A DNA stretch of 64,000 bases. It comes from Candidatus Hadarchaeota archaeon (GTDB lineage: Archaea; Hadarchaeota; Hadarchaeia; Hadarchaeales; JAGGTB01). Within the stretch, counting starts at the first letter, position 1; every line of letters starts with the position of its first letter. The translations under genes were made by a program, and so were the position numbers. A model generated the notes under the pieces. It saw only the letters and a list, made by a program, of their open reading frames with translations. It made no database searches and was not told the DNA's origin. The stretch covers positions 320,001 to 384,000 of the forward strand of contig CAYLJV010000001.1 in NCBI GenBank assembly GCA_964384105.1, in the 5' to 3' direction. Positions 1 to 64,000 of this stretch are shown here, piece after piece.

Positions 1-2
1 AC

Positions 3-467
3 GAGTATCAGTCTATACTTCGGAGAATAAATAGGGTAATTGGGGAGATAAATGGGAAATTTGAGGAGGCTAAATGGACGCCCATAAAGTCCTTTCATCG
101 TTTCCTTCCTGATCAAGAGGACCTGATCCCGTATTACTTGGCAGCAGATGTTGCACTGGTGACACCGTTAGTGGATGGTATGAACTTGGTTTCTAAGGAG
201 TGGATTGCTACTGCAGATGATGGTGTTTTGATATTATCTGAATTCGCTGGTGCTGCAGAGGAGTTGACCGAGGCGCTTAGTGTGAACCCCCATAATACAC
301 GACAGGTAGCTCAAAGCATCAAGGAGGCCTTGACTATGCCAAAAGAAGAAAGAAAAGAAAGATTAAAGAGATTGAAGGAGCGAGTGAAGGAGAGAGATTT
401 AGAGTGGTGGCGCGAAGAATTCGTTAAAAGATGGTTAAAGGTTTATGAGAATGATTCTGAGGTTTAA
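3..467 (+). CDS. otsA: Trehalose-6-phosphate synthase (GT20), C-terminal part, truncated by window edge
   Basis: Frame open from nt 3: [46 protein letters not shown], the GT20 signature. Confidence 0.92.
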
Positions 468-566
468 TTTTTATGGGGATCTTTAACCAGATTGCAAAAA
501 ATCTTGTTTCTAACTAATTTTTCAAATCAGCTTTAATTAACTAGTAGCGAGATATTGGTAGTTTGA

Positions 567-1157
567 ATGATGTCAAATGCTTTTATATCTAGCAGTTTGG
601 GATTTTCTCATCCCATAGTCCTAAACGGCTTGTCATTGAATTTTCAGGGAATAATAGAGGTTTTCCCTTTCATTTTTCTGGCGTTAGGAATTCTTTATAG
701 TTTCTTTGGAAAAGAAATCTTCGATATCCTTAATTTTACTATTGGTGGTGCTATCTCTGCTGGATTCGTGTATTTTAATGGCCTTGCTATTGGCCCGGGT
801 ATGTATTTTCTTCTGATTCTAACTTTCCTAATTTCTGGAGCAGTAGCCTATTTTGCCCCCTACTTACTTGTGTCAGTCATTGGGTTTGTTTTTGGTGCTG
901 GGCTTTTGTTTTCTTATTCTGGGTTCTTAGCAGTTATCTTTGGTATAATAATCGCTGCCGCTGCTATTTTTCTTCTAAGGTTTTTGCTACCTGTGGTAAC
1001 GGCGCTAGTTGGAGGTCTTTTGGGTGGAATTGCAGCTTTTGTTCTGTTTGGTTTCCCAGAAGCGTTCTTTATAACTACTTTCTGCTTATCCATTGGTGGA
1101 ACGATATTTCAGTTACTAAGAGCTGATTCTACCTTCAAACCGAGTTCGGAAAAGTAA
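567..1157 (+). CDS. Multi-pass membrane protein (DUF4203-like)
   Basis: 196 aa, about 7 Gly-rich hydrophobic helices. Family call is tentative. Confidence 0.65.
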   Translation: MMSNAFISSSLGFSHPIVLNGLSLNFQGIIEVFPFIFLALGILYSFFGKEIFDILNFTIGGAISAGFVYFNGLAIGPGMYFLLILTFLISGAVAYFAPYLLVSVIGFVFGAGLLFSYSGFLAVIFGIIIAAAAIFLLRFLLPVVTALVGGLLGGIAAFVLFGFPEAFFITTFCLSIGGTIFQLLRADSTFKPSSEK

Positions 1158-1200
1158 TTTTTAATGCAATATTAGTAGAAATAAAAAACCATATTTAACA

Positions 1201-2019
1201 TCATTTAGTGTTCTTGAAGTTCGTTTTCTTGCTATCTGCAACATAGTGTTCCAGAGTTCCTACGCCTTCGATTTCAATTTCGACTGTGTCACCATCTTTT
1301 AGAGGTCCTACTCCCGAAGGGGTACCCATGGCAATTACGTCGTCAGGTTCTAGTGTCATAAACTTAGTTATTTCTTCTATAACTTCTTCTACTGAGAATA
1401 TTAGTTCATCACCAGAGGAATTTTGTTTCAATTTTCCGTTAAGTCTAAGCTTTACGGTTGGATTTTTGGGAACAAGGTCTGGTGTGGCAACAACTGGTCC
1501 CATGGGGGCTGCGTTATCAAATGACTTTCCTCTTACCCAGTTCCTTTCAGCACTTTGATCGTCACGATTTGAGATATCGTTTATACAGGTAAAACCTTTT
1601 ATTACTTCCATTGCTTTTTCTTTTTTGACATTTTTGCATTGTTTACCTATTACAACACCAATTTCGGCTTCATAGTCGATTCTCCCAATACCCGTTTCGA
1701 TTTCTCCCATGTTTTCGAGGTCTTTTTTTCCTATTCCGGGAGTGGGCAGAAATATCGTGTCCTTATGTCCTGCTATGGTATTAGGTGTCTTGAGGAAAAG
1801 CTGGGGTCTGGTAGGCAAGTCATCTGGAAAATTATGGCCACTTTCTTTGAAATGCTCTAGATAGTTTATTCCAACACAAATTATCTTTGTGGGTTTTGCT
1901 GGTGGTAGAATATCAACCTCGGTGGGAGAGTACTTATTTTCAAAAAATTTGATATAATTATTCTCCCATATTCCCGTCCTTTCATAACCCGTAGGATCCT
2001 TGAATTTTACGTATCTCAT
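1201..2019 (-). CDS. Fumarylacetoacetate hydrolase family protein
   Basis: KIICVGINY, DYEAEIGVVIG, NDIS.RD, GKSFD..PMGP and GTPSGVG motifs. Confidence 0.93.
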   Translation of the reverse strand: MRYVKFKDPTGYERTGIWENNYIKFFENKYSPTEVDILPPAKPTKIICVGINYLEHFKESGHNFPDDLPTRPQLFLKTPNTIAGHKDTIFLPTPGIGKKDLENMGEIETGIGRIDYEAEIGVVIGKQCKNVKKEKAMEVIKGFTCINDISNRDDQSAERNWVRGKSFDNAAPMGPVVATPDLVPKNPTVKLRLNGKLKQNSSGDELIFSVEEVIEEITKFMTLEPDDVIAMGTPSGVGPLKDGDTVEIEIEGVGTLEHYVADSKKTNFKNTK

Positions 2020-2136
2020 GCTGGTATCTTTTAAGTGTTCTCGATTTTATTTCTTTTGAAGAGGGTTTAGCTCACTTTTGAGAAATTATTTTTGGTAGAA
2101 AAGCTTACTGAGTACTGGAATCTGTTGGAAACAGGA

Positions 2137-2379
2137 ATGAATTATATGGATTGGCAGATAGTGGGATTGATAATACAAATAGTTGCTCTTGCTGCAGCTC
2201 TTTTGTGGATTACCCGTGATGCTAGGAAGAAAAATATTAGTGGGAAAATATATTTTTTCTGGGTTTTGATTCCAGTCCCCGCTCTATTTTTGTTGGGGAT
2301 AATCGGAATTTTGATTACGGTAGTGGCTTACTATTTTTGGACCGAATATTTTTGGAAAGAAGGTTCTAACAAAGATTAA
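2137..2379 (+). CDS. Small membrane protein
   Basis: 2-3 TM helices with a W..RDARK motif. Start placed at ATG 2137, with 2146 as an alternative. Confidence 0.55.
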   Translation: MNYMDWQIVGLIIQIVALAAALLWITRDARKKNISGKIYFFWVLIPVPALFLLGIIGILITVVAYYFWTEYFWKEGSNKD

Positions 2380-2443
2380 ATTGAACCAGATCTTTTGTTA
2401 ATGAGTTATAAAGGCTGATAAATATATTGAATTAAGTGCCAAT

Positions 2444-2836
2444 ATGAAAGTTCTTTTTATAGATGATGAACCAGCTCTTTTGGAACAAGCAAAGATTTTT
2501 TTGGAAAGATGCGATAGCAGATTAGACGTTAAGACTGTTTCTTCTGCGGAACAAGGTCTAGAGTTGTTGGAAAAAGAGAAATACGATGCCATAGTTTCTG
2601 ATTATCTATTGAATGAGATGGATGGGGTGGAGCTTTTGAAAAAATTGAGGGGAGAAGGTAATGATATCGTGTTCATAATTTATACTGGTAAGGGTCGTCA
2701 GGAAGTTGAGAAGGAGTCCCTTAGTTTAGGAGCTGATCTCTATCTACAAAAAGGAGGGAATCCGAGAGAGCATTACGAGAATCTTGCTCAGACTATCATA
2801 AGTCAAGTTGAAAATAAGAGGGCCGCTGGAAGTTGA
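2444..2836 (+). CDS. Stand-alone response regulator receiver
   Basis: VLFIDD, AIVSD (phospho-Asp), MDG, YTGKG and YLQK motifs. Confidence 0.92.
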   Translation: MKVLFIDDEPALLEQAKIFLERCDSRLDVKTVSSAEQGLELLEKEKYDAIVSDYLLNEMDGVELLKKLRGEGNDIVFIIYTGKGRQEVEKESLSLGADLYLQKGGNPREHYENLAQTIISQVENKRAAGS

Positions 2837-2970
2837 AGACGGTAAATTATATGATTTTGTAGTTTTGAAAATCATACAGAAATTTTTTAATGTGATAACC
2901 GGAACGAATTCAAATAAAATTAGGTCGTATTGTTTCTATAAGGATCAGCTATAGTGGATGGTGGATTTAC

Positions 2971-3468
2971 TTGGATAGAAAAAGAGTTCTTGAAATACTG
3001 AAAAGCTTTTACAGAGATTTGCCTCATTTTCCAGATGGGAGAATAGACTATTCTAATTCAAATGAAGCCCCTACGGTCGTAGCTTTTCTGAAATACAAAA
3101 GCGAAGTCCTCTTGCTAAAAAGAAGCAATAAAGTTAGAACTCATGAAGGTAGATGGAGTGTAGTAGCTGGATATTTAGATGAGCTAAAACCTGTTTCGGA
3201 GAAGGTCATAGAGGAGATAAAGGAGGAAACAGGTATTGGTAAAGATAAGATTTTATCTGTGAAGCAAGGAGAAGTCAGGAAATTTTATGATGATGAGAAA
3301 ACGTGGATTTCTCATCCTTTTTTAATCGAGTTGAAAGAGAAGCCGAAAGTAGAATTGGATTGGGAGCACACTGATTTTGAATGGGTAGAGTTAGATGATG
3401 CTAAAAGGCATCTTTCGAAACCATTTTCTGACGGTTTAGAGAGAATTTTATCTATAGTAAGTGATTAG
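2971..3468 (+). CDS. NUDIX hydrolase
   Basis: LLLKRS..V.T..G.W..VAG, Nudix box ..EEIKEETG, LDWEH..FEW. TTG start after GGTGG. Confidence 0.88.
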   Translation: MDRKRVLEILKSFYRDLPHFPDGRIDYSNSNEAPTVVAFLKYKSEVLLLKRSNKVRTHEGRWSVVAGYLDELKPVSEKVIEEIKEETGIGKDKILSVKQGEVRKFYDDEKTWISHPFLIELKEKPKVELDWEHTDFEWVELDDAKRHLSKPFSDGLERILSIVSD

Positions 3469-3544
3469 ATCTGATAGTTTTAGTTAAGGAACTATTAAGT
3501 AAACTGAGAATATAATCAGCGTAGTAATTATGGATGGTGGATAG

Positions 3545-5443
3545 ATGGAATTAGATCTCACAGATTCGGTCGAAGAAAAAATCGATAAATTATCTAAAAG
3601 ATGGGATATTGATAAGGACGTTCTTACGAGAGAATTTACTCGAATATATAATAGGAAATCTGTTCAGGAGAGTGAATTTCTAAAAGATGACGAAGAGAAA
3701 CAGAATTATGCAGTGGAACGTCTTTTTGTCGAGTTCGGTCCCAATAGTTCTAGTTCTACCTCTAAAAGGAAGGTAAGAAAGGGTAGCTTTGACCTCAACC
3801 TCTATAGAAGTGATGGAACCAATCTTGAACCTTTGAATTATTCTACAGGAAAAAATCAAGTTGAAGTTATAGATGAAATACTAGAAGCCTTCGAAAGCTC
3901 CGATGAAGTTTTCCTTAAAGGAGTTGTTGGGTCTGGCAAATCTGTTTTGGGCATAAGGACCGCGATGGAATTTGGAGGCGGGATAGTTTCAGTGCCAACG
4001 AATGTTCTTTCACATCAGTATCACGATGATTATGAAGGGAGTAAGTACTTCCTCAAAGATGACGGAGAAAAACTCGACATAAGCGTTTTGAAAGGAAGAG
4101 ATAACTTTCTCTGTCCCTTTCTTGAAGATAAGTACCCCGGTGGCGATTACAACACTTGCCAAAATCAGTCCTTGCCTTGTACAAGACCACTCGCAGAAGA
4201 TGAGTCACGAATGGAAGCTTTGTCGGATTGTCCTTACTGGGGATTCATCTTCCCGTCTTCCAGACCTTTAAAGAAAAGGAGAGAACATGTTGGTGCTTAC
4301 AAGAGTCTTTTGGGGCGACACTCATTTCTGTTTAAGGGTGGATGCCCCTACTGGGAACAGTACAGAAGCTATCTTTCCTCTGATGTGATTGTATTGAATT
4401 CGTCAAAGTGGGAAATAGAGGCTTGGATTGGTAGACTACCTTCTATGGATATAACTATTATTGATGAGGCCGATGCTTGGCTTGATGGACTTTGCTCGAA
4501 AGTCAACGTCAGTGACAAGAAGATAAAATATCTATTAAATAAGCTCAGAGATGAGGGTTTACCAAGCAAAGCTAAGAGAATACGAGAGATTTGGAGTGAC
4601 TATAAATCTGGTTTCGCAGAGCCACTTCCTCTCGCTGAGGAACTACATGATGTTCTGAGCGGTTTAGATTTGGGTATTAATCTATATTGGCAGTTGGATC
4701 GAGTTCTGAAGTTCAAAGACGAAATTGTTTCTAAGGAAGAAGAGAAAAAAATTGTTTTCTATATTCCGGATCCAAAACCAGTGCTGTCTGAACTCCAGGA
4801 TAGAGTGGGTGGAAAGTGGTTAATGATGAGTGCTACGGTTCAGGACCCTGTAGTTTTAGAAAATGTCTATGGGATTGATCCGATATTTGTGGAAGGCGAG
4901 GTAAATTTCCCAGGGAGGTTAATTCGAAGGAAGATAGGTTCTGAAATGAAGGTAAATAATAGAAGATGGAAAATCCCTCGGTTTAGAAGAAAATACTCTG
5001 AAATAAGAGATGAAATTTTGAAGAGGGCTAAGAGGCCTGGGTTCGTACCTGTGCATGCTACTAAATATCTTCCAGATAACGTCGAGAATCTTACAGAAAA
5101 AGACCAAAGAGATGTAGATGGTCTTACCTTTTCTACTAAAATGGATAGGGGAGCAGATTTGGAGGAGATGGAAAGCGTTATAATCTTGAAATATCCGTTC
5201 CCAGGTTTGGGTGATCCACTCTTGAAAGCTACTAAGAAAAAGTTAGGAGATGCAAAATTTTGGATGTACTATCGAGATATGTCTAGGAGAGAATTCATAC
5301 AACAGGTAGGAAGAACTCTTAGATCTCCGGATGATATGGTGGAGTTTTGGAGTCCGGATGCTAAGTGCCATGAGAAGTTGAAACAGGATTGGGAGGGTAC
5401 AATAGTTGAAGGTTACGATAATAAGACAAATAGAAATTCTTGA
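3545..5443 (+). CDS. DinG/XPD-like SF2 helicase with Cys-rich insert and extra N-terminal domain
   Basis: Walker A GVVGSGKS, IIDEAD, MSAT, motif VI QQVGRTLRS, and several Cys after KGRDNFLC. Confidence 0.85.
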   Translation: MELDLTDSVEEKIDKLSKRWDIDKDVLTREFTRIYNRKSVQESEFLKDDEEKQNYAVERLFVEFGPNSSSSTSKRKVRKGSFDLNLYRSDGTNLEPLNYSTGKNQVEVIDEILEAFESSDEVFLKGVVGSGKSVLGIRTAMEFGGGIVSVPTNVLSHQYHDDYEGSKYFLKDDGEKLDISVLKGRDNFLCPFLEDKYPGGDYNTCQNQSLPCTRPLAEDESRMEALSDCPYWGFIFPSSRPLKKRREHVGAYKSLLGRHSFLFKGGCPYWEQYRSYLSSDVIVLNSSKWEIEAWIGRLPSMDITIIDEADAWLDGLCSKVNVSDKKIKYLLNKLRDEGLPSKAKRIREIWSDYKSGFAEPLPLAEELHDVLSGLDLGINLYWQLDRVLKFKDEIVSKEEEKKIVFYIPDPKPVLSELQDRVGGKWLMMSATVQDPVVLENVYGIDPIFVEGEVNFPGRLIRRKIGSEMKVNNRRWKIPRFRRKYSEIRDEILKRAKRPGFVPVHATKYLPDNVENLTEKDQRDVDGLTFSTKMDRGADLEEMESVIILKYPFPGLGDPLLKATKKKLGDAKFWMYYRDMSRREFIQQVGRTLRSPDDMVEFWSPDAKCHEKLKQDWEGTIVEGYDNKTNRNS

Positions 5444-5531
5444 AAATCAAAATATTTGATATCTCTAGGATCTCTTTACATTGAAAATTGAGAAATATAG
5501 GACATATTTTCGAATCTTGTAGTTTAAGAAT

Positions 5532-6347
5532 TTAAATTTCTGATAGTATTTTCCTCAGTTCTTTTATTCCTCTTTTCGCTGTTGACTCCGGTTTTTTTGG
5601 ATCCCAAAGCTCTAGGATTATGGGGCCATCATAATATTTTTTCAATGTTTCTAGAATTGGGTGAAATTTTATTTTTCCGGAACCCGGAGGAAGGTGGAGG
5701 TCCGAGTGGCCGTCGTTATCATGTAAGTGTACATTTTTTATTTGATTTTTTAGGGTTTCAATCAAATTCACTATATATTTCTCCCCATTTTCTGTAGACA
5801 AGAATACGTGGCCTACATCTAGGGTTACTCCAAGATTTTTCTTTTCCTTAGTCAGATCGATAAGGTTTTTGGCTTTAGTTGGGTAGTCTGCTTGATGAGA
5901 ACCAGTTTCTATCGCCAAGTTGATTTCTAGTTCTTCAGTATAGCTTGTCAGTCCTTCAATATAATCTTCAAACCATTCTGTACATATGCTTGATTCGGGG
6001 CTCTTTTCAAGGATCCAGCATCGTCCCGGATGTATAGTAACAGTGTCCCCATCGAGTAGAGAACAAATCCTAATACTTTGTTTGCTCTTTTCTTTTGACA
6101 ATTTACGGATTTCGGAGTACTGACTAGTTGGGTTCAAGTCCCAAAGTCTAGCGTGTACCCTCGACTTTAATCCAGCCAATTTGATTTTTTCGTTAATAGT
6201 TTCTATTCTTTTTTCATCAATATCGGCAGAAAATTGCGGTAGATCAAAAAATATTTCTATGTAATCTAGATTAGTCTCCTCGGCGATTTTGATACAATCT
6301 TCTGGTTGACTTTCGGGGGAGAGTAAAGTTGAGAGACCTATTTTCAT
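5532..6347 (-). CDS. Sugar phosphate isomerase/epimerase (xylose isomerase-like TIM barrel)
   Basis: TIHPG, AIET, TLDVGH, VHLHDNDG..DLHLPPG.G and ILE metal ligands. Confidence 0.88.
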   Translation of the reverse strand: MKIGLSTLLSPESQPEDCIKIAEETNLDYIEIFFDLPQFSADIDEKRIETINEKIKLAGLKSRVHARLWDLNPTSQYSEIRKLSKEKSKQSIRICSLLDGDTVTIHPGRCWILEKSPESSICTEWFEDYIEGLTSYTEELEINLAIETGSHQADYPTKAKNLIDLTKEKKNLGVTLDVGHVFLSTENGEKYIVNLIETLKNQIKNVHLHDNDGHSDLHLPPGSGKIKFHPILETLKKYYDGPIILELWDPKKPESTAKRGIKELRKILSEI

Positions 6348-6411
6348 TGTATTTTAGTTATTAGAAGTAGTTATTAAGTAAAATTTTCTAATCTGAAAGA
6401 AAGCGAATTTC

Positions 6412-7656
6412 TTAGAACTCGAAATTTTTGTATATCTGGTTTATTTCTTCTATCAGCTGGAATGGGTGTTTCTCTTTTTTCATTTTATCTTTCTGATGGG
6501 ATATTATCTTTGGAATTTTGCGTAAATTGTATGGGAGATTATGGCTTATGAAGTACGCTCCCAGATTTTTGAAAATTATAAGATCACCAATCTTCATATT
6601 CGGCATTTCTTTTGGTGTTTTTACCAGCCAATCTTCGGAGTGACACAAATTCCCGGCAATCTTCGATTTTACTAAGTTTTCGCTTTTAGAAATTACTTCA
6701 GGATAAGTTTCAGTTTCGTGTCTGTTTATCTTAACCATATCCTCGCTTCCGTCTACGATTATAGTCTTTTCACCATACATCTCTTTGATATTTACAGCGC
6801 TTACAACCAGCATTGTTGTCTTAGAGGCTAAAGACCTGCCAGGTTCTATAGCGAGTTCGAAATCACCTAGTTTGTTTCTCCACTTCTTCACTTCTTTGTC
6901 TATTTCTTTTCCAAATCTTTTCACTGGTTTTTCTTTATCGTGGGGATCAACCGGATATCCGCCACCAATATCCAAAATTTTCATGTTTATATTATTGGTA
7001 TTTGCAAAGTTCAGGACTTTATTTATTGCTTCGATGTAAAAGTGAGGACTCTCTATTTTCGATCCGAGGTGGAAATGAAAACCTGCAAAATCTAAATCTA
7101 ACTCCTTTATCTTTTTTAGAGCATTGTCAACTGAATCTTTGTCTTTACTAAAAAGGACTCCGAATTTGGATTCTTTCCCGGATGTACTCACTGCTGCTTT
7201 GACTTGCTCGATTGGTTGTGTTCTGAGTAGGACCTCCATATTTTTACTTTTCTCTGCTTTATCCAAAGCCTTAGAAAAATTCGATATACCATTTATTGAT
7301 CCTAAGACGAATCTTTTAACTCCTTTATTCAAGGCGTAAACGAACTCTTTTTCAGTTTCAGCTACGCTTGTATAGGTTACTCTATCTGATTTGCATTTAC
7401 TTATTTCTAGAAGCTTTAGTTCACCGGGAGAAAAAACGTCAAAGTAAGCCCCTAGATCTTGGAGTTTTTTCAAAATGGTTTGTGTGTAATTGGCTTTCAT
7501 TGCATAAGCTATTTTGGTGTTTTTCGGAAAAGAAGATTTTATCAAGTTAAATTGCTCTACTAGTCGGTCTATGTCCACTAAGTAGAGTGGTGTCCCATAT
7601 GTTTTTGACGCTCTTTTTATTATCTCGAGTTTTTCTTCAGACATTTTTTCTCCCAT
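6412..7656 (-). CDS. Group IV PLP decarboxylase (diaminopimelate/ornithine decarboxylase family)
   Basis: YAMKAN (PLP Lys), SKFG, HFHLGS, LDIGGGYP, EPGR, GNLC and GAY motifs. Confidence 0.88.
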   Translation of the reverse strand: MGEKMSEEKLEIIKRASKTYGTPLYLVDIDRLVEQFNLIKSSFPKNTKIAYAMKANYTQTILKKLQDLGAYFDVFSPGELKLLEISKCKSDRVTYTSVAETEKEFVYALNKGVKRFVLGSINGISNFSKALDKAEKSKNMEVLLRTQPIEQVKAAVSTSGKESKFGVLFSKDKDSVDNALKKIKELDLDFAGFHFHLGSKIESPHFYIEAINKVLNFANTNNINMKILDIGGGYPVDPHDKEKPVKRFGKEIDKEVKKWRNKLGDFELAIEPGRSLASKTTMLVVSAVNIKEMYGEKTIIVDGSEDMVKINRHETETYPEVISKSENLVKSKIAGNLCHSEDWLVKTPKEMPNMKIGDLIIFKNLGAYFISHNLPYNLRKIPKIISHQKDKMKKEKHPFQLIEEINQIYKNFEF

Positions 7657-7839
7657 TTTGTTAGAATCTCTTTTTGTATTTTGTTTTTTGATTTTATATC
7701 ATTAAGACTATAGTGTTTCACTATCGTTCTTTTTATCGTTTGATTTGGATAGTCGTCTATTGATTTCATGGATCTAGGTTTGAAAAATTTAGCAGGATAA
7801 TTAAGTTTTTGTTAAATCATTGAATAAAGGAAACTAGTT

Positions 7840-8799
7840 ATGTTTGACAAGATATTTGGCTCAAATAATAACAAAGAAAAAGTCAGAGATTTAGAAAAGA
7901 GATTAAAAGAGAAAAATGATCGTCTAAAGGATTTAGAGAAGCAAGTAGAGAAGTTAAGGCGAGATTTGAAAAAGGAGCGGGACCGAGCTAAGGAGGCTAT
8001 TACAGAGAAACAAAGAGTGGATAAGGAACTAAAGGATACCAAACAGAAAATTGAAACATTGGAAGATAGAATTTCTAGGGTAAAGGAAAAAGAGGAGAGG
8101 GAGAGGAATTTTAAGCGAGTTGTTATTTTTTCACGAGAAGATGCGCTGATATTTTTAGATGAATTGAAGAGTTTTAGAACTGAGAAAAATTTCTTGTTAA
8201 CACAGTATTTTTCCGATCCAAAAAAAGCTAAATCAGATGATATGGCTAAAGCTGTCAAGAGTATAGATTCAAAAACTGGTTATGTTGGTTTTCAAGATGA
8301 ATTAGAAATATTTAGTTTTGTTTTGGTACCACCTTTTCCGGTTGAAAACGATTTTTTTAGAAATAATTTATTTCACACTGAGAAAGTAAACCAGCTTCTT
8401 AACTCTGATTTGAAAATCCTGTTTCTTTCCTTGCATTCAGGGAAGTCTTGTGTAGGTTTCATGGTGGGACCAGAAATTAAGGATTTTAAGATCATCAGAA
8501 GTTCAGTTAAAAGTAAACATTCTAAGGGCGGGTTTAGTCAAGGGAGGTTTGAACGAGGTAGAAAAAAACAGATTCGTGAACATATAAAAAGTGTATTGGA
8601 GTATTTAGAAGATTTGAAATACGACGACTTGGATTACGTGGTTTTGGATGGTAATGAGAGAATTATTGGTGAGATAGTGGGTAATCTACCTTTTGACTGC
8701 TCTGTAATAAACAGGAATCTAGATATTAGTGAAATTAGCAAGAAAAATTCCGATGAGTTTTCTAAAGAGATTTGGAGTACCAGGGTCTATATTATGTGA
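7840..8799 (+). CDS. Vms1-like release factor homolog (acVLRF1 family) with N-terminal coiled coil
   Basis: VKSKHSKGGFSQGRFER catalytic-loop motif and an N-terminal heptad coiled coil. Confidence 0.82.
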   Translation: MFDKIFGSNNNKEKVRDLEKRLKEKNDRLKDLEKQVEKLRRDLKKERDRAKEAITEKQRVDKELKDTKQKIETLEDRISRVKEKEERERNFKRVVIFSREDALIFLDELKSFRTEKNFLLTQYFSDPKKAKSDDMAKAVKSIDSKTGYVGFQDELEIFSFVLVPPFPVENDFFRNNLFHTEKVNQLLNSDLKILFLSLHSGKSCVGFMVGPEIKDFKIIRSSVKSKHSKGGFSQGRFERGRKKQIREHIKSVLEYLEDLKYDDLDYVVLDGNERIIGEIVGNLPFDCSVINRNLDISEISKKNSDEFSKEIWSTRVYIM

Positions 8800-8828
8800 A
8801 ATTTTTCTGTGAAAGAATTGAGTTACGA

Positions 8829-10340
8829 TTACTTGTTTGTGATTTTGTATATTCTTCCATATTTCGTTTTTATATACTCAAGGAAGTCATTTGATGTGAG
8901 ATTTTTCCCTGTAGCCTTCTGTATCAGTTGGTCAGTAGTGTAGCGTTGCCCGTGTTTGTGTACTTTTCCCCTTAGCCATTTTTTAAGGGGTTGAAATTCT
9001 CCGCTCCTGATTTTTCCCTGTAGGTCATCTATCTCACTCTTGGCTTTTTTGTATATTTGAGCGGACAGAACACTTCCTAAAGTGTAAGTAGGAAAGTAGC
9101 CAAATCCCCCATGTGCCCAATGTATATCTTGTAAGCAACCCTTTGAGTCACTTTCAGGGATGATGTTCAGATATTTTTCCATTTTCTTGTTCCAGTTTTT
9201 TGGAATTTCGTCTGTTTCTAAATTCTCCTCAATGAGCTCGCGTTCTATCTCGAATCTCAGTATGATATGCATGTGATATGTGAGTTCATCGGCTTCTACA
9301 CGGATTGGATTATCTTTGTAAACTTGGTTTATGGCTTCGTAAGTTTCTTGTATAGAAACATCGAGGGAAGGTACTTTTTCGTTGATTTTTGGGAGAAGCA
9401 GATGCCAAAAATCCTTAGATCTTCCTATGTGGTTTTCCCATAGACGGGATTGAGACTCATGAATGCTAAGGCCCCGTGATTCCCCCAGGGGTGTACCATA
9501 TTCTTCTTGAGGAAGTCCCAATATATAGGTCGCATGTCCAAATTCATGTATCGCACTCATTATTGCATCTAGTGGATTTTTTTGAAAACGGGTGGTAATA
9601 CGGGCATCAAACTGGTTCCCTTCGGTAAAAGGGTGCGCTGAAATGTCAAGGCGGCCTTTTTCCCATTCGAATCCTAGAAGGTTGAGGGTTTCTCTAACTA
9701 ACTCTTCTTGAATATTTTTATCCAATTCCTCTCTAAATACCGTTTTATTTATATTGGCATTTGAGCTGTAAATCTTGTCTATAAAAGGAACCAATTCTCT
9801 ACGGATATTTTTCAAAATATTTTCGGCTTTATCAAGCTCTATATATGGCTCAAAATCTTCAAAAAGTACTTCATAAGGTTTTTTGTCGGGATCTATTTTT
9901 TCAGCGTACTCTTTTTTCATTTCTATGAGTTTTTCTAGGAATGGGGAGAAAGTAGAGAAATCATTTTTTTCTTTCGCTTTTTCCCATGCGGGGATAGATT
10001 CAGAAGCTGTTTCAGAAATTTTTTCTACAAGTTCATTTGGGACTCTTTTCGCTCTTTTATACTCTCTGTTTATCTCTCTAATTACCGACTGCTTTTCTTC
10101 GGATAACTCGTCCTTTTCTATGCCTTTTAGAAGTCTTCCAGTCTCTTCCGCTGTGAAAAGTTCGTGATGTAGTGAAGATAAAGTTGATATTTGCATTGCG
10201 CGGGCGGGAGTGCCTTTTTCAGGCATCATTACTTCTTGGTCCCACCTGAGAACACCTATGGAATGACCAATATTCGAAATCTTTTTTATTCTTTTCAAAA
10301 GGTTCCGATAGTTTCCCTCTGAGTTACAGGAATTTGTCAT
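8829..10340 (-). CDS. Carboxypeptidase, family M32
   Basis: WDQEVMMP, HPF, HEFGH, HESQ, IRVEADE and GCLQDIHW..G.FGYFPTY motifs. Confidence 0.96.
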   Translation of the reverse strand: MTNSCNSEGNYRNLLKRIKKISNIGHSIGVLRWDQEVMMPEKGTPARAMQISTLSSLHHELFTAEETGRLLKGIEKDELSEEKQSVIREINREYKRAKRVPNELVEKISETASESIPAWEKAKEKNDFSTFSPFLEKLIEMKKEYAEKIDPDKKPYEVLFEDFEPYIELDKAENILKNIRRELVPFIDKIYSSNANINKTVFREELDKNIQEELVRETLNLLGFEWEKGRLDISAHPFTEGNQFDARITTRFQKNPLDAIMSAIHEFGHATYILGLPQEEYGTPLGESRGLSIHESQSRLWENHIGRSKDFWHLLLPKINEKVPSLDVSIQETYEAINQVYKDNPIRVEADELTYHMHIILRFEIERELIEENLETDEIPKNWNKKMEKYLNIIPESDSKGCLQDIHWAHGGFGYFPTYTLGSVLSAQIYKKAKSEIDDLQGKIRSGEFQPLKKWLRGKVHKHGQRYTTDQLIQKATGKNLTSNDFLEYIKTKYGRIYKITNK

Positions 10341-10396
10341 ATAGGTGTATCTCTTCGTTTATGATATTAGAATATTTTTTTGAGAAAACTTTATTT

Positions 10397-10411
10397 AGTG
10401 ATAATATCACT
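10397..10411. promoter_or_regulatory. Perfect 7-1-7 palindrome AGTGATA-A-TATCACT in the divergent M32/ftsZ intergenic region
   Basis: Read directly. A second 6-4-6 inverted repeat, GAGATT-AATA-AATCTC, lies at 10464-10479. Confidence 0.45.
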
Positions 10412-10547
10412 CATACCATTCTAAGGATTGCTAGACGTGGAGAATGAGTTTATAACTGTGTTTGAGATTAATAAATCTCGGAGAGTTACGTGACTAGAAG
10501 AATAGGAGCTTATAAAAAGACCAATTCTAGCTTTATGGTGAATTGTA

Positions 10548-11570
10548 ATGTCTGCTTCATTTAATAGTACTCAAGATGAGTTTGGACAGACTCCACCCGA
10601 AGTTCAACCAAGTATTTTAACTATCGGGTGTGGAGGTGCGGGAGGAAATACAATTTCTAGAATCTTTAAATCAGGACTTAAGGGTGTTAGAACAATTGCC
10701 GTAAACACTGATGCACAGGATCTTCTACAAGTTAACGCCGATAAAAAAATCTTGATCGGTAGGTCGATTACTGGAGGATTAGGTGCGGGAGCAGACCCTA
10801 AAGTGGGTAAAGAAGCTGCTGTGGAAGAAGAGGACGCTCTGAGAAAAGCAATTTCGGATTACGAACTAGTTTTCGTGACTTATGGACTTGGTGGTGGTAC
10901 GGGAACGGGATCGGGGCCTGTGATAAGTGAGATAGCTAAAGCTACAGGAGCTTTAGTCGTTGGGATTGTAACTCTTCCTTTTGGGGCAGAGGGTGAAAAG
11001 AGAAATAAAAATGCGAATAAGGGTCTTTCAGAACTCCGTAGATTTGCGGATACTGTTATAGTAATACATGATGATAAGCTCCTAGAAGTTGCACCAGATC
11101 TTTCGCTTGAGCAAGCTTTTGAAATGGCCGATAAGACATTAATGAATACGATAAACGGAATAATTGAGCTTATGACCGAACCGGGTCTCATAAATCTCGG
11201 GCTTAATGATGTTAAAACTATTTTTAGGGATGGCGGTATTGGCGTGGTTGGTTTCGGAGAAGCTAGTGGGGAGGACAGGGCTTTTGAATCGGCCAAAGAG
11301 GCCTTAAATAATCCCCTTTTGGATATAGAAGTAAAAAATGCTAGAAAGGCTTTGGTTAGCGTTATAGGGTGTCCCGATATGACTTTGGGTGAAGCTGAAA
11401 AGGTGGCAGAAACCGTGGAGGGGGAGATGAGTCCGGATTGCTACATCTCATTTGGTGCCAGAGTTTCCGATAATCTAGAGGAAATCATAAGAAGTATGGT
11501 TATAATCACAGGTGCGACTTCTAAACCTGAGAAACCCTCGGAGATAGAACTGGATTTAGAAATGATATAA
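10548..11570 (+). CDS. ftsZ: Cell division protein FtsZ (divergent paralog)
   Basis: GCGGAGGN, AVNTDAQDL, GLGAGA.P..G and GLGGGTGTG motifs. T7 loop reads INLGLND. Confidence 0.92.
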   Translation: MSASFNSTQDEFGQTPPEVQPSILTIGCGGAGGNTISRIFKSGLKGVRTIAVNTDAQDLLQVNADKKILIGRSITGGLGAGADPKVGKEAAVEEEDALRKAISDYELVFVTYGLGGGTGTGSGPVISEIAKATGALVVGIVTLPFGAEGEKRNKNANKGLSELRRFADTVIVIHDDKLLEVAPDLSLEQAFEMADKTLMNTINGIIELMTEPGLINLGLNDVKTIFRDGGIGVVGFGEASGEDRAFESAKEALNNPLLDIEVKNARKALVSVIGCPDMTLGEAEKVAETVEGEMSPDCYISFGARVSDNLEEIIRSMVIITGATSKPEKPSEIELDLEMI

Positions 11571-11587
11571 GTTGGGAGATTTTTTTT

Positions 11588-12178
11588 GTGCCTGAGGAGA
11601 ATTTTCGACTGGATTTAATACTTTTTGGAAGCAAAGGGCCCGAAAATACTGATAAATGCTTTGACTTAGTCTCTAAGAGAATAAGGGACTTGGACTTAGA
11701 CTATCTTGTTGTTGCATCTACTAGTGGGGAAACAGGAGCCAAGGCCGTTAATTTTTTCCGTGATTTAGGGGTCACGGTCATAGTGGTTTCTCATCAGTAC
11801 GGTTTTAGAACGGACGGCGAAATCGAATTACAGGATAAATATCGAGAGATAATAGAAAAATCGAAGAATTCTAAATTAGTAGTTACACCGGATGTTCTGA
11901 CGAGAGTTCCTAAGATGGTTAGGGGGAAGTATAAAGGTTTCAGCTATCTGGATGTGATTGCTGATACTTTGAGGATTTTTAGTGAAGGGGTAAAAGTTTG
12001 TGTTGAGTGTGTTGTACAGACTGCCGATTCGGGAAATATACCTGTCGGCGAAGAAATAGCCGCAATAGCGGGGACAGGTAGCGGAGCTGATACGGGGATT
12101 ATTCTGGAGAGTCAGCATTCTCATAAGCTTCTTGATATTGATATTCGGGAAATTGTTTGTATGCCCAGAAGAGGTTAA
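11588..12178 (+). CDS. Pyruvate kinase C-terminal alpha/beta domain protein (MTH1675-like)
   Basis: GPENT, VVASTSGETG, DTLR.F.EG.KVC.E..AD.G and AIAGTG.GADT motifs. Confidence 0.85.
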   Translation: MPEENFRLDLILFGSKGPENTDKCFDLVSKRIRDLDLDYLVVASTSGETGAKAVNFFRDLGVTVIVVSHQYGFRTDGEIELQDKYREIIEKSKNSKLVVTPDVLTRVPKMVRGKYKGFSYLDVIADTLRIFSEGVKVCVECVVQTADSGNIPVGEEIAAIAGTGSGADTGIILESQHSHKLLDIDIREIVCMPRRG

Positions 12179-12218
12179 ACGGGATTTTCTGAAACGAAAT
12201 TTATACAAAATTGAAAAA

Positions 12219-13475
12219 TTAGTTTGTAAAGGAATCCATGTTTTCAATAACTAGTTCTGCGAATTCACTACATTTGACCTTTTTACCACCATCTATATGG
12301 CGGTAAATGTCGTAGGTTACGGTCTTGTCTTTGATTGTTTTTTCCAAGGCATCTTTTACTAACTTTTGTGTTTTGTCCCAACCAATGTACTGTAACATAA
12401 TTCGCCCCGATAATATCTCCCCGGTAGGATTTACTTTGTCCTTTCCAGCGTATTTTGGAGATGATCCATGGGTAGGTTCGAATACACCTATTCCGTCTCC
12501 GATATTTGAACCAGGAGCTATACCTAATCCCCCGACTTGAGCCGCGGCAGCATCGCTTAAGTAATCTCCATTTAAATTTGGCATTGCGAGGATGTCATAG
12601 TCCGATGTTCTAGTTAGTAGTTGTTGTAGCATGTTGTCGGCTAATCTATCGTTGACTACTATCGTGTTCTCTGGGACATCTTCAGTCTTTTCTTCCCAGA
12701 GAGTGTTTTCAGTTACTACTTCGTCTCCATATTCGTCCACAACTTCGTAACCCCAGTCTCTGAATGCACCTTCAGTGAATTTCATTATATTTCCCTTGTG
12801 GACCAGAGTGACATACTTATATTGGTCTCTGTTCTCGAGAGCGTAATCTATAGCTTTCCTGACCAATCTTTTGGTTGCCCTCTCACTAATTGGTTTGAGA
12901 CCTATTCCAGAATCCGAAGTTACATTAACATCTAACTCATTTTTCAGAAACTCTCTAACTTTTTTAACTTCTTTCGAACCTCTCTCCCATTCTATCCCTG
13001 CGTATAGGTCTTCGGTATTTTCTCTGAATATTACCATGTCCATTTCTTCTGGATTTTTCATGGGTGAGGGGATACCCTCAAGATAATAGACGGGCCTTAC
13101 ACAGGCGTAGAGGTCTAGCTTTTGTCTTATTGCTACGTTCAGTGAGCGAAATCCTCCACCAACCGGAGTAGTCAGTGGTCCTTTCAGTGCTACCCTAAAT
13201 TCTTTTATAGCTTTCAGGGTTTCCTGCGGTAGGTATTCTCCGTAGATTTTCTTTGCTGCTTCTCCTGCATGTATATCCATCCAATGGATATCCTGTCCTG
13301 TTTTTTGTGCAGCTGCTTTTAGAACGTTTCTCGCTGCAGGACTGACATCTTTTCCAATTCCGTCGCCTTTTATCTGTGGAATTATGGGTTCTCTTGGAAC
13401 TACGAAGTTCTTACCGTCCCATTCTATTTTTTTACCCTCTTCGGGTGCCGAAATTTTTTGATAATTTCGAGTCAT
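12219..13475 (-). CDS. icd: NADP-dependent isocitrate dehydrogenase
   Basis: GDGIG, KGPLTTPVGGGFRSLNV, RENTED.Y, VHKGNIMKFTEG and NLNGDY.SD motifs. Confidence 0.96.
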   Translation of the reverse strand: MTRNYQKISAPEEGKKIEWDGKNFVVPREPIIPQIKGDGIGKDVSPAARNVLKAAAQKTGQDIHWMDIHAGEAAKKIYGEYLPQETLKAIKEFRVALKGPLTTPVGGGFRSLNVAIRQKLDLYACVRPVYYLEGIPSPMKNPEEMDMVIFRENTEDLYAGIEWERGSKEVKKVREFLKNELDVNVTSDSGIGLKPISERATKRLVRKAIDYALENRDQYKYVTLVHKGNIMKFTEGAFRDWGYEVVDEYGDEVVTENTLWEEKTEDVPENTIVVNDRLADNMLQQLLTRTSDYDILAMPNLNGDYLSDAAAAQVGGLGIAPGSNIGDGIGVFEPTHGSSPKYAGKDKVNPTGEILSGRIMLQYIGWDKTQKLVKDALEKTIKDKTVTYDIYRHIDGGKKVKCSEFAELVIENMDSFTN

Positions 13476-13535
13476 CGAACTCTACTGACTTTTAGAATTT
13501 TATGAGTTTAAAATCAATTGGAAGTTCAGAGGTGT

Positions 13536-14048
13536 TTATTCTTCCCACTGGAACTTTCCTTTCTTCTTGTACTGTTCTACTAATCCACCATCTTCGAGGA
13601 TCTGTATCAGAAAATCGGGCAGTGGATCTATGTCGTATGTTTTCCCTTTGTCTATATTCTTTAGTTTTCCAGCCCCCAAGTCAATTTCCAGTCTATCTCC
13701 CTCGTCCGTTTCGTCGGGAATTTCTTTACTTTCGATAACCGGGATGCCTACATTTATTGCATTTCGGAAAAATATCCTAGCGAAGAACTTTGCGATGATT
13801 GCCCCAACTCCCAATTCTTTTAGGACTTGCGGGGCCTGTTCTCTGCTTGATCCACATCCGAAATTTTCTCCTGCTACGATCACGTCTCCTTTTTCAACTT
13901 TGTCCGCGAAATCTGGGTCGGCGTCCTCCATTGCATGCTCCGATAATTTTTTCATGTCACGGATTTTGAACTTGTACTTCCCTGAGATTATCAGATCTGT
14001 GCTTATGTCATCTCCAAATTTCCAGGCTTTTCCCTCTATCTTTTCCAT
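13536..14048 (-). CDS. LeuD/HacB-type dehydratase small subunit
   Basis: FGDDISTD.II, NFGCGSSREQA and FARIFFRNAINVG. Specificity loop is YKFK. Confidence 0.93.
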   Translation of the reverse strand: MEKIEGKAWKFGDDISTDLIISGKYKFKIRDMKKLSEHAMEDADPDFADKVEKGDVIVAGENFGCGSSREQAPQVLKELGVGAIIAKFFARIFFRNAINVGIPVIESKEIPDETDEGDRLEIDLGAGKLKNIDKGKTYDIDPLPDFLIQILEDGGLVEQYKKKGKFQWEE

Positions 14049-14049
14049 T

Positions 14050-15303
14050 TTAATCTACCTCTCTTGGATCGGTTATTTCCCCTTTGATTGCTGATGCGGC
14101 TACGGTTAGAGGTGAGCCTAAGTATATTTCGGCATCTTTGGAACCCATTCTTCCTTTGAAGTTCCTATTTGCAGAAGAGATGCATTTTTCCCCCGATGCT
14201 AATATGCCTTGGTGCGATCCGGCACATGGTCCACAACCGGGATTACCGACTATACAACCGGCTTCCATGAATATTTCCAATAAACCTGAATCGAGTGCTC
14301 TCATGTAAATCTCGTTTGATGCCGGAATGACGAGCATTCTGACGTCGGGGTGAACTTTTTTACCTTTTATAATCTCAGCAGCGACTTCTAGATCCTCGTA
14401 TCTTCCGTTGGTACATGTTCCAAGAAATGCCTGATCTATTTTTATGCCTTCCACTTCTGATATCGGTGATACATTGTCAACTTGATGAGGGCACGCAATT
14501 TGAGGTTCCATATCCCCGACTTCGAACTCAATTATTTCCTCGTATTCGGCGTCTTCGTCGTTTTTGGTTAGTTCGATTTTTCCCTTAACCCGTTCCTTTA
14601 GGAACTTTCTTATTTTTTCATCAGGCTCTACTATACCGGTCTTAGCGCCCATCTCGACTGCTAGGTTCGATAAAGTCATTCTTTCTCCTACACTCATATT
14701 TTCTATAGCCTGACCTGCATACTCGACAGCTTTGTAAGTAGCCCCTTCTGATCCTATTTCTCCAACTATTCTGAGTGCTAGGTCTTTCGACATGACCCTC
14801 TCCGGAAGTTCACCTAGGATCTGAAATTTCATAGTTTCTGGAACTTTGAACCATAACTTTCCGCTGAGGAAAACTCCGGCCATTTCAGTGGAACCTATTC
14901 CGGTACCAAAGGCTCCTAAGGCCCCGTAGGTACAGGTGTGGGAATCTGCCCCGGTAACTACAGTACTCGGTTTTACATGACCTTTTTCAGCCATTATCTG
15001 GTGGCATATCCCCTTCCCATAGTAGATGTTTTTTATATTATTTTCAGCAGCAAATTCTCTAATCGATTTGTGCATTTCGGAAGTTCCAACAGATGCACTC
15101 GGAACTGTGTGATCCATAACCAATACTATCTTTTCTGGATCCCAGACCTTACCCCCACCCATCTTTTCGATCGCTTCTATTGTAAGTGGCGCTGTCCCGT
15201 CTTGGGCCATCGCGGTTTCTATTTTTGCAGTTGTGTAATCTCCTGCATAAACATCGGAATCAGATGCTTTGCTTAGAATCTTTTCTGATATTGTTTTTCC
15301 CAA
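14050..15303 (-). CDS. LeuC/HacA-type dehydratase large subunit
   Basis: GICHQ, GADSHTCTYGA, GTCTNGR, PGCGPC and NRNFKGRMG. TTG start after GGTGA. Confidence 0.94.
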   Translation of the reverse strand: MGKTISEKILSKASDSDVYAGDYTTAKIETAMAQDGTAPLTIEAIEKMGGGKVWDPEKIVLVMDHTVPSASVGTSEMHKSIREFAAENNIKNIYYGKGICHQIMAEKGHVKPSTVVTGADSHTCTYGALGAFGTGIGSTEMAGVFLSGKLWFKVPETMKFQILGELPERVMSKDLALRIVGEIGSEGATYKAVEYAGQAIENMSVGERMTLSNLAVEMGAKTGIVEPDEKIRKFLKERVKGKIELTKNDEDAEYEEIIEFEVGDMEPQIACPHQVDNVSPISEVEGIKIDQAFLGTCTNGRYEDLEVAAEIIKGKKVHPDVRMLVIPASNEIYMRALDSGLLEIFMEAGCIVGNPGCGPCAGSHQGILASGEKCISSANRNFKGRMGSKDAEIYLGSPLTVAASAIKGEITDPREVD

Positions 15304-15317
15304 TATAGTTCACCTAA

Positions 15318-16616
15318 TTATATCTCATATCCTGCTTCTTGAGCCCATTCCTTTAGTTCTTCATCTTCTAAGGGATGTCTCCTTTCTCCTTCTAGGAACT
15401 CGTTTTTTATTTTTTCTGTTAACTTTTTGAATTTAGTGTCTTTCATATCCACTTCTATGCCGAAAAGTTCCTCTAGTTTTGCCTTAACGGTATGTTTTCC
15501 CGATCTTTTTCCTATTCTTATCTGTCTTTTTGAGCCTACGAGCTCGGGTGGGAAAACCTCGTATGTCAATGGCAGTTTTTGTACTCCATGGACGTGAATA
15601 CCTGATTCGTGAGTGAAGGCAGCTTCTCCTATTATTGCTTTATCTACTGGCACGTGGTAGTTTATAGACGATGCCAAGAAGTCACTTAGTTCTCTGAAAT
15701 TCTGGAGATTCCACTTCTTGATGTCGTGATGCATGTAACAGTTCATTATGATTTTCTCCGTTTCTGCGTTTCCACATCGGTCTCCTATTCCGGAGAACGT
15801 AGTGCTCACATATACTTCATCGTAAAGTCCTGAAGCGGCCTTTATAGTAGCCCGAGTATTAGCTACCGCGTTTCCGAGGTCGTCATGTCCATGGAATTCC
15901 ACAGCAGATATATTAGTTTCATCATGAATATGCTTGACTTTTGCGGGAACCCCGTGAGGTAATGGGGCTTCGGGATCAGGCTTTCCGCAACCTACGGTGT
16001 CACATATTCTATATACTTCCGCTCCAGCGTCGGCTACGGCATTTATGAAGTTCTTTTCGAATTTCCAGTCTGCTCTAGTGCTGTCCTCCCCGTGCACGAA
16101 TATCCTCAACCCGTGGTCCTTTGCGTATTCGACGGCTTCGACTACTCGTTCGACTAAAGTTTTTGGATCTTTATCTTCCCATTTTTTGAAATGTAAATGG
16201 GACACGGGGTGTGATATTCCGATTTGTTTGAATCCTAATTCTAGTGCTGAGTCTATGTCCAGTTTTTTAGCTCTACACCAAGCGGCTATTATGTCTCCCA
16301 GGCCTTCATCCTGCATCCTTTTGACCCCCTCTTTGTCAGATCGGGCGTACGTGAGAACTTCTATTCTTTCTACGCCGATTTCTCTGAGCAAGACGGCTAT
16401 TCTGGTTGCTTCGGCGGGTGAGGGTGAGATAATACCGGGCATTTGAAGCCCTTCTCTCAATGTGGTATCGTCTATAATTACGTCTACGTCGAGAGGTTGG
16501 GGATTATAGGTTAATTTTTTGAGTTCTTCCCACTTACTGGGGTCAAATTCGAGGGTGCTGAGATTCTCTACCTTTTTTATAAAGTCTTCTTGTTTTCTCT
16601 CTGGATTTTCAACCAT
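15318..16616 (-). CDS. DRE-TIM acetyl-CoA condensing enzyme, Re-citrate synthase-like
   Basis: DDTTLREGLQ, CDTVGCG.PDP.APLP.GVP insert, FHGHDD, GIGDRCGN and HESGIH. Start re-set to ATG 16616 after GGAGG. Confidence 0.82.
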   Translation of the reverse strand: MVENPERKQEDFIKKVENLSTLEFDPSKWEELKKLTYNPQPLDVDVIIDDTTLREGLQMPGIISPSPAEATRIAVLLREIGVERIEVLTYARSDKEGVKRMQDEGLGDIIAAWCRAKKLDIDSALELGFKQIGISHPVSHLHFKKWEDKDPKTLVERVVEAVEYAKDHGLRIFVHGEDSTRADWKFEKNFINAVADAGAEVYRICDTVGCGKPDPEAPLPHGVPAKVKHIHDETNISAVEFHGHDDLGNAVANTRATIKAASGLYDEVYVSTTFSGIGDRCGNAETEKIIMNCYMHHDIKKWNLQNFRELSDFLASSINYHVPVDKAIIGEAAFTHESGIHVHGVQKLPLTYEVFPPELVGSKRQIRIGKRSGKHTVKAKLEELFGIEVDMKDTKFKKLTEKIKNEFLEGERRHPLEDEELKEWAQEAGYEI

Positions 16617-16772
16617 GTTAGGTCCTCCAATAAATTGATATTCGGATATCTTTCCCTTGTTTTTAGTTTTTAATATATAATTAATTGTCTGTTTTCTCCG
16701 ACAAAGTTTTGAATAAAGATGAAACATAAATACCTCTTGATTAAACAGAAGTAGGGTAAAAGAAAACGTCGT

Positions 16773-16909
16773 GCTGGGGTGGCGCAGTAGGTAGCGCGCT
16801 CGGCTGTTAGGTTAAGGCATGGATGAAGAGCGAACCTCCATCTTGTAAACTTGACATGCCGGAAAATGCGGCAACCGAGCGGTCGGAGGTTCGAGTCCTC
16901 CCCCCAGCG
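16773..16909 (+). tRNA. tRNA-Asn(GTT) with 64-nt canonical 37/38 intron (16810-16873)
   Basis: Acceptor GCTGGGG/CCCCAGC with G73, D stem GCGC/GCGC, anticodon stem CTCGG/CCGAG, T arm GGAGG-TTCGAGT-CCTCC. BHB: central helix CUGU/GCGG, bulges UA|G and CA|A. Confidence 0.95.
16816..16860 (+). ncRNA. Intron-encoded K-turn / box C/D-like element
   Basis: Stem GGCATG/CATGCC directly flanks G-ATGAAGA (box C-like) and TTGA (box D-like). Confidence 0.55.
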
Positions 16910-16911
16910 CC

Positions 16912-16924
16912 TTTCTTTCTTTTT
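16912..16924 (+). terminator. Oligo-T archaeal terminator after tRNA-Asn
   Basis: TTTCTTTCTTTTT directly 3' of the tRNA. Confidence 0.55.
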
Positions 16925-17049
16925 AATGTTTTTCTAGTATCTTGAAACAGCTATTATTAATGCTTTGATTAGCTCAATTACGAGATAATTTTATTTCTAG
17001 TCTTAGTTTGGATCTTTTTTCTCTGAAGTTTCTGTATCTATTTATTATT

Positions 17050-17826
17050 TTACTGCTCTTCTATTCGGTAAGTTCCATCGTAATCGATAAATTCGATTAT
17101 TTCCCGGTCTCTCAGAACTTGTAATTGCTGTCTTATTTTAGCTTTGATATGTTTATTTTCCGGATGTTGTTTTTTTAACTGCTCTTTGAACTTATAAATA
17201 TCTTGAAGGGTAAAAATCTCCTTATCTAGCTTTCTAACATATCTGAGTACATCGTTTAACCATCCTTTTGAGGACAACTCTTCTTCTTCCATGAATTCAA
17301 ATTTTTTCCAATATTTTCTAACTTTGGGTTTGGGTAGAATTTCTCCATCTCTAATTATATAAAGAAAAGCGTCTTCGGGAAATTTATTTAATAATATGTT
17401 TGAGCCTTTCCATCCTGATCTCCTGGCATCGTCAGATAATGGTTTTCTTTCTTCAACAGCTTCTAAAGTCATGAAGTGTTTTGGTAGGATCATTAATTCT
17501 TCTACAGTGTATTGCTTGATATCATATCTCAAGAATACCCAATTTGGGGAAAGGCCTTTTTTAATTCGTTTAATTTTGGTATTATACTCCGAATTGGCTA
17601 CTTTATTCCCAAAACTTCTGGATTTAGCTTTTAATTGAAATGTTTCTTCACAGCTAGGACAAATAAAATCCTTAACTTCGGTATTCTCAGGTAATTTTTT
17701 TACTTTGTCGGAATCACAAGCTGGACAATACATCTCTTCCTTGAACCAAGCTTCTGTCAAAACTCTAGCTATCTGTGATTTTGATTTATAATCTTCTGCT
17801 TTTGATTGGTCCATTGATAGTTTCAT
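17050..17826 (-). CDS. DpnI-family (Dam-replacing) m6A-dependent restriction endonuclease
   Basis: YKS.SQ.ARVLTE.W, two CxxC pairs, RKPLS..ARR.GW.G.NI, and winged-helix KIRQQLQ.LRD. Colinear with pneumococcal DpnI as I recall it. Start re-set to ATG 17826. Confidence 0.93.
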   Translation of the reverse strand: MKLSMDQSKAEDYKSKSQIARVLTEAWFKEEMYCPACDSDKVKKLPENTEVKDFICPSCEETFQLKAKSRSFGNKVANSEYNTKIKRIKKGLSPNWVFLRYDIKQYTVEELMILPKHFMTLEAVEERKPLSDDARRSGWKGSNILLNKFPEDAFLYIIRDGEILPKPKVRKYWKKFEFMEEEELSSKGWLNDVLRYVRKLDKEIFTLQDIYKFKEQLKKQHPENKHIKAKIRQQLQVLRDREIIEFIDYDGTYRIEEQ

Positions 17827-17879
17827 TAAATTTTCGATGATATCTAAGAGTCTTTTCAATAAAAGGATTTTTAATTTGG

Positions 17880-20705
17880 TCAAAACTTGTTTTTTAGTAG
17901 ATTTTTTAAAGATTCCTTTGAAAGTGTTTTGAGTTTTCTGCAATTTCCTTGAGAAGTGTAGAGAATTTTCGCTGATATCTCTTTATTTTCAAATACTCCA
18001 TCAAGTGCATAATAATAAGCACTCAGCTGCTTTCGGTATTCCTCTTCATTAGTTCTTTCTTCATCCGTTTTGTAATCAACTATCTCTACTTTATCTCTCT
18101 CAACGTGAATCAGATCGATACATCCTTTCAGGACTATTCGCCTTCCATCAATTTCAAGCGGCAACAGACAAGTTTCCTCTACTATTAGATCTCCATTTAG
18201 TCCGTCCAAAAATTCTTTCACATTTTCCTCGTCAGAATTACTCGGTTTTACGTCTTCGCCCAAGCCGTAACGCTCGGCAAAGAGGTGAATTTTCTTGCCG
18301 TATTCTTCACCCTTTCCCGTCTTTGTTTCTACATTGAGCAAAGAACTTACAGGTACCTTGAGAGGAGATTTGTAAGGGGGTTTTTCGATTTTGAAATTCT
18401 CTATTTCTTTCTCTTCAGCCTTCACCCTTTTCGGTTCGATTTCTACCTCCGCCGATTCAATCTCGAGATTATCAAAGAACGGACTCGACCTGCCTATCTC
18501 GGAGCTCAAAAAGAGATATCTTTTGGCCCGGGTCATGGCCACGTACATTAGCCTCCTCTCCTCATCGTATTCTCCACTCAAGCATCGGTGCAGGATCTCC
18601 GTTCTCCAGTTATCGTAAATATAGGGCAACCCCTCGTCTCGGTAAATCTTCTTCTGTCTCAAACCTACTGGGTCCAGGTAATCTATTCTTCCACCCCCGC
18701 TACCACTGCTCGGAAATCTGGATTGATTAATATCGGAGACGAAAACTATCGGATGTTCGAGTCCTTTCTCCGCATGGATCGTACGGACTTTTACAACGTC
18801 TCCACTGCTACTGCTGTCTATCTCATATCTCGTATTATCTTCGATATTGTCCTCAATGAACTGCACAAGCCTTCCAGTGTTCATGTAAGTTCTCTTGAAA
18901 GTATTCTCGAGTATCTCGATAATCTTATCTGCGAAGGCGTTGGTGATACAGTATCGGTCGAAGACTCTTCTGGCAACGGCTGAAATGCTATCAATACCCC
19001 CAAGCTCCTTTCTGAAATCAATCATGTTTTTTGGATAATCTCTATTCTTCAAGATATACCTAGTTTCATCAAGGTTGTAACCGGCCTCTTCAAGAACTAC
19101 AGCCCAACCCCTTTTCGAATTTTCGTAGTTAAGGATTCTCAGCCATGCAAGAAGAATTATTGCCGGGTCGGTTTTGAAGAGTTCGGTACCACCCTCATAT
19201 ACGAGAGGGATACCATATGTTCTCCCTAATCTCTGAAGTTCTAGACCGAACTTAGAGGTCCGCGTTAGGATAACTATGTCACTGTAAGTTGGCTCTCTGA
19301 ACTTACCTTCTTCTCCGATAAGATAATTTGAATTTCCCACGATCTCTTGAATTTTTCCAAGAACCAACTTTTTTTCATCCTTACTCTTAAATGCCTCTAT
19401 CTTGGTTGGTCCTTTCATTTTCTCGCTCGACTCTAGTGAGGTGATTTCTTTCATTATCTCTTCTTTATCTAAACTCTCTTTCTTGGTAGCCTCGAGAATC
19501 AGGCTCTGTTCGGAAAATTTGAGTATCTCCTGAGAGGATCGATAATTTACCTTCAAGGGGATTTCTTTAACATTATCTACTTGATAACCGATTCGAGAGT
19601 AGTCCTCGTTAAGCTCCCGTCTGTATCTTTTCAATCTCTTCTCGAATTTTCTAATGTTGTCTACGTCCGCGTACTGGAAGGAGTAGATGCTTTGCTTCCA
19701 GTCTCCGACGGCGCAGATATTTGGACGGTTGGTGAGAAGTAGTGCGAGTTTGAGCTGGATCTCGCTCGTGTCCTGAAACTCATCAATCATGATATAGTCG
19801 TAACCGAGTTCCTTTCGTAGATCATGGTCTTCGCAGAGCAGAATGTAAGCGAACATAAGCAGAAAGTCAAAGTTGAGATAGTTTCTGTTCAGAGCGTACT
19901 TTATATATTCATAGTATACGTCGTGAACGAATCCTTTCAGATCTTCTCTATCTTCAAGAAATGCTTTCTCCGAAATTTCTTCGGGGACCTGCTTGCACCT
20001 AGAACCTCTGACCTCTACTGGTTCGGGTGCTCCTTCAGGGAAGCACTTATTTTTATATCCATTCAGCCGGGCCCGGAGTTCGGACTGTCTGTTTCCCTCG
20101 TTCTCCGGTTTGTTGACCTTTTTGAACAATTTTCCAAATTCCTCGAAATCGCCTTCGAGATAACTCTCCCCGTTCTGGTACCATCCGTCTTGAGTGGGAA
20201 ATATTCCCTTGGAGGCGAGTTTTTTGATCAAGTTTAACAGATTTTTAAAATCGTAGATTATTCTATAGTAATCTACATATTTTTGATTGTTATCTATAAA
20301 ACGGTTCATGAACCTTCTGAACTCCAGCCTTTCGAGAATCTCATTCTCGATAATGTTAGTTGAAGAAGTAATACTGTCTTGGATTCCTATAAGCTTCGGA
20401 GCTCCAAAACCGTGTGTTTTTATTATTCTGTTGCAGAGACTGTGAAAAGTGCAGATAGGTGCTTCTCTGAGTTCTCCTGGCCTGCGGTCTTTACAGAGAC
20501 TTATCACTTTCTTTTTCATTTCCTCGGCGGCGTTTTTTGTGAAGGTGACAAGGAGCAAGTCTTCTGGGTCTATATCTCGCTCTTGAAGGATATGGGCGTA
20601 TCTTCTTGTCACGGCAAAGGTCTTGCCAGTTCCCGCTCCTGCATCTACAAGATAGATACCATCTATATTTTCAATCAGCTCTTGTTGTTGCTCATTCGGT
20701 TTCAT
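17880..20705 (-). CDS. AddA/RecB-like UvrD helicase with C-terminal PD-(D/E)XK nuclease
   Basis: DAGAGTGKT, IDEFQDTS, VGDWKQSIYSF, NYRS, YVAMTRAK, then G.IDLI..IVDYKT..QL.AY. Confidence 0.9.
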   Translation of the reverse strand: MKPNEQQQELIENIDGIYLVDAGAGTGKTFAVTRRYAHILQERDIDPEDLLLVTFTKNAAEEMKKKVISLCKDRRPGELREAPICTFHSLCNRIIKTHGFGAPKLIGIQDSITSSTNIIENEILERLEFRRFMNRFIDNNQKYVDYYRIIYDFKNLLNLIKKLASKGIFPTQDGWYQNGESYLEGDFEEFGKLFKKVNKPENEGNRQSELRARLNGYKNKCFPEGAPEPVEVRGSRCKQVPEEISEKAFLEDREDLKGFVHDVYYEYIKYALNRNYLNFDFLLMFAYILLCEDHDLRKELGYDYIMIDEFQDTSEIQLKLALLLTNRPNICAVGDWKQSIYSFQYADVDNIRKFEKRLKRYRRELNEDYSRIGYQVDNVKEIPLKVNYRSSQEILKFSEQSLILEATKKESLDKEEIMKEITSLESSEKMKGPTKIEAFKSKDEKKLVLGKIQEIVGNSNYLIGEEGKFREPTYSDIVILTRTSKFGLELQRLGRTYGIPLVYEGGTELFKTDPAIILLAWLRILNYENSKRGWAVVLEEAGYNLDETRYILKNRDYPKNMIDFRKELGGIDSISAVARRVFDRYCITNAFADKIIEILENTFKRTYMNTGRLVQFIEDNIEDNTRYEIDSSSSGDVVKVRTIHAEKGLEHPIVFVSDINQSRFPSSGSGGGRIDYLDPVGLRQKKIYRDEGLPYIYDNWRTEILHRCLSGEYDEERRLMYVAMTRAKRYLFLSSEIGRSSPFFDNLEIESAEVEIEPKRVKAEEKEIENFKIEKPPYKSPLKVPVSSLLNVETKTGKGEEYGKKIHLFAERYGLGEDVKPSNSDEENVKEFLDGLNGDLIVEETCLLPLEIDGRRIVLKGCIDLIHVERDKVEIVDYKTDEERTNEEEYRKQLSAYYYALDGVFENKEISAKILYTSQGNCRKLKTLSKESLKNLLKNKF

Positions 20706-23283
20706 ATGTACCGCCTAAGATGAGATCTCTATTTTCCAAAATGTCGAGGTCAACATCCCCAATCGGGAAACCCTCTTTTTTGTATTCGTTCAAATTTTCG
20801 AGTTGTTTTGATAGGAATTCTTCGAATCTATCCAGGTCCTCTTTGAAGTAGTTTCTCAGCCGGAAACCGCAGAGTTTCTTCAATGTACTTCTGCACCCAT
20901 TTTTGACGTACTTATATTCTCCTACTATTCCCTGACTGTAACTGATGTATTCCTGGGATACTTCGGATCTCAGAAGCTCGTTCTTGTCGTACTCGTGGGG
21001 TAATTCTACATTCTTGAAAAAAGACCTGTAACTCGAATAACCTAATTTTTCCAGAGTCTTTCTTCTATTATTACTTTCACTTACACCCTCTATCAGGTAA
21101 TTGAAGGTTTTTCGCTCGGCTATTTGATCCGAAAAATTTCTTGGATAATAGGTGACAGTCTCAATGTTTTCTTGAATATTCGCATCACCTACAATAACAT
21201 TCTCTAAGTTATCCAGGAAGTGAAAGAAGCTGAACTTTAACTTTTCCCCAGGTCTAGCCATCCTGTGGTGCGCCAGATATAGAATCGCCTGAAAATCTGG
21301 GTCCTCCTCGAAAAGCTCTACGTTAGAGTTTCTAACGATAGACATGGAGCTATTTTTCTTCCCGCTCTTGTAGTCCACGAGATGATTCTTATCTAATATT
21401 AGGTCAACCTTTCCCTTAGCGCCTAACTCTGAATTTTCGAACCAGGCCTCTGTTATCTTGTCTTCGACACTTTTGTCGAAGTGATCTGCGAAAAAGTTAT
21501 CCCAAGACTTTTTCTTGTAATCTTCCAACTCTGAACTTTCGATGTCTCCTCTTTCCAGAAATTCAATGATATTTTCGATGCCTATTCTGATTTTGGTCTT
21601 AAGGATCTCTACCATGAAATTATCTATGAATGGATTCAGTTTTCCTGTCATAAGCTCCACGAATTTCTCATAACCTCTCTCCTCGACGAATTTTGGGTGA
21701 TTTACGTAGAATTCGGCGAAGTCGTGGAAGAGGGAACCCATCTTGAGATAGTGATTGTCCTCCATGGGTACCACCTGCGAAAAGAAGTATTCTTTTGGAC
21801 ACTTCACCAGTTTATTTAAGTCTGTCTGACTGATCACGTCAACCGGTTTGATTTTTATTTCATAATCCTCCTTTTCGAAGGCCGTTCTCTTTTCCTCGAC
21901 AGCTCCGGAATAATTCTTGTGGGGAAGGTCTGTGAAAGTATCAAACTCTTCCTCGAGGATCTCGTCGAAGTAGAGACATGGTGTGATATCGTTTCCCATT
22001 TCGCTATCTCTCACTAGAAAATGTTGTCGCTCGCCGTTCTGTAGCAGCAGTTCGAAATTTTTCAAGTTTTTTATTTCAAAATCCCTTTTGTCTGTCCACG
22101 GTTTTTCGGGACTATCGTGTTCCCATTCAGAGTCCATCCCTAGATAAAATACTATGGGGCGATCCACGAATGAGGATGACTTAGGTGAAGCCAATAGAAT
22201 ACCAATTTCTGAGTCACCTACTTGAATGTCGAAAGAATCGAAGTAGTATTCTAATCTATTCACATTTTCTTCCGTAATTCTCTCGTTCAGAATATCTACT
22301 TCTTCAAGTTTTTCTCGAACTCCCGAAATCTTTCTTCCTATCAATTCCTCGTATTTATTGACTATATCTTCGAATGTGAGTTCTTCAATATTGGAGATTA
22401 AGTTCTTGACTTTGTCTAACTCGCTGATTTCTAAATCTGCTAGGAATTCTCTGTTGTGTTTGATCGAAACATTTGTATTGAGACTTTTGAGGATAGGTTG
22501 AATATCTCTCAATCTGAGACGTCTTCCCGAAAGGCCGGATTTTAGGATAAACAAAATCGTCCTAAAGTCGTCGTTCTCGGAGAAGTCCTTACCCAGCATG
22601 AACGGAATGTTTTCGGAACGTAAGAGAGAACGGAGGAGTGGGGTGTATTCGCTATCTGGACTAACTACGATTGCTAAGTCTTCGGCATTTTCCCTGTTAA
22701 TATTCTTTCTTATGGCTTGGAGGATATCTGTTACGGTTCCAAATACTTTGAATTCTGGTAATTTTCTTTTTTTATTTTCAAAGACATTCACGACATCGTA
22801 CTTTTCCGGTATGACTTTCATATCCAGCTTGTTAAATTGGTAAGGGGCTATTACTGCTAATGAGTTCTCTTTCTCTTGTTCAAAATTTTCCATGGCACTG
22901 TAAATGTTAGGAGTTCTTTCTATGATCCTAATGATTTCACGAGTGGTTTTGCTATCAAATCGGTTGTATTCGAGGATTTTTTGTAATTCTCCAGTATTTT
23001 TCCAACAGTCTAATATATTTTCTAAAAGGTAGAATGCCTCTTTCCATGAAATATCAATTTCTCGAATAACTTTAATAAATAGCTGTCTCTCATCTGCGAT
23101 TTCTTTATTTCCGTTTTTACTGTAGGCTAATCTCTTTGGAGTGATTGCGAACTCTCCCAGGTGCGGACTCTGAATTCTATTGTTAAGGGCATCGGCTAAA
23201 GGAGCTTCAACCGTGAGAACCAAGTCGTAGTCCTTAACCTTTTCATATATATGGTCAATCCCGATAGCTTTTCTAATTTTCAA
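20692..23283 (-). CDS. AddB-like protein (inactive helicase scaffold plus PD-(D/E)XK nuclease)
   Basis: No Walker A. ISQT.L..L..CP..YFF, G.LFH and KGKVDL..LVDYKSG..Q..LY. Overlaps the addA-like start by 14 bp. Confidence 0.82.
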   Translation of the reverse strand: MKIRKAIGIDHIYEKVKDYDLVLTVEAPLADALNNRIQSPHLGEFAITPKRLAYSKNGNKEIADERQLFIKVIREIDISWKEAFYLLENILDCWKNTGELQKILEYNRFDSKTTREIIRIIERTPNIYSAMENFEQEKENSLAVIAPYQFNKLDMKVIPEKYDVVNVFENKKRKLPEFKVFGTVTDILQAIRKNINRENAEDLAIVVSPDSEYTPLLRSLLRSENIPFMLGKDFSENDDFRTILFILKSGLSGRRLRLRDIQPILKSLNTNVSIKHNREFLADLEISELDKVKNLISNIEELTFEDIVNKYEELIGRKISGVREKLEEVDILNERITEENVNRLEYYFDSFDIQVGDSEIGILLASPKSSSFVDRPIVFYLGMDSEWEHDSPEKPWTDKRDFEIKNLKNFELLLQNGERQHFLVRDSEMGNDITPCLYFDEILEEEFDTFTDLPHKNYSGAVEEKRTAFEKEDYEIKIKPVDVISQTDLNKLVKCPKEYFFSQVVPMEDNHYLKMGSLFHDFAEFYVNHPKFVEERGYEKFVELMTGKLNPFIDNFMVEILKTKIRIGIENIIEFLERGDIESSELEDYKKKSWDNFFADHFDKSVEDKITEAWFENSELGAKGKVDLILDKNHLVDYKSGKKNSSMSIVRNSNVELFEEDPDFQAILYLAHHRMARPGEKLKFSFFHFLDNLENVIVGDANIQENIETVTYYPRNFSDQIAERKTFNYLIEGVSESNNRRKTLEKLGYSSYRSFFKNVELPHEYDKNELLRSEVSQEYISYSQGIVGEYKYVKNGCRSTLKKLCGFRLRNYFKEDLDRFEEFLSKQLENLNEYKKEGFPIGDVDLDILENRDLILGGTYETE

Positions 23284-23479
23284 AAATACACCTTTTCAAA
23301 AACTACAATTTTCTTTCAGTTTTGATGACAATTATAATTTCTCAAATTTTTTGCATTTGTTTTCGTAAGATAATGGATTACGAAACTTGAGAGTAGAGTA
23401 ATTGTTTGGGTAGTTGATATGATTAGTTTTTAGATCTTAAAGTTACATCTATATATTATAACACCGTTATATTTTTAAG

Positions 23480-23493
23480 TTAGGTATGCCTAA
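23480..23493. promoter_or_regulatory. DtxR/IdeR-type iron operator TTAGG-TATG-CCTAA next to a TATA-like TTTTTAAG
   Basis: Palindrome matches the TTAGG-N4-CCTAA DtxR-family core and lies 20 nt upstream of the FTR1 ATG. Confidence 0.7.
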
Positions 23494-23513
23494 TTCTCAG
23501 CTAAGTGGTGACT

Positions 23514-24389
23514 ATGGTAGTATATCCATATGTTGTGTCTCTTAGAGAAGGGCTAGAAGCGGCGTTAATCATAGCGATCCTTATAGGATACCTCACGAAA
23601 ATAAAGAGACCGGAATTAAGCAAGTATGTTTGGACGGGTGTTTTAGGAGCGATATCGGCCAGTCTTGGTTTAGGGGCTGGGATGTGGATTGTTTATGGAG
23701 AACTTGGTGGATTAGGAGAGAAACTTTTTGAGGCGGGGGCTGCTGGTACGGCTGTTGTGGTGCTTACATATATGATCTTTTGGATGGCAAAAAATGCTAA
23801 AAAGATTAAAGGTGAACTCGAAGAAAGAATAGACACCACAATTTCTAAAAGATGGTTGTATGGGATAACTTTCCTTGCTTTTATAACTGTTTTTAGAGAA
23901 GGGCTAGAAACAGTTCTATTTCTCACGGCCTCAACATTTTCGGATCCTACTGGAACAGTGATAGGTGCAGGTGCGGGGTTTGCTACAGTTATAGCGATTG
24001 GAGTACTTTTGCTTCGTGGATCTAGAAGCTTGCCTATTCGAAGATTTTTCACTTTTACTAGTGTCCTTCTTTTAATCTTTGCAGCAGGCATCTTAAGTTA
24101 CGGAATGCATGAGGGAATAGAAGCTTTGGAAATAGCAGGACACGAGTTAGAATGGTTGGGGAGTAAAGCCTATGATATTACACCTTCAGTTAGCTCGATA
24201 TTCCATCCTGAGGAAGGTGTTATAGGGGCAGTAATTCAGGGTTTGATAGGAAGGGTTTACCCGAGCCCTGAATGGCTCACATTGATTGTTTACAAACTCT
24301 ATTGGCTGATTGTTGGAATTTACATGTTGAAAGTTTATGTTCCGGAGAAGCTCAATGATCTCGGAGGCAGGTTGTTACGCATAAATTAA
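23514..24389 (+). CDS. FTR1 family high-affinity iron permease
   Basis: Two REGLE motifs and about 7 TM helices. ATG 23514 after GGTGA. Confidence 0.93.
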   Translation: MVVYPYVVSLREGLEAALIIAILIGYLTKIKRPELSKYVWTGVLGAISASLGLGAGMWIVYGELGGLGEKLFEAGAAGTAVVVLTYMIFWMAKNAKKIKGELEERIDTTISKRWLYGITFLAFITVFREGLETVLFLTASTFSDPTGTVIGAGAGFATVIAIGVLLLRGSRSLPIRRFFTFTSVLLLIFAAGILSYGMHEGIEALEIAGHELEWLGSKAYDITPSVSSIFHPEEGVIGAVIQGLIGRVYPSPEWLTLIVYKLYWLIVGIYMLKVYVPEKLNDLGGRLLRIN

Positions 24390-24515
24390 AATTTGCGAAA
24401 TCTTTTTGAACTGATGATTTTTTCGTAAATGGAGACAATGATTAATAAGCCTTTAGAATGATTAACGGAATGGAAAGCAACTTTTAGCTAGCTAAAAAAT
24501 TGAGAGGTGTTGAAT

Positions 24516-24722
24516 ATGGGAAATAAGGAAGGTATTGAAGTAGGAGATACAGTTGAGCTATTGATCAGCCCGAATGGTAGAGGCAGAGGTGTATTCGCAG
24601 AGGTCAAAGAGGTTAAAGAAATTGAGTGTAAAGTTTGCATCCACACGGAGGAATACCCGTGGATGGATGGAGATGAAAAGTGTTTACCATACTCCCTTGT
24701 TAGAAAAGCCGATTCAGAATGA
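24516..24722 (+). CDS. Small hypothetical protein (KOW/SH3-like beta barrel?)
   Basis: GAGGTG SD. IEVGDTVELL..AEVKEV pattern. Confidence 0.55.
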   Translation: MGNKEGIEVGDTVELLISPNGRGRGVFAEVKEVKEIECKVCIHTEEYPWMDGDEKCLPYSLVRKADSE

Positions 24723-24908
24723 GTTCTAAATTAACGAAAAATAAACAAAATGTTATCTTTAATTCTATTTTAGTTTCCAATTTATTAATAAAAAGGGAAT
24801 TTACACCTTTATTTTGGTTATATAGGCCATTTAAGACACTCTCATCTCTAACAGTAAGTTTAATAAGTTAAGTATCAATTCTAGAATTGAATTCAAGAGG
24901 TCTTAGAA

Positions 24909-25448
24909 ATGAAAGAAATTAGAATTCATGGTAGAGGTGGTCAAGGTTCAGTGACGATGTCTCGATTGTTGGCACAGGCCGCTTTCGAGGATGGAATGTG
25001 GGCTCAAGGGTTCCCCTCTTTTGGTGTTGAGAGATTGGGAGCACCGGTAGTTGCTTTTACACGAATCGATGATAAGAAAATTACAGATAGAAGTCAGGTC
25101 GAAGAGCCTGATTACGTAATTATTCAGGACCCGACGCTTATTGGATTGGTCAATGTACTCGAAGGATTGAAGGACGACGGAATGATTCTCGTTAATACCG
25201 AGAAGTCACCAGAAAAACTAGGATTGGACACCAAGGCTAAGGTCGTCACCGTTGATGCTACTAACATAGCATTAGAGCATCTAGGAAGACCGATAATGAA
25301 TACTGCTTTAGCTGGAGCTTTTGCTGGAGCGAGTGGAATGATCGAAAAAGATAGTCTTAATAAAGTGGTTAAGAGAAATTTCCCCGGTAAGATCGGAGAA
25401 AAGAATGTTAATGCAATAAACGCTGCTTATGAAAAGGTGGTGAAGTAA
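24909..25448 (+). CDS. porG: Pyruvate:ferredoxin oxidoreductase gamma subunit
   Basis: [11 protein letters not shown] and [13 protein letters not shown]. Confidence 0.93.
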
Positions 25449-25733
25449 ATGGTTAAAGATCCATACAAAAAGTTGAAGTTAACCAAGGGCGCGATAGTTG
25501 CACCTTGTACGACTTTAGCGAATAAGACAGGTAGTTGGAGAACTTTCCGACCTATTGTGGATCATGAAAAGTGCATATCCTGCGGAACTTGTGAGAAGTT
25601 CTGTCCGGATATGGCGATAAAGGATGTCGGAGAAGGTAGATACGAAGTAGACCTAGATTATTGCAAAGGTTGCGGAATATGTGCCGAAGAATGTCCAGTT
25701 GATGCGATAGAAATGAAGAAGGAGGAGAAATAA
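25449..25733 (+). CDS. porD: Pyruvate:ferredoxin oxidoreductase delta subunit, 2x[4Fe-4S]
   Basis: NKTGSWR, CISCGTC..CP and YCKGCGICAEECP. Confidence 0.93.
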   Translation: MVKDPYKKLKLTKGAIVAPCTTLANKTGSWRTFRPIVDHEKCISCGTCEKFCPDMAIKDVGEGRYEVDLDYCKGCGICAEECPVDAIEMKKEEK

Positions 25734-26957
25734 ATGGCTGATGCTGTTTTAATAGGATTTGATGCGGTTGCGAAAGCAGTCAAGCCCTGCGATCCTGATG
25801 TCATCTCGGCGTATCCAATTACGCCGCAGACCGATATCGTTGAGCACTTGGCTGATATGGTAGCCGACGGTGAGCTCACTAGCGAGTTTATCAAGGTAGA
25901 TAGTGAATTTAACGCTGCATCCACCTGTATAGGTGCGAGCGCAGCAGGCGCACGAGTTTTCAGCGCAACGAGTTCTCAAGGCCTTAAGCTGATGAGCGAA
26001 GTGCTCTTCAGTGCTTCTGGAATGAGATTGCCATTGGTTCTTGCAGTTGCCAATAGAAGTCTTTCAGCACCCCTCAGTATATGGAACGACCATACAGATT
26101 CCTTTGCTGAGAGGGATGGAGGGATGATCCAGTTCTACGCTGAGGATGTACAGGAAGCGATGGACAATGTGGTAATGGCTTACAAAGTTGCCGAGGACAA
26201 AGATATCTCTCTTCCAGCTCTTGCTTGCTTGGATGGGTTCATATTGACTCATGTCCAGGAACCCGTTGAGACCTTCACTCGTGAAGAAGTCTTGGAGTTC
26301 CTTCCGGATAGAGAGCCCGAATTTACATTGGACCCTTCTAATCCGACGACTTTCGGTGCCTATGCACGACCAGAACACTGGGCAGAGTCCAGATATATGG
26401 TACATAAAGCACAGATGAAGGCAAAGGACAAGATAGCAGATGCGGTTAAGGATTTCGCAGATGTATTTGGCAGAGAATACGGTCTTGAAAACAGAGGTCT
26501 TGTAGAAACTTACAGAGCTGAAGATGCAGATGTTCTACTTCTGTCGCTAGGAAGTGTTTGTGGAACGATAAGGTCGGTAATTGACGAATACAGAGAGAAG
26601 GGTGAAAAAGTAGGCCTTGTCAAACTTAGAGTTTACAGGCCATTCCCTGTTGAGGAGCTCAGAGAGATTCTAGATGGTGCGAAAGCACTAGCGGTTTTGG
26701 AAAAGGATATTTCAGTAGGTTACCAAGGTGCTTTAGCAATTGACGTTAAGTCAGCTTTGTACCCAACTGGTGTAAGGTTGCCGATACTGAACTTCATAGT
26801 TGGTCTTGCGGGCCGAGATGTTTCCAAGAATAACATCAGAAACGTGATAGAGAAGACTAAGGACTTCGCAGAGAAAGGAACTCACGAAATGAACTTCGAC
26901 GAAGAAGAATATTGGGAGCCCCTCAAAAGAGAGCTACTACCCGAAGGAGTTGATTAA
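25734..26957 (+). CDS. porA: Pyruvate:ferredoxin oxidoreductase alpha subunit
   Basis: AYPITPQT, ATSSQGL and NRSLSAPLSIWNDH. Confidence 0.93.
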   Translation: MADAVLIGFDAVAKAVKPCDPDVISAYPITPQTDIVEHLADMVADGELTSEFIKVDSEFNAASTCIGASAAGARVFSATSSQGLKLMSEVLFSASGMRLPLVLAVANRSLSAPLSIWNDHTDSFAERDGGMIQFYAEDVQEAMDNVVMAYKVAEDKDISLPALACLDGFILTHVQEPVETFTREEVLEFLPDREPEFTLDPSNPTTFGAYARPEHWAESRYMVHKAQMKAKDKIADAVKDFADVFGREYGLENRGLVETYRAEDADVLLLSLGSVCGTIRSVIDEYREKGEKVGLVKLRVYRPFPVEELREILDGAKALAVLEKDISVGYQGALAIDVKSALYPTGVRLPILNFIVGLAGRDVSKNNIRNVIEKTKDFAEKGTHEMNFDEEEYWEPLKRELLPEGVD

Positions 26958-26959
26958 AA

Positions 26960-27925
26960 ATGGCTACAGAAGCTAAAGAACTAGAGACTGATAAAAAGTT
27001 TAAGCACGAGGAAGATCTTTACTGTTCAGGGCATAGAGCTTGCCCGGGCTGTGGAGCAGCTCTAGCTTGTAAATACGTCACAGAGGCTACAGGTCCTAAT
27101 ACGATAATAGCCATGCCTACCGGATGTATGGAGGTAACTTCTACTCCATTCCCCGAGAGTGCATGGGGTGTAAGCTGGATACACAATCTCTTCGAAAATG
27201 CAGCATCGATTGCGTCTGGTGTTGAAACGGCTTACAAGTCGTTCAAGAAGAGAGGTGTAAAGAAGCGCGGCGATAAGACTTTCATGGACTACGACGATGT
27301 GAATTTCGTGGCATTAGCTGGAGACGGATCTACTTTCGATATAGGGATCAGAGCCCTAAGTGGTATGCTCGAGAGAAGGCATGATGTGCTCTACATCTGC
27401 TACGACAACGAAGCTTACATGAATACTGGTATACAGAGAAGTGGGTCTACCCCGCTCGGTGCGAGTACTACGACAAGTCCTGCCGGTGATGTTAGTTACG
27501 GTGAGGATATCCACAAAAAGGATATGCCGAAGATTGTGGCTGCGCATGGAGTGGAATACGTGGCAACTGCGAACATAGCTTATCCTGAGGACTTCAAAGC
27601 TAAGATAGAGAAAGCGCTTAAGATAGAGGGGCCTAAGTACATACAAGTTTTTGCACCGTGTCCAAGAGGTTGGAGACACGAGGCACAGAACGTAGTGAAA
27701 ATAGCTCGAATGGCTCACGAAACGGCAGTTTACCCGATATACGAGATGGAAAACGGCGAAATAACCAAAGTGAAGAAGATAAAAGATCGCAAGCCGGTTG
27801 AGGAGTACCTTAAGTTGCAAGGAAGATTCAAGCATCTCTTCAAGAAAGAAGGTGGAGAGAAAGTCATCAAAGAGATTCAGAGAGTTGCTGACCAGAACGC
27901 AAAGAACCTTGATCTAGAAAAATAG
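26960..27925 (+). CDS. porB: Pyruvate:ferredoxin oxidoreductase beta subunit
   Basis: GHRACPGCG, TGCMEV, GDG..DNEAYMNTG (TPP-binding) and PCPRGW. Confidence 0.93.
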   Translation: MATEAKELETDKKFKHEEDLYCSGHRACPGCGAALACKYVTEATGPNTIIAMPTGCMEVTSTPFPESAWGVSWIHNLFENAASIASGVETAYKSFKKRGVKKRGDKTFMDYDDVNFVALAGDGSTFDIGIRALSGMLERRHDVLYICYDNEAYMNTGIQRSGSTPLGASTTTSPAGDVSYGEDIHKKDMPKIVAAHGVEYVATANIAYPEDFKAKIEKALKIEGPKYIQVFAPCPRGWRHEAQNVVKIARMAHETAVYPIYEMENGEITKVKKIKDRKPVEEYLKLQGRFKHLFKKEGGEKVIKEIQRVADQNAKNLDLEK

Positions 27926-27960
27926 GAAGTTTAATTGATTTTCGAATTTCTCGAAAATCA

Positions 27961-27983
27961 TTTCTTTTTCTTTTTTTATTTTT
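27961..27983 (+). terminator. T-rich terminator after porB
   Basis: TTTCTTTTTCTTTTTTTATTTTT. Confidence 0.45.
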
Positions 27984-28049
27984 CAAATACACAGGGTAAT
28001 GGGGATAATTTTTAATTTTTCTATTAGAAAGAATAATCTGGTGATATTT

Positions 28050-28286
28050 ATGGAGCGAGATAAGCTTTTGGAAAAGATCGATAAGGGAATAAAAATTGAG
28101 GAGGGTGCCATACCGATATACGCTGATTACCTACAGAAAATCGAACTCTCGGATAAAATTAGTGAAAATAAAAAAGTAGAGTTAAGGGAGAATCTAGAAC
28201 TCTTAAAGAAGGATTCGGAGAGGCATGAGAAAATGCTTAGAAAAATAGAGGATAGTGTGTTGGAGAGTGATAAGAATGAATTCTGA
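28050..28286 (+). CDS. Half ferritin-like helical hairpin protein A
   Basis: GGTGA SD then ATG 28050. IEEGAI..Y on helix 1 and DSERH on helix 2. Confidence 0.7.
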   Translation: MERDKLLEKIDKGIKIEEGAIPIYADYLQKIELSDKISENKKVELRENLELLKKDSERHEKMLRKIEDSVLESDKNEF

Positions 28287-28476
28287 AAAGAGTTTTAGAG
28301 AATACGTTGCCGAAATTAGAGAATTAGAATCTGAGATGGTCGATTACTATTCCGGTCTTATGGAGTCTATTAAGGACAAGGAAATGAAGTCTACTATTGA
28401 AGAGATAAAAGAGGACGAGATCAAGCATCAAAAGATAGTTGATAATATCGATCGAATAATAAGAGAAAACGTTTAG
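28276..28476 (+). CDS. Half ferritin-like helical hairpin protein B
   Basis: LESEMVDYY..IKEDEIKH (E..ExxH). Overlaps the previous stop. Confidence 0.72.
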   Translation: MNSEKSFREYVAEIRELESEMVDYYSGLMESIKDKEMKSTIEEIKEDEIKHQKIVDNIDRIIRENV

Positions 28477-28550
28477 AGAAGATTCTTTTCTTTATTTTTT
28501 CGGCAAAATTTTTTATTTGATCTAGTAGAAATATAATCCAGCTGATTGTT

Positions 28551-30233
28551 GTGAGTGTGACTGCTTCTGTCTTAATCGCTGGTGAGGCCGGTGATGGAGT
28601 TCGAGCTGCAGGAAATATTGCAGGTAGTATTTTCAATAGGCATGGTTTGTACTCGTTCGTCCGAGATGATTACCAATCTCTTATTAGGGGTGGGCATAAC
28701 TTTTCTCAGGTTAGAGCTTCTTCGGATAAGGTCTGGAGTCAGTTCGAGGAAACAGATGTGGTAGTTGCGTTAGATGAAAGGTCAATTAACAATCATGAAG
28801 ATCGGTTGGTGGCCGATGGGAGGCTTATTTTTGATTCTGACGAGTTGGATGTGAGTCCCGAACACGCGTGTCCAATGCCGCTTACTTCGATGGTGGAGGA
28901 GGTTGAGGGTATCGAGATTATGAGAAATTCTGCAGCTATTGGTGGCGTGGCTTTCTTCTTTGGGTTGGATCTCGAGATAGTCGCCGATCTCATGAAACAG
29001 TTTTACGGTGGAAAATCGGAGAAGAACGTTACTCTTGCTGAAAAAGGTTATGAATATGCGAAAGAAAATTTTGAGGGAGTTAGAAAGTTAGAAAAACAGG
29101 ATAGAAAGGAACTTCCATTACTTACAGGAAACCAAGCAATCTCTCTTGGAGCCGCAAAGGCAGGCTTGGATGTTTACTTTGCCTATCCTATGACACCTTC
29201 AACTTCGATTCTACACTTTACTGCAGCATATCAGGATGAATTGGACTTAACGGTAGTTCAGCCTGAGAATGAAATTGGTGTCATTAATATGGCCTTAGGT
29301 TCCGCTTATGCAGGTGCTAGAACGATGGTCGCGAGTTCGGGCGGAGGCTATGCTCTGATGCAGGAGGCATTAAGTTTAGCTGGGATGAGTGAAAGTCCGA
29401 TATTAGTAGTGGAATGTCAGAGAGCTGGTCCTAGCACGGGAGTGCCTACTTACACGGGGCAGGCTGATCTCGATTTTGCTTTAAATTCAGGCCATGGAGA
29501 GTTTCCCAGGATAGTCTTGGCTCCGGGAGATCCAGCTGAGGCGTTCTATAGGGCGGGGGAAGCCTTGAATCTCGCGTGGAAATATCAGACTCTTGTTGTT
29601 CTTCTTTCTGATAAACATCTCTCGGAGAGTTATATGACATCGCCTTTAGATACCGGAAAAGTCAATATGGAGAAACAGAAACTCGCTCAGAATCCTGGCA
29701 AGGATTACGAGAGGTATAAATTTACAGAAGATGGTATTTCTCCTTTAGCTTTCCCAGGAACATCCGAGGCAGTGATTAAGACCACGAGTTATGAGCATAC
29801 AGAATTTGGATATACTACTGAGAAACCAGAGGAAATAGCAGCAATGCAGGAGAAGAGAAGGAAGAAATTAGATGCTATCGAAAAGGATGTTTTGAACAGA
29901 GATCCTGTAAATGTGTTTGGCGATGAGGACTCCGATAATATGATTTTGGCGTGGGGCTCTACGAAAGGTGCTGTTTTGGAGACCATGAAGATTTTAGATG
30001 AGCCACTAAAGTTCGTTCAACCTATTTATCTCAGACCTTTCCCCTCGGATGAAGTCTTGAAACATATGAAAAGTGCGAAGAAGGTAATCGATGTTGAGGT
30101 AAATTCTACTGGTCAATTGGCTGGGCTTATAAAAAAGGAGACTTTGATGACTGTCGATGAGAAAATCTTGAAGTATGATAGTCGTCCGTTCAATCCACCG
30201 GATCTTGCAAAGAGGATAAGTGAGGTGTTGTGA
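28551..30233 (+). CDS. korA: 2-oxoacid:ferredoxin oxidoreductase alpha subunit (gamma-alpha fusion)
   Basis: [24 protein letters not shown] and [10 protein letters not shown]. Confidence 0.92.
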
Positions 30234-30234
30234 T

Positions 30235-31083
30235 ATGGCACTGGATTTAGATACGCCCGTTGAAAATACATGGTGTCCCGGTTGTGGCAATTTCAGTCTG
30301 TTGCAATCGGTAAAAATGGCCTTTAATGATTTGGTTGATTCGGGAGATAGAAAGTTGGAGAATATAGTAATTTCTTCTGGTATAGGTTGTCATGCTAAAA
30401 TATTTGATTATATCAAGGTCAATGGATTTTATTCTATTCATGGAAGAGTTCCTGCAACGATTTCAGGTATAAAAATCGCGAATCCCGAGCTCGAAGTTAT
30501 AGGTTTTGCGGGAGACGGAGATGCTTACAACGAGGGGGTTAGTCACTTGATCCACGCTGCTAGGAGAAATGTTGATATCACTATGGTGATTCACAACAAC
30601 AGCGTCTATGGTCTTACAACCGGCCAGTTCACCCCTACTAGTCCGAAGGGGTTCAGAGGAAAATCGACTCCTAAGGGTAGCGTTGAGGAACCTATGAATC
30701 CTCTTCACCTAATACTCGCAAATAAAGCTTCTTTCGTGGCAAGAGGATTTGCCGGAGAAATCAATCATCTTAAAGAATTGATTAAAAGCGCTGTTCTTCA
30801 CAAGGGTTTTTCAATGATCGATGTTTTACAGCCTTGTGTCACTTTCTATAACACTTGGAAGCATTACAAACAGAACGTCTACAAGCTCGAAGAGACAGAT
30901 CACGACACTGGCGGTTTTGATGCGGCGTGGGATATGGCCAAGAAAAAGGACGAAAAGATTCCGATTGGTTTGTTTTACAAGGAAGGGAGAGATACTTTCG
31001 ACGATTTAATTTTGAATGGGAAAGTACCGGTGAAAAGAGAGATAGCTCCCGATATTGATTCTGTAATTAAAAACTACATCTGA
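30235..31083 (+). CDS. korB: 2-oxoacid:ferredoxin oxidoreductase beta subunit
   Basis: WCPGCGN, SGIGC, GDGD, YGLTTGQ..PT and QPCVTF. ATG 30235 after GAGGTG. Confidence 0.92.
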
Positions 31084-31150
31084 AATATTCGGGGAAATTA
31101 TACGAATAAAAGCAGAATTTATATTTGTTATTTTCAACATCTTGATGTTA

Positions 31151-31246
31151 GGGCCCGTAGCTTAGTCCGGTTAGAGCGCCCGACCAATAGAAATTGGGGC
31201 GAAGCTCATAACCGGGTGGTCGAGGGTTCGAATCCCTCCGGGCCCA
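31151..31246 (+). tRNA. tRNA-Ile2(CAT) (agmatidine type) with 21-nt non-canonical intron at 30/31 (31183-31203)
   Basis: Acceptor GGGCCCG/CGGGCCC with A73 is Ile-type. Spliced arm is CCCGG-CTCATAA-CCGGG. Strict hBHBh': GAG/CUC, CGCC/GGCG, CCAAU/AUUGG. Confidence 0.9.
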
Positions 31247-31393
31247 CTAATTTTTCTGATTAGTTATATCTTCAGATATAAAATATTATTATCGAAGTAA
31301 GCTGTTGGTTTTTAAATTTTGAAGTATTTGTTACTATCAACAAAGCTGGGAAAGGTGTCATCTAGTCTTAAAGAGGTAAATGCGGGTGATACA

Positions 31394-32620
31394 TTGAAAA
31401 AAATTATTGGTATTGTGGTAATTGTTTTAATTGGATTCACTTTCGCTCTACAAACCCAATTCTGGAAAGATGACTCGACTTCGTCTGATATTCCTTCTGA
31501 AGAAACTTGGAACAATACTTATGGCACACGTGGTTGGGATGGATTAAATTCTATTATAGAAACTAGTGGTGGAGAATACGTTCTTGCGGGATATTCTAAC
31601 AGTAAAGCTTGGATACTAAAAACTGATAATCTTGGAAATGAAGTTTGGAGCAGATACTATTTCGGTGAGGGAATAAAGGATGATAAGGCAGTGTCTCTTA
31701 TTGAGACGGATGATGGAGGTTATGCTATAGCTGGGCAAACTTATGTTCCTGGTGATAGTAATACTGATTCTTGGTTAATGAAGGTAGATGTGACGGGTGA
31801 AAAGGTTTGGGAGAAAAGCTATTCGACTGAGGATAGGGATAAAGTCTGGTCACTTGTCCAAACTGGGGATGGTGGCTATGTATTTGCTGGACAAAAGGAG
31901 GTAAAGGGGAATGGTGGCATAGATGCATGGCTGGTAAGGACGGATAGTAAAGGGAATGAGTTGTGGAGTAATACATATGGTGGTCCAGATTATGACATTA
32001 GCGTCTGGGATGAAGCTTGGTCTGTTATCCAAACTGAAGATGGAGGATTTGTTCTTTGTGGTCAGAAGCAGAATCCAGATAAAGGGGATGTAGATGCATG
32101 GCTGTTTAAGACTGATAGTTCTGGAAGGAAGGTTTGGAGTAAAACATATGATCTTCAAGGCTGGGATGAAGCTTGGCAGGTTGTTCAAACTTCTGACGGT
32201 GGGTTTGCTTTAGCTGGTCAGACTCATTTTTTTGAAGAGGGAATAATAGATTCTTGGTTACTTAAGACTGATAAGTCAGGCAATCAGCTTTGGATAAGAG
32301 ATTATGGTACTGAAGGATGGGAGAAAATCTGGTCCCTCGTTCAGACTCAGGATGATGGCTTTGCTATGGCTGGTCAGAAACAGTATCTTGATAACGATAT
32401 TGTTGAAGCCTGGGTTCTAAGGACCGATGATTCTGGAAAGGAGTTATGGAGCAAAACTTTTAGAGGATCTCATTATGGTAGTGAAGTTTGGGATAAAGTC
32501 CAGATGATTATACAAACCAATGACGGTGGCTTTGGTATAGTGGGGGGGACGTCTACTACCGATAACAATCGCCTAGATGGTTGGTTTATAAAAACAGATG
32601 AGGATGGTAGTGGCTTATAG
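31394..32620 (+). CDS. Secreted or membrane-anchored beta-propeller repeat protein
   Basis: Signal/TM segment, then about 7 repeats of ~50 aa (S..QT.DGG...AGQ..DAWL.KTD..G..W..TYG). TTG start after GGGTGA. Confidence 0.82.
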   Translation: MKKIIGIVVIVLIGFTFALQTQFWKDDSTSSDIPSEETWNNTYGTRGWDGLNSIIETSGGEYVLAGYSNSKAWILKTDNLGNEVWSRYYFGEGIKDDKAVSLIETDDGGYAIAGQTYVPGDSNTDSWLMKVDVTGEKVWEKSYSTEDRDKVWSLVQTGDGGYVFAGQKEVKGNGGIDAWLVRTDSKGNELWSNTYGGPDYDISVWDEAWSVIQTEDGGFVLCGQKQNPDKGDVDAWLFKTDSSGRKVWSKTYDLQGWDEAWQVVQTSDGGFALAGQTHFFEEGIIDSWLLKTDKSGNQLWIRDYGTEGWEKIWSLVQTQDDGFAMAGQKQYLDNDIVEAWVLRTDDSGKELWSKTFRGSHYGSEVWDKVQMIIQTNDGGFGIVGGTSTTDNNRLDGWFIKTDEDGSGL

Positions 32621-32718
32621 CTTCTATTAGTTTTTTCTGCGCGTAGCTTGCTCTGTTGGTTTTGCTTTTAGAGAATTATAAAAGCTGTAGTTCCTACTTA
32701 TTAATTAAAAGATTTGTT

Positions 32719-33825
32719 ATGAAAATCAGAGATCGTATAATTTTGCATATTGATATGGATTCTTTTTTTGCTTCCGTAGAATCTAAAAGAAGGGGGATTA
32801 TCGATGAACCTATAGTAATATGCGTGTATTCTGGAAGATCTGAGGACTCCGGAGCAGTTTCGACCGCTAATTATCTGGCTAGAGAATACGGTATAAAAGC
32901 CGGAATGCCTATTAGACGAGCAAAAAAGATCGCCAAAGAGAATGAAGAGGAATTAGGTAAAAAATTTCATTTTATACCGGTTGATAAAGAGTACTACAAA
33001 AAGGTTTCAGAAGAGATAAGATCCAAGATACTTGAAAATTACGCTGATAGAATGGAACAGGCTTCTATAGATGAGTTTTATTTGGATATTTCTGATGAAG
33101 TAGATAATTGGGAGGAGGCTGGAGAGATAGGCGACAATATAAAAGAGAGTGTGAAGAAGAACTTTGATTTGTCGTGTTCGGTAGGTATTGGTCCAAATAA
33201 GTTAGTTGCGAAAATTGCTTCTGACAGAAACAAACCTGACGGCCTGACTTTGGTAAAGACGGAGAATGTTAAAGATTTCTTGTTTTCATTGGATCTTGAA
33301 GATATCCATGGAATTGGGAGTAAAACTGTGGAGCGCCTTTTTTCTTTAGGAATTTATTCCGTTAGAGACCTTTCAAAAGCGAATGTCAGGTCACTTATTG
33401 AAGAATTTGGTGAAAATTTAGGACCAAAACTAAAGATGAAGTCAAAGGGCATCGACGATTCGGAGGTAAAAGAAAGACGTCAGAAGCAGTTTTCTCGGAT
33501 TACTACTTTGAAGGAGAATAGTAATGATTTTGAATATATAAGTGGCTATCTTGAAGATTTAGCCAGTGAGCTTGAAAAAAGGTTAGGAAGAGAGAATCTT
33601 TTTGCTGAAAAGACAGCACTGATCACCATTGATACTAACCTAAAGATGAGAACTCGTTCAAAGAACTTTGACGTACCCTCCAGAAAAAGGGAAATAATCC
33701 TATCTGTTGGTTCGGAATTATTGAAAGAGTTTCTTAATGATTTTGACGGAGAGATAAGAAGAGTTGGTTTGAGAGTTATGGACTTAAAGGAATTGGATGG
33801 TCAGAAGAAATTGTTAGATTTTTGA
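32719..33825 (+). CDS. dinB: Y-family DNA polymerase IV (DinB/Dpo4)
   Basis: HIDMDSFFASVE, TANY.AR.YG, SIDE and NKLVAKIASD..KPDG. Confidence 0.95.
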   Translation: MKIRDRIILHIDMDSFFASVESKRRGIIDEPIVICVYSGRSEDSGAVSTANYLAREYGIKAGMPIRRAKKIAKENEEELGKKFHFIPVDKEYYKKVSEEIRSKILENYADRMEQASIDEFYLDISDEVDNWEEAGEIGDNIKESVKKNFDLSCSVGIGPNKLVAKIASDRNKPDGLTLVKTENVKDFLFSLDLEDIHGIGSKTVERLFSLGIYSVRDLSKANVRSLIEEFGENLGPKLKMKSKGIDDSEVKERRQKQFSRITTLKENSNDFEYISGYLEDLASELEKRLGRENLFAEKTALITIDTNLKMRTRSKNFDVPSRKREIILSVGSELLKEFLNDFDGEIRRVGLRVMDLKELDGQKKLLDF

Positions 33826-33835
33826 AATACTTTTG

Positions 33836-34486
33836 TTATTCTGATTTTCGGGATGCGAAGAATATAACTATTAACAAGACTGTTATCGCGCTTCCTACTC
33901 CAACTATCAGATGGGGGAAAGGAATTCTAGAAAGGATTCCCGATAGAGATTCTCTAAATCTTAATGAAAAGAGACCAAAAAAGAAGGCTATTCCTCCCGA
34001 GGGAATAATTAGAGCTAAAAGATACTTGGATTGATTTGAAAATATCTCATAAATTCTTTTTTCGGAGACTTCCTTTTCTTCCATTTCTGAACCATTTTTT
34101 TTGAATTGATTTAAGCTATAGATCAATAGGTTTCCAATTATTACTAGAACCCCGATAGCTAGAGTTGCTTCTATGGAAAGATAGTTCTCTATATTTGCCC
34201 CAATTCTTAAGAGCAAATCTATTTGAGAAAAGGAGAGAGCGGAAGGGAGATAAAATAGTACCGATAATACGTGGATCACTAGAAGATTTTTCCATTTTCT
34301 GAACATGAGTAAATAGATTATGAGTACAAGGAGTCCGGGTAGGAAAATAATATATCCATATCTTGGGAGACTGAGTAGAATTGTTCCAAGATTTCTATAA
34401 AGGGAAGTTTGTGAGAACGAATAAATTGCTGCGCTGAAAGTTGAAAATGTGATTCCTAATTGGGGAAGGTAATAATAAGATTTCAT
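33836..34486 (-). CDS. Membrane protein in MoxR operon
   Basis: About 6 TM helices. ATGA overlap with the DUF58 gene. Confidence 0.7.
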   Translation of the reverse strand: MKSYYYLPQLGITFSTFSAAIYSFSQTSLYRNLGTILLSLPRYGYIIFLPGLLVLIIYLLMFRKWKNLLVIHVLSVLFYLPSALSFSQIDLLLRIGANIENYLSIEATLAIGVLVIIGNLLIYSLNQFKKNGSEMEEKEVSEKRIYEIFSNQSKYLLALIIPSGGIAFFFGLFSLRFRESLSGILSRIPFPHLIVGVGSAITVLLIVIFFASRKSE

Positions 34487-35886
34487 CTTCTCATTTTCCC
34501 CCTTAAAAGCGCCTGTGTGAAGCTTTCTTTTGATGGTTTCCAGTCAATCCATTTAACGTACTGTTTTAGATTTTTTACAGCCTGATCGTTTTTGACTTGT
34601 AGAATTTTTTGTAACGTTTGTTCTTTCCAAGTATTTTCTATAGAACCGTAATCCGCTACATTTACAATCATTATCGGTAGTTCTTTCTTCCTCGCTCGTA
34701 TATGCTTTGATATTTCTTTTATTCCATTTTTCTGAGCGTCTGTATTTTCTGTTGTAAACCGAGTTATGATTATAGAGAATATTTTATATCCGGACATATA
34801 TTTTCTACACTTTGTAACGGCGTTCTGTAGATCCCCCTTAGCCGAGATCTTAGTGGTTCTGCTTTTCGGTCCGCGCTTTTTTATTCCTAGTGGTTCTGAT
34901 TCACTCACCATTTCCGATTTTCCTTTTCTCTCAACTTTTGGACTATCTCTAACAACTTTTAGGTCTAGAATTTCTCTCAGGATTTCGAGGTATTGTCTTT
35001 TCCCTGTTCCGGGCTTTACCATTTCTATTCCACCGTCATACGCACAGAAACCAACTTTATTTCCTTGACTCAGATAGAAGTATGATAGACTATTAGCAGC
35101 TTCAAGAGCATATTCGAAAACGTTTCCTACGGATGTTCCAAGAGCCATAGTTGAGGATTTATCCAGAAATATCCATACTAAAGCCTTCCCTTCTTTTTCG
35201 TAGTCATTTATCATTGGCCAGCATGTATTACCACTGATGTTCCTAGCAGTTGCTTTCCAGTTTATTCGGCTGAAAGGATCGCCTGGGGTATACTCCTGAA
35301 GCTCTTTTATTTCCATTGTGGGTATACCTATCTTTGGTCCGAAGGTGCTAGGAGTAGGAATCTTTGAAGAGCTTACTGTTCCCCTCACTCTTTTTGCATC
35401 TAATAACCTGGGTTTTACAGTTATTTTACGTTCACAGTCTTTACCTTCTTCAATCGATCCGATACCGAGTGGGTGATAGGATTTCCACCTTACACCGTCT
35501 AATTCGTATACCCCTCTTTTGGTACATTTGTAAATGTAATTCAACTCATCTTCCACAGGGTCTTTCCCTTTCCAGATAACTTTGTAGTTATTTCCATCTA
35601 CTAATTCGAATTCTTCGGGTAGATCATCTATTATCTCAACTATTCCCCTTCCCCCATTGATCTTTACTTTAGTCTTGCTCGTGACTGTTTCATTCAGATT
35701 TATGTTCTCTTTTTCGGGTTCTCTAATTATTTCGATCTTATGTGGTTGTTTTAAGATGAAGCTATGAAAAACGAGCAATAATGATACTAGTCCCATACTC
35801 ACTAGAACGATATTGCCGAAGAGTAAACCAGAAAAAAAGAAGATTACGAAAAATATTATTAATCCAAGAGAAATTTTAGTTTTCAA
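34483..35886 (-). CDS. DUF58 domain protein
   Basis: N-terminal TM, then EY.PGDP..RINWKATAR and IFLD.S..M. Confidence 0.9.
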   Translation of the reverse strand: MKTKISLGLIIFFVIFFFSGLLFGNIVLVSMGLVSLLLVFHSFILKQPHKIEIIREPEKENINLNETVTSKTKVKINGGRGIVEIIDDLPEEFELVDGNNYKVIWKGKDPVEDELNYIYKCTKRGVYELDGVRWKSYHPLGIGSIEEGKDCERKITVKPRLLDAKRVRGTVSSSKIPTPSTFGPKIGIPTMEIKELQEYTPGDPFSRINWKATARNISGNTCWPMINDYEKEGKALVWIFLDKSSTMALGTSVGNVFEYALEAANSLSYFYLSQGNKVGFCAYDGGIEMVKPGTGKRQYLEILREILDLKVVRDSPKVERKGKSEMVSESEPLGIKKRGPKSRTTKISAKGDLQNAVTKCRKYMSGYKIFSIIITRFTTENTDAQKNGIKEISKHIRARKKELPIMIVNVADYGSIENTWKEQTLQKILQVKNDQAVKNLKQYVKWIDWKPSKESFTQALLRGKMRR

Positions 35887-35890
35887 TTCT

Positions 35891-36862
35891 TCACCTCGAT
35901 TTGTATTTCCTCGGAGCTTCCACGTTTTCGGTAATTTCTTTTAGTATATCATCTGCACGGATTCCTTCTAGCATGTGCTCGGACGATAGTATTACTCTGT
36001 GTGATAGGGCGTCTTTTACGAAAGTTTTTACATCTTCCGGAATTACAAAGTCTCTCCCCTCGATTAGGGCCATTGCCCTCGATAATCTTAGAAGGGCTAA
36101 TCCACCTCGCGGGCTTGCCCCCACTTCGATCTTTGGGTGTTCTCTCGTTTTCCTAACTATCCTGACTATATATTCAAGAATGTTATCGTGCACAAATATC
36201 GAGTTTTCGACTTCTTCTTGAATTTCCCTGAAATTATCCTGCGTCATTACGTTTTTAACTTCTTCACTTGGGTCGTCAGCTTTCCAGTTTATTCTTCTCT
36301 TTAATATTCGGATTTCATCTTCTTGTTTATCCATGTACCCCAATGATAATTTTATCAAAAATCGATCTAGCTGTGCTTCGGGAAGAGGGTACGTGCCTTC
36401 TAATTCCAGTGGATTCTGGGTCGCCAATACAAAAAACGGTGATTTAAGCTTGTGGAGTGTTCCCTCAATTGTTACCTGTTTTTCTTCCATGGCTTCAAGG
36501 AGTGCTGCTTGTGTTTTGGGAGTTGCTCTGTTTATCTCATCTGCTAGGATGACATTACTGAATATCGGCCCCTTTTCCAATTTGAATTCAGCCTTACCAG
36601 GTTGCCAGACACGAGTCCCAATTATATCTGCGGGCATAAGATCTGGGGTGAATTGAATTCTTTTCCATTTACAGCCTATAGTTTTTGAGAGTAACTTGGT
36701 GAGAAGAGTTTTTCCTAGTCCAGGATAGTCCTCAAATAGAACATGACCATTAGCCAAGCTAGCACATAACACTTTTTTCACTGTATCTTGCTTTCCAACG
36801 AAAATTTCTCCGATGGAATCTAGAATTTCTTCACATCTTTTTTTTGCCTTTTCAATTTTCAT
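35891..36862 (-). CDS. moxR: MoxR family AAA+ ATPase
   Basis: EDYPGLGKT, RIQFTPDLMPADI, ADEINRA and ATQNP.E.EGTYPLPEAQLDRF. Confidence 0.95.
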   Translation of the reverse strand: MKIEKAKKRCEEILDSIGEIFVGKQDTVKKVLCASLANGHVLFEDYPGLGKTLLTKLLSKTIGCKWKRIQFTPDLMPADIIGTRVWQPGKAEFKLEKGPIFSNVILADEINRATPKTQAALLEAMEEKQVTIEGTLHKLKSPFFVLATQNPLELEGTYPLPEAQLDRFLIKLSLGYMDKQEDEIRILKRRINWKADDPSEEVKNVMTQDNFREIQEEVENSIFVHDNILEYIVRIVRKTREHPKIEVGASPRGGLALLRLSRAMALIEGRDFVIPEDVKTFVKDALSHRVILSSEHMLEGIRADDILKEITENVEAPRKYKSR

Positions 36863-36866
36863 GGTG

Positions 36867-37976
36867 TTACTCTTCCTCTATTTTTTCAATTGTTTTTTCC
36901 AAGACGTCTTTTCTTCTTTTTTTGTTCTTTTTCTTTACTTTCTCCTTTGTCCAGCGACTGAGTATTGGTGATGGTTCTAGGTCTTCATATTCTAATAATT
37001 CCTTTATTTGATAGAATATTTGAGTCCAGCTTTTTTCCTTTCGGCTCTCACGGAAGATCAAGTAAACTATTATTTTCTCTTTTGAGCCGTTCTCTAAGAA
37101 TTCTTCCATCGCTTTTAGTATCTCTTCTCTTTTTTTATCTTGGAGGACTCTTTCGACTTTTTGATGAGGGGTCCAGGATTCTTTTGTTTTTTCTCTGCTT
37201 CTTATATCTTGGAGTATCTTAAGGAATCCTACTATACCCAAACCAATTACTATTGACCATTCTAGTAAAAGAAGCCTTGAACCTATTGACCCCTCTAGAT
37301 AGGACCTTAGTCCAAATACATAGAAGCCGATGAAGCTACCTACAATAAAAGATAGGATGTGGAAGACATCTTTTTCCAATAAGGAATGGGGATTTTGCTT
37401 GTTTTTATAGAGAAATATGAATCCCCCGGCAACGAAAATGAGTCCCAGAAATACTGAATTTGCTATCATGGTGGCTAAGGATTCCCCAAAAATCTCGATT
37501 TGATTTGGAAATAGAGCTAGGGAAAGATTTCTGGAAAAAAAACCAAGGACAACAATGGTTGTCGACTTTAAGGCGGTTGAGAGTGATTTGTTCTCTTCTA
37601 TTCCAGAAGAGAAGATGTAGTAGAGGGAAATGAGAATAGATAGGTATAGGATGGGTTGGGCAGCTGAATTTAGTAATGAAAGAAAGGGTGTATTATCTAT
37701 AAGCAAGAAAACGAAGAGTCCAATCATCAGGAAGTGCAATGAGACTTTTAGCGTCAAAATCAGATTTCCTTCAAAGATATATCCGATTATTTCCGAAAAA
37801 ATGTATATTATTATTGCTGTTATTGCAGGTAGAACTATAAACGCAGCGTCGATCCCGTATATCAAATTAAATATCCCGTTTTCGCTGTAAAAGGAATAGA
37901 TGATTATTGCGAGTATTACTGAGAAAATCATTTTTTTGTAGCTTGTTTTGTCTTCGCCGCAATCTTCTTCTTTCAC
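36867..37976 (-). CDS. Multi-pass membrane protein in MoxR operon
   Basis: About 8 TM helices and a charged C-terminal domain. GTGA overlap with the upstream gene. Confidence 0.72.
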   Translation of the reverse strand: MKEEDCGEDKTSYKKMIFSVILAIIIYSFYSENGIFNLIYGIDAAFIVLPAITAIIIYIFSEIIGYIFEGNLILTLKVSLHFLMIGLFVFLLIDNTPFLSLLNSAAQPILYLSILISLYYIFSSGIEENKSLSTALKSTTIVVLGFFSRNLSLALFPNQIEIFGESLATMIANSVFLGLIFVAGGFIFLYKNKQNPHSLLEKDVFHILSFIVGSFIGFYVFGLRSYLEGSIGSRLLLLEWSIVIGLGIVGFLKILQDIRSREKTKESWTPHQKVERVLQDKKREEILKAMEEFLENGSKEKIIVYLIFRESRKEKSWTQIFYQIKELLEYEDLEPSPILSRWTKEKVKKKNKKRRKDVLEKTIEKIEEE

Positions 37977-40885
37977 TCTTCCCCTCCAACTATTTTATTG
38001 ATAAAAGACCAAGATCGATAGAATTTGGTGTAATCTCCCCTTCCTACGTCATGTGAGCTGTATTTTGCGAATTCGAAGATATGAATTAAAGCTTCGAGTT
38101 CTCCTAGATTTGCACTTCCTATTTCGCTGATCTTTTTCCTAAGATCACTTGAGGTTGCTCCTGCTTTCAAGTCGTCGAAACTCTCCGATAATCGGTCAAA
38201 TATATAGTTGAAAAGGGTTTCTATTTCCTCTTTATATTCGACTATTCTGATATCTTGAGTTACTACAATGCTCTTTTCGTCTATTTGGGCATGTATTACT
38301 ATCTGATGTTTTTCTTTCTTCTTGAAAGTGTGAGTTAATTTTAGATCTTTCTTCGAACCCGATTTTCTTTTTTTATCATCTATGTATACTTTTATCTTGT
38401 TTTTCTCGGAAAACTCATTTTTTTCTTTATAACGGATTAGGATTTCTAAAGGTTCATTAACTTCCCAGACCTTTGGTAAATCCTTTTCTATTTGGGGGAA
38501 TTCTATTTTTATTGGATCTTCTTTATTATTTCTCTTTTCAAAAATCTCTTTATCGAATTTTTTTTCTTTACTAAATTCTTGAGGAGTTTTATTTTCTTCA
38601 GACTCCCTTCTCAAAGCGATACTTCCTATTGCAAGTACCACTATTATGATTCCTAAAATAGCCCAAGGTACGATTTTTTGTGAAGTAGTGGGTGAGCTAA
38701 CTAGGAAGTTTCCATCCGTTTCTGATGAGAGATGAAACCCTTGTTTTGGGAAAATCAGTTTGAATGAGAAGTTATTCTTTTCATATTCTTTAGGTAGACT
38801 TATTTCGAAGGAAGCCTTTCCGCCTTCTTTAGTTACTTTGTTTATTTCGTTTTCTTGGTTGTAAGAGAGTAGAATTTTCTCTCCAGCTATAGGTTCTCCG
38901 AGCTTATTTGTAATTAAAGCATTTATCTCAAATTTCTCGCCTAGAGTAGCTTCTCCGTTTTTACTGTAGGTGATCCGTGTTTCCTCGTATACGAATATTT
39001 CTTCTGATTTAGAGAATCCCCTTTCCGATAATCTAAAGGTTATATCCTTCTTACCTAAACCTAGAGATTCGGGAACGGTAAATTCTACAAAAAACTCTCC
39101 ATTTTCTTCGCTCCTTGTCGTCGCCACAACTTGATTTTCTAAAACGATCTCTAGTTTTTCGTTCTCTTTTACTGTTTGTCCAAAAATTCTGACTTCCTTT
39201 CCTTTTACGAAATAGTTTTCGATTCCGGAATCAATTCTAATTAGAGAGACTTCCGTAGAAAGACTGGCTTTGCTTTCTTCGTAAAATCCTGTACCATTAA
39301 ACTCTGCTTCCAACTGATAATTTCCAGTTTTAGAGATTGATTCTTCGATTTCAAAATGGCCATCTAAGTATGTATTCAAAAACCAGTTTTTTTCTCCTAG
39401 AGAAAGTTCTATTGTTTGTAAACCTAATTTTTCTTCAGCTGGAATTTCTTTTAGTTTTCCTTTAATAGAAAATTTTTCACCTGCCAAAATTGAATCTGGA
39501 GCAGAGATTGAAATTTCAGTTTTTGAAAAGATTTTTACTTTAGAATTTTTTCCTGTATCAAGTAGCCCTTGTTTTATCGCTTCTTGTTCTAGTATGGTAT
39601 ATCGAGTAAATGGTCTATAACTTCTGGAACTCTTGTAGATTCCGCTAGATAGCGACTGAGCTATTATCCAATGATAGCCCACGTCAATGTTTTCATCTAT
39701 TTTACACCTTATGTTAAAAGTCCCTTCGTTATCCGTAGTTCCCATTCTTATATCTATATCCTCTGATTCCCGTTTTTCCTTGAGGTAGATTCGTACCCTC
39801 ATGTTTTTCAGAGGATTTCCGTTTCCGTCTTTAACACTTCCCTGGACTTTTATGTGTTCTCCTTTTATTCCGACATTATCGAACTCATCGATTACGGTGG
39901 AAGTTGATATTTTGTTTTCCGAATTGGGGGAGCTTGGAGTAGCGTCAAAAGATATCCAGCCAATATTTTCAAATGGTACTTCAGCTATTAGATGACTTTG
40001 ATCTGAGTTAACGATTTGGTATTTCTCGTTAGGATCTAAACTGAAACCATATACTACTCTTGATGGGATTCCAACAGATCTTGACAAAATAACGAAAGCA
40101 GAATTAAAGTTTGCACAGACGCCTTTTTTTTCATTGAATAAGAACCAGTGAACGGGGTCACGATCCGGTGGGGCCCTCTCGTAACCTGAATCGTAGGTAT
40201 AAGTTTTCTTTAGATAGTTCTCAATTGCCTTCGCTTTTGCGTAAGGATTTTCTATTTTTTCTGTTATTTTTCGTGCAAGTTCTTTTGTGTTTTCCGTGAT
40301 GCTCTCGGATAATTGAAAATATTGCGGGTTTTTTGAGAGGTTTCCCGATTTTAATATTTCTTCACTGTGTGAGTAAACATCGTAATAAACCCTATACGAG
40401 TGTTTGAAGATCTCAGGTGTTGTGAATGTTTCTTTTTCGGAATGGTATCTTAGATTCTCCAGATTTTCTATCCGATAGGTTCTATAAAAAATTGGGACGA
40501 AATTACTAACAGGGATTAGTGGAGTGATGGTAGATATATGGGGCTCTGAAAAATCCTTATTTACTCTCGCTAGTTCGTTATTTTCGTAGTATAGTTCACC
40601 TTCATCACTATTCTCTATTTTCCATGTTTGCCCATTGTATGTTTCGCCCACAGCTATTCGCATAAAGTTTCTTCCTGTAGGGCCACGAATTTCAAAGAGC
40701 GGAAAAGGGGAGGGGATACTCCCTTCAACGGAAATTTCACCTTCTGTAGAAATAGATTTCAGAGACAGATCCTTTTCTTCGTCTTCTGTATCAAAAGTGG
40801 CTATTATATCGAAGGTTGCAACAAGGCTGGAAGCTGCACCCAATATGATGATAATTGCAATTAAGCTTTTTATCCACTCTTTCAA
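37973..40885 (-). CDS. Transglutaminase-like protein with Ig-like domains and C-terminal DUF4129-like domain
   Basis: GVCANF (Cys), R.VGIPSR.V.GF, SH..AEV (His) and GW..FDATP (Asp). Two TM segments. Confidence 0.87.
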   Translation of the reverse strand: MKEWIKSLIAIIIILGAASSLVATFDIIATFDTEDEEKDLSLKSISTEGEISVEGSIPSPFPLFEIRGPTGRNFMRIAVGETYNGQTWKIENSDEGELYYENNELARVNKDFSEPHISTITPLIPVSNFVPIFYRTYRIENLENLRYHSEKETFTTPEIFKHSYRVYYDVYSHSEEILKSGNLSKNPQYFQLSESITENTKELARKITEKIENPYAKAKAIENYLKKTYTYDSGYERAPPDRDPVHWFLFNEKKGVCANFNSAFVILSRSVGIPSRVVYGFSLDPNEKYQIVNSDQSHLIAEVPFENIGWISFDATPSSPNSENKISTSTVIDEFDNVGIKGEHIKVQGSVKDGNGNPLKNMRVRIYLKEKRESEDIDIRMGTTDNEGTFNIRCKIDENIDVGYHWIIAQSLSSGIYKSSRSYRPFTRYTILEQEAIKQGLLDTGKNSKVKIFSKTEISISAPDSILAGEKFSIKGKLKEIPAEEKLGLQTIELSLGEKNWFLNTYLDGHFEIEESISKTGNYQLEAEFNGTGFYEESKASLSTEVSLIRIDSGIENYFVKGKEVRIFGQTVKENEKLEIVLENQVVATTRSEENGEFFVEFTVPESLGLGKKDITFRLSERGFSKSEEIFVYEETRITYSKNGEATLGEKFEINALITNKLGEPIAGEKILLSYNQENEINKVTKEGGKASFEISLPKEYEKNNFSFKLIFPKQGFHLSSETDGNFLVSSPTTSQKIVPWAILGIIIVVLAIGSIALRRESEENKTPQEFSKEKKFDKEIFEKRNNKEDPIKIEFPQIEKDLPKVWEVNEPLEILIRYKEKNEFSEKNKIKVYIDDKKRKSGSKKDLKLTHTFKKKEKHQIVIHAQIDEKSIVVTQDIRIVEYKEEIETLFNYIFDRLSESFDDLKAGATSSDLRKKISEIGSANLGELEALIHIFEFAKYSSHDVGRGDYTKFYRSWSFINKIVGGEE

Positions 40886-40990
40886 GTAACTCCCCCCTCA
40901 CAAAAGGGCTTAGTTTTACTTACTTCTTAACGGACTAATATTACTTCTACTTTTAGTTGAGCTGATTGGAAGTGTGCTGAGTAACTGTAA

Positions 40991-41800
40991 TTAACTGTTT
41001 TTTGAGTTGATTTTATTCAAGAATTTCTTTAAGGATTCTATCCAGTCCTGAGGCACATATTGGCCGATTCCTTCCTCGTCGAGATAGTAAATCTGTCCGT
41101 TTTTCTTTCCGAAATTAGAATGTTTAAGGTCTATGCCGTGATAGCCTTTAGTGTAAGATTTTTCTACTAATTCTAGGATCTTCTTAAGATCATCTAATTT
41201 TATTTCAGATGCCTTCAGGGGCTTAATAAACTCGTAAAAGTTTACTACAATCTCTTTTCCGTTACTTTTAGTTATTAACATCCCGTAATATTTTGGAAGG
41301 AAGTCGAGTTGTTGGCGGAGTTCAATTTGATACTTTCGTCTTCTCTCAGCCTCTTTTATTCCTCCCCCTTTTATTTTTAAAACATAATCTTTAAATTTCC
41401 AAACCTCTGTAAAAGCGGATTTGAGGGACTCTTTTTTGCTTAAAATTTCGACTTCGTTATTCGGAGCATATTTTTTTGCTATTTTTGGGTCGGATAGTAT
41501 TTCATGATTTTTGAAAATCTCTTTGAGTAAGTTTCTTTTTTCCTCCTGATTCTCACAGGATCCATCCAAAAGCAGAATGGGGGTCTTTTTTCCCATACCT
41601 CCGATTTTATTAAATAATTCGATACCGTCCGTATTTTCGTTTTCGTATTCTGATATTATCACATCGTAATTGTTTTTATCGATTCTCTTCAGTCCTTCCT
41701 TGGGTGAATTGACAGTTTCTACGACTAAGCTCTCTTTTCTTTGTCCTATTTTATCTGGATCTATTAAGCTGCTGTTTCCGTCTATTAATAGGATCTTCAA
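40991..41800 (-). CDS. Pseudo-receiver domain fused to an atypical kinase-like domain
   Basis: Receiver-like N-terminus with VIISEY (Asp to Glu). C-terminal VLKIK, GIDLKHSNFG and YYLDEEG. Confidence 0.6.
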   Translation of the reverse strand: MKILLIDGNSSLIDPDKIGQRKESLVVETVNSPKEGLKRIDKNNYDVIISEYENENTDGIELFNKIGGMGKKTPILLLDGSCENQEEKRNLLKEIFKNHEILSDPKIAKKYAPNNEVEILSKKESLKSAFTEVWKFKDYVLKIKGGGIKEAERRRKYQIELRQQLDFLPKYYGMLITKSNGKEIVVNFYEFIKPLKASEIKLDDLKKILELVEKSYTKGYHGIDLKHSNFGKKNGQIYYLDEEGIGQYVPQDWIESLKKFLNKINSKNS

Positions 41801-41958
41801 TTTACTCCCTCATTAGTTCTATGCTCATATCTACTTGTTGAAGCCTTTTGATGCTGGTTGTTGGCTTTTACTGTGGTCGCTAATTAAATTATGACAGATG
41901 TTGCAACTGTTTTTGACTAGTTAGATCAATTTCTGTTCTGAAGCGGCTCCAAATAAAA

Positions 41959-43284
41959 CTAAATATAGTCCTTTCTTTTTTCTATTAGTCTTTCGGCGTT
42001 TGTCTGATGCTTATCAATTAATTGATCCAAGTTGAATGTTTTCAACTGTTTTTGTTCAACAATTATTTTTCCATCTACTATGACTGTTTCTACCGCACTT
42101 TCTGGAGCCACATAGACTAGATGTTGATACACGTTAGAGTGGTTTCCTGTGAATAATGGCCTTAAACTAGGGGTTCTTAAATCCAATAGAACGATGTCCG
42201 CTTTTTTCCCTTTTTCTAGGGAGCCTATTTGGTCTTCCATTCCTAGGGCTTTTGCTCCATTGATTGTTGCCATTTCAAAAACTTTTTGGGAGGGCATTTT
42301 TGAAGCATCTAGAAATTTTGCTTTCTGTGCCAATGACGCAAATTTCATAGTTTCGAACATATTTACATTATTATTACAAGGTGCATCATCCGGCCCAAGA
42401 CCTACATTTACTCCGAGTTTCAATAGTTCTGTCACTGGAGCAATTCCATTTCCCAGTTTCATATTTGAAACTGGACAATGTGCCACGTTTGTTCCTGTTT
42501 CTGCGTAAATTTTCTTTTCTGCGTCCGAGAGCCAGACGCAGTGTGCGGCGATAACGTCGGTTCCCAGTAATCCTAATTCGTGAGCTAGTTCTGTAGGTCT
42601 TTTCCCATGTTTTTTCAAGCAAGCTTCTACTTCGTCTTTTCCCTCGTTTAGATGTATATGGATGCCTGTATTATACTTGTCAGCTAATTCTCTAGTTTTT
42701 CTGATAAGCTCTTCGGAAGAAATAAGTATCCATTCATTTCCAAACCAGATTTTTATTCTCCCGTTCGACAGCCCATCTTTCTTCTTAAAGGCTCTTTCGT
42801 TATCTTCTAAGCTCTCTAAGTCTTTTACTAAATCGCCTATTGTGCTAGATAGAATTGCCCTTATGCCAATTTCTTCGGCAGCTTCTGCACAAGCTTCGAG
42901 TTTAATATACATATCGTTTGCAGTAGTGGTACCAGATAAAAGTGCCTCGGCATAGGCTATAGCAGCCGAATAATAAACGTCTTCATTTTCCATAGCTCTA
43001 AGCATTGGGTAATATATTTTTTCAAGCCACTCTTCAAGTCCCATATGTTCTCCTACGCCTCGTGACATGTTATCTGAATGGAAATGTAGACTGATTAAAC
43101 CGGGGATAATAAGCTTGTTTTTTGCGTTTATTCTAATGTCCGTGTTGTGTTTTTTCCTCATTTGTTCGGTTTTACCAATGTCAACGATTTTGTTTCCTTC
43201 TATGACTATGGTACCGTCTTTGAGAATTTCCCTTTCGGGATTCATTGTTACAATAATACCGTTTTCAATACTTTTTTTCTCCAA
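41959..43284 (-). CDS. Amidohydrolase (MTA/SAH or 5'-deoxyadenosine deaminase-like), copy 1
   Basis: LHFH, HIHLNE, AAHCVW, HCP.SN.KL, GPDD and GKKAD. Confidence 0.88.
   Translation of the reverse strand: MEKKSIENGIIVTMNPEREILKDGTIVIEGNKIVDIGKTEQMRKKHNTDIRINAKNKLIIPGLISLHFHSDNMSRGVGEHMGLEEWLEKIYYPMLRAMENEDVYYSAAIAYAEALLSGTTTANDMYIKLEACAEAAEEIGIRAILSSTIGDLVKDLESLEDNERAFKKKDGLSNGRIKIWFGNEWILISSEELIRKTRELADKYNTGIHIHLNEGKDEVEACLKKHGKRPTELAHELGLLGTDVIAAHCVWLSDAEKKIYAETGTNVAHCPVSNMKLGNGIAPVTELLKLGVNVGLGPDDAPCNNNVNMFETMKFASLAQKAKFLDASKMPSQKVFEMATINGAKALGMEDQIGSLEKGKKADIVLLDLRTPSLRPLFTGNHSNVYQHLVYVAPESAVETVIVDGKIIVEQKQLKTFNLDQLIDKHQTNAERLIEKRKDYI
43111..43275. repeat. 165-bp direct repeat, copy 1 (5' end of amidohydrolase 1)
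   Basis: Matches 46452-46616 with 4 mismatches by manual alignment. Confidence 0.9.
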
Positions 43285-43363
43285 TTTTATCCTCTACAAA
43301 AATTAACTAAGAAGTTAGAAAAATAAAAAAATAAAAAAGCAAGTTATTCATCCCGTACGATTC

Positions 43364-44434
43364 CTATTCTTCCCACGTGGTCTTGTTAGTGGGTTCTACC
43401 GTCCCATCAATAATTTTCTCTCTTAAATCCTCGATGTATTCTTTTACTTCATCCGAAACCATGTTTCCCCAAGTAGGTACGTCCAATGACCTATCTTCTA
43501 GATTTAACATCATCTGAGCTTGTTCTTCTCTGAATTCTTCAAATCGTCCTTCTGTGATAGCGCTTAGAACTTCATCCAGTGGCTTCTCCCAATCCCATAT
43601 ACCGCAACCAATTAGAGTTTCAGGATAAAACTCCACGATATCTCTGTATTGCATAATTGTGTACATACCTCTTGTTTCTGCTTCCTTTGTTGCTGCGTAA
43701 TCATCTTGGTTAACAAACACTATGTCAATTCCTTGTTCATCGAAACTAGCAACAGTATCTCTGCTTTTCATTGGATCAGAATATGCATCCATTACTACTT
43801 GAGTAACTTCAACATCCGGGTTTGCGTATTCCGCGCCACCTTTGAAAGCATTGGATACAACTCGGTAGCTTCTAGGTCCAGCTATGGCCAATAGAATTCC
43901 TAGCTTATTTGTTTCAGTTATTCTTCCGGCGGCTGCCCCAAGGAGATAGTTTATTTTGTAGGCATTAAGAGCGTTAAGTGCCACTACGTTTGAGGGGAAT
44001 TCATCTTCTTCCAATATGTCTGATTCCCATTCTTGTATAAAGTAGGTATCTGGGTAGTTGGGGGCAACTGTCTTTACGGCTTCGCTAAACTCATCAGTTT
44101 CAACGTAAACTATTTCGTATTTATCTGCTGCATTTCTAATGACTTGCTCAACATCTCTTAGACCAGTTTCTTCTATCCAATGTATTTCTAGATTATATTT
44201 ACCTTGTAGTGACTCAATAGCATCAGCATGGCTAGGTGACCATACTCCTTCATCGTGGTGCCACCACATTACGACTCCGATTTCTAGAGGTCCAGATGGA
44301 GTACCGCCATTTCCTTCAGAGTCGGAAGGGGCGATCATATAACCAATTCCGGTACCAGCGGCGATTCCTACTACGAAGACTACTATCATTAGCACGGTAG
44401 TAGTACGGGCTATTCCTTTGTTTGTTTCGAAAAT
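43364..44434 (-). CDS. BMP family ABC substrate-binding protein with class III signal peptide (probable ATT start)
   Basis: BMP fold (YL.G.AA...T.T.KLG, F..GA...NPD.EV). In-frame extension FETNKG/IARTTT from ATT 44434, 6 nt after AGGGGA. Confidence 0.85.
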   Translation of the reverse strand: MFETNKGIARTTTVLMIVVFVVGIAAGTGIGYMIAPSDSEGNGGTPSGPLEIGVVMWWHHDEGVWSPSHADAIESLQGKYNLEIHWIEETGLRDVEQVIRNAADKYEIVYVETDEFSEAVKTVAPNYPDTYFIQEWESDILEEDEFPSNVVALNALNAYKINYLLGAAAGRITETNKLGILLAIAGPRSYRVVSNAFKGGAEYANPDVEVTQVVMDAYSDPMKSRDTVASFDEQGIDIVFVNQDDYAATKEAETRGMYTIMQYRDIVEFYPETLIGCGIWDWEKPLDEVLSAITEGRFEEFREEQAQMMLNLEDRSLDVPTWGNMVSDEVKEYIEDLREKIIDGTVEPTNKTTWEE

Positions 44435-44638
44435 AGCTTATCCCCTTCTTTATATGATAATGTAACTTAAATAAAGTTTTTGTTAGCTTCTAAACTTTTA
44501 TTTTTAAATAAAAGGGTTTAAATCATTTCTAATAGTTATTTGGCCAATAGATTTATCTTAGGTCTATAAAGAAAGATTTAATTATCTTTATTATTTATAT
44601 ATTCTTAAAATTGTTTTCAATAGCTGAGAGTGATTAAG

Positions 44639-45229
44639 ATGGTTGTCAGCTCCGATATACAAAGTTTAATACAAGACTTTAGGAAATCAAAGTACTTTGA
44701 AGATGTCGTAGGTCAAAATTACGCATGTTTCGTGGTTTCATCAACGTTTAAAGAAAAGTTAATATATTTGGATGGAGCAGAATTTAAAGAAGAATTTACG
44801 AGTTTACTTAATAATTATACAATGATTAGGCCAGAAATTTTTAAATCAGTATTTTCAGCTAATAAAACAGAAAAAATAAAGAAATTGGTCGCTCAAATTT
44901 CTACGGACGCTAAATCGCCAAAAGAAATTTTAAATCCCTTAGTAGAACTTGAGCAATCGAGCCTTCACTTTGGATCGTATCTTTTGTCTATTTTCACTGA
45001 GGGGGAGTTCATTGTATTTCATGAAGAGGTTTTCAAAGGTTTAAAGGAAATCTTCCCACGAATATGTGAACGGTGGTTGGGTATAGAAATGGCTAGAGAG
45101 GTCGATGATTATTTCATGTTTAATAATGTCTGCAAAAACATAATGTACATTTATGGATTCAAAACAATGTCCGAGGTTCACGAATTTCTTTTTCACGGAC
45201 AAGATACTGATTGGGATTTTAATAAATAA
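44639..45229 (+). CDS. Hypothetical all-alpha protein
   Basis: 196-aa ORF with SD. C-terminal pattern resembles HhH-like domains found on McrB-type proteins (tentative). Confidence 0.6.
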   Translation: MVVSSDIQSLIQDFRKSKYFEDVVGQNYACFVVSSTFKEKLIYLDGAEFKEEFTSLLNNYTMIRPEIFKSVFSANKTEKIKKLVAQISTDAKSPKEILNPLVELEQSSLHFGSYLLSIFTEGEFIVFHEEVFKGLKEIFPRICERWLGIEMAREVDDYFMFNNVCKNIMYIYGFKTMSEVHEFLFHGQDTDWDFNK

Positions 45230-45287
45230 AATCTTACAATTTTTGATCCTTTTTTCTATCCTATAATGTTTTTAAGTTTGATTTTAT

Positions 45288-46625
45288 CTATAGCGGTATT
45301 TCTTTAATGTAGTCTTTTCTTCTTTCTAGGATTTTTTTGGATTTGATTTGGTGTTCTTCTAGTGTGTTGTGGAGGTTTATTGTTTTCAAGGTTTTATTCT
45401 CGACTATGGTTTTGCCGTCTACAATTACGGTGTGGACTGCGTTTGTGGGTGAGGAGTATATTAGGTTTTGGTAAATGTTGGAGTAGTCCGATAGGTGTAT
45501 TGGTCTTAGGTTTGGTGTTTCTAGGTCGAGTAGGACGATGTCTGCTTTTTTTCCTTTTTCTAGGGAGCCTATTTGGCCTTCCATTCCTAGAGCTTTTGCT
45601 CCATTGATTGTTGCCATCTCAAAGACCTTTTCAGCCATCATTTGTTTTGCATCAAAGTGAATTGCTTTTTGCATAAGCGAGGCGAATTTCATTGTCTCGA
45701 ACATGTGAAAGGTGTCGTTGCAGGCTGCGTCGTCCGTTCCTAGTCCAATATTCACTCCGAGTTTTGATAGGTCGGGGATTGAGGCGATTCCATTTCCAAA
45801 TTTTGCATTGGATACTGGGTTATGTGAGATATGCGTTCCGGTTTCTGCGTAAATTTTCTTTTCCGCGTCTGAAAGCCAAACGCAGTGTGCGGCGACAACG
45901 TCGGTTCCCAGTAATCCTAATTCATGGGCTAGTTCGGTGGGTCTTTTCCCATGTTTTTTCAAGCAAGCTTTTACTTCTCCTGAAGATTCGTTAAGATGGA
46001 TATGAATACCTGTGTTGTGTTTGTCTGCGAGGTTTCTTGCTTTTATTAAAAATTCTCTGGAGCTGATTGGTAACCATTCGACTCCAAACCAGACTTTGAT
46101 CCTGTCACTGAATTTTTCGCATTTTTTTAAGGCTTTTTCATTATCTTCCAAAGTTGGTTGATCCTCGAGAGAATCGCTTGCCTCACTGGCGAGAACAGTT
46201 CTCATTCCTATATCCTCGGCTGCCTCGGCGAGTTTAACAATGTAATGATACATCCCATTTATCGTGGTCGTTCCAGTGAGGAGGGATTCTGCGTATGCTG
46301 TAACAGCTGATAGATAGGCATCTTTTGGTTCCATCGCAGAAAGATAGGGATAGAGTATGTTTTGGGCCCACTCTTCAAGACTCATATGCTCTCCGATTCC
46401 CCTAATCATGTTTCCAGGATGGAAATGAAGATTTACTAGACCTGGGATAACAAGCTTGTTTTTTGCATTTATTCTAATGTCCGTGTTGTGTTTTTTCCTC
46501 ATTTGTTCGGTTTTACCAATGTCAATGATTTTGTTTCCTTCTATGACTATGGTACCGTCTTTGAGAATCTTCCTTTCGGGATTCATTGTTACAATAATAC
46601 CGTTTTCAATACTTTTGTTCTTCAA
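45288..46625 (-). CDS. Amidohydrolase (MTA/SAH deaminase-like), copy 2
   Basis: NLHFH, HIHLNE, AAHCVW and GTDD. Paralog of 41959-43284. Confidence 0.88.
   Translation of the reverse strand: MKNKSIENGIIVTMNPERKILKDGTIVIEGNKIIDIGKTEQMRKKHNTDIRINAKNKLVIPGLVNLHFHPGNMIRGIGEHMSLEEWAQNILYPYLSAMEPKDAYLSAVTAYAESLLTGTTTINGMYHYIVKLAEAAEDIGMRTVLASEASDSLEDQPTLEDNEKALKKCEKFSDRIKVWFGVEWLPISSREFLIKARNLADKHNTGIHIHLNESSGEVKACLKKHGKRPTELAHELGLLGTDVVAAHCVWLSDAEKKIYAETGTHISHNPVSNAKFGNGIASIPDLSKLGVNIGLGTDDAACNDTFHMFETMKFASLMQKAIHFDAKQMMAEKVFEMATINGAKALGMEGQIGSLEKGKKADIVLLDLETPNLRPIHLSDYSNIYQNLIYSSPTNAVHTVIVDGKTIVENKTLKTINLHNTLEEHQIKSKKILERRKDYIKEIPL
46452..46616. repeat. 165-bp direct repeat, copy 2 (5' end of amidohydrolase 2)
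   Basis: Matches 43111-43275. Confidence 0.9.
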
Positions 46626-46877
46626 TTGATACCCTTGGTCTCTTATCCGTAACTAATACTAGATAAATGTATTTTTACAAAAAGAAATGATTTTTATATT
46701 TCTCACTATCTTGTGTTAGTTTTTACTCAATTTTTAGAAAAGTAATCGTTTTGGATTTTATAAGTTATCAGATCTTACAGAAAAGATATTTATTAAAAAC
46801 AAATAAGTATTGTTAATCTTTTTAATACATTTAAGAACAACAAGTTGTATTAATCAACATTATTTTTTACGTAAAGT

Positions 46878-48014
46878 TTAGTTACCTTTTTCTAGAATGT
46901 TTTGTAAAATGTTTTTATAATCGTTCTTTGTAGTTTTTCTTGGATTTGAAGGTAGAATCGCAGCGCTTTCAACTATTTTATCTATGTTATCTTCATTTAC
47001 CCCAGTTATTTTGAGGTTTTTTGGGATTCCTAGTTCTATTTTTAGCTCTTCAATTGCTTCAATGGCCTTCCTTGCCGCGTCCATTATCGAGATATTTTCG
47101 GTTTTTTTCCCCATAACTTTGGCAATTTTCGCAAATTTTTCGGGTTTCTCCTTTGAATTAAATTCCATTACTTCGGGAAGTAATAAAGCGCACGTGAGTC
47201 CATGTGGTGTGTCGAAGTGTCCCCCAATTGAATGAGCTAGGGCATGAACATTTCCCAGCAATGCGTTTGTCATGGCTATACCCGCTAAGTTACTTGCCAT
47301 CAACATTTTGCTTCTTGCGTCTAGGTTGCTTCCATTACGAGTAACTAGAATTATATTTTTTGATATTAATCTAATAGCTTCTAAGGAAAAAAGATCTGTG
47401 TATGGGTCCGAGAAAGAAGAGACATATGCTTCTATGGCATGAGTTAATGCATCCAACCCTGTATGAGCTGTTATTTTCTTAGGTAGACTCAGCGTCAGTT
47501 TTGGATCTAGAATCGCTGTTTTTGCTGCAAAATGCCAGCTGAGGACAAGCATCTTGTAGTTTCTTTTTGTATCTGTTATTACTGCCCCTCTACTAACCTC
47601 ACTACCTGTGCCCGCTGTGGTGGGGACCAGCATTATTGGAGAAGCAGGATATTTTATTTTCTCGATACCTTCGTATTGGTTTATTTTTCCTGGGTTCCTA
47701 CTCATCGCTGCTACGGCTTTTGCAGTATCCATTGAACTTCCCCCTCCTAGACCCACTACAGAATCGCAATTATTTTCTTTAAAAAATTTCAAACCTTTTG
47801 AGATTGTGGTGTCCTTGGGGTTTGGTTCTACTTTGTCGAAGACGGACGTATTAAAATTATTTTCTGTAAGCTCCAAAATTTGTTTCATTATTTCCGTTTT
47901 CGCAATACCTTTATCGGTAACTAGTAGTAGGTTGTGTGCACCAATTTCAGTAAGTTCCTTGTTAATTTCAGAGATTTTACCAGAACCGAATATCAGTTTC
48001 GTAGCGATCTTCAA
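46878..48014 (-). CDS. Iron-containing alcohol dehydrogenase
   Basis: GGGSSMD.AK, PTTAGTGSE, DALTHAIE and HALAH..G....PHG. Confidence 0.94.
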   Translation of the reverse strand: MKIATKLIFGSGKISEINKELTEIGAHNLLLVTDKGIAKTEIMKQILELTENNFNTSVFDKVEPNPKDTTISKGLKFFKENNCDSVVGLGGGSSMDTAKAVAAMSRNPGKINQYEGIEKIKYPASPIMLVPTTAGTGSEVSRGAVITDTKRNYKMLVLSWHFAAKTAILDPKLTLSLPKKITAHTGLDALTHAIEAYVSSFSDPYTDLFSLEAIRLISKNIILVTRNGSNLDARSKMLMASNLAGIAMTNALLGNVHALAHSIGGHFDTPHGLTCALLLPEVMEFNSKEKPEKFAKIAKVMGKKTENISIMDAARKAIEAIEELKIELGIPKNLKITGVNEDNIDKIVESAAILPSNPRKTTKNDYKNILQNILEKGN

Positions 48015-48191
48015 TTGGTCACCTCTATTTAAAATGGCTACTGTTCAAATATTTAAGGTCTTGCTATTGACTTAGATTTAATCAAGCGATTTAAGATAGC
48101 ATTAAAGTAATTGAAAGATGATATTCTTAAAATCTATTCAGGATTAATTATTTCGACAATTATATTTCTTTTTTTCTAGGAAAATCTATAT

Positions 48192-49766
48192 TTACTGATT
48201 TACTTCTTTTCCAATCATACATAGCCCTATTTCTTCTTTTTCAGTTTTCCTAGCATTGAGCACTGACACAATTTTACCTTCGTAGATAACTGCAATCCTG
48301 TCGCTTATCATCATTATTTCATCCAAGTCTTCGGATATCAACAGTATGCCTTTTCCTTTTTTCTTTTCATCCAGTAGAAGATTTCGAATATATTCTTGAG
48401 AACCGACGTCTAGTCCAGCCGTGGGTTTATCCACAAGAAGGAAGTCCGGATTATGAGAAAACTCTCTAGCTAACATGAGTCTCTGTATGTTGCCTCCCGA
48501 TAGCTTACCGGCCAGTTTGTCTAATGTGGGAGTTTGGATATCATACTGTTCTATTAGATTTTCTGCGTTTTCATTGACCTCTTTTTCGTTAACGAAAAAG
48601 TTTTTGTTCCAGGGTATTAACCAAGAATCTGCGAAAGGACAACGCCTGTGTAAACCAAGTATTAAATTTTCGGCTATAGAGCATTCGGGTACTATTCCAC
48701 TCACTCTTGCACTTTCTGGTAAATATCCAATACCTAATTCCCTTTTTTCTTTTGGTCCTTTGCTCGTAATGTCTTTGCCTTTGTATATTATCTGACCCTC
48801 CATAGGCTTCCTAAGACCCATAATAACTTCTACAAGTTCTTTCTGTCCATTTCCGCTCACACCGGCTATTCCAACGATCTCCCCCCTTCTAACTGATAAA
48901 GAAACTTCTTTCAAAGCTAGTGTATTTCTTTCGTTTAATGCTTTGACATTCTTTATCTCGAGGATTTTATCTCCTTTTTTGGAAGACGGATTTTTTAATT
49001 TGAAAAGAACTTCTCTGCCAACCATCTTTTTAGCTATGTCTTTTTTACTTAGATTCTCATTTTTGAAAGTATCAATTACCTTACCTTTTCTGAGAACAGT
49101 AATTCGATCGCTTAATTCAATTACTTCCGGCAGTTTGTGTGTGATAAAAGGAACAGCTGACAACCCTTCTTGGGACATTTTTTGTAAAGTTTTGATTAGT
49201 TCTCTTTTTTCAATAGGACATAGGAAAGCGGTTGGTTCATCTAGAACAAGAATTTCCGCACCTCGGAATAGTGCTTTGATTATTTCTACTTTTTGTTTTT
49301 CACCGGTTGAGATTTGCCATGGTGTGGCTTCTAGATCGACCTTTAAATTGAATTTTTTTTGTATATCTAATATTCTCTCTTTAGCTTTTTCCATATCGAT
49401 AAAGGGACCATTAGTGGGTTCATAGCCAAGTACTATGTTTTCTATAACTTTCAGTGTTGGTACCAACATTATTGATTGGTGGACCATACCAATTCCAAGT
49501 TTTATTGCGTCTTGGGGTGATTTTATGTCTACTTTTTTTCCCCAAACTCTAATTTCGCCTTCATCCATTTGGTATAGTCCGTAGAGAATATTCATTAGAG
49601 TCGTTTTTCCGGAACCATTCTCTCCGAGAATGCTGTGAGTTTCTCCTTTTTTAAGGTTGAAATCTATTTTGTCGTTCGCTATCACACCAGGGAACTTTTT
49701 TATTATCCCCTTCATTTCTAGGATAACCTTTCCTGATTTGAAATCCTCCGAAATAGAATTGCTCAT
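48192..49766 (-). CDS. ABC ATP-binding protein, two NBDs (NupA/YufO nucleoside type)
   Basis: GENGSGKTT, GIGMVHQ, LDEPTA, GIAGVSGNGQ and LSGGN. Confidence 0.93.
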   Translation of the reverse strand: MSNSISEDFKSGKVILEMKGIIKKFPGVIANDKIDFNLKKGETHSILGENGSGKTTLMNILYGLYQMDEGEIRVWGKKVDIKSPQDAIKLGIGMVHQSIMLVPTLKVIENIVLGYEPTNGPFIDMEKAKERILDIQKKFNLKVDLEATPWQISTGEKQKVEIIKALFRGAEILVLDEPTAFLCPIEKRELIKTLQKMSQEGLSAVPFITHKLPEVIELSDRITVLRKGKVIDTFKNENLSKKDIAKKMVGREVLFKLKNPSSKKGDKILEIKNVKALNERNTLALKEVSLSVRRGEIVGIAGVSGNGQKELVEVIMGLRKPMEGQIIYKGKDITSKGPKEKRELGIGYLPESARVSGIVPECSIAENLILGLHRRCPFADSWLIPWNKNFFVNEKEVNENAENLIEQYDIQTPTLDKLAGKLSGGNIQRLMLAREFSHNPDFLLVDKPTAGLDVGSQEYIRNLLLDEKKKGKGILLISEDLDEIMMISDRIAVIYEGKIVSVLNARKTEKEEIGLCMIGKEVNQ

Positions 49767-49890
49767 CTTTACCCCTTAATATATGTCTTTCTTTTAAGAT
49801 AATAATATTGCTAGGCTTTTGTTCTTGATATACTTATAACTTATATGGAACTTCGACCGTATTTTACTAAGGACTTGGGGGGATGAAAAG

Positions 49891-50922
49891 ATAGGAAAGG
49901 ACTCAGAAACGCAGATAATTAGTTCTTTTATATATATCGGCATTTTGGTATTAGCTTTATTAGCATCTCTCTTGGTAGCGGGTATTTCAACTGAATTGGG
50001 TATACAAGAAACTTTTAGTATATTTTTTTCCTCAATATTTTCAGTATCTGGTTTTCTCGATGTTCTGAGGAGAACCACGCCTCTTTTAATTGCGGCCATA
50101 GGTTTGGCGGTTGCCTTTAGAACTGGTTTTTGGAACATAGGTGGGGAAGGTCAGATAGTAATAGGTAGTTTAGTAGGTGTAGGAGTAAGCTTGTTCTTAG
50201 ACGCTCCTGTTTTTCTTAAAATATTTCTAGCATTTTTTCTTAGTTTTCTGGCAGGTGGTGCTTTTGCCGGAGTTCCGGGTTTTATGAAAGCAAAATGGGA
50301 TGTCAATGATATTGTTAGTACGATGATGTTGAATTTTGTTGCTCTCGCCTTGCTAACTTATTTAATCGTTGGTCCTTGGCATTATGGGACGTTATATCCA
50401 AGAACAGAACCGATACCCGGAGGTATGCAGCTTCCATTTATATCCTATCCGTTGAGTGTGACTTTTTTTTTAGCATTGGCTTTGGCATTTGTCGTATACC
50501 TACTTTTGAAAAAGACAACAATAGGATACGAAATGGAAATGGTTGGAAAGAACCCCACTGCGGCATATACATATGGGATTAGCACCACAAAAACTACCGT
50601 TTTAGCTGCAATAATAAGTGGCGGTGTATGTGCTTTAGCAGGGACTGCATTGGTTCTTGGTGAATTCTTTCGAGTTCAGGGCGGTATTTCTGGGAACTAT
50701 GGTTTTTATGCTATTGCGGTTGCTTTGCTAGCCAGAAATAAGGTAGAGTTTTTACTATTTGCCTCTTTGTTGGTTGCTATTATTATCACTGGTATGACAA
50801 GTTTGAGTGTTTCGGGTATGCCTAGTAGATTTGGTGAAGTTGTTGTGGGATTGATATTTATAATTGTATTTTTACCGGGGGTTTTGATTAAGAGCAAATT
50901 TTTGAAGGGGTTGTTGACCTAA
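49891..50922 (+). CDS. ABC permease (NupB/YufP type), start uncertain (ATA 49891 or TTG 49945)
   Basis: AFRTGFWNIGGEGQ, STMMLNF, GYE...G.N..AA...GI and YGF.AI.VALL. Confidence 0.88.
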   Translation: MGKDSETQIISSFIYIGILVLALLASLLVAGISTELGIQETFSIFFSSIFSVSGFLDVLRRTTPLLIAAIGLAVAFRTGFWNIGGEGQIVIGSLVGVGVSLFLDAPVFLKIFLAFFLSFLAGGAFAGVPGFMKAKWDVNDIVSTMMLNFVALALLTYLIVGPWHYGTLYPRTEPIPGGMQLPFISYPLSVTFFLALALAFVVYLLLKKTTIGYEMEMVGKNPTAAYTYGISTTKTTVLAAIISGGVCALAGTALVLGEFFRVQGGISGNYGFYAIAVALLARNKVEFLLFASLLVAIIITGMTSLSVSGMPSRFGEVVVGLIFIIVFLPGVLIKSKFLKGLLT

Positions 50923-51801
50923 ATGGATTGGCTAGGAATAATCAGTGGTATACTTTCATATTTTCCAGTAATTGGCCTTGCTGCTCTAGGTGAGCTCATA
51001 AGTCAGAAAGCGGGTGTTTACAATATTGGGATAGAAGGGATTGTAGCATTTGGTACGTTCTCAGGAATTCTTGGATATTATCTTACCGGCTCACTTTGGT
51101 TGTCTTTGCTAATTGGTTTCGTTCTCGCTTCTATATTTGGTGTTCTTCTATCAGTTCTATCCGTAAGTTTAAACTTCGACCAGATAGTTATCGGGTTCGG
51201 TCTTTGGTTTTTGGCTGAAGGTTTGGCAGGATTTCTTTATGCCATCGCCGTCCCTGGTGAATTTAATGTACCAGAGAGATTCGGCGAAGTTATTTTCAAT
51301 TTGAATCCTTTGATTTTCATAACAATCGGGTTATTTGTATTTTTCTTTGTCTTACTTCGTTGGACAAAGGAGGGATTGGCAATAAGAGTTGTAGGAGAAA
51401 GACCAGAAGTAGCCGACACAGCAGGGATTAATGTTTCAAAAGTTAGATGGATTTGCTGCATAGTAGGGGCTGGGCTAATGGGGTTAGCTGGAGCGTATCT
51501 TGCAGTGCATGTTCTTCAAGGCTTTACATACAAGATGGTTGCAGGTTATGGTTGGATAGCTTTTGCTATTACATTATTTGGAAGATGGTCTCCTGGGGGT
51601 ATTCTCTTTGGTTCGGTTTTTTTCTCTTCTTTAATAGGAATACAGACTCGCTTACAAGTTGCGAAGATATTGTTTATACCAAAAGAGTTTATGGTGGTAT
51701 TGCCCCATATTGGAGTAGTGGTATTGTTGGCAATATTGGGTATTTGGGGTAGAAAGACAGGTATGCCCGCAGCTCTAGGAAAACCCTATGAAAGGGAGTA
51801 G
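50923..51801 (+). CDS. ABC permease (NupC/YufQ type)
   Basis: GE.ISQKAGV.NIG.EG, GE.P..AD.AGI.V, AG.GWIA and PAALG.PY. Confidence 0.92.
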   Translation: MDWLGIISGILSYFPVIGLAALGELISQKAGVYNIGIEGIVAFGTFSGILGYYLTGSLWLSLLIGFVLASIFGVLLSVLSVSLNFDQIVIGFGLWFLAEGLAGFLYAIAVPGEFNVPERFGEVIFNLNPLIFITIGLFVFFFVLLRWTKEGLAIRVVGERPEVADTAGINVSKVRWICCIVGAGLMGLAGAYLAVHVLQGFTYKMVAGYGWIAFAITLFGRWSPGGILFGSVFFSSLIGIQTRLQVAKILFIPKEFMVVLPHIGVVVLLAILGIWGRKTGMPAALGKPYERE

Positions 51802-51899
51802 TTTCATTCTCTGGCTCTCTATCAACTTTTGTAGGTAGAATTTTTAAGTTGTTGTAACTTCGAAGAAAAATTTGTTAGAATTAAATTCTTATTAACTTA

Positions 51900-53642
51900 T
51901 CAATTCTTAGGCTTTCCATTATGTCCCCAGTTTCGAATTTTATAGTAATTATCTAGCATCTTCTCAAAATCTTTTCTACTAATTTCTCTCCCACTTGCAG
52001 GACCAGGTCCCGTAACGGGTTTTGTCATGAGTTTGGGTAAGTAATCATCTTTACGGCTGAAGCCTTCTTTTACGTTGAATTTTCTGGTCATGTTCCAAAC
52101 TTTTTCACCTAAGTTTTTCAATTCCTCCGTTGAATAATCATAACCTAGTAATTTCAACCATTCTTCTCCTAGGTCGTCGAGATAGGCGAACCTTCCAAAG
52201 TCACACAAGATATAGCACCAGAATAGTGAATTTCTATCCTGTCCTTCTTTTAGGATTTCCGCCTGGGCATCATAGTCCCATCTCGAATTTCCGAAAAATG
52301 TTGTTGGTCCAACAACCCAAGCTCGCTTATGGCAGGCTCCTCGATCGCTTGTAGCGTATTCAAGTGCCATACCAACGGAGCCTCGCGGGTCATAGCCCGG
52401 ATAATCCATACCTTTACACTCAGCGGCGAATTTTCTTCCACCATAAACGCTTGTTGCCTTTAGTATTCCTTGAGATAAAATTTCCCCTAATTCCCCTTCT
52501 CGGTGAGCAATTTTTTTCAGGACTTTAATGCTCTGTTTTGCATCACCAAATTTAATTGGGTAATCTATTATCCCTTCTTCGCTACACCTCATTAACCAAG
52601 CCAGAATGTTGCCAGTGGAAATTGTATCGATCCCATAATCGTTACAGAGATGATCAAGTTTAGCAACACTGCTTTTGTCCTTTATTCCACAGTTATACCC
52701 AAACATAGCTATTGTTTCGTATTCCGGTCCCTTTTGGGTAATGATATTAAATTCTCCATTTAAATCAAGAGAGTAACCACATGCTAGGGGGCAATTGTAG
52801 CAGGATTTTCTGCCCCTAATTGTTTTCTTAAAACTCTCTAGAGTTATAGAATCACAATTTTCACATTGGCTTTTTTTCCATCCTTCTGTAGGTAAAACCC
52901 CAACCCCATTAGAGGCTGCGATAGTATTCATAGTACCGGTATTAATGAAGGATTGGGTGGCGGGACTATTGCGGAGTTCTTTAGAATATTTAATAGATAA
53001 TTTTTTGATTTCTTCGGGAATATTAGGTCGATTTTTGTTTACGACTACACATTTCAGATTTTTCGAACCCATTACGGCTCCACTTCCTCCTCGCCCCGCA
53101 TGATGGGTTCCACGATCACATGAGATCGTCGCGTATCTAACTTTTTTTTCTCCAGCTAATCCGATTCCCGCAACTTCTGAATTTTTCCCAAATATATCGT
53201 ATAGTTCATTGACACTTTTCCCTGAGAGATTTTTTGCATTTTTTAAGTTTATATTATTCTTGTCTATTTCCAAATAAACAAGTTCTTCTGCTTTTCCTTC
53301 GAAGACTATTCCTAAATAGTCAAATAAAGCAAACCTTAAATTAGCCGGAAAATTACCACCACAATAACAATCAAGAAAAGCCCCTGTTAGTGGAGATTTT
53401 GTTATAACTGCATAACGAGACGATGCCGGAGCGAGAGCCGTCATCGGCCCCCAAGCAAAAATAAGTATATTATCATGAGATATCGGATCGATCCCTGGTT
53501 TAAGCTCTTTCAATAGGTGATGAACGCCGAAACCTTTTCCACCTATGTATTCAAAATCATTAGGCAGAGTCTCTGTAGAAATCTCCTCGTTAGATAGATC
53601 CACACGGAGAAATCTGTTCGGTTTAGAAATATTTTTTACCAT
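51900..53642 (-). CDS. aor: Tungsten-containing aldehyde:ferredoxin oxidoreductase family protein
   Basis: GG.G, KSPLTG, GRGG.GAVMGSKNLK, C..CP..C, GPEYET and YDPRG..RGACH. Confidence 0.93.
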   Translation of the reverse strand: MVKNISKPNRFLRVDLSNEEISTETLPNDFEYIGGKGFGVHHLLKELKPGIDPISHDNILIFAWGPMTALAPASSRYAVITKSPLTGAFLDCYCGGNFPANLRFALFDYLGIVFEGKAEELVYLEIDKNNINLKNAKNLSGKSVNELYDIFGKNSEVAGIGLAGEKKVRYATISCDRGTHHAGRGGSGAVMGSKNLKCVVVNKNRPNIPEEIKKLSIKYSKELRNSPATQSFINTGTMNTIAASNGVGVLPTEGWKKSQCENCDSITLESFKKTIRGRKSCYNCPLACGYSLDLNGEFNIITQKGPEYETIAMFGYNCGIKDKSSVAKLDHLCNDYGIDTISTGNILAWLMRCSEEGIIDYPIKFGDAKQSIKVLKKIAHREGELGEILSQGILKATSVYGGRKFAAECKGMDYPGYDPRGSVGMALEYATSDRGACHKRAWVVGPTTFFGNSRWDYDAQAEILKEGQDRNSLFWCYILCDFGRFAYLDDLGEEWLKLLGYDYSTEELKNLGEKVWNMTRKFNVKEGFSRKDDYLPKLMTKPVTGPGPASGREISRKDFEKMLDNYYKIRNWGHNGKPKN

Positions 53643-53954
53643 ATTGTGCCTCTGACCGTTTATTATTGTTTATATCTATAATATTTAGTTTACGAAAAAT
53701 TTTCCTACGTACAATTTTTATTATTGTTTTGAAAGTGATAATTCCTATAAAATGATAGGAGAACTTTTTTAATATTTTTTAATCTCTTTTCTAGCTTCAA
53801 TTGCTTTCTATTTTATTATTAACGAAATTATTTCTGTTATTTCCAGAATCAATTGCCTAATATTTTTTACCTAAGGTTTAAAATAAAAATAAAGTTCTCT
53901 TTTTTTGAGTTAATTATTAACCTTTTTTCACTATAATTAAAGTAAGGATAAAAA

Positions 53955-55211
53955 ATGAAAAATAAGCAAATTTTATCAAAGGTAAGAGAAAACAGAGAGG
54001 AGCTTATAAATTTTGCTACTAAACTCATAAACTTCAAGACATCCAACCCTCCAGGTGAAAATTATCAAAGAGCTCAAAAATGGTTTGCAAAAAAGTTACA
54101 AGAAATAGGTATGAAGGTTGAAACCTTCGAAATTTATCCTAATGAACCAAACGTGATTAGTTTATTGGAAGGATTAGGAAAAAAGACTTTGATTTTCAAT
54201 GGTCATATGGACGTTGCTCAGGTTAAGGAAAGTGAAAAATGGAACTTTGATCCTTTCAATGCCAAATATGACAAAGAATTTTTGTATGGAAGGGGTTCTA
54301 CCGATATGAAGGGAGGGTTGGCTGCAGTATACATTGCTATAAAAACACTTTGTGATAATGGATTCGATTTTAATCAAAATATAATGTTTCAATCTGTTGT
54401 GGGGGAGGAGGCAGGTGAACATGGCACCAAGATGGCCTTAGAAAAGGGATACACTGGAGATTTTGCTATTGTTCCAGAGCCCAACAACTTGAAAATACAA
54501 GGACAGGGAGGAGCAATTACTCTTTGGATTAAGCTGAAAAGCGACAGAGTATATCATGATGGTACGAGGAGAAAATTAATTCATGCAGGCGGTGGGATCG
54601 AAGGAGCTAGTATGATCGAAAAGGCTTGTAAAATCTTGATTGGTATGCAAGACTTAGAAAAATATTGGAGTGTGATGAAAAAGTATCCGGGCATGCCGCC
54701 GGGGGCAAATACGATAAATCCTTCCGTTATAAATGGCGGAAGAAATCCTGCATTTATTGCTGACGAATGCAAGGTTTGGTATAGTATACACTTCTTACCA
54801 AATGAAAAAGTAGAAGAAGTGAAAAAAGAAGTATCAACTCATATAGAAAAGGTTTCTGAATCGGATCCGTGGCTCAGAAATAATCCTCCAAAGTTGGAAT
54901 GGGGGGGAAATTCTTTATTTAAGGGAACTGGAGAAGTATTTCCGTCTGCCGAAATTGAAATAGAAAATTGTTTTGTTCAATCTTTCATAAAAAACTATGA
55001 AGATATTTTCGGAAAAAACCCTAAACCATCAATTTGGCCTTCAGTCAGTGATGCTGGTTGGTTTTCGGAGTTTGGGATACCTGTTGTCATATGTGGTCCT
55101 GGAAGAATAGAAGAAGCTCACTCCGTAAACGAAAAGGTAGAAATTGACCAACTTATTAAAGCTGCCGAGTTATATGCTAGTTACATTATTAACTTCTGTG
55201 AAGAAAGATAA
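53955..55211 (+). CDS. M20 ArgE-family hydrolase, YlmB-like formylaminopyrimidine deformylase
   Basis: NGHMDVA, GRG..DMKGG, GEE.GE.GT, plus QGQGG.IT.W..HDGTRR..IHAGGG..GAS.IEK and NTINP.VI.GGR..AFIADEC segments that I recall from Bacillus YlmB. Confidence 0.82.
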   Translation: MKNKQILSKVRENREELINFATKLINFKTSNPPGENYQRAQKWFAKKLQEIGMKVETFEIYPNEPNVISLLEGLGKKTLIFNGHMDVAQVKESEKWNFDPFNAKYDKEFLYGRGSTDMKGGLAAVYIAIKTLCDNGFDFNQNIMFQSVVGEEAGEHGTKMALEKGYTGDFAIVPEPNNLKIQGQGGAITLWIKLKSDRVYHDGTRRKLIHAGGGIEGASMIEKACKILIGMQDLEKYWSVMKKYPGMPPGANTINPSVINGGRNPAFIADECKVWYSIHFLPNEKVEEVKKEVSTHIEKVSESDPWLRNNPPKLEWGGNSLFKGTGEVFPSAEIEIENCFVQSFIKNYEDIFGKNPKPSIWPSVSDAGWFSEFGIPVVICGPGRIEEAHSVNEKVEIDQLIKAAELYASYIINFCEER

Positions 55212-55339
55212 GCTTTTAAGAATTAACAATACTACTATCGTACTATTTATTGTACTTGGGTTACTTGTAAACATTTTTTTATTAGTAAGCGGTATATTCT
55301 TTTAGTATTAATTAATTAGGTAAGTTATTGGTGTAATTT

Positions 55340-56365
55340 ATGAAATCAGTACGTTTTTATGGAAAAGATAAACCTCTCAAGGTTGAAGAGATAAAAGTTC
55401 CGGAAATAAGAAGCGAAGAAGTTTTAACTAAAGTTAAGGCTGCTGGTATTTGTCATACAGATTTACATTTTTTGGATGGAACTCTTGAGCCCTGGAAGGG
55501 CGAGTTACCATTGATCTTGGGTCATGAGGTTTCGGGTGAAGTTATAAGAACTGGCGAAGATGTCAAGAGTTTCAAAAAAGGCGATAGGGTAATCATTAAT
55601 AATAATCTGAACTGTGGTGAGTGTAAATATTGTAAATTTGGTCGCGAGAATCTCTGTTCGAATTTGGATCAATATGGTTTTACCGTGGATGGTGGGTACG
55701 CGGAGATGATAAAAGTGAAGGAATCTAGTCTTTTGGAGTTGCCTGAGGAGATTCCTTTTGAAATAGGATCCATTTTACCTTGTTCTGTTGCATCAGTGTA
55801 CCATGGATTAGTCAAAATAGCGGATTTGAGAAAAAACGACACTTTGTTGATAAATGGGTTTGGTGGTTTAGGAAACAGTGCACTGCAAATAGCTAAGTAT
55901 TTGGAAGTTAGGACTTTGATAGTTGATGTTTCAGAGGAGAAGTTAAAGTCTGCTAGTGAAAATGGTGCTGACTTTGTAATAAACGCTGCTAAAGACAATG
56001 TTATTGATAAAGTTATGGAATTTACAGAAGGGGAGGGATTAAATGCCGCTGTTGAATTTGTAGGCACAGCTACCTCGATGAAAAATGCTTTGGATTCTCT
56101 AGGAAAAATGGGTCGGTACTTAATTATTGGTTATACGAGTGATAAATTGGAGATTACTCCTTTGAATATGGTTGTCAATGAAATTGAAATATTGAGCTCA
56201 GTCGCTTATACCATGGAGGATTTGAAGGAGGTCGTCGAATTAGTGGCTGATGGGAAGATTGAACCAAAAATATCAAAGATAGTTAGTCTTGAGGAGATTC
56301 CCGCTACTTTAGAAGAATTGAGAAAAGGAAGAATAAAAGGAAGAGCCGTTGCTAAAATGGATTAG
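55340..56365 (+). CDS. Zinc-dependent alcohol dehydrogenase
   Basis: GICHTD, GHE, CGECKYC..C and GFGGLG. Confidence 0.93.
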   Translation: MKSVRFYGKDKPLKVEEIKVPEIRSEEVLTKVKAAGICHTDLHFLDGTLEPWKGELPLILGHEVSGEVIRTGEDVKSFKKGDRVIINNNLNCGECKYCKFGRENLCSNLDQYGFTVDGGYAEMIKVKESSLLELPEEIPFEIGSILPCSVASVYHGLVKIADLRKNDTLLINGFGGLGNSALQIAKYLEVRTLIVDVSEEKLKSASENGADFVINAAKDNVIDKVMEFTEGEGLNAAVEFVGTATSMKNALDSLGKMGRYLIIGYTSDKLEITPLNMVVNEIEILSSVAYTMEDLKEVVELVADGKIEPKISKIVSLEEIPATLEELRKGRIKGRAVAKMD

Positions 56366-56465
56366 TTATTATTTTTTAATCAATTTTTTTGATATCGGGG
56401 AAAATAAAATAGATTCCACTATTTATAATAAAAATATAAATAGAAGTATCAAGGCTAATCAACTA

Positions 56466-57905
56466 ATGAAGACTGTTTTTGATGGGGGGAAGATTGTAAC
56501 GGGAGATGGAAATACTATCATCGAGAAAGGATATGTTGTCACTCATGATGGATTAATAACGGAGGTAGGAAAAGGCTCCTACTCTAAAACCCATAAGAGT
56601 GGTAGGATCATAGAAGCCAGTGACAAATTGATCATTCCTGGAATAATAAACCATCACGAACACTATCTAACATTTGGACCTGGAATTGTTGGGGAGTATC
56701 CTTGGTACGAAGAGAAAGTTATAGAAAATTTAAATAAGCATATGCTTCAGGGTACTACCACCATACTCAATCAGGATGGGTTGATAACCCCAGAAGAGTT
56801 CGCTAAAACTAATTATTTACATCCGATAAATCTTAAGACCACAACCCTTCATATAAAACCGTATATTGAAGCGGCTGAGATAATCAGCGAATGTCCAGGA
56901 CTTTCGGAAGAACATAGGAAGCTTACGGTCGGTGAAATGGTGAATAATGGTGCTGTGGCTATTGGTGAAGTTGAAGAGTTGACAACACTATCTACTTTCT
57001 ATTTTCCCAAAATTATCAAAAAAAGGACAGGATATTATATAACTTCTAAAGATGCTCGTCGACTACTAAGGGCCATACTCGGTAACGTTGATAACCCACC
57101 GGATTTTGATCCTCAAAAAGTTAATAGTATCCTAGAGGATATTGACCTCGCAGAAAAATTAGACCCTGTTGAAATTAAAAATTTATTTGAAGAAACCATC
57201 CTTAAACAACACAAGATTTGCAAGAAAGTTTATTCAGAAGCGGGAAGACTTGGTGCGAAATATAACATACCGGTTGTAGTACATTATAGTTTAGAATGCA
57301 TGAATTGGGTTGTTGAATTGGCTGAGAAATTTGCCAAAAAGGTTAATATTATAGCAGCTCATTGTGACTCAGTTACTTTTTCAGATGTTGAAGCTGCTAT
57401 AGAAACTACGAAGAAACTGAAGAAGATGGGGGTAATAGCCAATACTACTTCGTATATGAAAAATCACAATGAAATCACTGATATTTCGGCAAGGCTTTTC
57501 GAGGAAAATTTAGTCGATAACATATGCACTGATGGGATAATGGAACACGATTCTATACTATTCTTTATAGAGCGTCTTATGGAGGAAAATCTTGTGGGTT
57601 TATCGGAGGCGATAGCGATGGTTACTAGTAATGTGGTGGATGCGATTCCCAATCTTGCACCCCACAGGGGTCTGATAAAAGAAGGTAAAATAGCAGATTT
57701 GGTGCTTGTTGACGAGCAAGAAATCTCAAATGTAGAAAAAGTGATGATCGGTGGAGAAATTGTGGTTGAAAACGGTGCGAGGCCTAGAGAAGAAGTTCCC
57801 CTAATGGAGCCGTCCGTATATGATCCGGAAGGTAGGAATCCTGTAAGATCTTTATATACGAAATTACCAAGTAAGTTAACAAGAGAGAATAGTTGGTTGG
57901 TATAG
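56466..57905 (+). CDS. Divergent amidohydrolase family protein
   Basis: IIPGIINHHEH, GTTT, VVH, AAH, CTD and RG.I..GK.ADLV. Start re-set to ATG 56466. Confidence 0.75.
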   Translation: MKTVFDGGKIVTGDGNTIIEKGYVVTHDGLITEVGKGSYSKTHKSGRIIEASDKLIIPGIINHHEHYLTFGPGIVGEYPWYEEKVIENLNKHMLQGTTTILNQDGLITPEEFAKTNYLHPINLKTTTLHIKPYIEAAEIISECPGLSEEHRKLTVGEMVNNGAVAIGEVEELTTLSTFYFPKIIKKRTGYYITSKDARRLLRAILGNVDNPPDFDPQKVNSILEDIDLAEKLDPVEIKNLFEETILKQHKICKKVYSEAGRLGAKYNIPVVVHYSLECMNWVVELAEKFAKKVNIIAAHCDSVTFSDVEAAIETTKKLKKMGVIANTTSYMKNHNEITDISARLFEENLVDNICTDGIMEHDSILFFIERLMEENLVGLSEAIAMVTSNVVDAIPNLAPHRGLIKEGKIADLVLVDEQEISNVEKVMIGGEIVVENGARPREEVPLMEPSVYDPEGRNPVRSLYTKLPSKLTRENSWLV

Positions 57906-58050
57906 TATTTCTGTAAAGAAGTTGTCTCATTTTTTAATTGCTTTTGATTTACGTAAGTTTGTTTAAATCCATACTAAAAAGGATTAAATTAATTGCTCTA
58001 GGTGCAAGAAATACTTATAGGATTTAAAATTCACTATTGTAACTCGTAGT

Positions 58051-58296
58051 ATGAAAATAATTACTGACTCTAATCTTTGTACTGGGTGCCGTACTTGTGA
58101 GGTTATCTGTACTTATCATCACGAGGGAGCTTTTGGAAGGAGTTCTTCAAGTATTGCAGTTGAGAGAAATGAAGAGAGGGGAGTATTCGAGATTAAGATA
58201 GAGGAGAGGGGTGAACATGCTTGTGATTTATGTGGTGGAGATCCTCTCTGCGTAAAATACTGTGCAGTGGATGCAATAAAAATAAAGAAGAGTTGA
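58051..58296 (+). CDS. 4Fe-4S subunit of AOR-family enzyme
   Basis: CTGCRTCEVIC and CDLCGGDPLCVKYC. Confidence 0.88.
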   Translation: MKIITDSNLCTGCRTCEVICTYHHEGAFGRSSSSIAVERNEERGVFEIKIEERGEHACDLCGGDPLCVKYCAVDAIKIKKS

Positions 58297-58302
58297 TTAG
58301 AC

Positions 58303-60237
58303 TTGGATGAAGAAGAGACGTTTGGATATTCTGGAAAAATACTTAGAGTAAACCTTACCAATGGAAAGATCCGTGAAGAACCAGTTATTAAATATGCGAA
58401 GAGATTGATTGGTGGGCGTGGTATAAATAGCTATTTACTTTTCACTGAAACACCCCCAAGAATAAATGCGTTTGATCCAGAAAATAGGTTAATATTTGGG
58501 ACAGGTCCTCTAGTGGGTACCATGGTTCCAATGTCGTGTCGGTTTACAGTAACTGCTAAGTCGCCCCTGACAGGTGGACTTGGAGATGCTAATGCAGGTG
58601 GGCATTTTAGTCCAGAATTGAAATACGCAGGTTTTGATCACGTAGTAATTACTGGTAGAGCACCTAATCCTGTTTTCTTGCTCTTAGATAATGGAAACGC
58701 GGAGATTAGAGATGCTAACGAAATTTGGAATGCAACCACATTTGATACAGATACCCTGATAAGAGAGGAAGTGGGGGATTCGGATATTCAAGTAGCTAGT
58801 ATAGGCCCTGCAGGTGAAAATCTAGTCAGATTTGCTAATATTATTTGTAATAGGAAAAGAGCTTGTGGGAGAACGGGAATGGGTGCAGTAATGGGGTCTA
58901 AGAATTTGAAAGCAGTAGCCGTGAGAGGTGATGGACTTTTAGAAGTAGCTGAACCGGAGAAATTCATGCAATTAGTTGATGAGAAACTACAAATCTTATT
59001 GAATAATGAATCTCTGAAAGCCTTATCAAAACTCGGTGGAATGGGTTTAGTGAAAATCGTTCCGGGTTATGAGAATGATATTCTTAGAAATTTTCAGGGT
59101 GGGGATTTTAATCTCGATGATGTGAGTGGGGAGAAGTTGTTTAAGGATCATCATGTTCACTATCTTTCATGTTTTAATTGCCCGATACATTGCTATCACT
59201 TCTTACGGATAGAGGATGGTGAATGGGCAGGGATTGAGGGCCCCGGAATGGAGTATAATGCGGTTATCGACTTCGGATACAAACTTGATATCCACGATCT
59301 TAGACCGATAATAAAGGCTCAAATATTTTGCAATCAACAAGGATTGGACATTGATGATTCGTCTGGCCTAATATCCTGGGCCATAGAGTGCTTTAAAAAA
59401 GGAATAATAAATCTAGATGATACTGATGGTTTGACATTGGATTGGGGGGATCCATCTTTGGTAATGAGCCTTCTGGAAAAAATAACTGTGAGGAAGGGAT
59501 TCGGTAATATTTTGGCGGAGGGTATCAAGAGAGCCTCGAATAGGGTTGGTAAGGAATCAGAGAAGTATGCGATTCATATTAAGGGTTTAACTGTGATGGA
59601 TGCTTTGAGAACTTTTAAGGGGTGGATGTTTGGTGAGGTTGTATCACCCAGGGGTGCGGAGCATTTGAGAGGGACGATTGGGGGAGTTGAAGAGGTGGCA
59701 ATGAGTAGGGATGCTGGGGAAGAGTTTTTTGGTGTATCTACTGCGGGGGATCCTTCAGCGTATGAAGGTAAGGTAGAATTAGTAATATACTTTGAGCGTT
59801 TATCAGCTATAGTTAATGCTTTGAATATGTGTTATTTTACTAGCAAGTGGTCTTCTCCGTCTCTTTTGGATATTAAGGATTATGCAGAGCTATTCTCTGC
59901 GGCCACGGGTTGGGATTTTAGCGAGAATGATCTGGTAAAGGTTGCCGATCGAATAATAAACGTTGAAAAGGCTTTTAATGTTCGGGAAGGTTTGACTCGT
60001 AAGGATGATACATTGCCGGCTAGATTTTTTGAGGAACCAGTTCCTTCCGGTCCAATGAAGGGAGCTTACATAGAAGAGGGTATACTCAATGCTATGCTAG
60101 ATAAGTACTATAAAATTCGGGGCTGGAGCGAGAGAGATGGATTACAAACAGAGGAAACCCTTAAGGAACTTGAACTTGGGGAGATTTCAGACAAACTCAA
60201 ACTCGGCGTAAATATGATTAGTACTGACAATAAATGA
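58303..60237 (+). CDS. Tungsten AOR-family oxidoreductase catalytic subunit
   Basis: GGRG, KSPLTG, LKYAG.D, GRTGMGAVMGSKNLK, CFNCPIHC and SPRGAEHLRG. Confidence 0.92.
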   Translation: MDEEETFGYSGKILRVNLTNGKIREEPVIKYAKRLIGGRGINSYLLFTETPPRINAFDPENRLIFGTGPLVGTMVPMSCRFTVTAKSPLTGGLGDANAGGHFSPELKYAGFDHVVITGRAPNPVFLLLDNGNAEIRDANEIWNATTFDTDTLIREEVGDSDIQVASIGPAGENLVRFANIICNRKRACGRTGMGAVMGSKNLKAVAVRGDGLLEVAEPEKFMQLVDEKLQILLNNESLKALSKLGGMGLVKIVPGYENDILRNFQGGDFNLDDVSGEKLFKDHHVHYLSCFNCPIHCYHFLRIEDGEWAGIEGPGMEYNAVIDFGYKLDIHDLRPIIKAQIFCNQQGLDIDDSSGLISWAIECFKKGIINLDDTDGLTLDWGDPSLVMSLLEKITVRKGFGNILAEGIKRASNRVGKESEKYAIHIKGLTVMDALRTFKGWMFGEVVSPRGAEHLRGTIGGVEEVAMSRDAGEEFFGVSTAGDPSAYEGKVELVIYFERLSAIVNALNMCYFTSKWSSPSLLDIKDYAELFSAATGWDFSENDLVKVADRIINVEKAFNVREGLTRKDDTLPARFFEEPVPSGPMKGAYIEEGILNAMLDKYYKIRGWSERDGLQTEETLKELELGEISDKLKLGVNMISTDNK

Positions 60238-60394
60238 TTTGTAGTTACTGTAGCCAAAAGCTTCGTTTATTTCTTTACTTGTTTTGTACCTGAAAGTATA
60301 TTTGATTTCTTCTTGATAGATGGAGGGCTAATTTTATAGATACTCGAATTAGACAAAAGTAACGGTTACCTTCGAAGGTACGGTGAAGATATTA

Positions 60395-62419
60395 TTGACC
60401 ACGGATATTATAAAAAAAGTTGAGGAAGGTTTAGCTGCGCCATCAACGATTGCAGTTAGGCGCTTAATTGATTTACTATCAAATCGTAGAAGAAAAAACA
60501 AGGAAGAATTGGTTTTACTTAAAGAAACATTTTCTAAAATTAAGTCGGACATATCGCAACCAAGAGAAGACCTAATAAAACTGGCTGAAAAAAACCTTAG
60601 AAAAAATTGTTGTGAAGTTTATTATGCTAAGAATAAAATGGATATAGTTTCCATAATTAAAAATATTGTTTCTGAAGAAGCAACCATTGTGAAATCTAAA
60701 TCCAATACGATGAAGGAACTCGATATAAGAAGTAAGTTGGAGTCAGAAGGGTTTAGGATAGTTGAAACGGATTTTGGGGATAGAATAATACAGCTTTCTG
60801 GGGGAAGATCTGGACACCCTATTGTTCCAGCTACACATTTATCCGTCGAAGAAGTTGCCAAACTTTTTTCTGAAGAGACTGGTTTTGATATTGAAGCAAA
60901 TCCAAAAGAAATTGTTCAGAAGGGAAAGAAATCAATCAAAAAAGAGATAATTGAATCAGAAGCAGGATTGACTGGTGCAAATGCAATATCCGCTGATGAT
61001 GGAGCTATATGTATTATTGAAAATGAAGGGAATATTAGCCTCATTACGAGAATACCAAAAAAACATATAGTAATAGCTGGAATCGACAAAATTGTAAAAT
61101 CAATGGATGACGCACTGTTCCAGACTTTGGTTATTGAAAAATTCTCTCAGATTGATGGAACCTATATTTCCCTTATTAAGGGTCCGAGTAGAACAGCGGA
61201 CATTGGCTTAGAGGAAGTCTTAGGTGTCTACGGGGCAGAGGAGGTACATGTTATTTTAATTGATCAGTGGAGAAGTGCTGCTGCTGAGAAAGGATTCGAT
61301 GACATGTTGAAGTGTGTTAATTGTGGGGCTTGTTTGATATCTTGTCCTGTGATGTATTCTATAGGACTTGGATATGGAGAGGACTATCCGGGGGGTATGG
61401 GCATTCTTAAGTCCAGTTTTATAGATGGAATCGAAAAGACTATAAATAAAGGTCTTTGGCTTTGCCTTTCCTGTAGAAGATGTCAGGAGTTCTGTCCTTC
61501 TGATATTAATATACCCCAAATGCTCGAAGGATTAAGAGAAGAATCTTTTTACATGGGATGTAGGGTTCCTCAGAAGATTGCGGATTTTTTAAGAAATATC
61601 AGAGATGTTGGTAATCCGTATCGTTACTCGAAAAAAAGTAGAGGTGATTGGACAGAGGATAGTTATCAGATAAGCACTAAGGATGACTACCTGTATTATG
61701 TTGGATGCATTGGTTCTTATGATCCGAGAGGTCAGAAGATGGCTAGGTCTACTTTAAATTTGTTAAAAGAAGCTAATCTACAATTCGGAATTTTAGGCCC
61801 TCGTGAAGTCTGTGATGGTAATGATGTTAATAGAATCGGTGAAAGAGGACTTTTTGAAAGATTAGTAAAAGAAAATGTGGAGCAGTTAAATGGACTGAAT
61901 GTAGAGAAAATCATTACTTTGTCACCTCACGCTTATAATATTATGAAAAATGAGTATTCCAGTATTTGTAAAGAATTTGACTATGAAGTTGTTCACTATA
62001 CTCAGATTTTAAGAGGTCTAATAAAAGCAGATAAGATCGATTTTTCGGGCTTAGAGGCTAAAATTACATTCCATGACCCTTGTTTTCTTGGCAGAATAAA
62101 TAACGAATACGAGGCTCCGAGAGATATACTCGAATCTATTCGAGGTATAGAATTAGTTGAGATGAAAGATAATAAAGAGGACTCATTTTGTTGTGGGGGT
62201 GGATATAATTTCTTCACTGACTTTTTAGGAAATAATGAATTTTGTCCCTCTAGAGTCAGGGTTAGGATGGCGCATGAGACGGGTGCAGACATTTTAGCAG
62301 TTGCCTGTCCAATATGCTTGTTAATGTTTGATGACGCTATAAAAGCTGAAAATCTTGGTGAGGAAATGGTTGTTAGAGATATTTCAGAAATAGTTAATGA
62401 AGCGAAAACTAATAACTGA
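60395..62419 (+). CDS. LUD (LutB-like) + 2x[4Fe-4S] + CCG (HdrD-like) oxidoreductase
   Basis: KSKS, ETD.G, ENEGN, GPSRTADI, CVNCGAC..CP, HDPC.LGR, CCGGG and ACP.C. TTG start after GGTGA. Confidence 0.85.
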   Translation: MTTDIIKKVEEGLAAPSTIAVRRLIDLLSNRRRKNKEELVLLKETFSKIKSDISQPREDLIKLAEKNLRKNCCEVYYAKNKMDIVSIIKNIVSEEATIVKSKSNTMKELDIRSKLESEGFRIVETDFGDRIIQLSGGRSGHPIVPATHLSVEEVAKLFSEETGFDIEANPKEIVQKGKKSIKKEIIESEAGLTGANAISADDGAICIIENEGNISLITRIPKKHIVIAGIDKIVKSMDDALFQTLVIEKFSQIDGTYISLIKGPSRTADIGLEEVLGVYGAEEVHVILIDQWRSAAAEKGFDDMLKCVNCGACLISCPVMYSIGLGYGEDYPGGMGILKSSFIDGIEKTINKGLWLCLSCRRCQEFCPSDINIPQMLEGLREESFYMGCRVPQKIADFLRNIRDVGNPYRYSKKSRGDWTEDSYQISTKDDYLYYVGCIGSYDPRGQKMARSTLNLLKEANLQFGILGPREVCDGNDVNRIGERGLFERLVKENVEQLNGLNVEKIITLSPHAYNIMKNEYSSICKEFDYEVVHYTQILRGLIKADKIDFSGLEAKITFHDPCFLGRINNEYEAPRDILESIRGIELVEMKDNKEDSFCCGGGYNFFTDFLGNNEFCPSRVRVRMAHETGADILAVACPICLLMFDDAIKAENLGEEMVVRDISEIVNEAKTNN

Positions 62420-62924
62420 ACAATTACTTCTGTAGGTACATCAGAAAAATTTTTAGGAGGCCAAAACCTTTTTTGTGTTATAAGATTCTTTGCATAGGGT
62501 ATCTTAGGTTGGTAGTAAATACGAGGATAGATGTATATCTTTGATGGTACTCTTTTTGTTTCTTAACCATGGCCTAATCTTCTACCTTATGGATGAGAAG
62601 GAAGAACCCGCGAAGTTCGAATTCTATGAATTGGGAGATTACTTACGAATTCAATTAGAAGAGTTGAAGGAAAATAACTGTGCGTATTTACCGGGTGGAA
62701 AAAGTTACGAGAAATCAAATTGAGTAAGTAAAAAAAGAGATAGCGAGGGTTAGAAACTGTTTAACTTCTTCCGTAGAGAATAAATCAGAGTGTAACTATT
62801 AGGGGCTTATTGTGATATGACCATAAGCTAGTTAAAATGTATAACGGTATCATCAGTGGTAGATGTTAATTGCTTCTTTACTAAAGCACTTACCCAAAAA
62901 TAGGTTTATAAAAGATGTATTATC

Positions 62925-63812
62925 CTACTTTTCAGTTCTTTCAAAAGGTTCCCCTAGAGCAGAGGGTATTACTTTACCAGCTCCGAAAAATGCCGAAATG
63001 ACTAATACTAATATAACTACAATATGGGGCAGTACACTCATAAACTCTTCAGGTAAAAAGGATATTCCAACCGCTTGTAATCTAAGCTGTAATCCCCCCA
63101 CAATAGAAAACAGGAAAGCACCGGGTAATAGATAATTAACATTCCATTTAGCGAACATAACTAAAACAAAACTTATCCAACCATATCCGGCTACCATAGT
63201 TCTGTATCCTTGCATAAAATTAATGAATAGATACGCTCCAGCTAACCCCATTAGGCCACAGCCTACTACGACACAAGCTAGTCTCACCCTATCTACTTGT
63301 ATACCAACGGAATCGGCAGCCATCGGATCTTCCCCCACTGCGTTTATCCTTAGTCCCCATCCCGTCTTTTTTATTACGATAGCTAAGGCTAGCCAGATGG
63401 CTATAGATATATAAAAGATAGGGTCTAAAGAGAACAAAATTTTTCCAAAATTTTCGGTCGGTGGCGAACCGGAAAGATACAAGGTATAAATAAAAGCTGC
63501 TATACCTATACCTAAAAACCATAAACCAAATCCAACAACTACTTGATTAAGTTTTTCATATATTGATAGATATGAATTCATTATTCCAAATAAACACCCT
63601 CCGAAAAAACCCACAATCATAGAAGACCATATATTAGGCGTAACAAACCCGTAAAATACGATTGCCGTTATAGCACCAAAAGCCATGACCCCCTCTATTC
63701 CAATGTTATAAACTCCGCTTTTTTGACTCAACATTTCTCCAGTGGAAGCTATTAAATAGATAGGCATTATTGAAAGGGCGCCTAGAATAAGTTTTACCAA
63801 TGCATCTATCAT
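62925..63812 (-). CDS. ABC permease (NupC/YufQ type), second system
   Basis: Paralog of 50923-51801. ATG 63812 overlaps the upstream TGA. Confidence 0.9.
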   Translation of the reverse strand: MIDALVKLILGALSIMPIYLIASTGEMLSQKSGVYNIGIEGVMAFGAITAIVFYGFVTPNIWSSMIVGFFGGCLFGIMNSYLSIYEKLNQVVVGFGLWFLGIGIAAFIYTLYLSGSPPTENFGKILFSLDPIFYISIAIWLALAIVIKKTGWGLRINAVGEDPMAADSVGIQVDRVRLACVVVGCGLMGLAGAYLFINFMQGYRTMVAGYGWISFVLVMFAKWNVNYLLPGAFLFSIVGGLQLRLQAVGISFLPEEFMSVLPHIVVILVLVISAFFGAGKVIPSALGEPFERTEK

Positions 63813-64000
63813 AAATCCCACCTTTTTTCAAGTATGTTTAAAATTAAAGTTGAAACAAATACAATTCCGATTGATAAATTTGCAAATGCAGAAGACAAAC
63901 CTAGAGATTTAAGAGCAGCTGCTCCCATAAGTATGCCCCCTACAAAAAAAGAAGTGAAGAGGGTAAGTTCGGGACGCAACCTTGCAATTAGTAAGCAAAC
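63809..64000 (-). CDS. ABC permease (NupB/YufP type), 3' end, truncated by window edge
   Basis: Manual translation VCLLIARLRPELTLFTSFFVGGILMG..GIVFV..WDL* parallels the C-terminus of 49891-50922. Confidence 0.8.
   Translation of the reverse strand, partial: VCLLIARLRPELTLFTSFFVGGILMGAAALKSLGLSSAFANLSIGIVFVSTLILNILEKRWDL

Follow-up and report, generated by a model that had tools for sequence, protein, structure and literature searches.

The closest described system is the box C/D guide nested in the intron of euryarchaeal pre-tRNA-Trp (Omer 2000, Clouet d'Orval 2001 and Singh 2004, as cited in PMC4090602 and PMC7994747). A 2014 review, in its passage on this guide, presents it as the unique archaeal tRNA intron that encodes a functional unit (PMC4090602). 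Action of a C/D sRNP on a tRNA T-loop is represented by Pyrobaculum aerophilum, where such a particle makes Cm56 (Renalier 2005, as summarized in the review PMC7912444). In a standard K-turn, by definition, a 3-nt bulge leads into tandem sheared G.A and A.G pairs; in archaeal C/D K-turns the 3b:3n position is U:U and the 4b:4n position G:C, and a G:C orientation of the -1b:-1n pair goes with no folding in metal ions and a need for protein, as given in the passages of PMC5689011 on these motifs. For tRNA-Asn itself, the pre-tRNA of Methanopyrus is known to carry a canonical intron and has served as a cleavage substrate, and the passages of PMC5829648 that deal with it mention no element of this kind. 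A full-text literature search of main articles turned up no report of a tRNA-Asn intron that carries a K-turn or C/D element, in agreement with the remark of an earlier sequence-only reading of this locus that no such case was known.

The tRNA-Asn intron described here resembles the tRNA-Trp intron guide in that both are anticodon-loop introns of about 65 nt with C/D-type K-turn elements and antisense to the host tRNA. As far as the tRNA-Trp guide is described in the passages cited above, the Asn intron differs from it in its host tRNA, in having one K-turn motif and no C'/D' pair, in a box D that reads xxGA and in its target, since its antisense faces T-arm positions 50-57 whereas the tRNA-Trp guide is directed to the anticodon arm (positions 34 and 39), and the N+5 rule does not hold for the Asn intron. 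With the Pyrobaculum Cm56 sRNP, as the review passage describes it (PMC7912444), it shares a K-turn RNA of guide type and antisense to a T-arm and T-loop that need opening, the Asn RNP being a proposed one. In Pyrobaculum a canonical C/D sRNA, encoded as a free-standing RNA, takes the place of an absent Trm56 and acts on many tRNAs, whereas the Asn element lies in an intron, occurs in a genome with Trm56, matches one tRNA best and has no D' box placed for C56.

The window, that is, the whole stretch of DNA analysed, comprises 64,000 nt of a contig of a Candidatus Hadarchaeota archaeon (assembly GCA_964384105.1, contig CAYLJV010000001.1, positions 320,001 to 384,000), whose genome is available as 12 contigs with 1.62 Mb and 39.8% G+C. 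A match to the Rfam tRNA family RF00005 (56.3 bits, E 5.9e-11) covers the whole gene with a 65-nt insertion in the anticodon loop, and this loop can be read as C-U-G-U-U-A, then a 64-nt intron, then A38. ARAGORN run with introns calls the locus 'Ala(ggc) i(35,64)', setting the intron two bases earlier, and run without introns it misses the tRNA-Asn gene, which is a warning for annotation, as the gene is either misread as tRNA-Ala or lost entirely. The tRNA-Ala(GGC) call was rejected. We read the gene as tRNA-Asn(GUU) with a canonical 37/38 intron because the acceptor stem has U3-A70 and not G3:U70, because ARAGORN finds a second, separate tRNA-Ala(GGC) in the genome, and because no other tRNA-Asn exists among the 46 predicted tRNAs, which leaves this locus as the sole candidate. 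The coordinates of the gene and of all elements discussed below are collected in Table 1.

Table 1. Features of the tRNA-Asn locus (coordinates refer to the window)
Feature	Coordinates	Strand	Basis or remark
tRNA-Asn(GUU) gene, as read here; no CCA encoded	16773-16909	+	Rfam RF00005 match and sequence
Exon 1 of tRNA-Asn	16773-16809	+	read from sequence
tRNA-Asn intron, 64 nt, canonical 37/38 site	16810-16873	+	read from sequence
Exon 2 of tRNA-Asn, starting at A38	16874-16909	+	read from sequence
Bulge-helix-bulge splice motif	16804-16874	+	read from sequence; pairing in relatives
K-turn C helix, 5' strand GGCAUG	16816-16821	+	pairs with 16855-16860
K-turn bulged strand: loop G-A-U 16822-24, G1b/A2b 16825-26, AGA 16827-29	16822-16829	+	
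Box C-like AUGAAGA	16823-16829	+	inside bulged strand
Conserved loop element RCGARCCUCMA	16830-16840	+	columns 33-43 invariant or two-state
Antisense CGAACCTCC	16831-16839	+	exact complement of T-arm GGAGGTTCG 16885-16893
Variable loop spacer	16841-16850	+	columns 44-53 unconserved in sequence, length constrained
K-turn non-bulged strand, box D-like UUGA	16851-16854	+	G16853/A16854 form the sheared pairs
K-turn C helix, 3' strand CAUGCC	16855-16860	+	pairs with 16816-16821
T-arm 5' strand and T-loop, positions 49-57, GGAGGUUCG	16885-16893	+	proposed pairing partner

The splice motif has the form characteristic of archaeal tRNA introns, with two 3-nt bulges (16808-16810 and 16872-16874), a 4-bp helix between them and the 37/38 site. 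This central helix joins 16804-16807 with 16868-16871 (C-G, U.G, G-C, U.G), and the corresponding columns of the alignment (6-9 with 72-75) are paired in 96% of cases in 50 distinct relatives. Cleavage is predicted after the second base of each bulge, and a short outer helix is formed by 16811-16813 with 16865-16867.

An irregular helix of about ten pairs, corresponding to approximately one helical turn, joins the splice motif to the K-turn, in which a 3-nt bulge and the tandem pairs G16825.A16854 and A16826.G16853 follow a Watson-Crick C helix, the three elements of a standard K-turn. The box C-like and box D-like motifs are separated by 21 nt. The stem, the GAU bulge, the G.A and A.G pairs, both boxes and this spacing had all been proposed from the letters of the locus and were found exactly where they had been placed. 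With its terminal helix as the C side and its loop at the NC side, the K-turn has the orientation of box C/D RNAs.

Comparative analysis was performed on 52 long-form intron sequences, 50 of them distinct, aligned with MAFFT. The named structure is paired in 94.7% of the cells for the 50 distinct sequences against 86.2% in shuffled alignments, none of the 500 shuffles being as high, where the structure strings had been picked after the sequences had been viewed and the relatives are not independent samples. When the partners were slid along each other, pairing in the same 50 sequences fell to 24-42%. The C helix (helix 4 of the structure), with 6 bp in this genome and as many as 8 in relatives, is 93.6% paired with changes on both sides in seven of its eight pairs, and the sheared pairs are constant, 1b:1n being G:A and 2b:2n being A:G in 50/50; covariation of the stem and conservation of these pairs, on which the sequence-only reading had made its proposal depend, are thus both found. 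The bulge is constant in length, with L1 as G in 42 sequences and A in 8, and L2 (A) and L3 (U) invariant. For the boxes, conservation holds in part: the GA of the box D-like motif is present in 50/50, while the two bases before it vary, with ACGA in most relatives. In the tail of the motif, 3b:3n is A:C in 38 sequences, A:U in 7 and U:C in 2, with three singletons, and 4b:4n is G:A in 39, G:U in 7 and G:C in 3. Most relatives have a second possible G.A/A.G pair that follows (GA-A-GA opposite GAC-GA). The intron motif is therefore similar to standard, Kt-7 and box C/D K-turns in its 3-nt bulge, its tandem pairs and its C helix, and its closing pair G16821-C16855 (-1b:-1n), which is G:C in 49 of the 50 sequences, corresponds to that of the Archaeoglobus fulgidus box C/D K-turn, whereas its A:C or A:U at 3b:3n and G:A or G:U at 4b:4n are unlike those of box C/D K-turns as presented in the passages of PMC5689011. 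On this comparative evidence we consider the conserved standard K-turn of the intron, in box C/D orientation, to be real.

The computed minimum-energy fold of the intron alone is not the K-turn fold (-8.1 kcal/mol) but a competing local hairpin (-18.2 kcal/mol, z -2.1), which had been pointed out as a caveat from the sequence. In the alignment of relatives this hairpin has no comparative support, being 69.6% paired, which is the level of shuffled alignments (285 of 500 as high). A gene of the L7Ae family is present in the host genome (94.4 bits).

The loop closed by the K-turn (columns 33-53) measures 18-20 nt in 48 of the 50 sequences. It begins with the conserved element and ends with the variable spacer, and the antisense starts in every sequence at the second base after the box C-like motif, with no insertion or deletion between K-turn and antisense (50/50). 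The complementarity claimed from the sequence is exact, CGAACCTCC matching GGAGGTTCG at tRNA positions 49-57. A second MAFFT alignment of 51 sequences, with the T-arm included, was used to follow this pairing in relatives. The eight pairs between CGARCCUC and T-arm positions 57-50 hold in 50-51 of the 51 sequences, and the only frequent change in the loop element, a G in place of A in 9 sequences, still allows a G.U pair. A ninth pair, between C and G49, is found in 16/51 sequences, and where G49 has become A the intron base is A and not U. T-arm positions 50-57 are invariant in all 51 sequences, so that no compensatory change could be counted between loop and T-arm, and none occurs; the evidence for the T-arm pairing consequently comes from complementarity and conservation. 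This missing covariation is the main weakness of a putative pairing between loop and T-arm.

The match between loop and T-arm was also compared with chance and with other possible partners. A perfect 9-nt complement between intron and exon was reached by 11 of 2000 shuffled introns (about 0.5%), a frequency that applies to a match noticed after the fact. Of the 46 tRNAs of the genome, tRNA-Asn alone makes 9/9 Watson-Crick pairs with the element, because of its A51, and the next-best, tRNA-Arg(UCU), has one G.U. The computed duplex of loop and T-arm is worth -18.8 kcal/mol versus -6.7 for the T hairpin. In the nested minimum-energy fold the cloverleaf is retained and the loop is folded on itself. 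Among rRNA targets, the best matches of the loop in 16S and 23S extend over 8-9 nt with G.U pairs counted and leave the conserved element poorly covered, and a genome-wide search yielded, besides the intron's own antisense strand, a single 12-nt Watson-Crick match (contig 1, near 500159), where about 2 are expected by chance from simple arithmetic. An rRNA or another genomic locus was rejected as target, the matches being short, dependent on G.U or at chance level. Matched against host RNAs, as the sequence-only reading had suggested, the loop has its best partner in the host tRNA, and no comparable site was found in 16S or 23S rRNA.

The class is represented by 65 species genomes in the collection and the phylum by 66. 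In a whole-precursor search the tRNA-Asn gene was found in 55 of 61 genomes, and each of the 55 loci is interrupted at this site by an intron of 42-64 nt; together with five of six further loci, a homologous intron interrupts the tRNA-Asn gene in 60 of the 65 class genomes. The gene was not found in the remaining five, which are themselves 75-88% complete. The single genome of the phylum outside the class possesses an intronless 76-nt tRNA-Asn with a different T-stem. In metagenome contigs the core pattern was encountered in at least 119 stretches, and 37 of the 80 retrieved are tRNA-Asn introns of the same type, the other 43 being unrelated chance matches. No paralogues of the intron core were found: the pattern occurs once per genome, and the extra matches with two mismatches are scattered, those inspected being coding.

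Across the five families of this intron the loop element is near-invariant, while the flanks and the rest of the loop have diverged. In family f5 (three genomes) the intron is reduced to 42 nt: variable spacer, GA strand and 3' stem half are missing, and AUGAAGARCGAGCCUCCAU is kept in a plain hairpin loop. At one locus in a single genome (L035), by comparison, the K-turn is kept and the antisense is degraded. These two variants indicate that K-turn and antisense are separable modules, and the retention of the antisense without the K-turn in f5 indicates that the antisense is the more strictly kept of the two. The box C-like AUGAAGA is also conserved in f5 despite the absent K-turn; pairing with the T-arm does not explain this, which hints at another ligand. 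A small open reading frame of 9 codons within the intron (ATG at 16819 to TAA at 16848) was considered and rejected: its start lies in the covarying stem and is lost in relatives with a GCGCG stem, and in others the frame has no stop.

By its orientation and by an antisense that starts at spacer position 2, the predicted layout of the intron resembles that of a C/D RNA. Its box C-like motif agrees with RUGAUGA at six of seven positions, with A for U at position 5, and the canonical AUGAUGA is found in two of the 52 relatives (L004 and L049). The box D-like motif is UUGA here and mostly ACGA in relatives where CUGA, with U:U at 3b:3n and G:C at 4b:4n, is canonical. A C'/D' pair is absent, the alignment of relatives showing, in place of the two spacers of about 12 nt of a guide, a single 18-20-nt loop with no conserved motif in columns 44-53. 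Counting five bases upstream from UUGA leads to U16846, which belongs to the variable spacer, and the antisense lies 12-20 nt upstream of the motif. No Rfam C/D family matches the intron, the tRNA being the only match at E up to 10. H/ACA RNAs are defined by a pseudouridylation pocket below an upper stem, an apical K-turn or K-loop and an ACA at the 3' end. The intron does not fit this type: its only internal loop below the stem consists of AA opposite GGAA, and the K-turn has C/D orientation, with the C helix pointing to the base and the NC side to the loop. Fibrillarin exceeds the cut-off in 62 of the 65 genomes and Nop5 adjoins the fibrillarin gene in the host genome. Trm56 is encoded in the host genome (E 1.8e-50) and in 35 of 61 relatives, and the intron looks the same whether or not a lineage has Trm56, so a general function as stand-in for a missing Trm56, that is, as a Cm56 guide, was rejected. 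As judged from its sequence, the tRNA-Asn intron is not a canonical box C/D methylation guide, and we do not file it as a member of that guide family because it has no C'/D' pair, a box D of the form xxGA, an N+5 base in the spacer and no Rfam match, and because Trm56 is present. What had been proposed as a single-guide C/D-like sRNA therefore survives in its K-turn, its orientation, its antisense register and the genes for L7Ae, Nop5 and fibrillarin, and fails as a canonical guide on the absent C'/D' pair, the reduced box D, the N+5 base, the missing Rfam match and the missing K-turn strand in f5; the accompanying caveats, that no C'/D' pair exists and that counting from box D does not lead to C56, were correct.

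The best reading of these data is that the intron is a functional structured RNA and not a mere spacer. Within that reading we favour, at a little under an even chance, a C/D-like intron RNP with bound L7Ae that pairs with the T-arm of tRNA-Asn or its precursor and acts as guide or chaperone. L7Ae would bind and kink the K-turn, and the kinked K-turn would keep the loop out of the competing local hairpin and present it for pairing. The loop would then form a duplex with positions 50-57 (49-57 in this genome), which comprise the T-stem's 5' strand and the T-loop, either in cis within the precursor or between molecules before or after excision, as shown for the tRNA-Trp intron. The particle would serve as an antisense guide or as a chaperone that holds or opens the T-arm during maturation, forming a C/D-like half RNP outside the canonical N+5 methylation rule. 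Pairing in cis would be a long-range pseudoknot and may be sterically hard. In Methanopyrus, according to the relevant passage of PMC3695527, intron removal comes late in tRNA maturation, which leaves time for an intron-dependent step; by analogy with this and with the tRNA-Trp intron RNP, which acts in trans as described in PMC7994747, an intron-dependent maturation step is plausible. Taken together, the sequence features point to a variant of the tRNA-Trp intron theme that is new for tRNA-Asn, and to an undescribed helper RNA for tRNA maturation.

U3, U8 and U14 are box C/D snoRNAs that do not methylate and that chaperone pre-rRNA by base pairing. The proposed Asn intron RNP would be like them in combining a C/D K-turn RNP with antisense used for folding or processing and not for N+5 methylation; they differ in being eukaryotic, in having pre-rRNA targets and in being encoded by independent genes or in mRNA introns. 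We know of no tRNA-directed or archaeal non-methylating C/D chaperone. Rather tentatively, the intron may be suggested as an archaeal, tRNA-specific counterpart of these snoRNPs, in which an L7Ae-dependent antisense RNP would seize its own tRNA by the T-arm, either while still part of the precursor or in trans once excised, and would time or check the folding and modification of the T-arm before splicing releases tRNA-Asn. If true, this would be the first RNA-guided tRNA chaperone or checkpoint, and functional archaeal tRNA introns would then fall into two classes with different mechanisms. The locus in any case adds, after tRNA-Trp, a second archaeal tRNA intron with a class-wide, covariation-backed K-turn and with a fixed antisense that faces another region of its host tRNA. 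It would offer a concrete reason for the retention of an intron in a tRNA gene, and a natural minimal C/D-like RNP, with one K-turn and one antisense, for the study of how guide RNPs evolved and which architecture they need for function. The predictions are testable by an L7Ae shift, by the pairing of loop and T-arm and by the presence or absence of a ribose methyl group at positions 49-58 of tRNA-Asn.

The intron might instead be a true 2'-O-methylation guide, in which the single K-turn recruits L7Ae, Nop5 and fibrillarin for methylation of a T-arm ribose in tRNA-Asn. The predicted site would be A51, by way of U16837, the eighth base after box C, if the Nop5 dimer measures the distance as it does for a 12-nt spacer between C and D'; to our knowledge no ribose methylation is known at tRNA position 51. 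Methylation at C56, the other candidate site, would call for a D' box at 16837-40, where the sequence is UCCA or UCAA, and columns 45-48, in which D' would be expected, are variable. The K-turn in box C/D orientation, the six-of-seven agreement of the box C-like motif with RUGAUGA, the AUGAUGA of L004 and L049 and an antisense at spacer positions 2-9 or 2-10, the very place where D' guides pair, speak for such a guide, as do the wide occurrence of fibrillarin, the Nop5 gene next to it, and the precedents of a C/D sRNP on the T-loop in Pyrobaculum (in the review passage of PMC7912444) and of an intron-borne guide in tRNA-Trp (in that of PMC4090602). The absent C'/D' motif, a box D that is mostly ACGA with neither U:U at 3b:3n nor G:C at 4b:4n, an N+5 base in the variable spacer, the indifference of the intron to Trm56 and a family, f5, without any K-turn argue against it, and we regard methylation by this route as unlikely.

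About equally unlikely is a reading that takes the K-turn as a protein handle, used either to control splicing or to compact a long intron, so that L7Ae or another protein that binds the K-turn or the loop would set the fold near the splice motif and with it the rate of cleavage, while the loop would bind protein and its match to the T-arm would be incidental. The distance of about one helical turn between K-turn and splice motif suits such a handle, the G:C at -1b:-1n predicts folding that depends on protein, and the protein-free computed fold favours the other hairpin by -18.2 to -8.1 kcal/mol; the conservation of AUGAAGA in f5, with neither K-turn nor T-arm partner for it, and the T-arm pairing without covariation fall on the same side. 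Mammalian K-loop RNAs to which 15.5K, the homologue of L7Ae, binds reportedly suppress the excision of their host introns, and as the preprint passage describes them they are, like the Asn intron, compact orphan intronic RNAs with terminal C/D motifs that act on the host intron; they differ in residing in spliceosomal mRNA introns, in having K-loops without a C helix and in having no exon antisense reported as conserved (bioRxiv 10.64898/2026.08.03.742641). A scaffold, however, has no need of a 10-nt invariant single-stranded sequence, the element fits its own tRNA better than the other 45, and f5 drops the K-turn and keeps the antisense. The form of this idea put forward in the sequence-only reading, an L7Ae-gated switch, requires the alternative hairpin, which is not conserved. 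Very improbable, finally, is that the complementarity is left over from the origin of the intron, which may have begun as an inverted piece of tRNA that was inserted, and has no function today. The genome contains a 57-nt tRNA-Met intron, found in this genome only, with a 9-nt perfect complement of its own T-loop (reached by 4 of 2000 shuffles), which indicates that some route exists by which antisense to the T-arm gets into tRNA introns; the Met intron was rejected as another conserved case, the relatives of the same genus being intronless. Against a relic, the Asn element has stayed near-invariant across five families of otherwise diverging introns and has outlived the deletion in f5, and the match, compared by eye, does not extend to a full inverted T-arm.

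Canonical C/D sRNAs elsewhere in the genome were searched with a strict pattern, which gave none, and with a loose pattern, which gave four compared with 0-2 in shuffled sequence, too few for a lineage consensus. The tRNA-Trp intron of the same class, which served as positive control, possesses canonical CUGA and GAUGAUGA (C'/D') together with covarying guides, so that intron-borne RNPs exist in this class, and in our reading of the alignment one of its guides puts position 39 at N+5.

The tRNA-Trp(CCA) intron of the host genome is kept across the class, and covariation links its guides to the anticodon arm. The D' and C' boxes of this intron are canonical (CUGA and GAUGAUGA, respectively), and the terminal pair, C and D, appears degenerate. 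In the elongator-type tRNA-Met(CAU), the intron complements the gene's own T-loop perfectly over 9 nt (GGATTTGAA), a match attained by 4 of 2000 shuffles. By eye, the 17 nt around this complement match almost exactly, in reverse-complemented form, the T-arm of several other tRNAs. As the tRNA-Met gene is intronless in relatives of the same genus, the intron of the host gene is a recent gain.

A tRNA in the window with additional bases in its anticodon arm is read here as a tRNA(CAU) with a non-canonical intron within the anticodon stem; the default ARAGORN output for the same interval is a tRNA with a 4-base anticodon. Many relatives possess a second, non-canonical tRNA-Asn intron besides the conserved intron at position 37/38, located variously in the acceptor region, the D-arm or the T-loop.

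Table. Coordinates of tRNA introns, the candidate sRNA and neighbouring genes (genome contig coordinates count within the host genome; L008 to L027 are tRNA-Asn loci of relatives)
Feature	Location	Strand	Remark
tRNA-Trp(CCA), 65-nt intron	L222:67-208 = genome contig 1, 105316-105457		
Elongator-type tRNA-Met(CAU), 57-nt intron	L223:54-188 = genome contig 8, 35433-35567	-	
tRNA with about 21 additional bases in anticodon arm	window 31151-31246	+	Rfam 55.3 bits
Second tRNA-Asn intron, acceptor/position 7-9 region	L008, L012, L013		
Second tRNA-Asn intron, D-arm	L017, L022, L025		
Second tRNA-Asn intron, T-loop	L016, L027		
Candidate canonical C/D sRNA	genome contig 2, about 66284	-	loose-pattern match
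DpnI-like restriction enzyme gene (methyl-directed family)	window 17050-17943	-	
UvrD-type helicase with PD-(D/E)XK nuclease domain	window 17880-20705	-	

Trm56 (PF01994), which makes Cm56 in the tRNA T-loop, is found in none of the 6 genomes of genus g5 and in 1 of the 13 of genus g9, where the sole match is a 48-aa fragment with stops; the completeness of several of the genomes searched in these two genera is 90-95%. In genus g4 (genomes G016, G019 and G023), the open frame that holds the fibrillarin match is 612-613 aa long, a length suggestive of a Nop5-fibrillarin gene fusion in this genus. The loose C/D pattern has only 4 matches in the host genome, among them the candidate sRNA, which is closed by a 5-bp terminal stem. 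Its order of elements is GUGAUGA and AUGA, separated by 12 nt, then a short loop, and then a C'-like box and CUGA, likewise separated by 12 nt.

The tRNA-Asn gene itself is preceded by leucine-type biosynthesis genes and followed immediately downstream by the DpnI-like and UvrD-type genes.
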